Positions 1 through 64,000 of a stretch of DNA of 64,000 bases are shown here, piece after piece. Positions within the stretch are counted from its first letter, which is position 1, and the number at the start of each line of letters is the position of its first letter. The position numbers were made by a program, and so were the translations under genes. The stretch lies in assembly GCF_053078305.1 (NCBI RefSeq), contig NZ_CP166879.1; one strand, given 5' to 3'. Under the pieces are notes generated by a model. That model was not told the DNA's origin, ran no database searches, and worked only from the letters and a program-made list of their open reading frames with translations.

Positions 1-7825: not shown

Positions 7826-8029
7826 TTATTCCTGCTGATAACGCTCCTCTACTTTCTTCTCAAGCCATGATTTCACCTCATCCTCAAACCAGCCAACGCG
7901 GCGTAATCCACGCTTAAAACCAGGAATAAATTCACCAGCCTTAACCATTGTGTCAATGCTCGTTGTACTAAGGCGAAGAAGATTTGCGACTTCTCGTTTT
8001 GTAAGGATTTTCTTTTCTGTAATGTTCAT
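7826..8029 (-). CDS. alpA: AlpA-family phage regulatory protein (HTH)
   Basis: 67-aa ORF. LTKREVANLLRLSTTSIDTMVKAGEFIPGFKRG is the typical AlpA/excisionase-like HTH, a hallmark of P4-like and PICI elements. Confidence 0.8.
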   Translation of the reverse strand: MNITEKKILTKREVANLLRLSTTSIDTMVKAGEFIPGFKRGLRRVGWFEDEVKSWLEKKVEERYQQE

Positions 8030-8120
8030 ACTTTGCGTTCCTTTTGTTTCAGGCGCTAACTTGCCTAAACTTGTTCAAGGATATGCAAACACGGTAAAAG
8101 CTGGCATTGCGGAATATTAC

Positions 8121-8146
8121 GAAAAAAGCCCGTAATATTACGGGCG
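8121..8146 (-). terminator. Rho-independent terminator ending the int-orf298 transcription unit
   Basis: Perfect 18-bp palindrome gcccgtaatattacgggc, followed on the minus strand by TTTTTT. Confidence 0.65.
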
Positions 8147-8166
8147 GTCATATGTTCAGAAGTCTG

Positions 8167-9063
8167 TCAGTCGTCAACGTCTGCAAGCCACTTACCTATG
8201 CATGTTGGTGTGGCACCGATATCAACGCCTGCTTTGGTTAGTGCGCGGCTTAACTTGCTGTGACCGTTTTCAAGCGCCCTTCGTGGGTTTGACGCCTCTT
8301 CTTCTCCGGCTATAGCGGTGATTAGTCTTTTGATAACTCTGGCCTGAAGATTGGTTGTTTTCTTTGATGGGGGTGGTTTATTGATGTTTAATTCATCCAT
8401 GTTTTCAATAGAAGCGGTACGCCCTCCGTTTATGGCTAAATCTATCTCACTTCTGGAAATAAAAATATCGTTACGTGATATATCCCATCCCTGTAATAAA
8501 ATCGCAGCTTTAAAATCATCCTCGTCATCGTTATCGATTATCTGAATGTATTTAGTATTTGTTGTATCGTGAAATGATAATCTTTCAATGTCTGCGCTGT
8601 TAGCCTTTACATTAAGCAATCCATCAGCTTTAACATATATTTCTTTTGCGGGTGTTATTATTTGTGCGTTTTTTATCTCTGGCTCATCTTCAGCAAAAAT
8701 ATTCATGCTGAAATAATCACCATATGATGAGTAATGATAGTTTATGTTGAGTCCTGCATGTGCATAATAAAAAACATCTATTGGAGTGAGTAGCTTATTT
8801 ATAGATGTGGCATCAATGATTACATTGCAATATTCATTTGTGTAATGCTGGTATAATGTTTTATTAGCACTGATAAGCTCAGGCTTTACCCCTTCATAAT
8901 ACTTTAATGTCAGTTTTTCATTTATATTAATGCGATACAAAAAACGCATCCTCCTCGTAGCGATGAAATGAAGCAAATCATCAACGTCACACTCAAGCCT
9001 TCTGGCTGCCTTGTCTAACGGGTAATAATCCCTTTCAGGAAGGTTTATTTTTTTGTTTGCCAT
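8167..9063 (-). CDS. AT-rich cargo gene of unknown function (298 aa) with an N-terminal HTH-like segment
   Basis: It lies immediately downstream of int, 5 nt apart, in the same transcription unit. Its GC content is much lower than that of its neighbours. PLDKAARRLECDVDDLLHFIATRRMRF looks like an Xis/MerR-type HTH. No other recognisable domain was found. Confidence 0.5.
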   Translation of the reverse strand: MANKKINLPERDYYPLDKAARRLECDVDDLLHFIATRRMRFLYRININEKLTLKYYEGVKPELISANKTLYQHYTNEYCNVIIDATSINKLLTPIDVFYYAHAGLNINYHYSSYGDYFSMNIFAEDEPEIKNAQIITPAKEIYVKADGLLNVKANSADIERLSFHDTTNTKYIQIIDNDDEDDFKAAILLQGWDISRNDIFISRSEIDLAINGGRTASIENMDELNINKPPPSKKTTNLQARVIKRLITAIAGEEEASNPRRALENGHSKLSRALTKAGVDIGATPTCIGKWLADVDD

Positions 9064-9067
9064 GCCC

Positions 9068-10348
9068 TTAACCGTTAACCATTTTTAACCCACGATAGCC
9101 ACCCGTGGCGCTTACGCTCCCGCTGGCAGCTGCCTCTACAAAATCCCCCCACCACGCCATTAACGGGCGTCGCTGCTCGAGATAGGTTGAGCGGTTGTAC
9201 GCACGGCGAACCTCGTTTTTATCTATGTGTGACAATGCCGCCTCGATTACGTCAGAGTCAAAACCTTGCTCGTTAAGTGCGGTACTTGCTATTGAGCGCA
9301 AGCCATGAGCAACCAGCCGCCCACTAAAACCCATGCGTTTTATTGCTGCGTTTGCTGTTTGTACGCACATATGGCGCTGCGGGTCGCTGTTGTGTGGAAA
9401 TATAAACTCACGATGCCCGCTTATTGGCTTCATGACGTCCAGAATGGCTAACGCCTGCTTCGAGAGTGGTATTACGTGTTCCCTGCGTTGTTTAAGTCTG
9501 TGCTCTGGTATGCGCCATTCCTTCACCTCAAAATCAATTTCACACCAGCGCGCGCCAGCTGCTTCACCTGGTCGGCAAATTGTCAGTAGCTGCCACTCAA
9601 TGACCAGCCGCGTTTGTCGTTCCACCCGTGCCGTTGCCAGCTTCTGCATAAATTCGGGGAGTTCTTCAGGGCGTATTGCTGGCATGTTCTTAACGCTTGG
9701 CGCGTTAAATGCCTTGCTTATCTCTGATGCCGGATTCGCGGCAATCATTCCGGTATTAACGGCGTAATACATGACCTCATTGATTCGCTGTGCTGTCCTT
9801 CTGACGGTATCTAATTTCCCCTGGGCGGCTAATGGTTTTAATGCTTCGATGAAATTGCTTGCTATCAGGTCTGCTATTGGCCTGTTACCGACTGACGGGA
9901 ATACATTACGCTCCAGCGAACGCCATATATCGCGTAGTGTATCTTCTGCGAGTCCTTGCCCTTTTTTAAGTTCAAACCAGAGCGTAGCTACATGCCTGAA
10001 GGTGTTCTCTCTCTTCATCACTTCACTAAGGCGCTGTTTCTCTCTGTGCTCTTTTGGGTCAATGCCACCAGAAAGAAGCGCTCTGTATTCGTCTTTTATC
10101 TTTCGCGCGCCCGCAATGCTGATTTCTGGATATGCGCCAATGCTTAACATGGCCCGTTTTTTTGTGTGTGGCTTGTAGTAGCGGTAACGCCACAAGCAAG
10201 AGGCGCTTTTGTGCTTAATCACCAGTTCCAGCCCTTCGCCGTCAGTGATGAAAAGGTCCTTTTTTTCGTTGCTGGCTTTTCGCTGGAGGCTTTTTATCGT
10301 TGCGGGTGATAAAGACTTAACTTTTTTGGTCACCGGTTCAACTCCCAT
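9068..10348 (-). CDS. int: P4-type tyrosine integrase (site-specific recombinase)
   Basis: 426-aa ORF with an N-terminal DUF4102-like arm-binding region and the C-terminal catalytic motifs HGLRS and YLEQR..W...V. It lies adjacent to the tRNA 3' end. Confidence 0.85.
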   Translation of the reverse strand: MGVEPVTKKVKSLSPATIKSLQRKASNEKKDLFITDGEGLELVIKHKSASCLWRYRYYKPHTKKRAMLSIGAYPEISIAGARKIKDEYRALLSGGIDPKEHREKQRLSEVMKRENTFRHVATLWFELKKGQGLAEDTLRDIWRSLERNVFPSVGNRPIADLIASNFIEALKPLAAQGKLDTVRRTAQRINEVMYYAVNTGMIAANPASEISKAFNAPSVKNMPAIRPEELPEFMQKLATARVERQTRLVIEWQLLTICRPGEAAGARWCEIDFEVKEWRIPEHRLKQRREHVIPLSKQALAILDVMKPISGHREFIFPHNSDPQRHMCVQTANAAIKRMGFSGRLVAHGLRSIASTALNEQGFDSDVIEAALSHIDKNEVRRAYNRSTYLEQRRPLMAWWGDFVEAAASGSVSATGGYRGLKMVNG

Positions 10349-10388
10349 AAGCTGTTAAAGGCATATGCAAATCTGTGTTTTTTCCGGC

Positions 10389-10412
10389 GTATGCCTTTTT
10401 GTATGCCTTTTT
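10389..10412. repeat. Direct repeat gtatgcctttttgtatgccttttt, int-proximal copy
   Basis: Identical to the 1804-1828 copy, between the int start and the tRNA. Confidence 0.6.
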
Positions 10413-10531
10413 AATCTTGCTTATACGCTATCAAACTGGCCCAAACTGAACAATAAAAAACCCGCGTTCCTTGTCTGGCGCGGGTTTGCTTTGTTTAACT
10501 TGCCGTAACTTGTCTTTACTTGGTGTCGATT

Positions 10532-10607
10532 TGGTGGCCCCTGCTGGACTTGAACCAGCGACCAAGCGATTATGAGTCGCCTGCTCTAACCACTGAGCTA
10601 AGGGGCC
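10532..10607 (-). tRNA. ileX: tRNA-Ile2 (CAU anticodon, lysidine-modified), the integration target
   Basis: The minus strand reads GGCCCCTTAGCTCAGTGGTTAGAGCAGGCGACTCATAATCGCTTGGTCGCTGGTTCAAGTCCAGCAGGGGCCACCA. This is 76 nt with a CAT anticodon and a cloverleaf consistent with ileX. Confidence 0.9.
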
Positions 10608-10731
10608 ATGGTAGCGGATTATAAAGTAACTCCGTGTCGCAATCCAGCCATTACCGCGCGCCTGCTGTTTTTATAAACAATGTATTTTCAATCCGTTATA
10701 CTTTTCCTGATGATGTTAGAAAGGAGTAAAT

Positions 10732-11238
10732 ATGGTTGAGGATATTTTGGCTCCAGGGTTACGGGTCGTGTTTTGCGGTATCAACCCTGGGCTTTCATCC
10801 GCCGGGACTGGTTTTCCCTTTGCTCATCCGGCAAATCGCTTCTGGAAGGTGATATATCAGGCCGGGTTTACCGACCGTCAGTTGAAGCCGCAGGAGGCAC
10901 AGCATCTGCTGGATTATCGTTGTGGCGTCACCAAACTGGTAGACCGTCCAACGGTGCAAGCCAATGAAATTTCAAAGCAAGAGCTACACGCAGGTGGGCG
11001 TAAGCTGATTGAAAAAATTGAAGATTATCAGCCGCAAGCGTTGGCGATTCTGGGTAAACAAGCATATGAACAGGGATTCAGCCAGCGCGGTGCACAGTGG
11101 GGGAAACAAACGCTCAGCATTGGTTCGACGCAGATTTGGGTGCTGCCAAATCCCAGTGGTTTAAGTCGCGTTTCACTGGAGAAACTGGTTGAAGCGTATC
11201 GCGAGCTGGACCAGGCGCTGGTGGTGCGTGGGCGATAA
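10732..11238 (+). CDS. mug: G/U mismatch-specific DNA glycosylase
   Basis: 168-aa ORF with the GINPG motif, in the K-12 neighbourhood. Confidence 0.9.
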
Positions 11239-11264
11239 AAAACGCCACCGAAAAGGTGGCGTTT
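11237..11264. terminator. Bidirectional rho-independent terminator shared by mug and rpoD
   Basis: Hairpin acgccacc-gaaa-aggtggcgt, flanked by A and T runs. Confidence 0.6.
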
Positions 11265-11316
11265 GTGCAAAGGGACAGGTGCCGGGTGCGGCGTAACGCC
11301 TGATCCGGCCTACCGA

Positions 11317-13158
<1,842 letters not shown>

Positions 13159-13352
13159 AAGACGGTATCCACACTTATTTCATGAGGTTGGTGTTGGGCG
13201 ATTGACCCGATGTCCTTCAGCCGTTAACGCTGAAATCCAACGGTTGTTTACCGCCAACGATAATTACGAGGGCGTACTTATATATTTGCCGCTGCCTCTC
13301 AGTGCGGCTGTCGGGGGCTTCCCGATCGCTCTTCGGCACTTAAGCCGTTAAA

Positions 13353-15098
13353 TCACTTTTTCGCCAGCTCCTGGTTTAATGTCCAGAGCTCCAGGCGTTC
13401 TTCGTTGCTTAAACCATGCGTGCGCTCACGAGCGATTAACTCTTCCTGGCGCAGTTCAAGCAGCGAATCAAACATATGGTTGAGTGAGTCGGTGAAGGTT
13501 TGCTCAGCAATATTCTTATCTGCTATATCGTCCCACATCGACAGTTTTTCAAGGGTGGCAGCATTATTTGTACCACGATAGTGCTCTAAAAGTTGCCCGG
13601 TGGTCAGACCTGGCTGGGAGAGACAAGTGTTGACCAGTTCTCTGAATAAGCCAAGTCCAGGGAGCTTATTTTCATCCAGATTCTCAAGCGGCGGGACCAA
13701 CGTCGCTAATTCTGGATTTTGCACCAGCAACCCTATAAGTATACGCATGGTCGTGCGTTTTAGCTGCGGAACAGGGCGAGAAACGCCGCTCTCTGCCGCT
13801 TTTGGCATTAATCGTTCAAGCTGGCTGTCATCAAGTATGCCTAATTTGTTGCCTAATTCCTGACGAAGATATATTCGCAGCGTTTCGCCCGGCACTTGCG
13901 ATATCAATGGCAGTGCCAGCGTACTCAAACGTGCGCGCCCGTCAGGGGTACTCAGATCAACTTGCGGCATCAGGCTGTTAAACAGAAATGCGGAGAGTGG
14001 CATCGCCTGCTCCATCCGCGCTTCAAACGCTTCTTTACCTTCTTTTCGTACCAGCGTGTCAGGGTCTTCGCCATCAGGCAAAAACATAAAGCGTAGCTGA
14101 CGGCCGTCTGTCATGTAAGGCAGCGCCGTTTCCAGCGCTCGCCATGCGGCATCACGGCCTGCACGGTCGCCGTCATAACAGCAAATGACATTGTTGGTCG
14201 CGCGGAACAACAGTTGTATGTGATCGGCGGTGGTTGACGTACCTAACGACGCAACGGCGTAATTAATGCCGTATTGCGCCAGCGCCACCACGTCCATATA
14301 GCCTTCGACCACAAGCAGACGATTGGGTTCAGCGTTATCCTGCTGCGCTTCATAAAGACCGTAAAGCTGGCGGCCTTTATGGAAAATGTCTGTTTCCGGC
14401 GAGTTCAGGTATTTGGGGGTATCGTTGCCCAGCACACGCCCGCCAAAACCAATCACCCGACCGCGTTTATCGCGAATGGGGAACATCACCCGCTCGCGGA
14501 AACGATCGTAACTGCGCCCCTGATCGTTAGTGACCAACATGCCCGCATCAATCAATGACTGGCGATTTTCTGGATTGCCGCCAAACCTCTTCAGGACGTT
14601 GTCCCAGCCGGGGGGCGCAAAACCAATCGCAAAGCGGGCGATAACCTCGTGGCTTAATCCGCGTTTTTCCAGATACTGGCGCGCAGACGTGGCAACAGGT
14701 TGCTGTAAAGATTGTTGGTAAAACGTATTCAGACCGTCCATCAACTGATAAAGCGTTTGCCGCTGATGGCGCTCGATCTGGCTGGGGCCGCTACCTGCTT
14801 CAAATGGCACTTCAAGATTGTGCATTGCTGCCAGCTCTTCGACCGTTTCGACGAACTCGAGCTTGTCGTAGTTCATCAGGAAGTCGATCGCGTTGCCGTG
14901 CGCGCCACATCCAAAGCAGTGGTAAAACTGTTTCTCACCGTTAACGGTGAAGGACGGGGTTTTCTCGTTGTGGAATGGACAACACGCGTGGAAATTCTTG
15001 CCCTGCTTTTTCAGCTTCACACGGGCATCGATCAGATCGACGATGTCGGTGCGTGCCAGCAGATCATTAATGAATACGCGTGGGATTCGTCCAGCCAT
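13353..15098 (-). CDS. dnaG: DNA primase
   Basis: 581-aa ORF with a zinc-binding CHACCPFHNEKTPSF motif and a Toprim domain. Confidence 0.97.
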   Translation of the reverse strand: MAGRIPRVFINDLLARTDIVDLIDARVKLKKQGKNFHACCPFHNEKTPSFTVNGEKQFYHCFGCGAHGNAIDFLMNYDKLEFVETVEELAAMHNLEVPFEAGSGPSQIERHQRQTLYQLMDGLNTFYQQSLQQPVATSARQYLEKRGLSHEVIARFAIGFAPPGWDNVLKRFGGNPENRQSLIDAGMLVTNDQGRSYDRFRERVMFPIRDKRGRVIGFGGRVLGNDTPKYLNSPETDIFHKGRQLYGLYEAQQDNAEPNRLLVVEGYMDVVALAQYGINYAVASLGTSTTADHIQLLFRATNNVICCYDGDRAGRDAAWRALETALPYMTDGRQLRFMFLPDGEDPDTLVRKEGKEAFEARMEQAMPLSAFLFNSLMPQVDLSTPDGRARLSTLALPLISQVPGETLRIYLRQELGNKLGILDDSQLERLMPKAAESGVSRPVPQLKRTTMRILIGLLVQNPELATLVPPLENLDENKLPGLGLFRELVNTCLSQPGLTTGQLLEHYRGTNNAATLEKLSMWDDIADKNIAEQTFTDSLNHMFDSLLELRQEELIARERTHGLSNEERLELWTLNQELAKK

Positions 15099-15208
15099 AG
15101 GCCCCGATTTTTAGCAATTCATAAACGAAAATAAGCCGCGCATTCCTTTCGGAAGCACGGCCTTACAACTACAACTCGGTCTGATCGGAGAGCAACGCTC
15201 TCGGGGAA

Positions 15209-15463
<255 letters not shown>

Positions 15464-15661
15464 TCAACGCCAGCTTATTTCAAAATGGTGCGGAATTTTA
15501 CTGCAATTGCTGCTGCTTTGTAAAGCACCGCGGCCTTTTTTGAAAGGGACTTTTATAAGGGTGAGGAGTATACACGAGGCTTTCTCCAGGGGCGAACAAA
15601 GTTTTACATCAACCCGCATTGGTCCTACACTGCGCGGTAATAAAGCGAGGTAAAACAAGTC

Positions 15662-16675
15662 ATGCGTGTACTGGGTATTGAAACTTCCTGCGATGAAACC
15701 GGCATCGCCATTTACGACGATGAAAAAGGTTTGTTAGCCAACCAATTGTATAGTCAGGTGAAATTGCACGCTGACTACGGGGGCGTTGTGCCTGAGCTGG
15801 CCTCCCGCGATCATGTGCGTAAAACCGTACCGTTGATCCAGGCGGCGCTAAAGGAGTCTGGTTTAACGGCAAAAGACATTGATGCTGTGGCCTATACCGC
15901 AGGCCCTGGATTAGTCGGCGCGCTGCTGGTTGGCGCGACCGTGGGGCGTTCTCTGGCGTTTGCCTGGGACGTTCCGGCGATCCCTGTACACCATATGGAA
16001 GGGCATCTGTTAGCGCCGATGCTGGAAGATAACCCGCCGGAATTTCCGTTTGTTGCGCTGCTGGTTTCCGGCGGTCATACGCAGTTAATCAGCGTGACTG
16101 GCATTGGTCAGTACGAGCTGCTCGGCGAGTCTATCGATGATGCCGCCGGTGAAGCGTTTGATAAAACCGCGAAGCTGCTGGGGCTGGATTATCCTGGCGG
16201 ACCGTTACTGTCGAAAATGGCGGCTCAGGGTACTGCCGGGCGCTTTGTTTTCCCGCGTCCGATGACCGACCGTCCGGGGCTGGATTTCAGCTTTTCTGGT
16301 CTGAAAACCTTTGCGGCGAACACGATTCGTGACAACGGCACCGACGACCAGACGCGTGCTGATATCGCCCGCGCCTTTGAAGATGCGGTGGTCGATACGT
16401 TGATGATTAAGTGTAAGCGTGCGCTGGATCAGACGGGCTTTAAGCGACTGGTCATGGCGGGCGGCGTGAGTGCTAACCGCACGTTACGGGCGAAGCTGGC
16501 TGAAATGATGAAAAAACGCCGCGGCGAAGTGTTCTACGCGCGTCCGGAATTTTGTACTGATAACGGCGCGATGATCGCCTATGCCGGAATGGTGCGGTTT
16601 AAAGCAGGCGCGACGGCGGATCTCGGCGTTAGCGTACGTCCGCGCTGGCCGCTGGCGGAGTTACCGGCTGCGTAA
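15662..16675 (+). CDS. tsaD: tRNA N6-threonylcarbamoyladenosine synthase TsaD (YgjD)
   Basis: 337-aa [23 protein letters not shown]..., Kae1/TsaD family. Confidence 0.95.
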
Positions 16676-16717
16676 AACTATTGGGTGCCGGAGAGCAATT
16701 TCCGGCACCGTCCTCAC

Positions 16718-18181
16718 TTAAAGCAACACCACGGGCATCCACAGTAAGCCGGTAATCACCAGCAACACGAGGAATATCAACCCAAAAATCGCCCCCAGTC
16801 GCCAGTAATCCGCCGTTGGCAGATAACCACTACCGTAGTAAATCGGACTGGGTCCGGTGGCGTATGGTGTAAGAATGCTCCCCAGACCAATTGCCGCGCC
16901 AACCATCAGGCAGAACACCGGCAGCGGGATTTCCGGCATCGCCAGCGCGGCGGCAATCATCATCGGTGCGAGGGCGGAGGTATACGCCGTGGCGCTGGCG
17001 AAAAAGTAGCGCAGTAGATAAAACACCACAATCAACGCCACCATCACCATCGTTGGCGAATAACCGCTTAAGCTGCCTGCTAACAGTTTGCCAAACCAGC
17101 TAATAAAACCGGTGTTGTTGAGTCCGGTCGCGAGGGTGATAAGCGAGGCCAGCCAGAAGAAAACGTTCCACGCCGCTTTATTACTGACAATGTCGTCCCA
17201 ACTGATAATGCGCAGAAGCAGCATCAGCGCCACCACGCTGTAACCGACCATCGCGGCATCGATATAATCACCGCCGAAAATCCACAGCACCAGCGCGCCT
17301 ACCATCAGCCCCAGCATCCGTTTTTCACGCGAACAGAGCGGGCCCATTGCCTGCAGTTCCGTCTCTGCCCAGCGCGGCACCTGATCGCCTGACTTCAGTA
17401 CAGGCGGGTACAACACGTAAGCCAGCCAGGGAATCAGCAGGACCAGTAAAATACTGAGCGGCAACATCCCGAGGAACCAGTCGCCCCAACTCAGCGTGGC
17501 GTGAGATGCACTTTTCATCAGTCCAATTAACAGCAAGTTTGGTGCCATCGCCGTCAGGAAAATGGCGCTGGTCACGCAGTCGGCAACAATCCCCATCCAC
17601 ATGATGTACGAGCCAATGCTGCGTGAACTGCTGTCGTTTGGTTGTGATTGATAGAGCGGCGGCAGGTTACGGATGATGGGATAGATAATCCCCGCACCAC
17701 GCGCCGAGTTGGACGGTGTGACAGGTGCCAGGATCAGCTCGGAGAACATCACCGCATAGCCAAGAAACAGCGTGCGATGCCCCATCTTTTTCACCAGAAT
17801 CAGCGCGATACGTCGCCCCAGCCCGGTTTTTTCATAGCCTGTGCCAAACATAAAGGCGGCGAAAATCAGCCAGATAACCGAATTAGAAAAACCGGAAACG
17901 GCCCACGAGAGGGATTTTGCAGTGAATTTAAAGCCTGGCTGAGCGAGCTGCTCCGGGCTGAACAGCAGCCAGGGAGAGAGTATGGCGATGATGGATATAC
18001 CCACCATCGCCACCACGGCACCCGGCACGGGTTCGAGGATCAGTCCAACGATTACGCCAGTAAAAACGGCAAAGTAGAGCCAGGTATGACTCTCCAGCCC
18101 TGCGGGAACCGGAATTAGAGCAATAATGGCGATGACCGCCAGCGGCGCAAGGTATCGCCACCATTCAGTGGAAGGTTTCAT
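16718..18181 (-). CDS. ttdT: L-tartrate/succinate antiporter (DASS family)
   Basis: 487-aa polytopic membrane protein downstream of ttdAB. Confidence 0.9.
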   Translation of the reverse strand: MKPSTEWWRYLAPLAVIAIIALIPVPAGLESHTWLYFAVFTGVIVGLILEPVPGAVVAMVGISIIAILSPWLLFSPEQLAQPGFKFTAKSLSWAVSGFSNSVIWLIFAAFMFGTGYEKTGLGRRIALILVKKMGHRTLFLGYAVMFSELILAPVTPSNSARGAGIIYPIIRNLPPLYQSQPNDSSSRSIGSYIMWMGIVADCVTSAIFLTAMAPNLLLIGLMKSASHATLSWGDWFLGMLPLSILLVLLIPWLAYVLYPPVLKSGDQVPRWAETELQAMGPLCSREKRMLGLMVGALVLWIFGGDYIDAAMVGYSVVALMLLLRIISWDDIVSNKAAWNVFFWLASLITLATGLNNTGFISWFGKLLAGSLSGYSPTMVMVALIVVFYLLRYFFASATAYTSALAPMMIAAALAMPEIPLPVFCLMVGAAIGLGSILTPYATGPSPIYYGSGYLPTADYWRLGAIFGLIFLVLLVITGLLWMPVVLL

Positions 18182-18228
18182 CGTGTTATGCCTGCGAAAA
18201 AGGAGAGGGGCGAGCCTCTCCGGGAGGG

Positions 18229-18834
18229 TTATTTGATGTAATGGACGTGCTCGCAGATCTCTTCCACGATGGGATCGCGGCGTTCGGCGAACAGCTTTTT
18301 GTTTTCGGCTATCAGGTTGTTGCCGTGGGTATCAATAGAGACAATCAGCGGGCCGAACTCTTTGACCCGGCAGACCCACAGTGACTCCGGCATCCCGAGT
18401 TCTGTCCAGTGCACCTCTTCAATCTCTTCCACCTGGGTTGCCGCCAGCACCGCGCAGCCTGCCGGGAAAATCACATGTAGCGCCTTGAATTTCTGGCAGC
18501 CTTCTTCGGTCAGCGGCCCCATTCCGCCTTTGCCGACCACCAGTTTCACGCCGGTCTGCTCGATAAATTCACGTTCAAAACTTTCCATACGCATACTGGT
18601 TGTCGGACCGACGGAAACCATCTCCCATTTGTCGCCGTTTTTGCGCACGATGGGGCCAGCGTGGAAAATCGCTTTGCCGTTGAGATCGTAAGGGATCGGA
18701 CGTTTCAGTTCGATCAATCGGCGGTGACAAACGTCACGGCAGGTCACCAGCGTACCGGTCAGATAGATCACATCGCCGACGTGAATATCTTGCAGATCTT
18801 CAGCTTTGATCGGGGTTGTCAGGATCTTTTTCAT
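18229..18834 (-). CDS. ttdB: L(+)-tartrate dehydratase beta subunit
   Basis: 201-aa ORF, fumarate-hydratase class I C-terminal-like. Confidence 0.9.
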
Positions 18835-19742
18835 AACGCGCTCCGGGTGTGAGACAGATTTTCAAAGGTGAGATCGGCATGAACTCGCAGTGTGCCGCGA
18901 CGATGCGCCCAGCAGCCGGTAGAAACAGCAACGCCGATGGTTGACGGATGGCGGGCGGCAGATTCGATATGCACGCCCATCACTGAACTGTTGCCAGTCA
19001 GCCCTTGTGGACCAATCCCCAGACGGTTGAGTCCTTCTTCCAGGCGTAGCTCCAGCTCTGCCGCTTTTGGATTGGGGTGGCGGCTGCCAATCGGGCGCAA
19101 AATGGCTTTACGCGAGAGTACGGCGGCGGTTTCCACCGAGGTGGCGATGCCCACGCCCACCAGTACCGGTGGACAGGCGTTTACGGCGAGGGTGGAGATA
19201 TTTTCGAAGACGAATTTCACTACGCCTTCGTAGCCTTCTGACGGCATTAACACTTTCGAGCGGCCAGGTAGCGTGCAGCCGCCGCCTGCCATGTAAACTT
19301 CGATTTCCGCATCGTCACCGTCGGGGACGATATCCCAGGTGACCCACGGTACGCCGCTGCCGGTATTTTTGCCTGTGTTCACTTCGTCAAAAATTTCTAC
19401 CGCATTGTGACGTAGTGGCGCTTTGACGGTTGCCTCTTCCACGGCTTGTTTGAGTATGCTTTGCAGCTCGCCAAGCAGTGGGAAGCGGGAACCGACTTTA
19501 ACGAAGAACATAATCTCCCCGGTGTCCTGACAGGCAGGACGATTCAGGTCAATCGCTTTTTGCATGTTGTCGAACATCGTATGGTAGATAATTTTCCCCA
19601 TCGACGACGTTTCGGCATCCTTTAGCTGTTTTAGTTTATCCACCACGTCATCAGGCATTCGGGTAGAAATCATGGCGGTAAAGTTAGCGACAATCTCCGT
19701 CAACTTATTCACTGCCTGTTGCTTATTACTTTCGCTCATCAT
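18831..19742 (-). CDS. ttdA: L(+)-tartrate dehydratase alpha subunit
   Basis: 303 aa when started at MMSESNKQQ. The ORF-track entry extends 18 codons further upstream to 19796. TtdA is 303 aa, as recalled. Confidence 0.9.
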
Positions 19743-19948
19743 GGCAACTCCAGTTTCTGTATTTGTCTGGAAAAATTCACCGCCACAAACTACCACTAAA
19801 AATGTGGTTTTATATTTTTTGCCACCGTGAATATGTAATTAACAGTTCGTGAATCAACGCGAAAATAAGTATGAATATTGCGCCAGAGCAGGGAATGGCA
19901 ATGTTTTGCGAAATACACTGCGCTTATCACAACTGCGGATAATTAACG

Positions 19949-20881
19949 ATGCTGAATAGCTGGCCTTTAGCCAAAGATTTGCAGGTACTGGTAGAAATCG
20001 TCCACAGCGGGAGTTTTAGCGCCGCAGCGGCGACGCTTGGGCAGACGCCCGCATTTGTCACCAAGCGGATCCAAATCCTTGAAAATACGTTGGCAACAAC
20101 GCTGCTGAACCGCTCCGCTCGCGGCGTGGCGCTGACTGAAAGTGGTCAACGTTGTTACGAACATGCGCTGGAAATCCTCACCCAATATCAGCGACTGGTC
20201 GATGACGTCACGCAAATCAAAACGCGCCCGGAGGGGATGATTCGTATTGGTTGCAGTTTTGGTTTTGGGCGCAGCCATATTGCGCCAGCCATTACCGAAC
20301 TGATGCGCAATTATCCTGAGTTACAGGTGCATTTTGAATTGTTCGATCGACAAATTGATTTAGTGCAGGATAATATTGATCTGGATATTCGTATTAATGA
20401 CGAAATTCCTGATTATTATATTGCGCATCTTTTGACAAAAAATAAAAGAATATTATGCGCAGCACCTGAGTATCTGCAAAAATATCCGCAGCCACAATCC
20501 CTACAGGAATTAAGTCGTCATGACTGTCTGGTGACCAAAGAGCGCGATATGACCCACGGAATATGGGAGTTGGGGAACGGTCAGGAGAAAAAATCGGTGA
20601 AGGTTAGCGGGCATCTTTCCTCCAATAGCGGCGAGATTGTGCTGCAATGGGCGCTGGAGGGCAAAGGGATTATGCTGCGTTCCGAGTGGGATGTGTTGCC
20701 GTTTCTGGAGAGTGGCAAACTGGTGCAAGTATTGCCGGAGTATGCACAAAGCGCCAATATCTGGGCTGTTTACCGGGAGCCGCTCTATCGCAGCATGAAA
20801 TTACGTGTCTGCGTGGAATTTCTGGCGGCATGGTGCCAGCAACGGCTGGGCAAACCCGATGAAGGCTATCAGGTCATGTAG
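19949..20881 (+). CDS. ttdR: LysR-family regulator of the ttd operon
   Basis: 310-aa ORF with an N-terminal HTH and a LysR substrate-binding domain, divergent to ttdA. Confidence 0.9.
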
Positions 20882-20893
20882 ATCCACCAGAAA

Positions 20894-21511
20894 TCACTCG
20901 GGATCCTTTTCGCGCTTTCTTTTGAATTTCGTCCAGATTTTTGTCTCCTGACGACGCCACAGACGCTGGATGTTGTCATGATGACGCAGCAGGATCAGGC
21001 AAGAGAGCATCGAAACCGGGAAGGTGAATTGTGGCTTAAACCACCAGACATAAAACGGAGCAATCAGTGCACTGACAATCGCTCCCAGCGACGAGTATCC
21101 GCTCAATAGCACGGTCAGTAACCAGGTTCCCGCCATTACTCCGGTGAGATCCCAGCCAATGGGTGCGATGGCACCAAAAGCGGTAGCAACGCCTTTTCCT
21201 CCTTTAAATCCGAAGAAAACGGGCCAGATGTGTCCAAGACAGGCGGCGATGGCAATTAAGCCTAGCCAGAAGGGGCTGACACCTAATTCATACGCGCCCC
21301 AGACGGGCAACATTCCTTTCAGAACGTCGAAAATCAGTACTGCTACGGCTGCTCCCTTGCCACCGATACGTAACACATTGGTTGCGCCTGGATTGCCGGA
21401 GCCGCTGGTTCGCGGATCGGGCAGCCCACACAAGCGGCAAACCAGAATGGCACTGGAAATGGAGCCGCAGAGGTACGCGATGAGGATCATTCCAGGCGCG
21501 ATTGCACTCAT
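20894..21511 (-). CDS. plsY: Glycerol-3-phosphate acyltransferase PlsY
   Basis: 205-aa membrane protein (YgiH). Confidence 0.9.
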
Positions 21512-21615
21512 AAGCTGTTCCGTTTTGAAAATTCGTGTTCAACGATGAATCTGTGGATAATACGCACATTTCGCCGGAAGTGGTATCCGGTTAGCCAAAA
21601 AGCAGGCAGGACGTG

Positions 21616-21984
21616 ATGGATATTGTATTTATAGAGCAACTTTCGGTAATCACCACTATTGGTGTTTACGACTGGGAACAGACCATCGAACAGAAGTTAG
21701 TGTTCGATATCGAAATGGCGTGGGATAACCGTAAAGCGGCGAAAAGTGATGATGTGGCGGATTGCCTCAGCTACGCTGACATTGCAGAAACGGTGGTCAG
21801 CCACGTCGAGGGGGCACGTTTTGCGCTGGTGGAGCGCGTGGCGGAAGAGGTGGCGGAGCTGCTGTTAGCACGCTTCAACTCGCCGTGGGTGCGTATCAAA
21901 CTCAGCAAGCCAGGCGCAGTGGCGCGGGCGGCGAATGTTGGCGTAATCATTGAGCGTGGCAATAATCTGAAAGAAAATAATTAA
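21616..21984 (+). CDS. folB: Dihydroneopterin aldolase
   Basis: 122 aa from MDIVFIEQLSVITTIGVYDWEQ. Confidence 0.9.
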   Translation: MDIVFIEQLSVITTIGVYDWEQTIEQKLVFDIEMAWDNRKAAKSDDVADCLSYADIAETVVSHVEGARFALVERVAEEVAELLLARFNSPWVRIKLSKPGAVARAANVGVIIERGNNLKENN

Positions 21985-22074
21985 TTTTACAGCTGTTAAA
22001 CCAAACGGTTATAACCTGGTCATACTGCAGTAGTTCGGACAAGCGGTACATTTTAATAATTTAGGGGTTTATTG

Positions 22075-22896
22075 ATGAGCGATATGCACTCGCTGCTGAT
22101 AGCGGCAATATTGGGTGTGGTCGAAGGATTGACAGAATTTCTGCCGGTATCCAGCACGGGCCATATGATTATTGTCGGTCACTTGTTGGGGTTTGAGGGC
22201 GACACGGCGAAAACCTTTGAAGTTGTGATCCAGTTAGGATCAATTCTGGCGGTAGTAGTGATGTTCTGGCGGCGTCTGTTTGGCCTGATTGGCATCCACT
22301 TTGGCCGCCCGTTGCAGCACGAAGGAGAAAGCAAAGGTCGTTTAACGCTGATCCACATTTTGCTGGGGATGATTCCGGCGGTGGTACTGGGGCTGTTGTT
22401 CCACGACACGATTAAGTCATTGTTTAACCCGATAAATGTGATGTATGCGCTGGTCGTTGGCGGTTTGTTGCTGATTGCCGCCGAATGCCTGAAGCCGAGA
22501 GAGCCGCGTGCGCCGGGTCTTGATGATATGACCTATCGTCAGGCGTTTATGATTGGCTGTTTCCAGTGTCTGGCGCTGTGGCCGGGTTTCTCCCGTTCCG
22601 GGGCGACCATTTCAGGTGGGATGCTGATGGGGGTGAGCCGTTACGCTGCTTCCGAGTTTTCGTTCCTGCTGGCGGTGCCGATGATGATGGGCGCAACGGC
22701 GCTCGATCTCTACAAAAGCTGGGGCTTCCTGACAAGCGGCGATATCCCGATGTTTGCCGTTGGGTTTATCACCGCTTTTGTGGTGGCGCTGATAGCGATT
22801 AAAACCTTCCTGCAATTGATTAAGCGCATTTCGTTTATCCCGTTCGCCATTTATCGCTTTATTGTGGCGGCTGCGGTGTATGTCGTGTTCTTTTAA
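22075..22896 (+). CDS. uppP: Undecaprenyl-diphosphate phosphatase (BacA)
   Basis: 273 aa from [30 protein letters not shown]. Confidence 0.92.
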
Positions 22897-22913
22897 TTGA
22901 GGAATAGTGTCGG

Positions 22914-23072
22914 ATGCCTGGCGTTGTCCACGATTGCGTAGGCCGAATAAGGCGTTCACGCCGCATCCGGCAATCAACGCCTGATGCGACGCTTGCGCGT
23001 CTTATCAGGCCTACAACTGTCGTTGACGTGTAGCCGGATAAGGCGTTTACGCCGCATCCGGCAAAATGCCCA
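22914..23072. repeat. BIME: cluster of REP elements between uppP and cca
   Basis: Two or three REP units (gccggataaggcgtttacgccgcatccggc and variants) in alternating orientation. Confidence 0.8.
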
Positions 23073-23076
23073 ATAC

Positions 23077-24315
23077 TCATTCAGGCTTTGGGCAACGTTG
23101 TTCCTTCCAGCTGGCTACCGCCGCAATCCGCCGTCGGGTCAGCTCCTCGCGAATCTCCACGCCTTTAAATCCCGCTTCAACGACGGCTTTTGTCGGCACT
23201 GACTGCGCCACTTCCCAGGCTTCGCGCAACCAACGGCCTTGCGGGTAGTCCGCTGATTCAAAACCGGTTCTGCCGCGCACGTCAGCCTCGCTGGTCAGCG
23301 CCAGTTGCTCGACACGCTGCGGTTTACGCCAGGCATCGATGGAATCAAATAATTTGACGATGGTTTTTGGGTTCAGCATTGGGAAGGTGTGGATGAGATC
23401 GTGAAACTCAGCCACCAGTCTGGCTAAATCGCGAATTTCATTTGGCACGCGCAGACGCTGGCATAGTTGTTCCACTAACTTAACACCCGCCGGGCCATGA
23501 CCATGATGACGCGGCCAGAGTTCTGGCGGCGTCAGTCCTTTACCGAGATCGTGGCATAAAGTTGCGAAACGGACATCGACCTGCGGACTCAGCATCGCCG
23601 CCATTGAGAGCGTCATTAAGGTATGAATACCCGTGTCGATTTCCGGATGCCACCTGGCAGGGGCCGGAACGCCAAACAGGGCGTCAATTTCCGGGAATAA
23701 AACGCGAAGTGCACCGCAATCGCGCAGTACCTGGAAGAACACCTGGGGATTGCTGGTGGTGAGGGCGCTTTCCGTCTCTTTCCACACCCGTTCAGGCGTC
23801 AGGTGTTCCAGTTCACCCGCATGGGTCATCTCGCGCATCAACGCCAGAGTTTCATCGGCAATACGAAAACCGAGGTGGGCATAACGCGCAGCAAAACGCG
23901 CCACGCGCAGTACGCGTAACGGATCTTCGCCAAAAGCGGGGGAAACATGGCGCAACAGACGATTTTGCAGATCGCCCAGACCGTTGTACGGGTCGATAAT
24001 CTCGCCGTTATCGTCCTGGGCCAGCGCATTAATGGTCAGATCGCGACGCTTAAGATCATCTTCCAGCGTGACATCCGGTGCGGCATAGCAGGTAAAACCG
24101 GTGTAACCGGAGCCGGATTTCCGTTCGGTACGTGCCAGCGCATACTCTTCATGCGTTTGCGGATGCAGAAACACAGGAAAATCGCGGCCTACCTGCTGGT
24201 AGCCCGCGTCGAGCATCTCCTGTGGCGTACTGCCGACCACTACCCAATCTCTGTCTTTGACCGGTAGCCCTAACAATGCATCCCGAACAGCACCACCGAC
24301 CAGATAAATCTTCAC
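23077..24315 (-). CDS. cca: tRNA nucleotidyltransferase (CCA-adding enzyme)
   Basis: 412-aa [31 protein letters not shown], with an HD domain. Confidence 0.95.
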
Positions 24316-24378
24316 GCCATCATCCCTTCGTCAAATACACAATTCCTAATAATAAGACAGTGCAACGAAGAAGGCGAT

Positions 24379-24999
24379 TTAGTTCATCCAGCGATCTTTG
24401 CGTTTGCGGCTTGGGATCAGGTGCGGCAGTACCAGACCGAGCAGCAAGCCAAGCCCCAGCACGCCGCCGCCATACATAAACCATTGCATGATGATGGTGC
24501 GCTGTTTGTCATCCAGCTGTACGCTGGCGGCATCGACCTTTTTCTGCGCGACAATCAGCTCGTTTTTCAGTTTCTGATTTTCTTCTTTTAACCCATTGAT
24601 CACGCTGTCGCTCTGCGCCACTTTTTGCTGCATTTCTGCGGTGCGCTGATTCCAGGTGTTATCGATATTGGTGAGTTTATCGGTCAGGGTTTTGACCTGA
24701 TTTTCCAGATCTGGCACACGGGAGCGCAGGCTTGGCTCAGTGCTAAGTTGTTTCAACGGGATCCAGGCGGTACGGCCAGAGCTGTCTTTCACCTGGGCAT
24801 AATTGGTGTTGGCGTCAGTTTGTAATAAGGTCACTTCCTCGCCGGCGTTAACCGTGCCCACGAGGCGATAATGATCTCCCGGACCGCTGCGGACCCAGGT
24901 ATTCAGTTCGTCGGAAACATAGCGCGTTTCTTCAGCGTGTGAGACGGCAGTCGCGCTAAGTGCGAGTAAAGTTAATCCGATCAGGCGTAATTTTGGCAT
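24379..24999 (-). CDS. ygiM: SH3-domain membrane protein YgiM
   Basis: 206-aa ORF with a signal peptide, a coiled coil and a C-terminal transmembrane segment. Confidence 0.85.
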   Translation of the reverse strand: MPKLRLIGLTLLALSATAVSHAEETRYVSDELNTWVRSGPGDHYRLVGTVNAGEEVTLLQTDANTNYAQVKDSSGRTAWIPLKQLSTEPSLRSRVPDLENQVKTLTDKLTNIDNTWNQRTAEMQQKVAQSDSVINGLKEENQKLKNELIVAQKKVDAASVQLDDKQRTIIMQWFMYGGGVLGLGLLLGLVLPHLIPSRKRKDRWMN

Positions 25000-25240
25000 C
25001 AGGCTGTCGTTATTGTCATGGAAAGTGGAACGATAGTAGTGGCATCAGTGTCGCTACGCAAAGCATTCGACATCAATCGGAATCCTCTGTGTCAGGTCTT
25101 GCCACTGCTTCAAACTTTTACGCCCGTCAAATTGCCCGTTGCATGGCAATTTGGCGCAAAATACTATCTACTGACAAAAAAGATCGCATTAAGTTCGCCG
25201 TTCATCGTCACTTATGTGACATAACCGATAAGTAAAGGCC

Positions 25241-26542
25241 ATGGCTCAGGAAATCGAATTAAAGTTTATTGTTAATCACAGTGCCGTTGAGGCGTTGCGT
25301 GACCATCTCAATACGCTGGGCGGCGAGCACCATGACCCCGTGCAGTTGCTGAATATTTACTACGAAACGCCGGATAACTGGCTGCGTGGGCACGATATGG
25401 GCTTACGTATTCGTGGCGAAAACGGTCGCTATGAGATGACCATGAAAGTTGCAGGAAGAGTGACAGGCGGCTTACACCAGCGCCCGGAATATAACGTGGC
25501 GTTGAGCGAACCGACGCTCGACCTGGCGCAGTTTCCCTCGGAAGTCTGGCCGAACGGCGAATTGCCCGCCGATCTCGCTTCCCGCGTACAACCGCTGTTC
25601 AGCACCGATTTTTATCGCGAAAAATGGCTGGTGGCGGTCGATGGCAGCCGAATTGAAATCGCTCTCGATCAGGGTGAGGTGAAAGCGGGGGAATTTGCTG
25701 AACCTATCTGTGAGCTGGAACTGGAGCTGCTTAGCGGCGACACGCGCGCGGTGCTGAAACTGGCGAACCAACTGGTATCGCAAATCGGATTACGCCAGGG
25801 CAGCCTGAGCAAAGCGGCGCGTGGCTATCATCTGGCGCAGGGCAATCCGGCGCGTGAAATCAAACCGACCACCATTTTGCATGTTGCGGCAAAAGCCGAT
25901 GTGGAACAGGGGCTGGAAGCGGCGCTCGAGCTGGCGTTAGCGCAATGGCAGTATCATGAAGAACTGTGGGTACGCGGCAACGATGCGGCGAAAGAACAGG
26001 TGCTGGCAGCCATTAGCCTGGTCCGTCATACGCTGATGCTGTTCGGTGGTATTGTGCCGCGTAAAGCGAGCACTCACTTACGTGATTTGCTGACCCAATG
26101 CGAAGCGACCATTGCTTCTGCGGTTTCTGCCGTGACGGCGGTCTACTCTACCGAAACGGCAATGGCGAAGCTGGCGTTGACCGAATGGTTGGTAAGCAAA
26201 GCATGGCAGCCATTTTTAGATGCCAAAGCGCAGGGCAAAATCAGCGACTCCTTCAAACGCTTTGCCGATATCCATCTTTCCCGCCATGCCGCTGAACTGA
26301 AAAGCGTTTTCTGCCAGCCGTTAGGCGATCGCTACCGTGACCAGTTGCCACGCCTGACGCGTGATATTGACTCAATACTGTTGCTGGCGGGTTACTATGA
26401 TCCTGTCGTCGCGCAAGCCTGGCTGGAGAACTGGCAGGGGCTGCATCACGCTATTGCGACCGGGCAACGCATCGAAATTGAACATTTCCGTAATGAGGCA
26501 AACAATCAGGAACCGTTCTGGTTGCACAGCGGAAAACGTTAA
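25241..26542 (+). CDS. ygiF: Inorganic triphosphatase (CYTH/CHAD)
   Basis: 433-aa [16 protein letters not shown]..., with the CYTH EXEXK motif. Confidence 0.9.
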
Positions 26543-26564
26543 TCAGGCAAGGATAAAATCGCTT

Positions 26565-29405
26565 ATGAAGCCGCTCTCTTCACCGTTACAGCAGTACTGG
26601 CAGACCGTTGTTGAGCGGCTGCCAGAGCCTTTAGCCGAGGAATCACTTAGCGCACAGGCGAAGTCAGTACTTACTTTCAGTGATTTTGTGCAGGACAGCG
26701 TGATTGCGCATCCAGAGTGGCTGACGGAACTGGAAAGCCAACCGCCGCAGGCCGACGAATGGCAGCATTACGCGGCATGGTTGCAGGAGGCGCTCAGTAA
26801 TGTGAGTGACGAAGCCGGGTTAATGCGCGAGCTGCGGCTGTTCCGTCGGCGCATCATGGTACGTATCGCCTGGGCGCAAACGCTGGCACTGGTTACTGAA
26901 GAGAGCATATTGCAGCAGCTCAGCTATCTGGCGGAGACGCTGATTGTTGCGGCGCGTGACTGGCTATATGACGCCTGCTGCCGCGAGTGGGGAACGCCGT
27001 GCAATGCGCAGGGCGAAGCGCAACCGCTGCTGATTTTAGGCATGGGTAAGCTGGGCGGCGGGGAACTGAATTTCTCCTCTGATATCGATCTGATTTTTGC
27101 CTGGCCGGAACATGGTTGTACGCAGGGGGGACGCCGGGAACTGGATAACGCGCAGTTTTTTACCCGCATGGGGCAGCGGCTGATTAAAGTGCTGGATCAA
27201 CCAACGCAGGATGGCTTCGTCTATCGCGTGGATATGCGGCTGCGTCCGTTTGGCGAAAGTGGCCCGCTGGTGCTGAGCTTTGCCGCGTTGGAAGATTATT
27301 ACCAGGAGCAGGGGCGCGACTGGGAGCGTTACGCGATGGTCAAGGCGCGTATTATGGGCGATAGCGACGGCGTCTATGCTAACGAGTTGCGTGCGATGCT
27401 GCGCCCGTTTGTTTTCCGTCGTTACATCGATTTCAGCGTGATTCAGTCGCTGCGCAACATGAAAGGGATGATTGCCCGTGAAGTGCGTCGACGTGGTTTG
27501 ACCGACAATATCAAACTCGGCGCAGGCGGCATTCGCGAAATTGAATTTATCGTTCAGGTGTTCCAGCTCATTCGCGGCGGGCGCGAACCGTCGCTGCAAT
27601 CGCGCTCTTTACTGCCAACGCTCAGCGCCATTGCCGAGCTGCATCTGCTTTCTGAAAACGATGCTGAACAATTGCGAGTGGCGTATCTGTTCCTGCGGCG
27701 TCTGGAAAACCTGCTGCAGAGCATTAACGACGAACAAACCCAGACGCTTCCTTCTGATGAGCTTAACCGTGCGCGGCTGGCGTGGGCGATGGACTTTGCT
27801 GACTGGCAGCAACTGACTGGGGCGCTGACCGGACATATGACCAATGTGCGCCGGGTGTTTAATGAATTGATTGGCGACGACGAAAGTGAAACTCAGGAAG
27901 AGTCGCTGTCGGAACAGTGGCGTGAGCTGTGGCAGGACGCGTTGCAGGAAGATGACACTACACCAGTGCTGGCGCATCTTAGCGAGGACGATCGCAAACA
28001 GGTGCTGACGCTGATTGCTGATTTCCGCAAAGAACTGGATAAGCGCACTATCGGGCCACGCGGGCGTCAGGTGCTCGACCATCTGATGCCGCATCTGCTA
28101 AGTGATGTCTGTGCGCGTGAAGACGCTGCCGTTACGCTGTCGCGCATTACCGCCTTGCTGGTGGGGATTGTTACCCGCACCACCTATTTAGAATTGCTCA
28201 GTGAATTCCCCGCGGCGCTTAAACATTTGATTTCTCTGTGTGCCGCGTCGCCGATGATTGCCAGCCAGCTGGCGCGTTATCCATTATTGCTGGATGAATT
28301 GCTCGATCCAAACACCCTTTACCAGCCGACGGCGACCGATGCCTACCGCGATGAGTTGCGCCAGTATTTGCTGCGCGTGCCGGAAGATGACGAAGAGCAA
28401 CAGCTTGAGGCGCTGCGTCAGTTCAAACAGGCGCAGCTGTTACGCATTGCGGCAGCGGATATCGCCGGTACGCTGCCGGTAATGAAAGTGAGCGATCACT
28501 TAACCTGGCTGGCGGAAGCCATGATTGACGCCGTTGTTCAGCAGGCGTGGGTTCAAATGGTTGCCCGCTACGGTAAGCCAAATCACCTGAACGATCGCGA
28601 AGGGCGTGGTTTTGCGGTGGTCGGCTACGGCAAGCTGGGCGGCTGGGAGTTAGGCTACAGTTCCGATCTTGACCTTATCTTCCTCCATGATTGCCCAATG
28701 GATGCGATGACTGACGGTGAGCGGGAAATCGACGGGCGGCAGTTTTATCTGCGTCTGGCGCAACGCATTATGCATCTGTTCAGTACGCGTACCTCTTCCG
28801 GCATTTTGTATGAAGTGGATGCTCGACTGCGTCCGTCCGGGGCGGCGGGAATGCTGGTGACATCCGCAGAAGCATTTGCCGATTATCAGAAAAACGAGGC
28901 CTGGACGTGGGAACATCAGGCGCTGGTGCGTGCACGTGTAGTGTACGGCGATCCGCAGCTCACCGCGCACTTTGACGCGGTGCGTCGTGAGATTATGGCG
29001 CTGCCGCGCGAAGGCAAAACCCTGCAAACAGAAGTGCGGGAAATGCGCGAGAAAATGCGCGCTCATCTCGGCAATAAACATCGCGATCGCTTTGATATCA
29101 AAGCCGATGAAGGCGGAATTACCGATATCGAATTTATTACCCAATATCTGGTGTTGCGCTACGCTCATGAAAAACCGAAGTTAACGCGCTGGTCAGACAA
29201 CGTGCGCATTCTGGAACTGCTGGCACAAAACGACATTATGGAAGAGCAGGAAGCGATGGCGCTGACCCGTGCTTACACGACGCTTCGCGATGAACTTCAT
29301 CATCTGGCATTACAGGAATTGCCGGGCCATGTGTCGGAGGATTGCTTCACCGCAGAGCGTGAACTGGTGCGGGCAAGCTGGCAGAAGTGGCTGGTGGAAG
29401 AATGA
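26565..29405 (+). CDS. glnE: Glutamine synthetase adenylyltransferase/adenylyl-removing enzyme
   Basis: 946 aa from [21 protein letters not shown]. The ORF-track start at 26361 is an in-frame upstream extension overlapping ygiF. Confidence 0.93.
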
Positions 29406-29452
29406 AGTATGGTATTATCGCGCGCAAATTTTGAATCTCTCAGGAGACAGGA

Positions 29453-30886
29453 ATGAAAGTAACGCTGCCAGAGTTTGAACGAGCAGGAGTGATGGTGGTT
29501 GGTGATGTGATGCTGGATCGTTACTGGTACGGTCCCACCAGCCGTATCTCGCCGGAAGCGCCGGTGCCCGTGGTTAAAGTGAATACCATCGAAGAACGCC
29601 CGGGCGGCGCGGCTAACGTGGCGATGAATATCGCTTCTCTCGGTGCTAATGCACGTCTGGTCGGGTTGACGGGCATTGACGATGCAGCGCGCGCGCTGAG
29701 TAAATCTCTGGCCGACGTCAACGTCAAATGCGACTTCGTTTCTGTACCGACGCATCCGACCATCACCAAATTACGGGTACTTTCCCGCAACCAACAGCTG
29801 ATCCGTCTGGATTTTGAAGAAGGTTTCGAAGGTGTTGATCCGCAGCCGCTGCACGAGCGGATTAATCAGGCGCTGAGTTCGATTGGCGCGCTGGTGCTTT
29901 CTGACTACGCCAAAGGTGCGCTGGCAAGCGTACAGCAGATGATCCAACTGGCGCGTAAAGCGGGCGTTCCGGTGCTGATTGATCCAAAAGGTACCGATTT
30001 TGAGCGCTACCGCGGCGCTACGCTGTTAACGCCGAATCTCTCGGAATTTGAAGCTGTTGTCGGTAAATGTAAGACCGAAGAAGAGATTGTTGAGCGCGGC
30101 ATGAAACTGATTGCCGATTACGAACTCTCGGCTCTGTTAGTGACCCGTTCCGAACAGGGTATGTCGCTGCTGCAACCGGGTAAAGCGCCGCTGCATATGC
30201 CAACCCAGGCGCAGGAAGTGTATGACGTTACCGGTGCGGGCGACACGGTGATTGGCGTCCTGGCGGCAACGCTGGCAGCGGGTAATTCGCTGGAAGAAGC
30301 CTGCTTCTTTGCCAATGCGGCGGCTGGCGTGGTGGTCGGCAAACTGGGAACCTCCACGGTTTCGCCGATCGAGCTGGAAAACGCTGTACGTGGACGCGCA
30401 GATACCGGCTTTGGCGTGATGACCGAAGAGGAACTGAAGCTGGCTGTAGCGGCAGCGCGTAAACGTGGTGAAAAAGTGGTAATGACCAACGGTGTCTTCG
30501 ATATCCTACATGCCGGGCACGTCTCTTATCTGGCAAATGCCCGCAAGCTGGGTGACCGCTTGATTGTTGCCGTCAACAGCGATGCCTCCACCAAACGGCT
30601 GAAAGGGGATTCCCGCCCGGTAAACCCACTCGAACAGCGTATGATTGTGCTGGGCGCACTGGAAGCGGTCGACTGGGTAGTGTCGTTTGAAGAAGACACG
30701 CCGCAGCGTCTGATCGCCGGGATCCTGCCAGACCTGCTGGTGAAAGGCGGTGACTACAAACCGGAAGAGATCGCCGGGAGTAAAGAAGTCTGGGCCAACG
30801 GCGGCGAAGTGTTGGTGCTCAACTTTGAAGACGGTTGCTCGACCACTAACATTATCAAGAAGATCCAACAGGATAAAAAAGGCTAA
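29453..30886 (+). CDS. hldE: Bifunctional heptose 7-phosphate kinase/heptose 1-phosphate adenylyltransferase
   Basis: 477-aa [30 protein letters not shown] (RfaE). Confidence 0.95.
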
Positions 30887-30965
30887 CCGGAAAGCGGTTC
30901 ACAGATCTCGCTTCGTACATGGCAGGCCTATTGACGCTGTTGTTTTTTCAACCTAGAGTAAAGGA

Positions 30966-31110
30966 ACAAGGGTAAGGGAGGATTTCTCCCCCCTCTGATG
31001 AGTTGTTAGTAAGTCGGGAAACTTAACAGTAACAACACAACCAGTATGATGACGAGCTTCATCATAACCCTTTCCTTCTATAAGGCCCCTTCCTCGGGAG
31101 GGGCTTTCCC
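30966..31110 (+). ncRNA. sibD: SibD antisense sRNA (type I antitoxin of IbsD); boundaries approximate
   Basis: Candidate -35 TTGACG (30931-36) and -10 TAGAGT (30954-59). The terminator ggcccct-tcctcggg-aggggcttt lies at about 31085-31107. It fully overlaps ibsD on the opposite strand, and the K-12 location between hldE and yqiK matches. Confidence 0.7.
31006..31065 (-). CDS. ibsD: IbsD type I toxin, 19-aa hydrophobic peptide
   Basis: The minus strand ATGATGAAGCTCGTCATCATACTGGTTGTGTTGTTACTGTTAAGTTTCCCGACTTACTAA translates to MMKLVIILVVLLLLSFPTY. Confidence 0.8.
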   Translation of the reverse strand: MMKLVIILVVLLLLSFPTY

Positions 31111-31341
31111 GTTTCAGCCCCTTGCTGACTCCCCGATTGTTGATGAGCGCCGGACCCCGCGCAACGCTTTCCCTGAAGCAGTTTTGCCTTCCCCGAGCGG
31201 TCACGCAAAACGCTGCAACGTCCTGAGCATTTGCACCTTTTAGCGGAACGCAGATATAAAAAATCCCCGGCTTTTTGGGCCAGGGATATGCGTTAATGAA
31301 ACCTTCTTGACGCTGATTTTTTTTCAACCTAAAGTAAAGGA

Positions 31342-31485
31342 ACAAGGGTGAGGGAGGATTTCTCCCCCTCTGATTGGCTGTTAATAAGCTGCGAAACTTA
31401 CGAGTAACAACACAATCAGTATGATGACGAGCTTCATCATAACCCTTTCCTTATACAAGGCCCCTTCTTCGGGAGGGGCTTTCCC
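31342..31485 (+). ncRNA. sibE: SibE antisense sRNA (antitoxin of IbsE); boundaries approximate
   Basis: Second copy of the roughly 375-bp repeat unit, with -35 TTGACG (31307-12), -10 TAAAGT (31330-35) and the same terminator hairpin at about 31458-31483. Confidence 0.7.
31381..31440 (-). CDS. ibsE: IbsE type I toxin, 19-aa peptide
   Basis: The minus strand translates to MMKLVIILIVLLLVSFAAY. Confidence 0.8.
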   Translation of the reverse strand: MMKLVIILIVLLLVSFAAY

Positions 31486-31678
31486 GTTTCAGCCCCTTGC
31501 TGACTTCCCGATTGTTGATGAGTGCCGGATCCCGCGCAATGCTTTCCCTGTGGCAGTTTTGCCTTCCCCGAGCGGTCACGCAAAACGCTGCAACGTCCTG
31601 AGCATTTGCACCTTTTAGCGGAACGCAGATATAAAAAATCCCCGGCTTTTTGGGCCAGGGATGTTCATAGCTGAAAAT

Positions 31679-33340
31679 TTATTCTACGTTTTCGGCGACG
31701 GGAGTTGTTGAGGTTAAGGGTGAAGTCAATGCCGCCAGCGAGCCGCCTGAAACGCCAATTTCATTGAGCAAGGAGTCAATCAGCGGTGCCTGTGTGCGGT
31801 AAGAAAGGGCGGCAGACAATGCCTGCTCTGCAAGGTTTCCTCCACTAACGCTACCTGCGCTCGCATCACCCGCAGTACCACCACGATTCAGTCCATCGAC
31901 CTGAATGATCTTAATACCATCGATCGACTTCATCGGCTCAACGGATTTCTCAATTACCGCAGGCAGCGCCTGCAATAATGCCAGTTTGAATTTAAGGCTG
32001 GTTTGTTCATCAGAAAGTACGTTGATAGCATCGTTCAGCGCACGTTGTGCTTCTGCTTCCGCCAGACCTTTTTTACGCGTAGCTTCAGCTAACTCAACGA
32101 TCGCCGCCGCCTGCATCTCTGCGGCTTCTTTTTCTGCTTTTGCCCGCACGGTCAGTTCAACCGCTTTGGTTTCTGCATCCTGCGCGGCAGCGATTAGGGC
32201 AACTTGTTTAGCACGATCGGCTTCTGCGGTCTGGCGAGTGGTTTCAACGTTTTGTTGGGCGCTTACTGCTTCTGCGAGTGCAAGGTTAGCACGCGCTTCT
32301 GCCTGGGACTGTTGTTCCGATTTGGCGGCAATAGCGATCGATTTCGTCTGGTTAGCGATTTCGGTGACCTGCTGCTGTTCGATCTCTTTAATGCGAACTT
32401 CACGTTCAGCTTCAACTTTTCTTGAGCGGACGGCCTGTTCGCGGTCGATTTCTGTTTCCTGAATCTGTCGTTCAGCCAGAATTCGCGTCTGCTCTGCTTC
32501 ACGACGACGTTCAGCTTCAAAAGCCGCAATTTTCGCATTCTGCTCAGCGGTACGGGTTTTAACCTGCTGCTCCTGCTCAAGCGTCATAAACGCTTCTTGT
32601 TGTTCAATCTCCAACTTGCGCGAAAGTGCATCACGGTTTTTCTCACGCACCGCAACTTCTACATCCTGTTCAACTTCGTTACGCTCGCGGCGACGGCGCT
32701 CCGTCTCCTGAGTCAGTTTGGTTAAACCTTCGGCGTCAAAGGCATTGTTCGGATTGAAATGTTCTTTCGAGGTCTGGTTAAAGTTGGTAAGTGAAACGCT
32801 TTCCAGTTCCAGGCCGTTTTTCGACAGATCTTCAGCTACGGTATTTTGTACTCCCTGCACGAAGTTCTCGCGGGTATCCTGTAACTCATGCATGGTCATT
32901 TGCGCAGCTGTTGCACGGAGGGCATCGACAAATTTATCTTCAACCAACATACGTAAGTCTTCAGGCGACAGGGTGCGTTGCCCCAGCGTCTGGGCAGCGG
33001 TGGCAATCCCTTCTACTGAAGGTTTTACCCGCACAAAGAAAGCGACTACTACATCGACGCGCATACGATCTTTCGTAATCAGGCTATCAATGGTTGAGCG
33101 GCTGACTTCCAGCTTCAGAGTATTCATATTGATGGGGATTATTTCATGAAAGATCGGCATCACGATTGCGCCACCGCTCATTACCACTTTTTGCCCACCT
33201 AAACCAGTACGAACAAAAGCTTGCTCTGCCGAAGCGCGACGATAGAGCCTGGCGAAAATAATTCCAATAATAAACAGAATGCATACGGCAATAATCGCGG
33301 TAAACATCCAGGAGGGCACAGAATTAACAATATCATCCAT
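31679..33340 (-). CDS. yqiK: Flotillin-like SPFH/band-7 protein YqiK
   Basis: 553-aa ORF with an N-terminal transmembrane segment, an SPFH domain and a long E/A/R-rich coiled coil. Confidence 0.9.
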   Translation of the reverse strand: MDDIVNSVPSWMFTAIIAVCILFIIGIIFARLYRRASAEQAFVRTGLGGQKVVMSGGAIVMPIFHEIIPINMNTLKLEVSRSTIDSLITKDRMRVDVVVAFFVRVKPSVEGIATAAQTLGQRTLSPEDLRMLVEDKFVDALRATAAQMTMHELQDTRENFVQGVQNTVAEDLSKNGLELESVSLTNFNQTSKEHFNPNNAFDAEGLTKLTQETERRRRERNEVEQDVEVAVREKNRDALSRKLEIEQQEAFMTLEQEQQVKTRTAEQNAKIAAFEAERRREAEQTRILAERQIQETEIDREQAVRSRKVEAEREVRIKEIEQQQVTEIANQTKSIAIAAKSEQQSQAEARANLALAEAVSAQQNVETTRQTAEADRAKQVALIAAAQDAETKAVELTVRAKAEKEAAEMQAAAIVELAEATRKKGLAEAEAQRALNDAINVLSDEQTSLKFKLALLQALPAVIEKSVEPMKSIDGIKIIQVDGLNRGGTAGDASAGSVSGGNLAEQALSAALSYRTQAPLIDSLLNEIGVSGGSLAALTSPLTSTTPVAENVE

Positions 33341-33366
33341 TATTAAATTTCCTTTTGATTAATAAA

Positions 33367-33996
33367 TTACAATATTTGGGGCCAGGGATTGTTTTCCGCC
33401 AAATATCGCGTTGCAGAAAGTCGGCAAATAATTAACACTTTGTCTCCTTTAGTGAAAATTTTTCCTTCTTCAGGCTCCAGTAGTAAATAATGTATTTGGC
33501 CAAATTGATCGGTGAGTTTTCCTTCGCAGGGATTACCTGAAGTGGCTTGATGACCGGTAATTAATGCCATGCTACCAATATATTCTTCTTCTGTAATAGC
33601 TGAACTATGGTCGCGTGGAATCCAGGGCGCAACTATTTTACCGGTATAATGCACCGCAATAATCGTAAACAGTAAACTGACAGGAACCACGAACAGGTTC
33701 GACAGTGGTGATTGCCAGACCATGATGCAGGCATGCTGCAACAGGATGCCAATAAGACCAAAAAAACCAGCCAGCAAGCAGAGAACGACGAGAGCTGGCA
33801 ATCTTCCGATATTGAGATAATGAAGTGCCTGGCTAATATGACCTGTGGTTATGGAATCATAATGGTCAAGATGTGCATCAAGAGCACCGGAGAGCATGTG
33901 ACCGCAGATAAGCGCAAAAATTTCTAAAAGGCCGATCAACAGTACAAAGGAAATAGCGAAAAGATAAGGGGTATTATAGTCGGCGAATAAAATCAT
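33367..33996 (-). CDS. yqiJ: NfeD-like inner-membrane protein YqiJ (partner of YqiK)
   Basis: 209-aa ORF with multiple transmembrane segments and a C-terminal OB-fold-like region, upstream of yqiK in the same operon. Confidence 0.85.
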
Positions 33997-34264
33997 ATGT
34001 CACTCCAATGTCCATTTAGTGACGCAATATTTACTTTGGGATAGTTTCCTTGCTTACATTTATCTTTGTTAATAATAACACATGTTAGAGAAGTTCTGGA
34101 AGAGAAAGTCTTTTAATATGGTTTTTTATTTTTCACTAAAAAGTGTGATCGAGGACAATATATTTACGCACGTTATGTTTAAAGGCACTACACTGATTGG
34201 GGAATACTGAAATCAGAAAAAGCATATGGCCTTAAAAGGTATGCGATAACCGGAGGATGTGCTT

Positions 34265-34465
34265 ATGGATCATAGTCTTAATTCTTTAAATAATTTCGAT
34301 TTCCTGGCGCGTAGTTTTGCCAGAATGCACGCAGAAGGTCGCCCGGTCGATATTCTGGCCGTTACTGGTAACATGGATGAAGAACATAGAACCTGGTTTT
34401 GCGCACGTTATGCCTGGTATTGCCAACAGATGATGCAAACCAGAGAACTTGAATTAGAACACTGA
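34265..34465 (+). CDS. glgS: Surface composition regulator GlgS
   Basis: 66 aa from [31 protein letters not shown]. Confidence 0.9.
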
Positions 34466-34499
34466 TATTACGGGCCGTCTGGCCCGTTTTTGTGTTGCT

Positions 34500-34799
34500 T
34501 TATTCTGCTTTATCAATAGGCGGGATAGCCGGAGGAGATTGAAGATCTGCTACCGAATTATTGCGCGCTTCCAGTTCACTGATGCGCTGCTCCAGTAACG
34601 CCAGTTTTTCACGAGTCCGTAACAGGACTTGCGTCTGTACGTCGAATTCTTCGCGGCTCACCAGATCGAGACGCGTCAGCTGCGCTTGTAGGGTTTGGCG
34701 GATTTTTTTCTCCACATCTTCCCCGAACTCCCTGATTCCTTTAGGCATTGATTCGTGAACCTGGCGAGCGATTTGCTCAATTTTTTTCGGGTCAATCAT
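34500..34799 (-). CDS. ubiK: Ubiquinone biosynthesis accessory factor UbiK (YqiC, BMFP family)
   Basis: The start is taken at [16 protein letters not shown]. The ORF track extends 20 codons further upstream. It has a coiled-coil C-terminus. Confidence 0.8.
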
Positions 34800-34920
34800 T
34801 GTAGTTTCCCTGTACTGATAGGTGTTGAGTGCCATTGTAGTGCGATAAGGGTAAGTCATAAACCAGAATTATGTGAAGCTATGCGTTGCTGCCGCTAATC
34901 ATTAGCGTTATAGTGAATCC

Positions 34921-35070
34921 GCTTATTCTCAGGGCGGGGCGAAATTCCCCACCGGCGGTAAATCAACTCAGTTGAAAGCCCGCGAGCGCTTTGGGTGCGA
35001 ACTCAAAGGACAGCAGATCCGGTGTAATTCCGGGGCCGACGGTTAGAGTCCGGATGGGAGAGAGTAACGA
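34921..35070 (+). ncRNA. FMN riboswitch (RFN element) in the ribB leader (SroG region)
   Basis: agggcggggcgaaattccccaccggcggtaaatcaactcagttgaaagcccgcgagcgctttgggtgcgaactcaaaggacagcagatccggtgtaattccggggccgacggttagagtccggatggga matches the conserved RFN core. Confidence 0.85.
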
Positions 35071-35174
35071 TTCTGTCGGGCATGGACCCGCTCACGTTAT
35101 TTTGGCTATATGCCGCCACTCCTAAGACTGCCCTGATTCTGGTAACCATAATTTTAGTGAGGTTTTTTTTTACC

Positions 35175-35828
35175 ATGAATCAGACGCTACTTTCCTCTTT
35201 TGGTACGCCTTTCGAACGTGTTGAAAATGCACTGGCTGCGCTGCGTGAAGGACGCGGTGTAATGGTGCTTGATGATGAAGACCGTGAAAACGAAGGTGAT
35301 ATGATCTTCCCGGCAGAAACCATGACTGTTGAGCAGATGGCGCTGACCATTCGCCACGGTAGCGGTATTGTTTGCCTGTGCATTACTGAAGATCGCCGTA
35401 AACAACTCGATCTGCCAATGATGGTAGAAAATAACACCAGCGCCTATGGCACCGGTTTTACCGTGACCATTGAAGCGGCTGAAGGTGTGACTACCGGTGT
35501 TTCTGCCGCTGACCGTATTACGACCGTTCGCGCAGCGATTGCCGATGGCGCAAAACCTTCTGATCTGAATCGCCCGGGCCACGTTTTCCCACTTCGCGCG
35601 CAGGCAGGTGGAGTACTGACGCGTGGCGGTCATACTGAAGCGACTATTGATCTGATGACGCTGGCAGGCTTTAAACCGGCTGGTGTGCTGTGTGAGCTGA
35701 CTAATGACGATGGCACGATGGCGCGTGCACCAGAGTGTATTGAGTTTGCCAATAAACACAACATGGCGCTCGTGACTATTGAAGACCTGGTGGCATACCG
35801 TCAGGCACATGAGCGTAAAGCCAGCTGA
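35175..35828 (+). CDS. ribB: 3,4-dihydroxy-2-butanone-4-phosphate synthase
   Basis: 217 aa from [42 protein letters not shown]. Confidence 0.95.
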
Positions 35829-35861
35829 AAACCGCTGCTTAATTTACTGCCTTAATCAAGA

Positions 35862-35895
35862 AACCGAAGTTGTAGCAGGCTTCGGTTTTTATTTT
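35862..35895 (+). terminator. ribB rho-independent terminator
   Basis: aaaccgaagttgtagcaggcttcggttttt. Confidence 0.6.
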
Positions 35896-36065
35896 TCCCT
35901 GCTATGCAAGATGTTAATTCCGCTTCTCTTTCTATGAGAAAATTTCATTAATATCAGGCATTCTTTTTCATTATGATCAAAATCATATAATTGTTCCGTT
36001 ATTATGCGACCATATGAATATATCCGAAAAAGGATATGTGAAATTTATGCGCTAAATGTTTAGTA

Positions 36066-36260
36066 TTGTTAAATATTAAGGGTAAAAGGATGTTTATCGC
36101 CTGGTACTGGATTGTATTGATTGTTCTGGTTGTGGTGGGTTATTTCCTGCATTTGAAACGTTATTGTCGGGCATTTCGCCAGGACAGAGACGCACTGCTT
36201 GAAGCGCGGAACAAATACTTAAACAGTACGAGAGAAGAGACAGCCGAAAAGGTAGAATAA
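36066..36260 (+). CDS. Small single-pass membrane protein (64 aa, possibly starting at the internal Met-8)
   Basis: Hydrophobic segment FIAWYWIVLIVLVVVGYFL followed by a basic/charged tail. It sits in the K-12 ribB-zupT gap. Confidence 0.4.
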   Translation: MLNIKGKRMFIAWYWIVLIVLVVVGYFLHLKRYCRAFRQDRDALLEARNKYLNSTREETAEKVE

Positions 36261-36277
36261 GGCTTTAGTGAAACTAG

Positions 36278-36308
36278 CAGAAGTTGTCCATGCGCTGGAC
36301 AACTTCTG
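36278..36308. terminator. Bidirectional terminator between the small ORF and zupT
   Basis: Perfect 13-bp stem cagaagttgtcca-tgcgc-tggacaacttctg. Confidence 0.6.
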
Positions 36309-36317
36309 ATGTTGCTT

Positions 36318-37091
36318 TTAACCAATTCCCGCCGTTTGTAGCAGCACTAAACTGAATCCCATCACTGACATTCCACATAGTACGCCATAGCTGGGGTTAT
36401 TATTAGGGTCAATCTCTTTGGCGAGCGGCATTAATTCATCAACCGAGAGCGCCACCATAATTCCTGCAACCGCCGCCATGATTGCCGCCATGACCACGGG
36501 GGAAATCATGCTACCGAGGATTAACCACGCCAGCACACCACCAAGAATTTCTGCCAATCCAGAAATCCCCGCCCACAGAATTGCCGTGCGTTTAGAACCC
36601 GTTGCTGCATAAACCGGGCCTGCAACCGCCAGACCTTCAGGAATATTGTGCAACGCGACGGCCAGTGCGATGCCAAATCCCAGCTCCAGGTTGCTGCTTG
36701 CCGTGACAAAGGTGGCAATCCCTTCCGGGAAGTTATGCAGACTGATGCCGAGAGTGAGCAGAATGGCTGTGCGCTTGATCGATTTTGGCAACGGCTGCAC
36801 CGATTTTTGCATTAAATCCTGCGGATGCGCATGTGGCAACATGCGGTCCAGGCCAAAATAGCCAAGCAGACCGAAGATAAACATTCCATAACCCAACACA
36901 GGCGACATTCCTTCAGCTGCTAGTGCGGCAGGAAGCATTTCCATTAATGAGATGAGCAACATGATCCCCGCCGCAAATCCTAGCGAAAACGCCAGTAAGC
37001 GGTTCGAGGGTTTTTGCCCGAGAACGCCGAGAAACGCGCCAATAAACGTGGCTGCCCCCGCCAGTATGGTCAGAATGAGAGGTACTGACAT
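36318..37091 (-). CDS. zupT: Zinc transporter ZupT (ZIP family)
   Basis: 257 aa from [26 protein letters not shown]. Confidence 0.92.
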
Positions 37092-37233
37092 CGACAACTC
37101 CTTATAAATCTTCACCTTCAGGCAGATCGTCAAAATAACTGATGATCATCATCATTGTTATCCGGGTTCTTACTCCGCCGAACAAGCGTATTGTGAGGAT
37201 ATCAAAATGACACCTTTAGTTAAGGATATCATC

Positions 37234-38022
37234 ATGTCTTCAACACGTATGCCAGCATTGTTTTTAGGTCACGGTAGTCCGATGAACGTGCTGGAAGATA
37301 ATTTGTATACCCGCAGCTGGCAGACGTTAGGGATGACATTGCCACGCCCGCAAGCGATTGTGGTAGTTTCGGCTCACTGGTTTACCCGTGGAACAGGAGT
37401 GACCGCGATGGAGACGCCGCCCACGATTCATGACTTTGGTGGCTTCCCGCAGGCGCTGTACGATACGCATTATCCTGCTCCGGGTTCGCCTGCGCTGGCA
37501 CAGCATCTGGTTGAGCTGTTAGCGCCGGTCCCGGTGACGCTGGATAAAGAAGCCTGGGGCTTTGACCACGGTTCCTGGGGCGTGCTGATTAAGATGTATC
37601 CTGACGCGGATATCCCGATGGTGCAGTTGAGTATCGATAGTAGCAAACCTGCCGCCTGGCATTTCGAAATGGGGCGAAAACTCGCGGCGCTGCGTGATGA
37701 AGGAATAATGTTGGTCGCCAGCGGCAACGTGGTGCATAACCTGCGTACAGTGAAGTGGCACGGTGATAGTTCACCGTATCCGTGGGCGACGTCGTTTAAT
37801 GAGTATGTGAAAGCGAATCTGACGTGGCAAGGGCCAGTAGAGCAGCATCCTCTGGTGAATTATCTCGACCATGAAGGTGGCGCGTTATCGAACCCAACGC
37901 CAGAGCACTATCTGCCGTTGTTGTATGTGTTAGGTGCGTGGGATGGGCAGGAGCCAATTACCATTCCGGTCGATGGTATAGAAATGGGCAGTTTAAGTAT
38001 GCTGTCGGTGCAGATAGGCTAA
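37234..38022 (+). CDS. ygiD: 4,5-DOPA dioxygenase extradiol-like protein
   Basis: 262 aa from MSSTRMPALFLGHGSPMN. The ORF track starts 9 codons upstream at 37207. Confidence 0.85.
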   Translation: MSSTRMPALFLGHGSPMNVLEDNLYTRSWQTLGMTLPRPQAIVVVSAHWFTRGTGVTAMETPPTIHDFGGFPQALYDTHYPAPGSPALAQHLVELLAPVPVTLDKEAWGFDHGSWGVLIKMYPDADIPMVQLSIDSSKPAAWHFEMGRKLAALRDEGIMLVASGNVVHNLRTVKWHGDSSPYPWATSFNEYVKANLTWQGPVEQHPLVNYLDHEGGALSNPTPEHYLPLLYVLGAWDGQEPITIPVDGIEMGSLSMLSVQIG

Positions 38023-38059
38023 CAATTACCGGATGGCGAATGCCATCCGGCATCATTGA

Positions 38060-39220
38060 TTATTCAACAAAAATATGTGGATAAAACCGAGACATATCCT
38101 GGGTGATCAATGCACGGTCTTCACGAATGCCAATTCCGGCGGGTTGATCGTTCACCAGCCAGCTACCAATCAGCATATAGCTGTCGCCGAATTTCGGTAA
38201 CGGGTGGAATTGCTGAACAATCATCCCTTCTTCGCCATACGGACCTTCCGCTGCTTCAATGGTTTTGCCGTTCTCAATGATCGACACGTTTGCGCCTTCA
38301 CGGGAGAAGATCGGTTTAACCACATATTTTTCCATTTGCGGATGATCATCTTCCGCAAAATAAGCGGGCAGCAGGTTCGGGTGATTCGGGAACATCTCCC
38401 ACAGTAGCGGTAGAAGTGCCTTGTTGGAGATAATGCTCTTCCACGCCGGTTCCAGCCAGCGTACGCCTGCATCCTCCAGCTTGGTGGAAAACATCTCACG
38501 CAACATAAATTCCCACGGATACAGCTTGAACAGGTTGGAAATTACCTGATCCTGTAAATCCGTGAACTGACCTTTTTCACCTAACCCGATATCGTCAATG
38601 TAGAGGAACTCGGTAGCGATTTCAGCTTCCGTCGCGCAGTCCTGCAAATACTGAATGGTACCGCGATCTTCCACCGTGTCGCGACAGCAGGTGAGATGCA
38701 GCAACTGGAAGCCATACTGTTCACGCAGCTCAACGAAGCGATCGATCAGTTTTTCTTGCAGACTGTTAAACTGGTCGCTGCCCTCCGGCAAGTTACCGGC
38801 GTTAAGCTGATCTTCCAGCCAGATCCACTGAAAGAACGCCGCCTCGTATAGTGACGTTGGCGTATCGGCGTTATTTTCCAGAAGTTTAGGTTCGCCAGTG
38901 CCATCCCACGCCAGATCAAGACGCGAATAAAGCGATGGCTGGTGCGTCAGCCATGACTGGCGCACAAAACTCCAGGTGTGTTTTGGTATGCGGAATTTGG
39001 TCATCAGCTCATCGCTGGCGATCACTTTTTCCACCACTTTCAGGCACATCTGGTGCAGTTTGGCGGTGACTTCTTCCAGCTTTTCAACCTGGGCGAGGGT
39101 CAACTTGTAGTAAGCATCTTCACACCAGTACGGCTCGCCGTACATGGTGTGAAAATTGAAACCGTATTCGTGGGCTTTCTCACGCCAGTCCGGGCGCTCG
39201 GTAATACTGACTCTTTCCAT
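38060..39220 (-). CDS. ygiC: Glutathionylspermidine synthase-like ATP-grasp protein
   Basis: 386-aa ORF, Gsp-synthetase homolog, downstream of ygiB. Confidence 0.9.
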
Positions 39221-39225
39221 CGGTA

Positions 39226-39897
39226 TCAGCCACCCATTGAACGAGAAGAGGTACCGGTTGCGCTACGCTGCATAGTGCTTTGTTTGGCAACAGATTCACC
39301 AAAACCGCCACGGGTAACGGTAGTGGTGGTCGCCGGTTTTGGTGCCATGGCTGTCTTCGGTACGGTCATGGTGCGGCCTGGCTGGGCTGCGCCATAGTTT
39401 TTACCCGTCGCGTCGGTATATTTACCGTAAGCCGGGCTGGCTGGGTTTTTCGAGGAGAACAGCGGCTGCTGTGCAAATCCCGCACCGCCGCCCATCAGAC
39501 GACCCATCATGTAACCGGCCATCAGCGGCATCCAGAAACTCCCGCTGGATTGCTGGGCCTGCGCCTGGTTTTCTGGTGCCATGCCAGCCTGGGCTGGTGC
39601 CTGCTGGCACTGACCTTCACCAAATTCAGCAACACAGTCTTCACGGGTGGCGTATTTCGGCGCAGTACGTTCGGCTTCTTTCAGCGCATTGTTGTACGCG
39701 GTGGTACATTCGGCGCTTTTGCCTGGGTTTGCAGCTGAACAGTCGTCAGCATTTTGATAGAGAGACACTGTTTCATCACTCTTTTCACAGCCAGCCAGCA
39801 TAAAAACAGTGGCAACTGCGAGAGCGACTGGTGTCAGATGGCGTGCGCTCCAGTTTTTGCGGAACGATGCGTGGCGTATGGATTTTGTCCGTTTCAT
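39226..39897 (-). CDS. ygiB: DUF1190 lipoprotein YgiB
   Basis: 223 aa from [12 protein letters not shown]..., with a lipobox LAGC. Confidence 0.85.
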
Positions 39898-40044
39898 TTT
39901 TGTCTTCCGGGACCAGTGGTAAATACCCATCAGAATAGAGGATGGCTGGTCGAAATTGAAGCGAGAAGGGGGAAGAATGCGGCAGATAACCCGTATCTTT
40001 ACGTTGCCTTACGTTCAGACGGGGCCGAAGCCCCGTCGTCGTCA

Positions 40045-41526
40045 TCAGTTACGGAAAGGGTTATGACCGTTACTGGTGGTAGTGCGTGCGGATGTTTGCT
40101 GAACGACGGGTGCAGGGCTATCAGGCGCATAACCATCAGCAATAGCATTCTGTTCCGGCGTTTGCGGGGCAACGTTTTCCGGATTAGTGGAAACCGGTTT
40201 GCTCAGCGCATTGTTCAGTGCCAGCAGATCCTGCTCGTTCAATGTACCCAGGGCTGACTTAATATTCAGCTGATTAATCAGGTAGTTATAACGCGCATTC
40301 GCCAGCTCTTGCTTGGCGTTGTACAGCGTGGTGGTCGCATCCAACACATCAACAATGGTACGCGTACCGACCGAGTAGCCCGCTTCCATCGCGTCTAATG
40401 AGCTTTGGGCGGAAACCACGGCTTGTTTGTAGGCGTTAATACTACTGATAGAAGCATTAATGTTGTTGAAGGAGGAACGTACGGTTTGCACGACGCTACG
40501 ATGCGCGCTTTCCAGTTGCTCGCTGGCACCAACAAAGTTGTACTGGGCCTGTTTCACCTGCGAGTTAACCATTCCGCCCTGATAAATCGGCAGCGAGAAG
40601 CTCAGGCCAACTTTGTTCTGGCCCATATTGCTATCGTCATACTGGGTACCAGCGGCACCACGGGTTTTCGAACCGCTATAAGAGGTGTCAGAAATCCCGG
40701 TAGAAGCCGTTAAATCCAGAGTCGGTAAGTGACCATCCTGCGCCTGGCGAATTTGCTCGCGCGCCAGGTCCTGGCTCAAGCGTGCCTGTAACAGCGACAG
40801 GTTGCGTTTTTCGGCTTCTTTCAGCAGCGCGTTAACCGGCTGTGGTTTGTCGGTTTTAAAGTTTTCGACATTCAGCGCCGCCAGTTCCGGATAGTAGTTA
40901 CCGGTGATCTGGCGCAGCTGCTCTACCGCGTTATCAAGGTTATTACGTGCGGTCACTTCGTTCGCCAGCACGGTATCGTACTGCGCGCGGGCGTTCTGCA
41001 CGTCGGTGATCGCTACCAGGCCCACGTTAAAACGTTGGGTGGTTTGATCTAATTGACGGTAGATCGCTTCTTTTTGCGCCTGTGTATAGGAAAGAACGTC
41101 AATAGCATTCAACACGTTGAAATAAGCGGTCGCGGTGTTGAGGATCAAGGTTTGCTGATCGGTCTGATACGTGACGTCCTGAATCCCTGCTGCTTTTTCC
41201 TGCAGCGTTAACGCACGCCATTTCGACATATCAAAAATGGATTGAGTTAACTGCAGGGACGCACTGGTCGCGTTAGAGTTGATGCCGTTCGCGTCGCGGT
41301 AGCCGTTGCTATAGGTGTAATCTGCACCTAAACCAAGCTGTGGCAGTAATGGACTGCGCGCTTCATTAATTTTTTCAAAGGCAGCATCACGATCGGCGGC
41401 AGACTTACGCAATTCCGGGTTACTAAGGCGTGCTTGCTGATAAACTTGCATCAGGTTCTCGGCCTGGCTCAACGAACTGAACCCAGAAAGGCTCAGGCCG
41501 ATAAGAATGGGGAGCAATTTCTTCAT
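40045..41526 (-). CDS. tolC: Outer membrane efflux channel TolC
   Basis: 493 aa from MKKLLPILIGLSLSGFSSLSQAENLMQVYQQ. The C-terminus is TTSNGHNPFRN. Confidence 0.97.
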   Translation of the reverse strand: MKKLLPILIGLSLSGFSSLSQAENLMQVYQQARLSNPELRKSAADRDAAFEKINEARSPLLPQLGLGADYTYSNGYRDANGINSNATSASLQLTQSIFDMSKWRALTLQEKAAGIQDVTYQTDQQTLILNTATAYFNVLNAIDVLSYTQAQKEAIYRQLDQTTQRFNVGLVAITDVQNARAQYDTVLANEVTARNNLDNAVEQLRQITGNYYPELAALNVENFKTDKPQPVNALLKEAEKRNLSLLQARLSQDLAREQIRQAQDGHLPTLDLTASTGISDTSYSGSKTRGAAGTQYDDSNMGQNKVGLSFSLPIYQGGMVNSQVKQAQYNFVGASEQLESAHRSVVQTVRSSFNNINASISSINAYKQAVVSAQSSLDAMEAGYSVGTRTIVDVLDATTTLYNAKQELANARYNYLINQLNIKSALGTLNEQDLLALNNALSKPVSTNPENVAPQTPEQNAIADGYAPDSPAPVVQQTSARTTTSNGHNPFRN

Positions 41527-41730
41527 TTGCATTCCTTGTGGTGAAGCAGTATTTAGCGCGATCAAACTGTAAAATTATTGCGGATTCTAGCAGAAGCCGC
41601 TACCGCAAAAGGTTGGCGTTACGTGCCATAGGGCGTTAATGTGCCTCAATTTAACACATGACTGCTCAAACGGCAGTCAAACGTCGCTGAAATTCACATT
41701 TAATTCACTATTAGTGCCAGGACATTAACA

Positions 41731-42360
41731 ATGCTTAAGCCAGACAACCTGCCCGTTACATTTGGCAAAAACGATGTAGAAATTATTGCACGAGAAACAC
41801 TTTATCGCGGCTTTTTTTCATTAGATCTTTATAGATTTCGTCATCGTCTATTCAACGGGCAAATGAGTCATGAGGTACGGCGGGAAATTTTTGAGCGCGG
41901 TCACGCCGCAGTCTTGCTACCCTTTGACCCAGTGCGTGATGAAGTTGTGCTGATTGAGCAGATTCGAATTGCCGCGTACGACACTAGCGAAACCCCCTGG
42001 CTACTGGAGATGGTTGCCGGGATGATTGAAGAGGGTGAAAGTGTGGAAGATGTTGCCCGTCGCGAAGCGATTGAAGAGGCGGGGCTGATAGTCAAACGGA
42101 CCAAACCGGTGTTAAGTTTCCTGGCAAGCCCGGGGGGCACCAGTGAGCGTTCGTCAATTATGGTGGGCGAAGTGGACGCCACGACCGCAAGCGGTATTCA
42201 CGGTCTGGCTGATGAAAACGAAGATATTCGCGTTCATGTGGTAAGCCGGGAACAGGCATACCAGTGGGTAGAAGAGGGGAAAATCGACAACGCAGCGTCG
42301 GTCATCGCTTTGCAATGGCTGCAGCTGCATCATCAAGCGTTAAAAAATGAGTGGGCATAA
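41731..42360 (+). CDS. nudF: ADP-ribose pyrophosphatase (Nudix)
   Basis: 209-aa ORF with the Nudix box [22 protein letters not shown]. Confidence 0.93.
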
Positions 42361-42783
42361 ATGAAGCGTTACACACCTGACTTTCCTGAAATGATGCGCC
42401 TGTGCGAGATGAACTTTTCACAATTGCGCCGTTTGTTACCGCGCAATGACGCACCCGGCGAAACTGTAAGCTATCAGGTGGCAAACGCACAATATCGGCT
42501 GACGATTGTGGAATCGACCCGATACACTACCCTGGTGACAATAGAACAGACTGCGCCCGCGATCAGTTACTGGAGCCTTCCGTCAATGACGGTGCGTCTG
42601 TATCATGACGCGATGGTGGCTGAAGTGTGTTCAAGCCAGCAGATTTTTCGCTTCAAAGCGCGGTATGATTATCCTAATAAAAAGTTGCATCAACGCGACG
42701 AAAAGCATCAAATTAACCAGTTTTTAGCGGACTGGTTGCGATACTGTTTAGCACATGGAGCGATGGCGATTCCGGTTTACTAG
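42361..42783 (+). CDS. yqiB: DUF1249 protein YqiB
   Basis: 140-aa ORF immediately after nudF. Confidence 0.85.
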
Positions 42784-42807
42784 CGTCGTGAAACCTAAGG
42801 ACACCAT

Positions 42808-43635
42808 TTGGAAAGCCTGTTAACCCTTCCTCTGGCTGGTGAGGCCAGAGTCAGGATTTTACAAATTACCGATACTCACCTGTTTGCACAAAAGCACGAA
42901 GCCCTCTTAGGGGTAAACACCTGGGAAAGCTACCAGGCGGTGCTGGAGGCGATTCGTCCACACCAGCACGAATTCGACCTGATTGTCGCGACAGGTGATT
43001 TAGCGCAGGATCAATCCTCTGCGGCCTATCAGCATTTCGCTGAAGGCATCGCAAGTTTTCGTGCGCCCTGCGTCTGGCTGCCGGGCAACCACGATTTCCA
43101 GCCCGCGATGTACAGCGCGTTACAGGATGCGGGTATCTCCCCGGCGAAGCGGGTGTTTATTGGTGAGCAATGGCAAATCCTGTTGCTGGATAGCCAGGTG
43201 TTTGGCGTGCCGCACGGTGAGCTAAGCGAGTTTCAGCTTGAGTGGCTGGAACGTAAACTGGCTGATGCGCCAGAGCGCCATACGTTGCTGCTGCTGCATC
43301 ATCATCCGCTACCTGCGGGTTGTAGTTGGCTTGATCAACACAGCCTGCGTAACGCGGGCGAACTGGATACCGTGCTGGCGAAGTTTCCGCACGTCAAATA
43401 CTTGCTGTGCGGTCATATTCATCAGGAGCTGGATCTCGACTGGAACGGTCGCCGCCTGCTGGCAACGCCGTCGACCTGTGTGCAGTTTAAGCCGCACTGT
43501 TCCAACTTTACGCTGGATACTATCGCGCCCGGCTGGCGTACTCTCGAGTTACATGCTGATGGCACGCTGACCACCGAGGTGCATCGCCTGGCGGACACAC
43601 GTTTCCAACCTGATACCGCTTCAGAAGGCTACTGA
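42808..43635 (+). CDS. cpdA: 3',5'-cAMP phosphodiesterase
   Basis: 275-aa metallophosphoesterase with the motifs GDLAQD and GNHD. Confidence 0.93.
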
Positions 43636-44216
43636 TGTCTACGCTTCTTTATTTACACGGTTTCAACAGCTCGCCGCGCTCTGCAAAAGCGAGCTTGTTA
43701 AAAAACTGGCTGGCGGAACATCACCCTGACGTTGAGATGATCATTCCGCAGTTGCCGCCGTATCCTTCCGACGCGGCAGAGCTGCTGGAATCCATTGTCC
43801 TAGAACATGGCGGCGATTCGCTGGGTATTGTCGGTTCGTCACTGGGGGGATATTACGCCACCTGGTTGTCACAATGTTTTATGCTGCCCGCAGTGGTGGT
43901 AAACCCGGCGGTGCGCCCGTTTGAACTGCTGACGGACTATCTCGGTCAGAACGAGAACCCCTACACCGGGCAGCAATATGTGCTAGAGTCACGCCATATT
44001 TACGATCTTAAAGTCATGCAGATTGACCCGCTGGAAGCGCCGGATTTGATCTGGCTGCTGCAACAGACGGGAGATGAAGTGCTGGATTACCGCCAGGCGG
44101 TGGCGTACTACGCTTCCTGCCGCCAGACTGTCATAGAAGGCGGCAACCACGCATTCACGGGCTTCGAAGATTATTTCAACCCGATCGTCGATTTTCTTGG
44201 TCTGCACCATCTCTGA
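43635..44216 (+). CDS. yqiA: Esterase YqiA (alpha/beta hydrolase)
   Basis: 193-aa [22 protein letters not shown] with a GSSLGG nucleophile elbow. Confidence 0.9.
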
Positions 44217-44241
44217 CGATCAACTCGAATTGCTAACTTAA

Positions 44242-46137
<1,896 letters not shown>

Positions 46138-46165
46138 TAATCCTCCCGCCAGAAGAATAAAACAT

Positions 46166-46198
46166 AGCCCGGTATACAAGTGTATACCGGGCTTTTTT
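46166..46198. terminator. Bidirectional terminator between parE and the TonB-dependent receptor gene
   Basis: agcccggtatacaagtgtataccgggcttttttg. Confidence 0.6.
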
Positions 46199-46200
46199 GA

Positions 46201-48342
46201 TCAAAATTCCATTTTCACCGTGAATTGCACTTCACGCGGATCGCCAATCTGATTCCCCAGATTATTTGTGGCGATGGAAGAGGTGTAATACGTTTTATCA
46301 AACAGGTTTTTGACGTTTAATTGCAGTGTGACCGGATACTGCAATTTCATTTTGTATGCGGCGAAGGCATCGGCAACGAAATAGCCTGGCAGATAATAGT
46401 CAGCCCCATTGGTTGCCGAACGACGGCTTACGCCATGTCCACCACCGCCAAACGTCAGTGTGTTATTGCCAGGCATGTTATGAATGTCATAGGTCAGGAA
46501 TAGCGAACCGGTATGACGAGGAACATTCGGCAATGGTTTCCCTGCATAATCAGGATCTTCCAGAACCTTAGCATCGGTATAGCCGTAGCTGGCAATGATA
46601 TTAATGTTTTCAGTTAATGCTCCCGCAAGGTCGACTTCTACCCCTCTTGAACGAACGCGGCCTGCCGTTTTGGCGATGGTTTCATCACCAATACTTTCGG
46701 TATACAACACGTTACGTTTATGGATATCAAACAGCGCAATATCTGCGGTTATACCATCGAACAGCTCGAATTTTGCCCCGACTTCGTAAGCATTAGATGA
46801 TTCCGGTGGAAGATCTCCGATGTAGCTGGCAATTGACGATTGCGGCATAAATGTTTGCGAATAATTAGCAAATAAGGATACCGATGGCGTCAGTTTGTAG
46901 ACTAACCCCAGTTTGGGCGTCCATTGTTCATCGCGGCTGTCAGTATTGACATTAAAAGGACGGCCTTTACCCGCATACTGCGTGTAATACTGATAGCGGA
47001 TCCCGGCGACGGCAATCCAGTTATCGGTCAGATAGAGCGCATCCTGTGCATAAGCTGAGTAGCTCTCCTGTTTGATCGTCTGATCACTGTCCGACGCCGA
47101 AACCGTTGTGCATTTGCTGGTATTGCCATAAACGGGGTTGTAGATATTGAAATCTTTAGCGTTTTTACAGCGAATCATATCTGTGCGCAGAAGATCATAA
47201 TATTCATATGACACCCCACCCAGAATCTCATTATAGAACCCAGCAATATCAACATTCCCTTGCAGATCCGCACGAGTAGAATGCATACGCTGGGTAGATC
47301 CCTGAGTTGCATCAACACGCCGTGTCAGCGTTCCTGTCGTTGCATCATACGCGGTAACGCGAGCCTGATTGTCGCTGTATTTATCCTGGCTGTAGCTGTA
47401 ATCAAAGCGCGCTGTCCACTGGCTATTGAGATGATATTCTGCGTTGAGTTGCGCCAGATCGGACTGACCATCTGTAATATTAAACGGTTCGTCAAAACGT
47501 ATTTTTCGATCAACGTTTACGGGCTGTTTCGTCGTAAGGTCGAAAATCGTTCCACGATCGAACGGAGTTTTATAGTCCCGATGGGAATAGAGCATGGTTA
47601 CTGTTGCATTATCACCAAACCAGGTGAGTGACGGGGCAATAAATGTACTGCGCTCTTTACCGAAGTTTCGCCAGTAATCTTCATCCTGCACTTCCCCCGT
47701 CAGGCGGTATGCCAGCTGAGTGCCTTCAATGGGACCTGTGATATCAAGTTGCCCAGTGCCTCCGCCAAAACTGGAGGACGTGGCTGAGACAGAACCATGG
47801 AATGTTTTTTCCGGGCGCTTGGTCACGACGTTAATCAATCCACCAGGATCGAGAATGCCATACAGCGTGGAGGCCGGACCTTTTAGCACTTCCACACGTT
47901 CTGTGGCGGCGTTGAAACTGCGAGGAAGTACAGTTCGCAGGCCGTTGGTCATGATGGAGCCATCCCGGTTAGCACCAAACCCACGACGTACAAAGGCGTC
48001 CTGAGTTCCGCCTAATGTATTGGTCTGTACCACGTTACTGACGTTATAAAGCGCTTCATCCAGCGTCGTTGCATTCTGATTTTCCAGAACCTGATCGCTA
48101 ACCGTATTGACCACCTGCGGGATATCCAGCATCGGCATATCGGTTAATGTCGCCGTGGAAGTGCTCAGAGGTTGATAACCATCGGTCGCCTCAGTTGCGG
48201 TATTTGCATCCGCTGTAACAGTGATTGTTTCGCCATCTTTGGTCGTTGCAGTGTCGGTTGCATGAATCATTGGTGCTGCAAAGAGCAGTGAAAAGAGCGC
48301 CCGACCTTTGATTCCTGAGAATGAAGGTGTGAACTTAGCCAT
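46201..48342 (-). CDS. TonB-dependent outer-membrane receptor (siderophore/iron-complex type), possibly FitA-like
   Basis: 713-aa ORF with a signal peptide ending HA, a TonB-box-like ETITVTA, plug and barrel domains, and a C-terminal aromatic F. It is not present at this position in K-12. Confidence 0.8.
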   Translation of the reverse strand: MAKFTPSFSGIKGRALFSLLFAAPMIHATDTATTKDGETITVTADANTATEATDGYQPLSTSTATLTDMPMLDIPQVVNTVSDQVLENQNATTLDEALYNVSNVVQTNTLGGTQDAFVRRGFGANRDGSIMTNGLRTVLPRSFNAATERVEVLKGPASTLYGILDPGGLINVVTKRPEKTFHGSVSATSSSFGGGTGQLDITGPIEGTQLAYRLTGEVQDEDYWRNFGKERSTFIAPSLTWFGDNATVTMLYSHRDYKTPFDRGTIFDLTTKQPVNVDRKIRFDEPFNITDGQSDLAQLNAEYHLNSQWTARFDYSYSQDKYSDNQARVTAYDATTGTLTRRVDATQGSTQRMHSTRADLQGNVDIAGFYNEILGGVSYEYYDLLRTDMIRCKNAKDFNIYNPVYGNTSKCTTVSASDSDQTIKQESYSAYAQDALYLTDNWIAVAGIRYQYYTQYAGKGRPFNVNTDSRDEQWTPKLGLVYKLTPSVSLFANYSQTFMPQSSIASYIGDLPPESSNAYEVGAKFELFDGITADIALFDIHKRNVLYTESIGDETIAKTAGRVRSRGVEVDLAGALTENINIIASYGYTDAKVLEDPDYAGKPLPNVPRHTGSLFLTYDIHNMPGNNTLTFGGGGHGVSRRSATNGADYYLPGYFVADAFAAYKMKLQYPVTLQLNVKNLFDKTYYTSSIATNNLGNQIGDPREVQFTVKMEF

Positions 48343-48439
48343 TTAGTCTGTTATCCCAAAAACTCACGGATTGTCGTGAGTGAAAATTGTTTCTTGTTGC
48401 TCACTAAGCACTATCCGTTTGTTATTTCACCATCGGATA

Positions 48440-48510
48440 TGTAATTGAGAATCATTCAACCATGCGGTAATGTAGTAGTAAATGAGAAATAACAAAAAAT
48501 TGCTACATGT
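48440..48510. promoter_or_regulatory. AT-rich divergent promoter region with Fur-box-like sequences
   Basis: taattgagaatcattcaa matches 11 of 13 positions of the Fur core aatgataatcatt. A second weaker copy, aatgagaaataacaaa, is also present. Confidence 0.45.
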
Positions 48511-48715
48511 GTTTTTTTGAGAGGTTAATGCAATTCAATTGATGGTAATTTATTAATATTTAATGATTTTATTTTTATCTTTAAAAATATTTCACCTGTT
48601 ATTTACCTTGTTTTTGTATGGCTTTTAACTTCTTGACTACTACATTTTGTGGCGTCAAACTCTCAAAAGAGAATGAGTTTTATTTTTGTTTGTCTTTGAT
48701 TAAGTTGGCGTACAC

Positions 48716-49525
48716 GTGGCACATAACGCAAAAGGGCAGGGGCTGATCCTCGACAATGTTTCTGCCGGGTATCACAAGAAAATCATTGTTGATGGTGTTT
48801 CTTTCTCCGTTCCCACAGAAAAAATGACCGTTCTGGTTGGGGCAAACGGCTGTGGAAAGTCGACGTTGCTCAGCACCATTGCACGTATCTTGCAACCCAT
48901 GGGCGGCTCAATATTGCTGGATGGTAAAGCGATTCACGAGCAACCAACGAAAGCGTTATCCCGTAGACTTGGGATCTTGCCGCAGTCGCCATTATTGCCG
49001 GAGGGCTTAACCGTTTATGAACTGGTGTCGCGTGGGCGTTTTCCCTGGCAAAATTTCATACGTCAATGGAGCGACGCCGACGAGCAGGCGGTAGAAGAGG
49101 CCCTGAAATTAACCGGTACGCAGGAGTTTGCTCATTTACCTGTTGAAAAACTCTCTGGTGGGCAGCGCCAGCGTTGCTGGATTGCGATGGTGTTGGCGCA
49201 AAAGACGCCTTATATCCTACTGGATGAACCCACAACCTGGCTTGATTTACGTTATCAGGTTGAAATTCTTGAGTTATTACATGATTTAACGCGTCATCAC
49301 GGGCGTACAGTCGTCGTGGTGTTGCATGATCTGAATTTTGCCGTCAATTATGGTGATACGTTGATATTTTTACGCCAGGGGAAAGTGGTGCGTGTGTTGA
49401 ATGAGGGGGAGCATTGCACGCCTGAGCTGGTAAAAGCTGTCTTTGACGTTGATGTTCACGCATCAATAAATACTCTGACGGGAAAGCCGTTCTTCATGCC
49501 GTTTCGTGGTGTAGAAAAAGTATGA
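48716..49525 (+). CDS. ABC transporter ATP-binding protein (FepC/FecE-type)
   Basis: 269 aa with Walker A GANGCGKST, the signature LSGGQRQR and Walker B ILLDEPT. An ATGA overlap joins it to the next gene. Confidence 0.85.
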   Translation: MAHNAKGQGLILDNVSAGYHKKIIVDGVSFSVPTEKMTVLVGANGCGKSTLLSTIARILQPMGGSILLDGKAIHEQPTKALSRRLGILPQSPLLPEGLTVYELVSRGRFPWQNFIRQWSDADEQAVEEALKLTGTQEFAHLPVEKLSGGQRQRCWIAMVLAQKTPYILLDEPTTWLDLRYQVEILELLHDLTRHHGRTVVVVLHDLNFAVNYGDTLIFLRQGKVVRVLNEGEHCTPELVKAVFDVDVHASINTLTGKPFFMPFRGVEKV

Positions 49526-50505
49526 TGCGCACAGGGCTGGTTACTGTAATTTTCCTCACCTTACTGCTGGTGGGATGCGTGGTATATCCAGGGATTGGTG
49601 CCCGATTTATTGCACCACAAACGGTGTTGCAGGCATTTCTTCATTTTGATCCGCAAAACTTCGATCACAGCGTAATTGTAAGACTCCGTTTGCCGCGTTT
49701 AGCGGCAGCATTGCTTACCGGTGCTTCTCTTGGTGTTGCCGGTGCTTTGTTGCAGGCTGTCATTCGTAACCCATTGGGGGAGCCACATATTTTAGGCTTA
49801 AATGCCGGAGCCGCTCTTGCTGTCGTTGCCGCCAGTGCGCTTGGACTGGCCTTTCCGGCTGGACGCCCACTGCTGGCATCTACGGGGGGCGCGTTATTGT
49901 TCCTGTTGATATTGCTGCTTTCCTCCGCAGGGCGTTCAGGGTTAACGCCAATGAAAGTTACTTTATGCGGCGTGGCGCTATCGGCGTTCGTGTCCTCAAT
50001 AACGGCTGCAATCCTGATTCTTGACGAACAAACACTGCTGGCGATGCGGACATGGCTAGCAGGTGATTTAGCGGGGCAGGATTGGGTGACGCTGGGTACG
50101 TCCGTCTGGTTTTCTCTGGGGGGATTTGTGTTAGCCATTTACCTTGCGCCCTCTCTTAACATGTTGGCACTGGGTGATCGCATGGCGCAGGGGCTGGGCG
50201 TCTCGGTACTCCGCACGCGAACATTCACCCTGCTTGCGATCGCGTTGCTCTGTGGCGCAGCCGTATCGATTGCTGGCCCCATTGGTTTTGTCGGCCTGCT
50301 AGTACCGCAGATTGTCCGGCGTCTGGTATCAGCGGATCTGCGCGTTCTGCTCCCTCTTTCAGCTTGTGTCGGCGCGCTTTTGTTATTACTGGCAGATATT
50401 ATTGCTCGGACGCTCTTCACGCCCCATGAGTTAGCGACCGGTGTCATGACGGCGTTAGTTGGTGCGCCTGTTTTTGTCATTATGGCGACGAGGATGTTCA
50501 AATGA
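49522..50505 (+). CDS. FecCD-family ABC permease
   Basis: 327-aa polytopic membrane protein, FecCD/BtuC fold. Confidence 0.8.
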   Translation: MMRTGLVTVIFLTLLLVGCVVYPGIGARFIAPQTVLQAFLHFDPQNFDHSVIVRLRLPRLAAALLTGASLGVAGALLQAVIRNPLGEPHILGLNAGAALAVVAASALGLAFPAGRPLLASTGGALLFLLILLLSSAGRSGLTPMKVTLCGVALSAFVSSITAAILILDEQTLLAMRTWLAGDLAGQDWVTLGTSVWFSLGGFVLAIYLAPSLNMLALGDRMAQGLGVSVLRTRTFTLLAIALLCGAAVSIAGPIGFVGLLVPQIVRRLVSADLRVLLPLSACVGALLLLLADIIARTLFTPHELATGVMTALVGAPVFVIMATRMFK

Positions 50506-51551
50506 GTCGGATAATGAACGTCGGGCTACGCCCACTACGTGTTGGTAAGTTTTCGACACTGGTACGCCCTAAAAATCTGGTGTTGCTTGGTGGGCTGTTT
50601 CTGTTTGCGGTTGGAATACTGATATTCGGTCTGATGCATGGTTCTTTTTCTGTCCCGGCATCGGAAGTAGGACGAGCGTTGTTTGCTCCAGAAAACGTAA
50701 GCACAGACGCACGTTATATTGTGCAGGATATTCGCTTGCCGAGAGTCATCATGGCATTGCTATGCGGAGCCATGTTAGGTATGGCGGGGGCCGCGATGCA
50801 ATCCATTGCGCGTAACGGCCTTGCCGATCCTGGTTTAATCGGCGTCAAAGAAGGATGTAGCGTGGCGGTGCTGTGGCTGATTTTCCAGTTTCCAATGCTG
50901 GGAATGTTCTGGCGTCCAGTGGCTGGTCTTGCTGGTGGCTTGTTGGTGGCTTTAATCGTGATTTTTTGTGCACGCGATATTTCCCGCCCGCGATTTGTTC
51001 TGATTGGTATTGGTGTTTCCTGGTTTTTCGCCGCCGGTATCGGTGTATTTATGACCACTGCAGATGTTCGAGATGTACAAACTGCATTGATGTGGTTATC
51101 GGGAAGCCTGCATGCAGCTAACTGGATGTTAGTCGGTATTTCAGCCTGTTGGATGTTGCCAGCCACTCTTTTATTGCTGTTCACCGCCAGGACGGCGGAT
51201 ATCGCTCTGCTTGGTCATCAGGTTGCAACCGGGTTAGGGGTGAATAGTTCTCGTCTGGCGTTGTTACGTGTCGCCGCACCAATAATCCTGACAGCCGTCT
51301 GCGTTTCGTGTGTTGGTAACATCGGTTTTGTCGGATTGATAGCACCCCATATATCACGTTTTATTCTACGTGGCGGGCAGACGACATTACTGCTGGGGAG
51401 CGCCGTATCGGGGGCGTTGTTAGTCATCCTGGCGGATAGCATTGGTCGTTTGGCTTTTTTGCCTTTGCAACTGCCTGCCGGAATCATTATTTCATTGATT
51501 GGTGGACCATTCTTTTTGCTACTGCTCTGGCAGTGCAGGAACAGTTTTTAA
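50502..51551 (+). CDS. FecCD-family ABC permease (second subunit)
   Basis: 349-aa polytopic membrane protein. It overlaps the previous gene by 4 nt. Confidence 0.8.
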   Translation: MSRIMNVGLRPLRVGKFSTLVRPKNLVLLGGLFLFAVGILIFGLMHGSFSVPASEVGRALFAPENVSTDARYIVQDIRLPRVIMALLCGAMLGMAGAAMQSIARNGLADPGLIGVKEGCSVAVLWLIFQFPMLGMFWRPVAGLAGGLLVALIVIFCARDISRPRFVLIGIGVSWFFAAGIGVFMTTADVRDVQTALMWLSGSLHAANWMLVGISACWMLPATLLLLFTARTADIALLGHQVATGLGVNSSRLALLRVAAPIILTAVCVSCVGNIGFVGLIAPHISRFILRGGQTTLLLGSAVSGALLVILADSIGRLAFLPLQLPAGIIISLIGGPFFLLLLWQCRNSF

Positions 51552-51561
51552 TGGGAGTTAT

Positions 51562-52509
51562 ATGCGTTTATTTTTTTCTCTGCTGATACTGTTGTCATTC
51601 TTTGCCCGCGCGACAGAACCTGTTCAGGTCTTTACTGATGATTTAGGGCGCAAAGTCACTGTTCCTGCTCATCCAAAGAGAATTGTCTCTTTACACGATC
51701 TTGATATCACTATTCCTCTGATTGAGCTCGGTGTACCTCCTGTCGCCAGCCACGGGCGAACTCGGCCTGACGGTAGCCATTTCATTCGATCAGGCGCGTT
51801 ATTGACAGGTGTCGACTTTGATAATTCATCGATCGCTTTTATTGGCACCGCTGATATTGATATTGAAGCGATTGTGGCGGCAAAGCCTGACCTGATTATC
51901 ACAGAACCGACCCGTAATACGCCCATTGAACAACTGGAAAAAATTGCGCCCACGGTGAGCATTGATCATCTCAAAGGAGGCGCGCCAGAAATCTACCGCA
52001 AGCTGGCAGAACTGACAGGAACGCAGTCGCAGCTGGCGATACTTGAACGCCGCTATCAGGCACAAATCAATGCGCTGAAGGCGACGCTGGACAGCCAAAA
52101 AATAACGGTATCGGTGATTCAGGCAAATCAGGGAAAAATTAATGTGATGCATAGCTATCATTCGCTGGGGCGGGTATTACGCGATGCTGGTTTTCGCTTT
52201 CCGCCGCTGATTGAGAGCATTCCTGAAGGTGGGCGAATGGATGTGAGCGCGGAGCGTTTACCTGAACTGGATGCCGATTTTGTTTTTGCAACCTGGCGCG
52301 GTGACACCGGTGGTAAACCTCAGGATGAGCTGGCAGCAATGGAAAAAGTCATGCCGGGATGGTGTCAGTTTCTGACTGCCTGTCGTTCCGGGCGTTATGT
52401 GCTGATTTCTCGTGAAGAGGCAATTTCTAACTCCTTTGCATCTCTGGGGCTGATGGCTGCGCAGATACAATCACAAATTGCGGGGCGACCTTTACCGGAG
52501 GCCAAATGA
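51562..52509 (+). CDS. Periplasmic substrate-binding protein (class III, FhuD/FecB-like)
   Basis: 315 aa from MRLFFSLLILLSFFARA (signal peptide), with an RBS GGGAG upstream. The ORF track gives a longer alternative starting at 51499. Confidence 0.75.
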   Translation: MRLFFSLLILLSFFARATEPVQVFTDDLGRKVTVPAHPKRIVSLHDLDITIPLIELGVPPVASHGRTRPDGSHFIRSGALLTGVDFDNSSIAFIGTADIDIEAIVAAKPDLIITEPTRNTPIEQLEKIAPTVSIDHLKGGAPEIYRKLAELTGTQSQLAILERRYQAQINALKATLDSQKITVSVIQANQGKINVMHSYHSLGRVLRDAGFRFPPLIESIPEGGRMDVSAERLPELDADFVFATWRGDTGGKPQDELAAMEKVMPGWCQFLTACRSGRYVLISREEAISNSFASLGLMAAQIQSQIAGRPLPEAK

Positions 52510-53393
52510 TTCAGAAAGACAAAACGCGGGTTGATATTTATGGTGAGCGTTTTCGCACTCGCGCGAGTCAGTTAACGCCTGGGTTAAGAGCTGTCGCCAG
52601 CTATATTAATGAGCATCGTGAAGTGGTACTCGAGCAAACGGCGATGGAAATTGCGGCCACGTTGAACACTTCCGATGCCACAGTTATCAGGGCTATACAG
52701 GCCCTGGGGTTTGCCGGGCTGCGTGATCTGAAACGCACTCTGGAACAGTGGCTTGGTCCAGCCCTTAGTTCCAGCGAAAAGATGTCTACGACGGTGAGTA
52801 ACTTGACGAGCGATGTTAACACCGCAATCGACTTTGTTCTTGAAGGGCATTTGTATACCTGTAATGTCCTGTCAGAGCCTGAAAACCGCCACGCGCTTGC
52901 GCAAGCGGTAGCGTTGTTGGTACAGGCACGGCAAGTCGCAATTTTTGGCATTGGCGCTTCGGGTATTCTGGCGGACTATACCGCACGACTATTCAACCGC
53001 ATAGGTTTGCCAGCCACGGCACTAAACCGTACGGGTATTGGCCTTGCCGAGCAACTGATCGCGCTTCAACGTGGCGATGTTCTGATCATGATGGCGCAAA
53101 AATCTGCGCACCGGGAAGGGCTGACAACGCTGCGTGAAGCGAGACGGCTGGGGATCCCTGTTATTTTGCTGACAAACGCGCTGGATTCACGTTTTAGCAA
53201 AGACGCCAGTATCGTGATTCATGTTCCGCGCGGGGATGAAAAGGGGAAAACGCCACTACATGGTACGGTATTGTTGTGCCTGGAAATGATTGTCTGGTCG
53301 GTGGCTTCCGCGGTGCCGCAGCGTGCGGTTAAAACCATTAAGCGAATTAACGATTTCCATCGGGGGCTGAAAACGGGAAGAAAGAATGGCTAA
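52506..53393 (+). CDS. RpiR-family transcriptional regulator (HTH_6 plus SIS domain)
   Basis: 295-aa ORF with an N-terminal HTH and a C-terminal SIS (sugar isomerase) domain motif GIGASG. Its start overlaps the stop of the binding-protein gene. Confidence 0.75.
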   Translation: MIQKDKTRVDIYGERFRTRASQLTPGLRAVASYINEHREVVLEQTAMEIAATLNTSDATVIRAIQALGFAGLRDLKRTLEQWLGPALSSSEKMSTTVSNLTSDVNTAIDFVLEGHLYTCNVLSEPENRHALAQAVALLVQARQVAIFGIGASGILADYTARLFNRIGLPATALNRTGIGLAEQLIALQRGDVLIMMAQKSAHREGLTTLREARRLGIPVILLTNALDSRFSKDASIVIHVPRGDEKGKTPLHGTVLLCLEMIVWSVASAVPQRAVKTIKRINDFHRGLKTGRKNG

Positions 53394-53437
53394 TCTGACC
53401 TGAGGCCGGTAGCAACACCGGCCTCTTTTCAGGAATG

Positions 53438-53752
53438 TTAAATCCCCGGTTGCAGAATACGGATATTCATCTCCAGCACGTCGCCTTTTACGGCTTCGCT
53501 GTACGCCTTCATGTGCGGGGTTTGCAGATGCGCTTCAAGGTGCGCGATGCTTTCCCACTGCTCAATCATCACGATAGAGTCCGGTGCCATAGACTGGAAA
53601 CTCACGCCAGCAGCGCAATCCACCATTGGCGCATAGCCGTGGCAACCTTCTTCTTTCAGTACGGTTGGAACGATTTTAGCAAACTGATCCAATACCGCCT
53701 GACGGTGATGTTGACCAGGACGAGTACGGATTTCTGCGATTACGGTAAGCAT
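53438..53752 (-). CDS. ygiN: Quinol monooxygenase YgiN
   Basis: 104-aa ORF MLTVIAEIRTRPGQHHRQAVLDQF..., ABM domain. Confidence 0.9.
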   Translation of the reverse strand: MLTVIAEIRTRPGQHHRQAVLDQFAKIVPTVLKEEGCHGYAPMVDCAAGVSFQSMAPDSIVMIEQWESIAHLEAHLQTPHMKAYSEAVKGDVLEMNIRILQPGI

Positions 53753-53782
53753 GGTTAACTCCTTCTAAAGCCTGAGCTCTAG

Positions 53783-54364
53783 TTAACCAAAAATTTCCAC
53801 AAGATGCTTGCGATATTCTTCAGTATAGCGGGGAACATCAGGCATTTTTATCACGTCATTAGCGATAAATGTCGGCAGCGGTTCCATGCCAAGGAATTGG
53901 TTTGCTTTATGGAACGGCAGATACACACCGTCGACGCCAACGCCGTGGAAGAATTGATCTTTTTCGGTGAAGGCTTCCATTGGTGCGTTCCAGGTCAGAG
54001 AAAGCATATATTTTTTGCCCTGTACCAGGCCGCCGGAACCGTATTTTTTCGACGGATCTTTGCGGGTACGACCATCGCTGGCATACAGCGTCCCGTGACC
54101 TTCGGTGAATACATCATCAATGTATTTTTTCACTGTCCACGGCGCGCCCATCCACCAGCCTGGCATCTGCCAGATCACCACATCAGCCCAGAGAAAGTTT
54201 TGTACTTCCGCTTTGACATCGTAGTCGCTGTCGGCGCGAACGATGCGAACATCATGCCCGAGGTCGCGCAGTGTGCCATCCGCGACTTCGGTCAGGGTGT
54301 CGTTCAGTTGACCATTGGAGTGGGCGAATTTTTTCGCGCCGTTGATAATCAGGATGTTGCTCAT
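53783..54364 (-). CDS. mdaB: NADPH:quinone oxidoreductase MdaB
   Basis: 193-aa ORF MSNILIINGAKKFAHSNGQLN, flavodoxin-like. Confidence 0.93.
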   Translation of the reverse strand: MSNILIINGAKKFAHSNGQLNDTLTEVADGTLRDLGHDVRIVRADSDYDVKAEVQNFLWADVVIWQMPGWWMGAPWTVKKYIDDVFTEGHGTLYASDGRTRKDPSKKYGSGGLVQGKKYMLSLTWNAPMEAFTEKDQFFHGVGVDGVYLPFHKANQFLGMEPLPTFIANDVIKMPDVPRYTEEYRKHLVEIFG

Positions 54365-54473
54365 TTTTTAACCTCAAGGTGAGACGTTTGCCGACTATAG
54401 TACGTCACAGAGCGGTACGGTGAAATTAGCAAAATGTGCAAAGTCTTTTGCGAATTTAGCAAAAGTCTTACCC

Positions 54474-55823
54474 TTACCAGCTTACCTTCGCCTCAAATCC
54501 ACCTTGTTCCGCATTCCCAAACTCAACATTCATGCCATGCAGCTTGGCGATTCGCTGGACAATCGATAGCCCAAGTCCACTGCCGGTAGCGGTTTGTCCG
54601 GGTGGGCGATAGAAGCGTTCGCCAATTCGCGCTAGTGCCTCTGGCGTCACACCGGGGCCGTTATCCCTCACGATGAAATTATCGGCATTCAGCGTGACGT
54701 CTACCACGCTGCCCTGTGGACTGTAGCGCACGGCGTTATCCAGCAAATTTCGCACCAACAAACTTAGCAATAGCGGTTGCCCGGTGCGTTTGATGCTGTG
54801 GGCATTGAGTGTCAGTCGCACGTCAATTTTCGCCTGCTGCGCCGTGTGGTAAATATCCATCACCGACGATTGCAGGAGATCTTCAAGCGGGATCTCCGCG
54901 ACGTCCTGAAGGTTATCCAGTGAGTCCAGCCGCGATAGCGTGAGCAGTTGATCAACCAGACGAGTAGCGCGATCGATCCCGTAATGTAATTGAAGCAGTG
55001 CTTTTTTCCGCGCCTGCGGATCATCGTCAGAGAGCTGCGCAACTTCGGTTTGCACTTTCAGCGCCGTTAACGGGCTACGAAGTTCGTGAGCTGCGTCGGA
55101 GGTAAAGCGTCGTTCACGAACCATCATCGCATGTGTGCGGGCGAACAGTTGATTTAGCGACTCAACCAGTGGTCGCACTTCGCTGGGTACGCCAGTCGCG
55201 TTTAGTGGTTTTTCCGAGTCAGGGTCACGCATACGTAGTGCCAGCGCCAGTTTGTTCAGCGGCGCGAGTTCACGACCCAGTAGTACCATCATGATGATTA
55301 ACATAATCGGCAGTGCGACCAACCACGGGATCAATTGCCCGGCAACAATCGCCAGCGCCATGTCTTCACGGTATTCCCATTCCTGACCAACAACGATGCG
55401 ATATTTGCCATCAGGTGAGGTCATCCAGACAAAACGCCATTGATCTTTATCGCCCACCAGTTGCCCGTCAGCAAAACCTTCCCGTTGATAGCTATAGGGA
55501 ATATCTTCTCCGTTATCGCCATCGTTAAGGACCATTCTGCCGTCGTGGGTAAAGATGGCAAAGGTCAGCGCATCGTCATCAACATGACCGTGTTTTAATT
55601 TATTTGGCGTCTGTGCCATGCGATCCGCCGCGTTGATTTCGTTGAGATCGAGCGTACTTAACCGCTTGGCAAACAGCATCAGTTGGGTGTCGAACAACTC
55701 ATCGACGTTATCCGTTGTTTGTTTCCAGGCGACAAAGCTGGAAAGCAGCCAGGTCACCGAGGCCAGAATTAAAAAGATTAGCGTCAGCCTGACGCGCAGA
55801 CTAAGACGTTGGGTAAATTTCAT
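54474..55823 (-). CDS. qseC: Quorum-sensing sensor histidine kinase QseC
   Basis: 449-aa ORF with two transmembrane segments, an H-box HELRSPL and a HATPase domain. Confidence 0.93.

Positions 55824-64000: not shown

What the first reader, a model, noticed from the sequence alone, without database searches (positions are those of the whole stretch)
8167..9063. AT-rich 298-aa cargo gene co-transcribed with the integrase, a candidate accessory or anti-phage function
The gene starts 5 nt after the int stop. The int-orf298 unit is closed by a perfect 18-bp palindromic terminator at 8128-8145. Its base composition is markedly AT-rich compared with the rest of the island, for example long stretches such as ttaatgtaaaggctaacagcgcagacattgaaag. 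The protein has an N-terminal Xis/MerR-like HTH-looking segment and about 270 residues with no domain I can recognise. The int-adjacent position in P4-like and PICI elements is a known hotspot for single-gene defence or abortive-infection cargo, which makes this a good candidate for an uncharacterised system.
Basis: inference. Interest (0 to 1): 0.75.

Follow-up and report, generated by a model that had tools for sequence, protein, structure and literature searches.

The report
Integrase-coupled DNA-binding regulator of a phage satellite
The AT-rich 298-aa gene is most likely not a defence gene but a DNA-binding regulator with a swappable centre, made together with the integrase of a small E. 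coli phage satellite and carrying its own paired binding sites just upstream of alpA, the gene that activates the satellite.

Summary
There is a 298-aa ORF at 8167-9063 (-), starting 4 nt after the int stop, with 38% GC against 52% for the window, followed by an 18-bp palindrome and a T6 run.

The defence-cargo reading is not supported. The protein matches no Pfam, PADLOC, PHROGs or NCBIfam model. It belongs to an unannotated Enterobacterales family (175 representatives at E<=1e-3). Wherever context could be read, the gene sits in the order int, X, alpA in PICI, cf-PICI or PICMI-like satellites, usually overlapping the int stop by ATGA. This is the "iolg/icg" slot, reported as needed for excision of the Vibrio satellite PICMI115.

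The protein has three parts:
- a hypervariable beta-rich centre, replaced as a cassette between E. coli islands that are otherwise 97-100% identical;
- a conserved C-terminal helical domain.

Two 12-bp sites lie 20-21 bp apart just after the stop codon. In the window they are CGTAATATTACG and CGTAATATTCCG at 8110-8142. The site type follows the C-terminal domain type across three subgroups, and the sites are absent where an unrelated DUF6387 gene fills the slot.

My best reading is an int-coupled, operator-binding regulator that gates alpA and excision, with a swappable centre that may act as a sensor. DNA binding, the direction of regulation and any sensing are inferred, not shown.

The parts
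9068..10348 (-). P4-type tyrosine integrase (Arm-DNA-bind_3, Phage_int_M, Phage_integrase; NCBIfam PRK09692). It is the first gene of the int-orf298 unit.
8167..9063 (-). orf298, the int-contiguous gene (icg/iolg-type slot). It belongs to an unannotated Enterobacterales family.
8929..9063 (-). Codons 1-45: N-terminal Xis/MerR-type winged helix-turn-helix, with family motif LP.R.YYPL..AA..L.C.V.DLLH.
8365..8928 (-). Codons 46-233: hypervariable beta-rich central domain, 33% GC. It is replaced as a block between E. coli alleles whose flanks are 97-100% identical.
   Evidence: the model is poor for residues 78-135
8170..8364 (-). Codons 234-298: conserved five-helix C-terminal domain with an HTH-like G..P.(S)G.T...WL motif. 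It is the domain whose type tracks the downstream site type.
   Evidence: weak match to the P-element transposase HTH (E = 0.28)
8131..8142 (.). Site O1, CGTAATATTACG, a perfect 12-bp palindrome. It forms the core of the 18-bp palindrome 8128-8145, which with T6 (8122-8127) also looks like an intrinsic terminator.
8110..8121 (-). Site O2, CGTAATATTCCG, an 11/12 match to O1, centred 21 bp from O1.
   Evidence: All 3 CGTAATATT matches in the 64-kb window lie here; 0.32 are expected by chance.
8057..8074 (-). Two 10-bp-phased CAAGTT repeats 20-45 nt upstream of the alpA ATG. The same motif occurs three times next to the tRNA/att at 10496-10523. They are probably AlpA or Int-accessory sites.
7826..8029 (-). 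alpA (HTH_17/Phage_AlpA), the master activator/excisionase of Gram-negative PICIs.
   Evidence: PMC11773190, PMC10803314
10532..10607 (-). tRNA (anticodon CAT; annotated tRNA-Ile in RefSeq, i.e. ileX). This is the integration site of the island.

Best explanation
orf298 encodes a three-domain, sequence-specific DNA-binding protein that belongs to the integration/induction module (int, X, alpA) of a small PICI-type phage satellite integrated at ileX.

It is transcribed with Int and probably translationally coupled to it, so it would be present in the quiescent, integrated state.

Its conserved C-terminal helical domain is proposed to recognise two 12-bp sites 21 bp apart, O1 at 8131-8142 and O2 at 8110-8121. 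These lie directly behind its own stop codon, at the only entrance to alpA. From there it would gate alpA expression and therefore satellite excision.

The N-terminal Xis-like winged helix may contact DNA or Int. The hypervariable central domain, exchanged as a cassette between otherwise identical islands, would be the specificity or sensing part. Its likely partner is a helper-phage or host factor.

**Shown here:** domain architecture, fixed synteny, coupling to int, cassette exchange, and covariation of site type with C-terminal domain type.

**Inferred:** actual DNA binding, any effect on alpA, its direction (activator or repressor), and sensing.
For: **1. Fixed synteny**
- Relatives at 23-47% identity in Salmonella, Yersinia, Serratia, an Enterobacterales isolate and metagenomes all lie in the order int, X, alpA.
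- In IMG/VR elements integrated at fis, every family gene whose int is in the stretch held lies directly after int: 12 of 15 overlap it by 4 nt, the others by 1 nt or after a gap of 89-96 nt.
- These loci have differing replication and packaging modules. Two integrase clades are involved that share only about 22% identity.

**2. Structure**
- The AF2 model has mean pLDDT 75, with the N- and C-terminal domains above 90.

**3. Paired sites**
- Two palindromic or near-palindromic sites, 20-21 bp apart, start within about 25 nt of the stop codon. They occur in three subgroups with three different motifs.
- The motifs are CGTAATATT (window, L001-L003, Salmonella L007), GGAAnTTCC, and GTGATATCAC.
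- Each motif lies behind the stop codon only in its own subgroup (groups I and III have almost no copies elsewhere; the looser group II pattern has scattered copies).
- In the window 3 matches are found against 0.32 expected, and 0 of 100 shuffles reach 3.

**4. A natural chimera**
- L014 has an N-terminus 73% identical to groups III/IV, but a C-terminus 55-71% identical to group II.
- It carries group II sites. The site type therefore follows the C-terminal domain.

**5. The sites belong to the slot cassette, not to AlpA or Int**
- L060 (family gene) and L061 (DUF6387) are 90-92% identical through int and alpA.
- They are non-homologous across the slot gene and the first ~56 nt after it.
- L061 has no such site behind its slot gene.

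**6. Rate and cassette behaviour**
- X evolves faster than Int and AlpA in every pair compared.
- Its centre is swapped between E. coli alleles.

**7. Literature**
- How the helper switches on alpA is stated there as an open question (PMC10803314).
Against: - No binding experiment exists.
- The sites are physically adjacent to the C-terminal coding region, so covariation could partly reflect linkage. What linkage does not explain is the same two-site, 20-21-bp layout recurring in three unalignable sequence types.
- In the window O1 is also a good terminator hairpin, which could be its only role.
- Subgroup IV (L011, L013, L015) shows no clear pair apart from the alpA leader hairpin.
- Related satellites work without any gene in this slot, or with an unrelated DUF6387 gene. 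The function is therefore not universally required.
- Homology to the tested PICMI115 IOLG was not established.
- That gene's deletion was complemented only with int and iolg together, so its direct role is itself not fully proven.
- The island also has C4/isrK-type immunity RNAs, which already provide one layer of repression.
Confidence: 0.55

Rival explanations
1. It is a pure recombination accessory factor, the IOLG reading. The protein joins Int and AlpA in the excisive intasome, using its Xis-like N-terminal winged helix on att-arm DNA, and has no role in transcription.
For: - Coupling to int: a 4-nt gap here and an ATGA overlap in most relatives.
- The N-terminus superposes on Xis, RdfS, AlpA-type excisionase and TorI.
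- PICMI115 delta-iolg abolishes excision, and the authors propose an Int-IOLG-AlpA excision complex.
Against: - The only motif that tracks the protein lies behind its own stop codon, not near att. All CGTAATATT copies in the window are at 8110-8142.
- Integrases that are 84-95% identical carry this family, DUF6387, or nothing. That is hard to reconcile with an obligatory, co-evolving Int cofactor.
- A hypervariable centre is not expected for an architectural protein.
Confidence: 0.2
2. It is anti-phage or superinfection-exclusion cargo. This would be a single-gene defence or abortive-infection protein riding in an int-adjacent hotspot.
For: - The gene is AT-rich and rare, and the slot is exchangeable.
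- The region between int and the regulator is listed as an accessory region of PICIs (PMC10085698).
- EcCIMP1 gives superinfection immunity through an unknown gene (PMC11773190).
Against: - No PADLOC hit, and no recognisable enzymatic or effector domain.
- No homologue in 50,697 phage records.
- The position is fixed and coupled to int over deep divergence.
- Both conserved ends look like DNA-binding domains, with dedicated sites next to alpA.
Confidence: 0.1
3. The palindromes are only terminators or insulators that travel with the cassette, and the protein has some other, unrelated function. One possibility is a partner-binding adaptor without sequence-specific DNA binding.
For: - O1 with T6 scores as a terminator.
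- The sites are adjacent to the C-terminal coding sequence, so linkage alone can produce covariation.
Against: - Group II and III sites (GGAAnTTCC, GTGATATCAC) have 4-5-bp arms and no T run, so they are not terminators.
- O2 in the window is not part of a hairpin.
- The same two-site, 20-21-bp spacing recurs in three unrelated sequence types.
Confidence: 0.1

Closest known systems
IOLG/ICG (integrase-overlapping or integrase-contiguous gene) of PICMI satellites, Vibrionaceae (Barcia-Cruz et al. 2024, PMC10803314)
   Same: - Same slot between int and alpA, on the same strand.
- ATGA overlap with the int stop in most relatives, and a contiguous 4-nt gap here.
- Unknown function and many unrelated families in the slot.
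- The host element is a small satellite with int, alpA and a replication gene.
- Yersinia fis elements are listed there as PICMI-like; the fis-adjacent Yersinia islands that carry a relative (L011, L012) look like that type, though identity with the listed elements was not checked.
   Different: - Sequence homology to the tested PICMI115 IOLG could not be checked, because no sequence was available.
- The domain architecture and the paired sites described here are not reported in that paper.
- This is an Enterobacterales family, and the E. coli copy is integrated at ileX rather than fis.
Stl master repressors of staphylococcal pathogenicity islands (SaPIs)
   Same: - Similar size (240-320 aa), with a DNA-binding HTH and a divergent partner-binding part.
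- The gene sits beside int.
- Unrelated or highly divergent versions occupy the same slot in related islands.
- The predicted sites lie between the regulator gene and the genes that start the island cycle.
   Different: - No sequence or fold similarity was detected.
- The gene is co-directional with alpA and downstream of int, rather than divergently transcribed.
- The direction of regulation is unknown. The PICMI115 iolg deletion blocks excision rather than causing it.
- Gram-negative PICIs are described as activator (AlpA)-driven.
Excisionases / recombination directionality factors (lambda-type Xis, TorI, AlpA, RdfS) and MerR-family regulators
   Different: - 298 aa with two further domains.
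- No Pfam HTH_17, Phage_AlpA or MerR signature.
- No MerR-type coiled-coil helix; beta strands follow the winged helix.
- A separate alpA gene lies next to it.

Membership tests
IOLG/ICG slot genes of PICMI-type satellites | Lies between int and alpA on the same strand | tested here: met
   int 9068-10348, orf298 8167-9063 and alpA 7826-8029 are all on the minus strand. The order is the same in L007, L011, L013, L014 and L015 and in the IMG/VR loci whose downstream sequence was read.
IOLG/ICG slot genes of PICMI-type satellites | Overlaps the int stop (typically ATGA) or is contiguous with it | tested here: met
   The window has a 4-nt gap, which is the icg type. Relatives overlap by 4 nt in 12 of 15 IMG/VR loci (1 nt or a gap of 89-96 nt in the others) and in L011, L013 and L014.
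IOLG/ICG slot genes of PICMI-type satellites | Carried by a satellite with int, alpA and a primase/replicase | tested here: met
   The island, about 1740-10540, has int, alpA, Ash/Icd with C4 RNAs, DUF4222, a RepA-type helicase, SSB, PerC and Mor.
IOLG/ICG slot genes of PICMI-type satellites | Required for helper-induced excision | not testable with these tools
   This needs a non-polar deletion and an excision qPCR assay, as was done for PICMI115.
IOLG/ICG slot genes of PICMI-type satellites | Sequence homology to PICMI115 IOLG | not tested
   The paper and its supplements give no protein sequence. No Vibrionaceae member was seen among the named relatives.
Known anti-phage defence systems (PADLOC-DB 2.0) | Match to a defence-protein model | tested here: not met
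   0 families at E<=0.1.
Known anti-phage defence systems (PADLOC-DB 2.0) | Recognisable effector domain (nuclease, NTPase, TIR, membrane-disrupting domain and similar) | tested here: not met
Known anti-phage defence systems (PADLOC-DB 2.0) | Phage-resistance phenotype | not testable with these tools
   This needs a phage challenge experiment.
SaPI Stl-type master repressors | HTH DNA-binding domain with operators between the regulator gene and the island's induction genes | tested here: inconclusive
   DNA-binding-type domains are modelled. Paired sites that covary with the C-terminal domain lie between the gene and alpA. Binding itself has not been shown.
SaPI Stl-type master repressors | Sequence or fold homology to Stl; divergent transcription from the induction operon | tested here: not met
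   No PHROGs, Pfam or PDB match. The gene is co-directional with alpA.
Excisionase/RDF (Xis, AlpA, TorI) | Small single-domain winged-helix protein (about 55-100 aa) with an HTH_17, Phage_AlpA or Excise signature | tested here: not met
   The fold is met for residues ~10-60 only. The protein is 298 aa with three domains and no such Pfam or NCBIfam hit.
MerR-family regulators | Winged helix followed by a long dimerisation helix; Pfam MerR signature | tested here: not met

The most novel reading that the evidence does not exclude
The family may be the missing helper-phage sensor of Gram-negative PICI-type satellites. This would be a functional counterpart of SaPI Stl, or a co-activator. It would be made constitutively with Int and sit on paired operators at the entrance to alpA. 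Its swappable central domain would bind a helper-phage protein, so exchanging that cassette (or the whole gene, for example for DUF6387) would re-target the satellite to a different helper.
Probability: 0.3. Interest if true: 0.85.

Novelty: new variant of a known kind. Interest (0 to 1): 0.6.

Why it matters
How Gram-negative PICIs and PICMIs detect their helper phage and switch on alpA is an open question. The PICMI paper asks it explicitly, and it also asks what IOLG does.

This analysis gives a concrete, testable candidate. It describes a protein family with defined domains and a defined pair of 12-bp sites (8110-8142). It also identifies natural domain-swap variants that predict which domain reads the DNA.

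The analysis also warns against reading every AT-rich, int-adjacent gene in a satellite as defence cargo.

Tried and rejected
- **Family libraries.** Pfam, PADLOC, PHROGs and NCBIfam give no hit for this protein. Pfam gives no hit for any of 61 relatives or for the isolated N- and C-terminal pieces at E<=10.
- **PDB by sequence.**
  - A "Toxin" chain (8bgm_A, E = 0.009) matched the variable centre only with the broad profile. It was not reproduced with the close-family profile or the single sequence, and no paper mentions the entry. I rejected it as unsupported.
  - Matches to designed ankyrin repeats are compositional.
- **Fold searches.** Foldseek against PDB and BFVD found nothing at E<=0.001. 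The afdb50 library was not available.
- **Phage records.** tblastn against 50,697 phage records found no match.
- **Lost copies.** A search for decayed copies of the gene in the 364-419-bp int-alpA gaps of islands lacking it found none.
- **EcCIMP1_002.** This gene occupies the same slot in EcCIMP1, but from its description it is small (about a tenth the size of UvrB) and was once annotated UvrB-like, so it does not look related; its sequence was not compared.
- **DUF6387.** The profile-profile comparison with this family gives probability 0.4%, so the two are unrelated.
- **Genome scans.** The genome-contig scan with the broad alignment failed because no stretch was conserved enough. A sub-alignment gave only two loci.
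- **att core.** A BLAST search for a long att direct repeat was inconclusive. Only a short GGCCC(C)TGCTG similarity was seen at about 1732-1741 and 10537-10547.
- **First model.** The first AF2 model, built from 8 sequences, was too poor to use (pLDDT 45).

Full report
**The locus**

The window is E. coli chromosome around ileX, mug and rpoD. An island of about 8.8 kb lies between nfeF and the tRNA, at roughly 1740-10540. Read in the direction of transcription, on the minus strand, it carries:
- int (9068-10348);
- orf298 (8167-9063);
- an AlpA-type HTH gene (7826-8029);
- three tandem 457-bp units encoding Ash/Icd-like ORFs together with C4-type antisense RNAs;
- a 104-aa ORF and a DUF4222 gene;
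- a RepA-type AAA_25 helicase, followed by iteron-like repeats;
- SSB, PerC, Mor and two tRNA-like genes.

This is the four-zone layout described for Gram-negative PICIs: integration, Bro/immunity-RNA, replication and late zones (PMC10111431). Here the late zone is minimal.

**Check of the observation**

- The gap between the int stop and the orf298 start is 4 nt.
- The gene has 37.9% GC, and 33.1% in codons 51-230, against 50.0% for int and 51.6% for the window.
- GCCCGTAATATTACGGGC followed by T6 at 8122-8145 is a terminator-like hairpin.

**How common the gene is, and who has it**

- The block from alpA through int occurs in 7 of 5426 complete E. coli genomes.
- The island's helicase module is found in 607 genomes at 80% coverage or more. 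Sampled islands of this kind are cf-PICI-like, with capsid (and in two of three a small-terminase) genes, and have an empty 364-419-bp gap between int and alpA. That gap holds no decayed copy of the gene.
- A word-indexed search of 5.8 billion proteins found only 10 clusters, from E. coli and one Salmonella diarizonae.
- A full HMM scan of 1.84 billion representatives found 175 proteins at E<=1e-3. Most are 240-320 aa, and many match at both ends but not in the middle.
- Named members are all "hypothetical protein". They come from Salmonella, Providencia, Enterobacter, Lelliottia, Rahnella, Pectobacterium, Serratia, Scandinavium and Yersinia.
- None of 61 members has a Pfam domain.

**Synteny**

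Where context could be read, the gene lies directly after int and before alpA. This holds for:
- Salmonella (L007, 6-nt gap);
- Yersinia (L011, L012), an Enterobacterales isolate (L013) and a metagenome contig (L014), each with a 4-nt ATGA overlap;
- Serratia and Scandinavium (L015, L016).

A scan of IMG/VR for the fis 3' end returned 93 stretches. All 15 family genes there whose int is in the stretch held lie directly behind int, 12 of them with the 4-nt overlap.

These satellites differ in other respects:
- The replication modules are RepA helicase, D5_N/DUF5906, or Toprim with DUF927.
- The late genes differ as well.
- Two integrase clades are involved that share only about 22% identity.

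In every pair compared, X is the fastest-evolving of the three genes. For L011 against L013, Int is 89% identical, AlpA 73% and X 47%.

**The slot is an exchangeable cassette**

Between E. coli alleles, DNA identity is 97-100% through alpA, through codons 1-45 and 234-298 of orf298, and through int. It drops to 32-62% over window 8364-8928.

In fis-type satellites with integrases 84-95% identical, the slot instead holds a 280-290-aa DUF6387 gene with the same 4-nt overlap. That gene is unrelated to this family by profile-profile comparison. Homology between L060 and L061 stops about 46 bp before the int stop and resumes about 56 nt after the slot gene.

**Structure**

With 61 sequences, AlphaFold2 gives a mean pLDDT of 75.
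- Residues 11-40 and 235-290 score above 90.
- Residues 140-215 score mostly 70-95.
- Residues 78-135 are not modelled.

- a small-terminase N-terminus, RdfS, an AlpA-type excisionase and TorI.

Foldseek against PDB and BFVD finds nothing significant for the beta-rich centre or for the five-helix C-terminal domain. The C-terminal motif G(I/L)..P.SGKT...WLK weakly resembles the HTH of P-element transposase (E = 0.28). That is a lead only.

**Paired sites that follow the C-terminal domain**

Directly behind the stop codon, three subgroups each carry two palindromic or near-palindromic sites with centres 20-21 bp apart:

| Subgroup | Loci | Sites | Position relative to the stop |
|---|---|---|---|
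| I | window, L001-L003, Salmonella L007 | CGTAATATTACG and CGTAATATT(C/G)CG; L007 has CGTAATATTGCA as an inverted pair | from +25 to +57 (window 8110-8142) |
| II | L014, L053, L055, L060, L071, L102 | GGAAnTTCC-type | +2 and +22 |
| III | L025, L087, L095, L098, L105 | GTGATATCAC-type | -3 and +18, or +2 and +23 |

- Each motif lies behind the stop codon only in its own subgroup; groups I and III have almost no copies elsewhere, while the looser group II pattern has scattered copies. DUF6387 islands have none of them behind the slot gene.
- In the window, all three CGTAATATT matches lie at 8113-8142. Chance predicts 0.32, and 0 of 100 shuffles reach 3.
- L014 is a natural chimera. Its N-terminus is 73% identical to groups III/IV and 31-40% to group II. 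Its C-terminus is 55-71% identical to group II. Its sites are of group II type.
- L098 and L011 share 90% identical N-termini but have different C-termini and different downstream sequences.

The site type therefore follows the C-terminal domain. It does not follow the N-terminus, AlpA or Int.

Physical linkage could contribute to this covariation, because the sites abut the C-terminal coding sequence. Linkage does not explain why the same two-site, two-helical-turn layout recurs in three unalignable sequence types.

In E. coli it may serve both purposes.

**Literature**

- In PICMI115, a 6-kb Vibrio satellite, a gene that overlaps int by ATGA ("iolg") and lies between int and alpA is needed for helper-induced excision, together with int and alpA.
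- In that satellite int and iolg appear constitutive, and alpA is the phage-induced switch.
- Among 35 PICMI subfamilies, 21 carry an overlapping gene and four a contiguous one (the paper's "icg"). These fall into 13 unrelated families of unknown function, and three subfamilies have none (PMC10803314).
- The deletion was complemented only with int and iolg together. The authors leave open how the helper activates alpA and how IOLG acts.
- The SatelliteFinder paper lists the region between int and the regulator as an accessory region of PICIs (PMC10085698).
- In EcCIMP1, alpA sits downstream of int and is helper-induced and autoactivated. The slot there holds a small gene that, from its description, does not look related (PMC11773190).

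**Interpretation**

The gene is a member of the int-coupled slot-gene class.

The best-supported mechanism is that it is a sequence-specific DNA-binding regulator. Its C-terminal domain would bind O1 and O2 at the entrance to alpA, and its central cassette would set specificity.

Whether it represses or activates cannot be decided from sequence.
- Repression would work through a roadblock or promoter occlusion, relieved by a helper factor, as with Stl.
- Activation or co-activation would fit the loss of excision in PICMI115 delta-iolg.

A pure intasome-cofactor role and a defence role remain possible but fit the data less well; see the rival explanations.

**Verdict**

What is there is an undescribed family in a known but functionally unexplained slot. 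It now has a defined architecture and predicted operators.

Noticed in passing
window 6193-7652: Three tandem 457-bp units each carry an Ash/Icd-like ORF. Each also carries a C4 antisense RNA (Rfam RF01695, 72-78 bits, at 6415-6502, 6872-6959 and 7350-7437) with isrK-like and c4-a1b1 target matches. This looks like a triplicated P1/P4-type RNA immunity module. RefSeq relatives such as L001 have only two units.
   Followed up: partly
window 1985-2066 and about 2090-2187: Two tRNA-like genes sit at the far end of the island. RefSeq (PGAP) calls them tRNA-Tyr and tRNA-OTHER, and Rfam tRNA scores 35 bits for the first. ARAGORN finds neither. They could be satellite-borne tRNA cargo or decoys.
   Followed up: partly
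window 3921-4120: TACTCACTTTTT iterons with flanking inverted repeats lie just downstream of the RepA-helicase gene. This is the place where PICI replication origins are usually found.
   Followed up: no
window 8057-8074 and 10496-10523; L007 orfX-alpA gap and upstream of int: 10-bp-phased CAAGTT repeats occur both just upstream of alpA (two copies) and next to the tRNA/att (three copies). The Salmonella relative has GRCCAGA repeats at the same two places. They are probably AlpA or RDF sites shared between the att arm and the alpA promoter.
   Followed up: partly
L003 (NZ_CP075652.1), locus 5589-15507: Nearly the same island, with Int 95% identical, is inserted inside mdtP instead of at ileX. 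This suggests a secondary or changed integration site.
   Followed up: no
L011, L013-L015, L060, L061, L073 and other fis-type satellites, the 40-50 nt before the alpA ATG: A conserved GC-rich hairpin lies just before the alpA start codon; in many loci (L014, L060, L061 and others) it is followed by a T run, in L011, L013 and L015 it is not. An example is GCCCTCGAAC...CGAGGGC TTTTTAT ATG. Its 3' arm contains the only Shine-Dalgarno-like sequence. It is present whichever gene fills the slot, which suggests attenuation or translational masking of alpA.
   Followed up: partly
L044, L061, L073, L083, L094: A DUF6387 protein of 280-290 aa is an alternative occupant of the int-overlapping slot, with the same 4-nt or 1-nt overlap. 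Pfam lists its function as unknown.
   Followed up: partly
window 1804-1827 and 10389-10412: The doubled direct repeat GTATGCCTTTTTGTATGCCTTTTT is identical near both island ends. These are probably integrase arm-type sites.
   Followed up: no
L002 (NZ_AP045179.1), locus 14676-25001: In strain JNEC-KY203 a second integrase-bearing island follows directly after this one. It carries a tyrosine recombinase, a phosphoribosyltransferase, Gp2/YfjJ-type genes and IS elements, giving a tandem array at ileX.
   Followed up: no

Follow-up and report, generated by a model that had tools for sequence, protein, structure and literature searches.

The fit iron-uptake system of E. coli, made up of fitA, fitBCDE and fitR, was described by Ouyang & Isaacson (Infect Immun 2006; Open Microbiol J 2008). 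The roles of its six genes are listed in PMC2593036, and the structure of FitE has been solved (PDB 3BE5/3BE6; Shi et al. 2009), with 3BE6 being referred to as Ec-FitE in PMC10553834. The system is repressed by Fur and also by FitR, an auto-repressor whose overexpression represses and whose knockout derepresses expression, and which shifts the fitA–fitB spacer in electrophoretic mobility shift assays (EMSA) (PMC2593036). Repression by FitR amounts to only 2–5 fold in LB, is about equal in iron-rich and iron-poor medium and is independent of Fur (PMC2593036). For K. pneumoniae, fitA was found to be iron-induced and the fit substrate not to be enterobactin (PMC5907654), and published surveys have located fitA mostly in phylogroup B2 strains, adherent-invasive isolates included. 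FitR belongs to the RpiR family, in whose phosphosugar-sensing members four conserved Ser/Thr residues hold the phosphate of the ligand (S139, S183, S185 and S188 in RccR; PMC11014249), and the half-site TGTAGT/ACTACA of RccR has been defined experimentally (PMC5489143).

The window analysed here is a stretch of 64,000 nucleotides from contig NZ_CP166879.1 (RefSeq assembly GCF_053078305.1), and the 7.2-kb segment between its parE and ygiN genes is this published cluster, an accessory importer of siderophore type that brings along a repressor, FitR. The genes and their flanks are as follows.

44245–46137, plus strand: parE, flanking gene
46201–48342, minus strand: fitA, TonB-dependent outer-membrane siderophore-type receptor, 713 aa
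48716–49525, plus strand: fitB, ABC transporter ATPase with an ABC_tran domain
49522–50505, plus strand: fitC, FecCD-family permease (PF01032 at 295 bits)
50514–51551, plus strand: fitD, FecCD-family permease (PF01032 at 263 bits)
51562–52509, plus strand: fitE, periplasmic siderophore-type binding protein (Peripla_BP_2) of solved structure
52506–53393, plus strand: fitR, RpiR/MurR-family repressor with HTH_6 and SIS domains
53438–53752, minus strand: ygiN, flanking gene

The start of fitD at 50514 follows the RefSeq annotation of an identical strain, and the frame is open from 50502. The cluster, its ORFs and its domains stand as the initial annotation had described them, but the resemblance to fit that it noted proved to be identity. 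The ORFs and domains reproduce the six-gene layout, with fitA divergent from fitB (ATPase), fitC and fitD (permeases), fitE (binding protein) and fitR. When the published qPCR primers for fitA–E and fitR, the promoter primers and the cloning primers were mapped onto the window, 16 of the 17 matched their own named gene with 0–2 mismatches, the sole exception being the cloning primer fitR2_F with 4. The qPCR primers for fitA (47522–47598), fitB (48873–48959), fitD (51206–51265) and fitR had no mismatches, those for fitC (50141–50236) had 1–2 and those for fitE 1 each, while the control primers for fepA and gst had no match in the window. In addition, FitE matches PDB 3BE5/3BE6 over residues 19–315 (E 2e-195). 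Gene order, roles, primer sites and FitE sequence are all alike between E. coli fit and the present locus, and the fit of strain i484 differs by a few SNPs and in nothing substantial. The locus is therefore not new in itself: the gene cluster, its repression by Fur and FitR and the binding of FitR to the promoter were all published earlier, and the combination of Fur with an RpiR-type regulator, put forward in the initial annotation as an unusual observation, has been in print since 2006–2008.

The cluster is absent from K-12 at this site, as the initial annotation stated: in MG1655 the parE–ygiN gap measures 47 bp, with homology ending at the parE stop and returning at the ygiN stop. Among 5426 complete E. 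coli genomes, the whole 7.2 kb was present at at least 97% identity in 1870 and a K-12-like empty site in 3268. O157:H7 genomes also have the locus. A mobile genomic island was considered as an origin and is not supported, since no integrase ORF appears in the ORF list of the window, no tRNA was found within 40–60 kb of the window and neither direct nor inverted repeats were found at the borders. GC content is 0.44–0.57 over the gene bodies and lower only in the AT-rich promoter spacer. Moreover, fit occupies the same parE–ygiN site in cryptic Escherichia clades, E. whittamii, E. ruysiae, Enterobacter and Lelliottia, so that the description of the cluster as "inserted" is not supported. Because cryptic Escherichia and Enterobacter share the site, a gain of the cluster is no more likely than its loss from the K-12 lineage, and fit at parE–ygiN may be ancestral in Escherichia and lost in that lineage.

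FitA carries plug and 22-strand barrel domains (PF07715, PF00593), a signal peptide and a TonB-box-like ETITVTA near the N-terminus, and passes the siderophore-receptor subfamily model TIGR01783 with 373.6 bits, the cutoff being 223.5. Comparison with receptors of known specificity (FhuA, FoxA, FhuE, Fiu, FecA, FauA and others) by means of curated equivalog cutoffs placed it in none of these families, every model scoring far below its cutoff (238 against 884 for NF010651, 230 against 803 for FhuA, 195 against 904); the grouping with a well-characterised receptor that would have spoken against the initial annotation was thus looked for and not seen. The nearest solved structures, FetA, FoxA and FhuA, are roughly equidistant (E about 1e-44 to 1e-49). 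The genes fitB–fitE supply the parts of a FecCD/BtuCD-type importer, namely a pair of FecCD permeases, the ABC-type ATPase and a binding protein of the Peripla_BP_2 family. FitB has its best matches in FecE, FepC and FhuC, all sub-cutoff, and the nearest solved relatives of FitE are all siderophore binders.

Several short blocks in the divergent fitA–fitB spacer were found to be conserved across related loci.

48440–48461, no strand assigned: block 1, TGTAATTGA(G/T)AATCATTCAA, a core resembling a Fur box, with a TGTAAT half-site in front of it
48471–48482, no strand assigned: block 2, TGTAGTAGTAAA (TTTACTACTACA on the fitA strand), a candidate FitR operator half-site
48633–48644, plus strand: inverted second copy, TTGACTACTACA, facing fitB, with a -35-like TTGACT and an ACTACA half-site
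48665–48687, plus strand: second Fur-box-like site, AAAGAGAATGAGTTTTATT, shortly after the putative -10 of fitB

Block 2, which overlaps a -35-like TTTACT, is exact in 77 of 77 related loci from about 20 named genera of Enterobacterales, and the core of block 1, overlapping a possible TGnTTGAAT -10 element on the fitA strand, is likewise present in all 77, including loci in which the receptor is only 36–39% identical to FitA. Within the 64-kb window, the 11-mer of block 2 occurs at this site and at 48634 only, besides one chance match with 1 mismatch. The inverted copy (inverted repeat I2/I7) was seen in each of the 14 full-type loci examined for it (the E. coli window and 13 others) and is followed after 17 nt by a -10-like CAAACT or CAAAAT, while loci holding only a receptor and FitR usually have one TGTAGT box, not two. 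Since block 2 contains the TGTAGT/ACTACA half-site of RccR, the closest solved relative of FitR, it is a candidate FitR operator as judged from sequence. The published EMSA probe maps to 48364–48722. The half-sites are invariant and oppositely oriented at the two promoters, lying approximately 160 bp apart as against 3 or 16 bp for RccR. Beside distant FitR relatives the same hexamers are tenfold enriched (1.53 versus 0.15 per kb). As for the promoters themselves, the -10 candidates TTGAAT and CAAACT are weak, and the conserved blocks could instead sit in leaders.

Iron and Fur control of the cluster is known from published work. Regarding the Fur-box-like sequences from which such control had initially been proposed, matches to the 19-bp consensus are 12/19 at 48441–48459 (13/19 in orthologues with T at the variable position) and 13/19 at 48669–48687, which is no better than shuffles of the AT-rich spacer, 26% of which reach at least 13/19. 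Both sites lie in blocks conserved across genera, the one at 48665 being conserved in the aligned full-type loci, and the Dryocola version, GATAATGATACTTATTACT, reaches 15/19 by our own count from the alignment.

Three hairpins were located around the genes.

46166–46193, no strand assigned: terminator hairpin in the gap where parE and fitA converge, with a 12-bp stem followed by a T-run on the plus strand
48363–48382, minus strand: fitA leader hairpin, reading CTCACG-N6-CGTGAG on the fitA strand with U5 after it and lying some 20 nt ahead of the start codon
53402–53429, plus strand: fitR terminator, GAGGCCGG-N8-CCGGCCTC then TTTT, read from the sequence

The first was called on both strands by a terminator scan, and the 47-bp spacer of K-12 has a different hairpin there. 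The fitA leader hairpin, which gave no Rfam match, reads CTCGCG..CGCGAG in strain i484 and in two further Escherichia loci (L003, L005), a compensatory change that accounts for a pair of the i484 SNPs, and other genera have another hairpin at this position. The fitR terminator lies between the stops of fitR (53393) and ygiN (53438).

Taken together, we consider it probable, at about 85%, that fit is an accessory, chromosomally encoded system for TonB-dependent uptake of the siderophore type, repressed by Fur and by a FitR that acts on RccR-type half-sites and probably responds to a ligand other than a phosphosugar. In the published scheme, a ferric chelate enters through FitA in the outer membrane, crosses the periplasm on FitE and is imported by FitC/FitD with the FitB ATPase. 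Two divergent units, fitA and fitBCDE–fitR with fitR as the last operon gene, are repressed independently by Fur-Fe2+ and FitR, likewise as published. FitR would bind the TGTAGT/ACTACA half-sites over the -35-like hexamers of both promoters (48471–48482 and 48633–48644), possibly with a further half-site, TGTAAT, at 48440, and Fur would occupy boxes of GAATGA type located on the putative -10 elements or directly behind them. The most economical guess is that FitR is released by the imported chelate or its product, and if so, uptake would be substrate-inducible on top of iron control.

That FitR is the cognate regulator, as initially proposed, is borne out by the published EMSA and genetics, by synteny kept in 80 of 80 genome loci, where FitR orthologues always adjoin a TonB-dependent receptor, and by the overlap of the fitR start with the fitE stop (ATGA). 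FitR has an N-terminal HTH_6 (PF01418, 39.8 bits) and a C-terminal SIS domain (PF01380, 52.1 bits) with a canonical first SIS loop, GIGASG, its fold matches RccR, NanR and MurR, with RccR as the best match in both sequence and structure, and the ligands of its structurally solved relatives are without exception phosphorylated sugars or sugar acids (KDPG for RccR, ManNAc-6P for NanR, MurNAc-6P or GlcNAc-6P for MurR). This would agree with the import of a glycosylated or sugar-containing siderophore from which a phosphosugar is derived and sensed in a classical SIS pocket, as the initial annotation suggested. However, the four phosphate-binding serines of RccR correspond to S152, A197, K199 and H202 in FitR, so that only one of four is kept and three serines are lost relative to RccR, NanR and MurR; the replacement loop QKSAHRE is invariant in 12 orthologues bar one Ala/Pro position, and the conserved cluster holds no glycosidase, kinase or sugar-catabolic gene, the sugar genes beside fitR in Enterobacter being a separate, non-conserved island. 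Assignment of FitR to the phosphosugar-sensing type (RccR, NanR, MurR, HexR) was rejected on the count of phosphate Ser/Thr residues, its ligand is probably not an ordinary phosphosugar to judge by the pocket residues, and the sugar-siderophore explanation is not supported and appears unlikely.

The loss extends beyond fit, as the wider FitR clade (634 representatives at E ≤ 1e-10) lacks the SxSGxT phosphate loop and has LAY-GRxYxE or QKSAHRE in its place, together with shared PRG...LHG motifs. Iron-transport genes, encoding siderophore-type receptors, FecCD permeases, binding proteins and FetB-like proteins, were found beside FitR relatives in 22 of 65 metagenome loci, or 34 of 65 when a weak OFeT_1-like family is counted, the relatives being 38–55% identical to one representative of the clade, which in turn shares about 40% identity with FitR. 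Such varied neighbours, and the retention of the promoter blocks by FitR orthologues (67–73% identical) whose loci have the 36–39% receptor and no ABC genes, could mean that FitR is not substrate-specific and reads a general metabolic or iron-status signal within a broad clade of RpiR-like iron-transport regulators. This we regard as doubtful, though with a real chance of being right, given that published FitR repression is alike in iron-rich and iron-poor medium and Fur-independent, that local dedicated regulators usually sense a local substrate, and that the neighbourhood survey was built on short metagenome contigs. A different question is whether the substrate is an iron chelate at all. 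FecCD-type importers paired with TonB-dependent receptors also serve to take up B12 and other metallophores, and some of the best PDB matches of FitA are deposited as 'metal-pseudopaline receptor CntO', yet some of these chains are identical in sequence to FoxA entries, FitA passes the siderophore-receptor model, the solved FitE relatives point the same way, and Fur control and iron-limited induction have been published. Import of another metallophore or cofactor, with a link to iron that is regulatory only, is accordingly very improbable, and uptake of a ferric chelate remains the preferred reading.

The present analysis adds to the published description the promoter blocks conserved in 77 of 77 loci, the candidate FitR operator, the lost phosphate serines and a clade tied to iron transport. 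It thereby offers three handles, namely a short, testable operator candidate with TGTAGT/ACTACA boxes at both promoters, pocket evidence against the phosphosugar type in FitR, and evidence linking such regulators, as an entire clade, with iron-transport genes. More tentatively, and at clearly less than even odds, FitR could be the sole characterised member of a large unrecognised RpiR/SIS clade in which the phosphosugar cradle has been replaced and RccR-type operators kept, and which would control iron and siderophore transport via a non-phosphosugar ligand, e.g. the imported chelate, adding substrate induction over Fur.

Compared with known systems, RccR and HexR of Pseudomonas (PDB 8K3B, 8JU9) are RpiR-family KDPG-sensing repressors. 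RccR shares with FitR its autoregulation, and its half-site occurs in the fit promoter, but the two are only about 22% identical, and RccR targets carbon metabolism genes, not transport genes. The Fhu, Fep and Fec systems of E. coli K-12 resemble Fit in having a TonB receptor, a Peripla_BP_2 protein, FecCD permeases, an ATPase and Fur control; they differ in that no Fit protein reaches any equivalog-family cutoff, and in that Fit is governed by an RpiR-type repressor of its own; Fec relies on FecIR, and Fhu and Fep have no dedicated regulator. Substrate-responsive siderophore regulators of the AraC type, such as PchR, YbtA and AlcR, are layered on Fur. They share the logic proposed here, in which a cytoplasmic regulator ties Fur-controlled uptake to the presence of the chelate, although they are activators of the AraC family whereas FitR is an RpiR/SIS repressor. 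If this proposal is true, an RpiR subfamily would represent a third route to substrate-responsive siderophore uptake, beside the AraC-type and ECF-sigma routes.

The cluster that the initial annotation had placed between parE and ygiN was found there, as the six genes listed below; in MG1655 the gap between these two flanking genes is 47 bp, and homology between the window and MG1655 ends at the parE stop codon and restarts at the ygiN stop codon.

44245-46137, + strand: parE, flank of fit
46166-46193: hairpin terminator between parE and fitA
46201-48342, - strand: fitA, TonB-dependent receptor of 713 aa with Plug and barrel domains (TIGR01783, 373.6 bits, cutoff 223.5)
48716-49525, + strand: fitB, ABC ATPase
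49522-50505, + strand: fitC, FecCD permease
50514-51551, + strand: fitD, FecCD permease
51562-52509, + strand: fitE, Peripla_BP_2 binding protein
52506-53393, + strand: fitR, regulator with HTH_6 and SIS domains
53402-53429: hairpin with T-run, 3' of fitR
53438-53752, - strand: ygiN, flank of fit

The divergent spacer between fitA and fitB measures 373 bp and is AT-rich, with GC dropping to 0.35, and the fitE stop overlaps the fitR start. The cluster is the published fit locus, for which Ouyang & Isaacson (PMC2593036) gave the roles of receptor (fitA), ATPase (fitB), permeases (fitC, fitD), binding protein (fitE) and fitR; the likeness pointed out in the initial annotation was thus right. The published primers (qPCR for fitA-E and fitR, fitR1 cloning, promoter) fell with 0-2 mismatches in the window, each in its namesake gene, the fitR2 forward cloning primer had 4 mismatches, and the published fepA and gst control primers had no match in the window. 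The published EMSA/promoter fragment corresponds to 48364-48722. FitE matched PDB entries 3BE5 and 3BE6 (E 2e-195), called Ec-FitE in later papers citing Shi et al. 2009, and E. coli TUM13936 was 100% identical to the window across fit. The published forward primer of the repression plasmid pBAD-fitR1 maps to 52563-52580, 57 nt into fitR as annotated, and purified FitR was published as 28 kDa, compared to approximately 32 kDa estimated here for 295 aa, so the published constructs may carry a shortened FitR. Conservation of FitR residues 8-19 (RVDxYGERFRxR) in the aligned orthologues favours the long frame.

The full 7.2 kb was present at ≥97% identity in 1870 of 5426 complete E. coli genomes and a K-12-like empty junction in 3268; for the other 288, obtained by subtraction, no single match gave either state. 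O157:H7 and ABU 83972 are among the carriers, and the site is empty in O104:H4 and K-12; a published survey (PMC9409007) found fitA mostly in phylogroup B2 isolates and missing in the commensals HS, IAI1 and SE11. The cluster was originally described as inserted, which the present data do not establish, since neither tRNA, integrase nor flanking repeats were found at its borders and it occupies the same parE...ygiN site in E. whittamii, E. ruysiae, another cryptic Escherichia, Enterobacter, Lelliottia, Silvania and Huaxiibacter. An ancestral fit cluster lost in the K-12 lineage would fit at least as well as a gain.

Additional DNA was seen between fitR and ygiN in some relatives. In E. ruysiae (locus L005) it amounts to approximately 8.5 kb (fitR ending at about 10885, ygiN at 19419), and in an Enterobacter locus (L008, 10852-16216) to an island of approximately 5.5 kb with genes for an AraC regulator, DUF2264, a LacY-like permease and a GH88-like hydrolase. 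Some 15 further loci from Enterobacter, Lelliottia, Silvania and Huaxiibacter show similar spacing. The Enterobacter island resembles a sugar-utilisation module of its own that shares this variable site; a reading of its genes as pointing to a sugar ligand was rejected, as they are missing from most fit loci. Further along, the qseC-mdaB gap is approximately 109 bp in the window (54365-54473) and lacks ygiZ, which K-12 carries there (b3027; L002 3880-4212).

The fit system and its dual control by Fur and FitR are already known, having been in the literature since 2006-2008. Overexpression of FitR repressed both promoters approximately 3-fold, a fitR knockout derepressed both, complementation brought repression back, and purified FitR specifically shifted DNA of the fitA-fitB spacer (PMC2593036). 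Neither refuting condition set in the initial annotation holds: the receptor groups with no receptor of known specificity, and the regulator demonstrably belongs to the system. Expression in the fitR mutant was still induced by iron limitation, from which it was concluded that Fur and FitR act independently (PMC2593036). Iron depletion induces fitA in K. pneumoniae ST258, in a paper that also states that the Fit substrate is not enterobactin (PMC5907654). A search of the literature available returned no later identification of a Fit substrate and no link between RpiR regulators and iron.

The specificity of Fit is not readable from homology. FitA scored far under the cutoff of every NCBIfam equivalog for receptors of known specificity (FhuA, 230 vs 803; NF010650, ferrioxamine receptor, 195 vs 904; FhuE, 163 vs 666), and the nearest solved receptors, FetA, FoxA and FhuA, were roughly equidistant from it. 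The nearest solved relatives of FitE, its own structure aside, were binders of hydroxamate, catecholate and mixed-type siderophores (E 1e-15 or weaker).

The promoter region was compared across 80 FitR-encoding loci from approximately 20 named Enterobacterales genera, 77 of which had a receptor-proximal spacer. Two blocks were found in all 77: block 1, TGTAATTGA(G/T)AATCATTCAA, at 48440-48461, and block 2, TGTAGTAGTAAA, at 48471-48482, while the flanks and the 6-7 nt separating the blocks varied. A second, inverted copy of block 2, TTGACTACTACA, faces fitB at 48633-48644 and was present in 14/14 scanned full-operon loci; a -10-like CAAACT or CAAAAT lies 17 nt further on, and after it a conserved Fur-like AAAGAGAATGAGTTTTATT. 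The layout on the fitA strand is parallel, with TTTACTACTACA, 17 nt with TGn at the end, and TTGAAT-GATTCTCAATTACA. The 11-mer occurs in the 64-kb window at those two sites only, plus one chance match with 1 mismatch. Both blocks are kept in Serratia, Pantoea and some Erwinia, where the receptor is 36-39% identical to FitA, the ABC genes are absent and FitR is 67-73% identical. Among such reduced loci, that of Serratia plymuthica (L068, 7445-10870) has only receptor and FitR, between lacZY and TIR/AAA-type genes, and that of Pantoea allii plasmid pA (L080, 6238-9538) has receptor, Peripla_BP_2 protein and FitR; the promoter blocks are present in both.

Fur-box-like sequences in this promoter lie in conserved DNA, one (48441-48459) within block 1, kept in 77/77 loci, and the other (48669-48687) within the Fur-like sequence on the fitB side of the full-operon loci, but the consensus matches themselves (12/19 and 13/19, respectively) were no better than those of shuffled spacers, 26% of which scored ≥13/19. 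Sequence alone is therefore no proof of Fur control, for which the published genetics were relied on. The top Fur-consensus matches of the window (14-15/19, at 55290-55308 and 37135-37162) fall outside fit, one within the qseC frame and the other in a run of GATGAT/CATCAT. Chance probably accounts for both, which illustrates the weakness of the consensus test. Block 1 probably contains both a Fur site and an additional half-site, TGTAAT, the two being inseparable by sequence.

A 5-8 bp hairpin was also observed in the fitA leader (48363-48382, fitA strand), approximately 15-20 nt ahead of the start codon of the receptor gene and often followed by a U-run. It recurs at the same relative position in L003-L079 of the comparison loci with sequence varying by genus and pairing kept, including a compensatory pair within Escherichia (CTCACG/CGTGAG vs CTCGCG/CGCGAG), and the motifs AACGGATAG and GGGCAATGA further upstream are conserved in most aligned genera. 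The mean stability z-score was only -0.62 (60-nt leaders, 74 loci), so the case for the hairpin lies in conserved position and compensatory changes and not in thermodynamics. An Rfam scan of 46000-53800 gave sub-threshold chance matches only, with no known riboswitch or sRNA to explain the conserved leader; the hairpin could act as an attenuator, stabiliser or sRNA target.

A search of 1.84 billion representatives returned 634 FitR relatives at E≤1e-10. Among 65 metagenome loci with neighbours, a siderophore-type TonB-dependent receptor was found in 15, directly adjoining the regulator in 12, and one representative receptor passed TIGR01783; other neighbours were a Peripla_BP_2 protein (6), FecCD (5) and a FetB-like UPF0014 protein (4). 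Iron-transport neighbours were encountered in 22/65 loci in all, or 34/65 with a weakly matched OFeT_1-like family added, these being raw counts and lower bounds, as many contigs are short. By gene neighbourhood, the FitR clade appears tied to iron transport. This link, the promoter blocks and the non-standard sensor pocket of FitR described below are new here.

The best match to FitR among solved proteins, both by sequence and by fold, was RccR (8K3B, 8JU9), a KDPG-sensing repressor of the RpiR family from Pseudomonas; the FitR AlphaFold model was of moderate quality (pLDDT 66.7 overall, 75-89 in the SIS domain) and was used for the fold search only. Block 2 and its inverted copy carry exactly the experimentally defined RccR half-sites, TGTAGT/ACTACA (PMC5489143). 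In 80 metagenome loci with distant relatives, these hexamers reached 1.53/kb at distances of up to 350 nt from the regulator gene compared to 0.15/kb elsewhere, some forming clear palindromes such as TGTAGT-ATAT-ACTACA. The TGTAGT boxes are thus probably the FitR operator. Since RccR and MurR are tetramers (PMC11014249), half-sites approximately 160 bp apart could be bridged by a loop across both promoters. The best-supported mechanism would be Fur together with a ligand-released FitR on RccR-type boxes at both divergent promoters, a scheme in which the binding sites and the kind of ligand are inferred.

In RccR the phosphate of KDPG is bound by S139, S183, S185 and S188, and the four Ser/Thr are conserved in NanR, MurR and RccR (PMC11014249), whereas a HMMER alignment gave S152, A197, K199 and H202 as the FitR equivalents. 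In a multiple alignment, the [IV][ST/A]x[ST]G[RS][TK] loop of E. coli YebK (HexR), MurR, AlsR and MurQ is replaced in FitR by MAQKSAHRE, invariant in 12 aligned orthologues bar one Ala/Pro position. Of the full-length relatives with 25-51% identity, nearly all likewise lack the canonical loop and carry LAY-GRxYxE, and PRG...LHG is common to them and FitR. Judged from these alignments, the SIS domain of FitR departs from the standard phosphosugar pocket and its ligand is probably not a phosphosugar, which lends no support to the earlier idea of a glycosylated siderophore sensed as a phosphosugar. Of the four phosphate-holding Ser/Thr of RccR, NanR and MurR, FitR keeps S152 alone.
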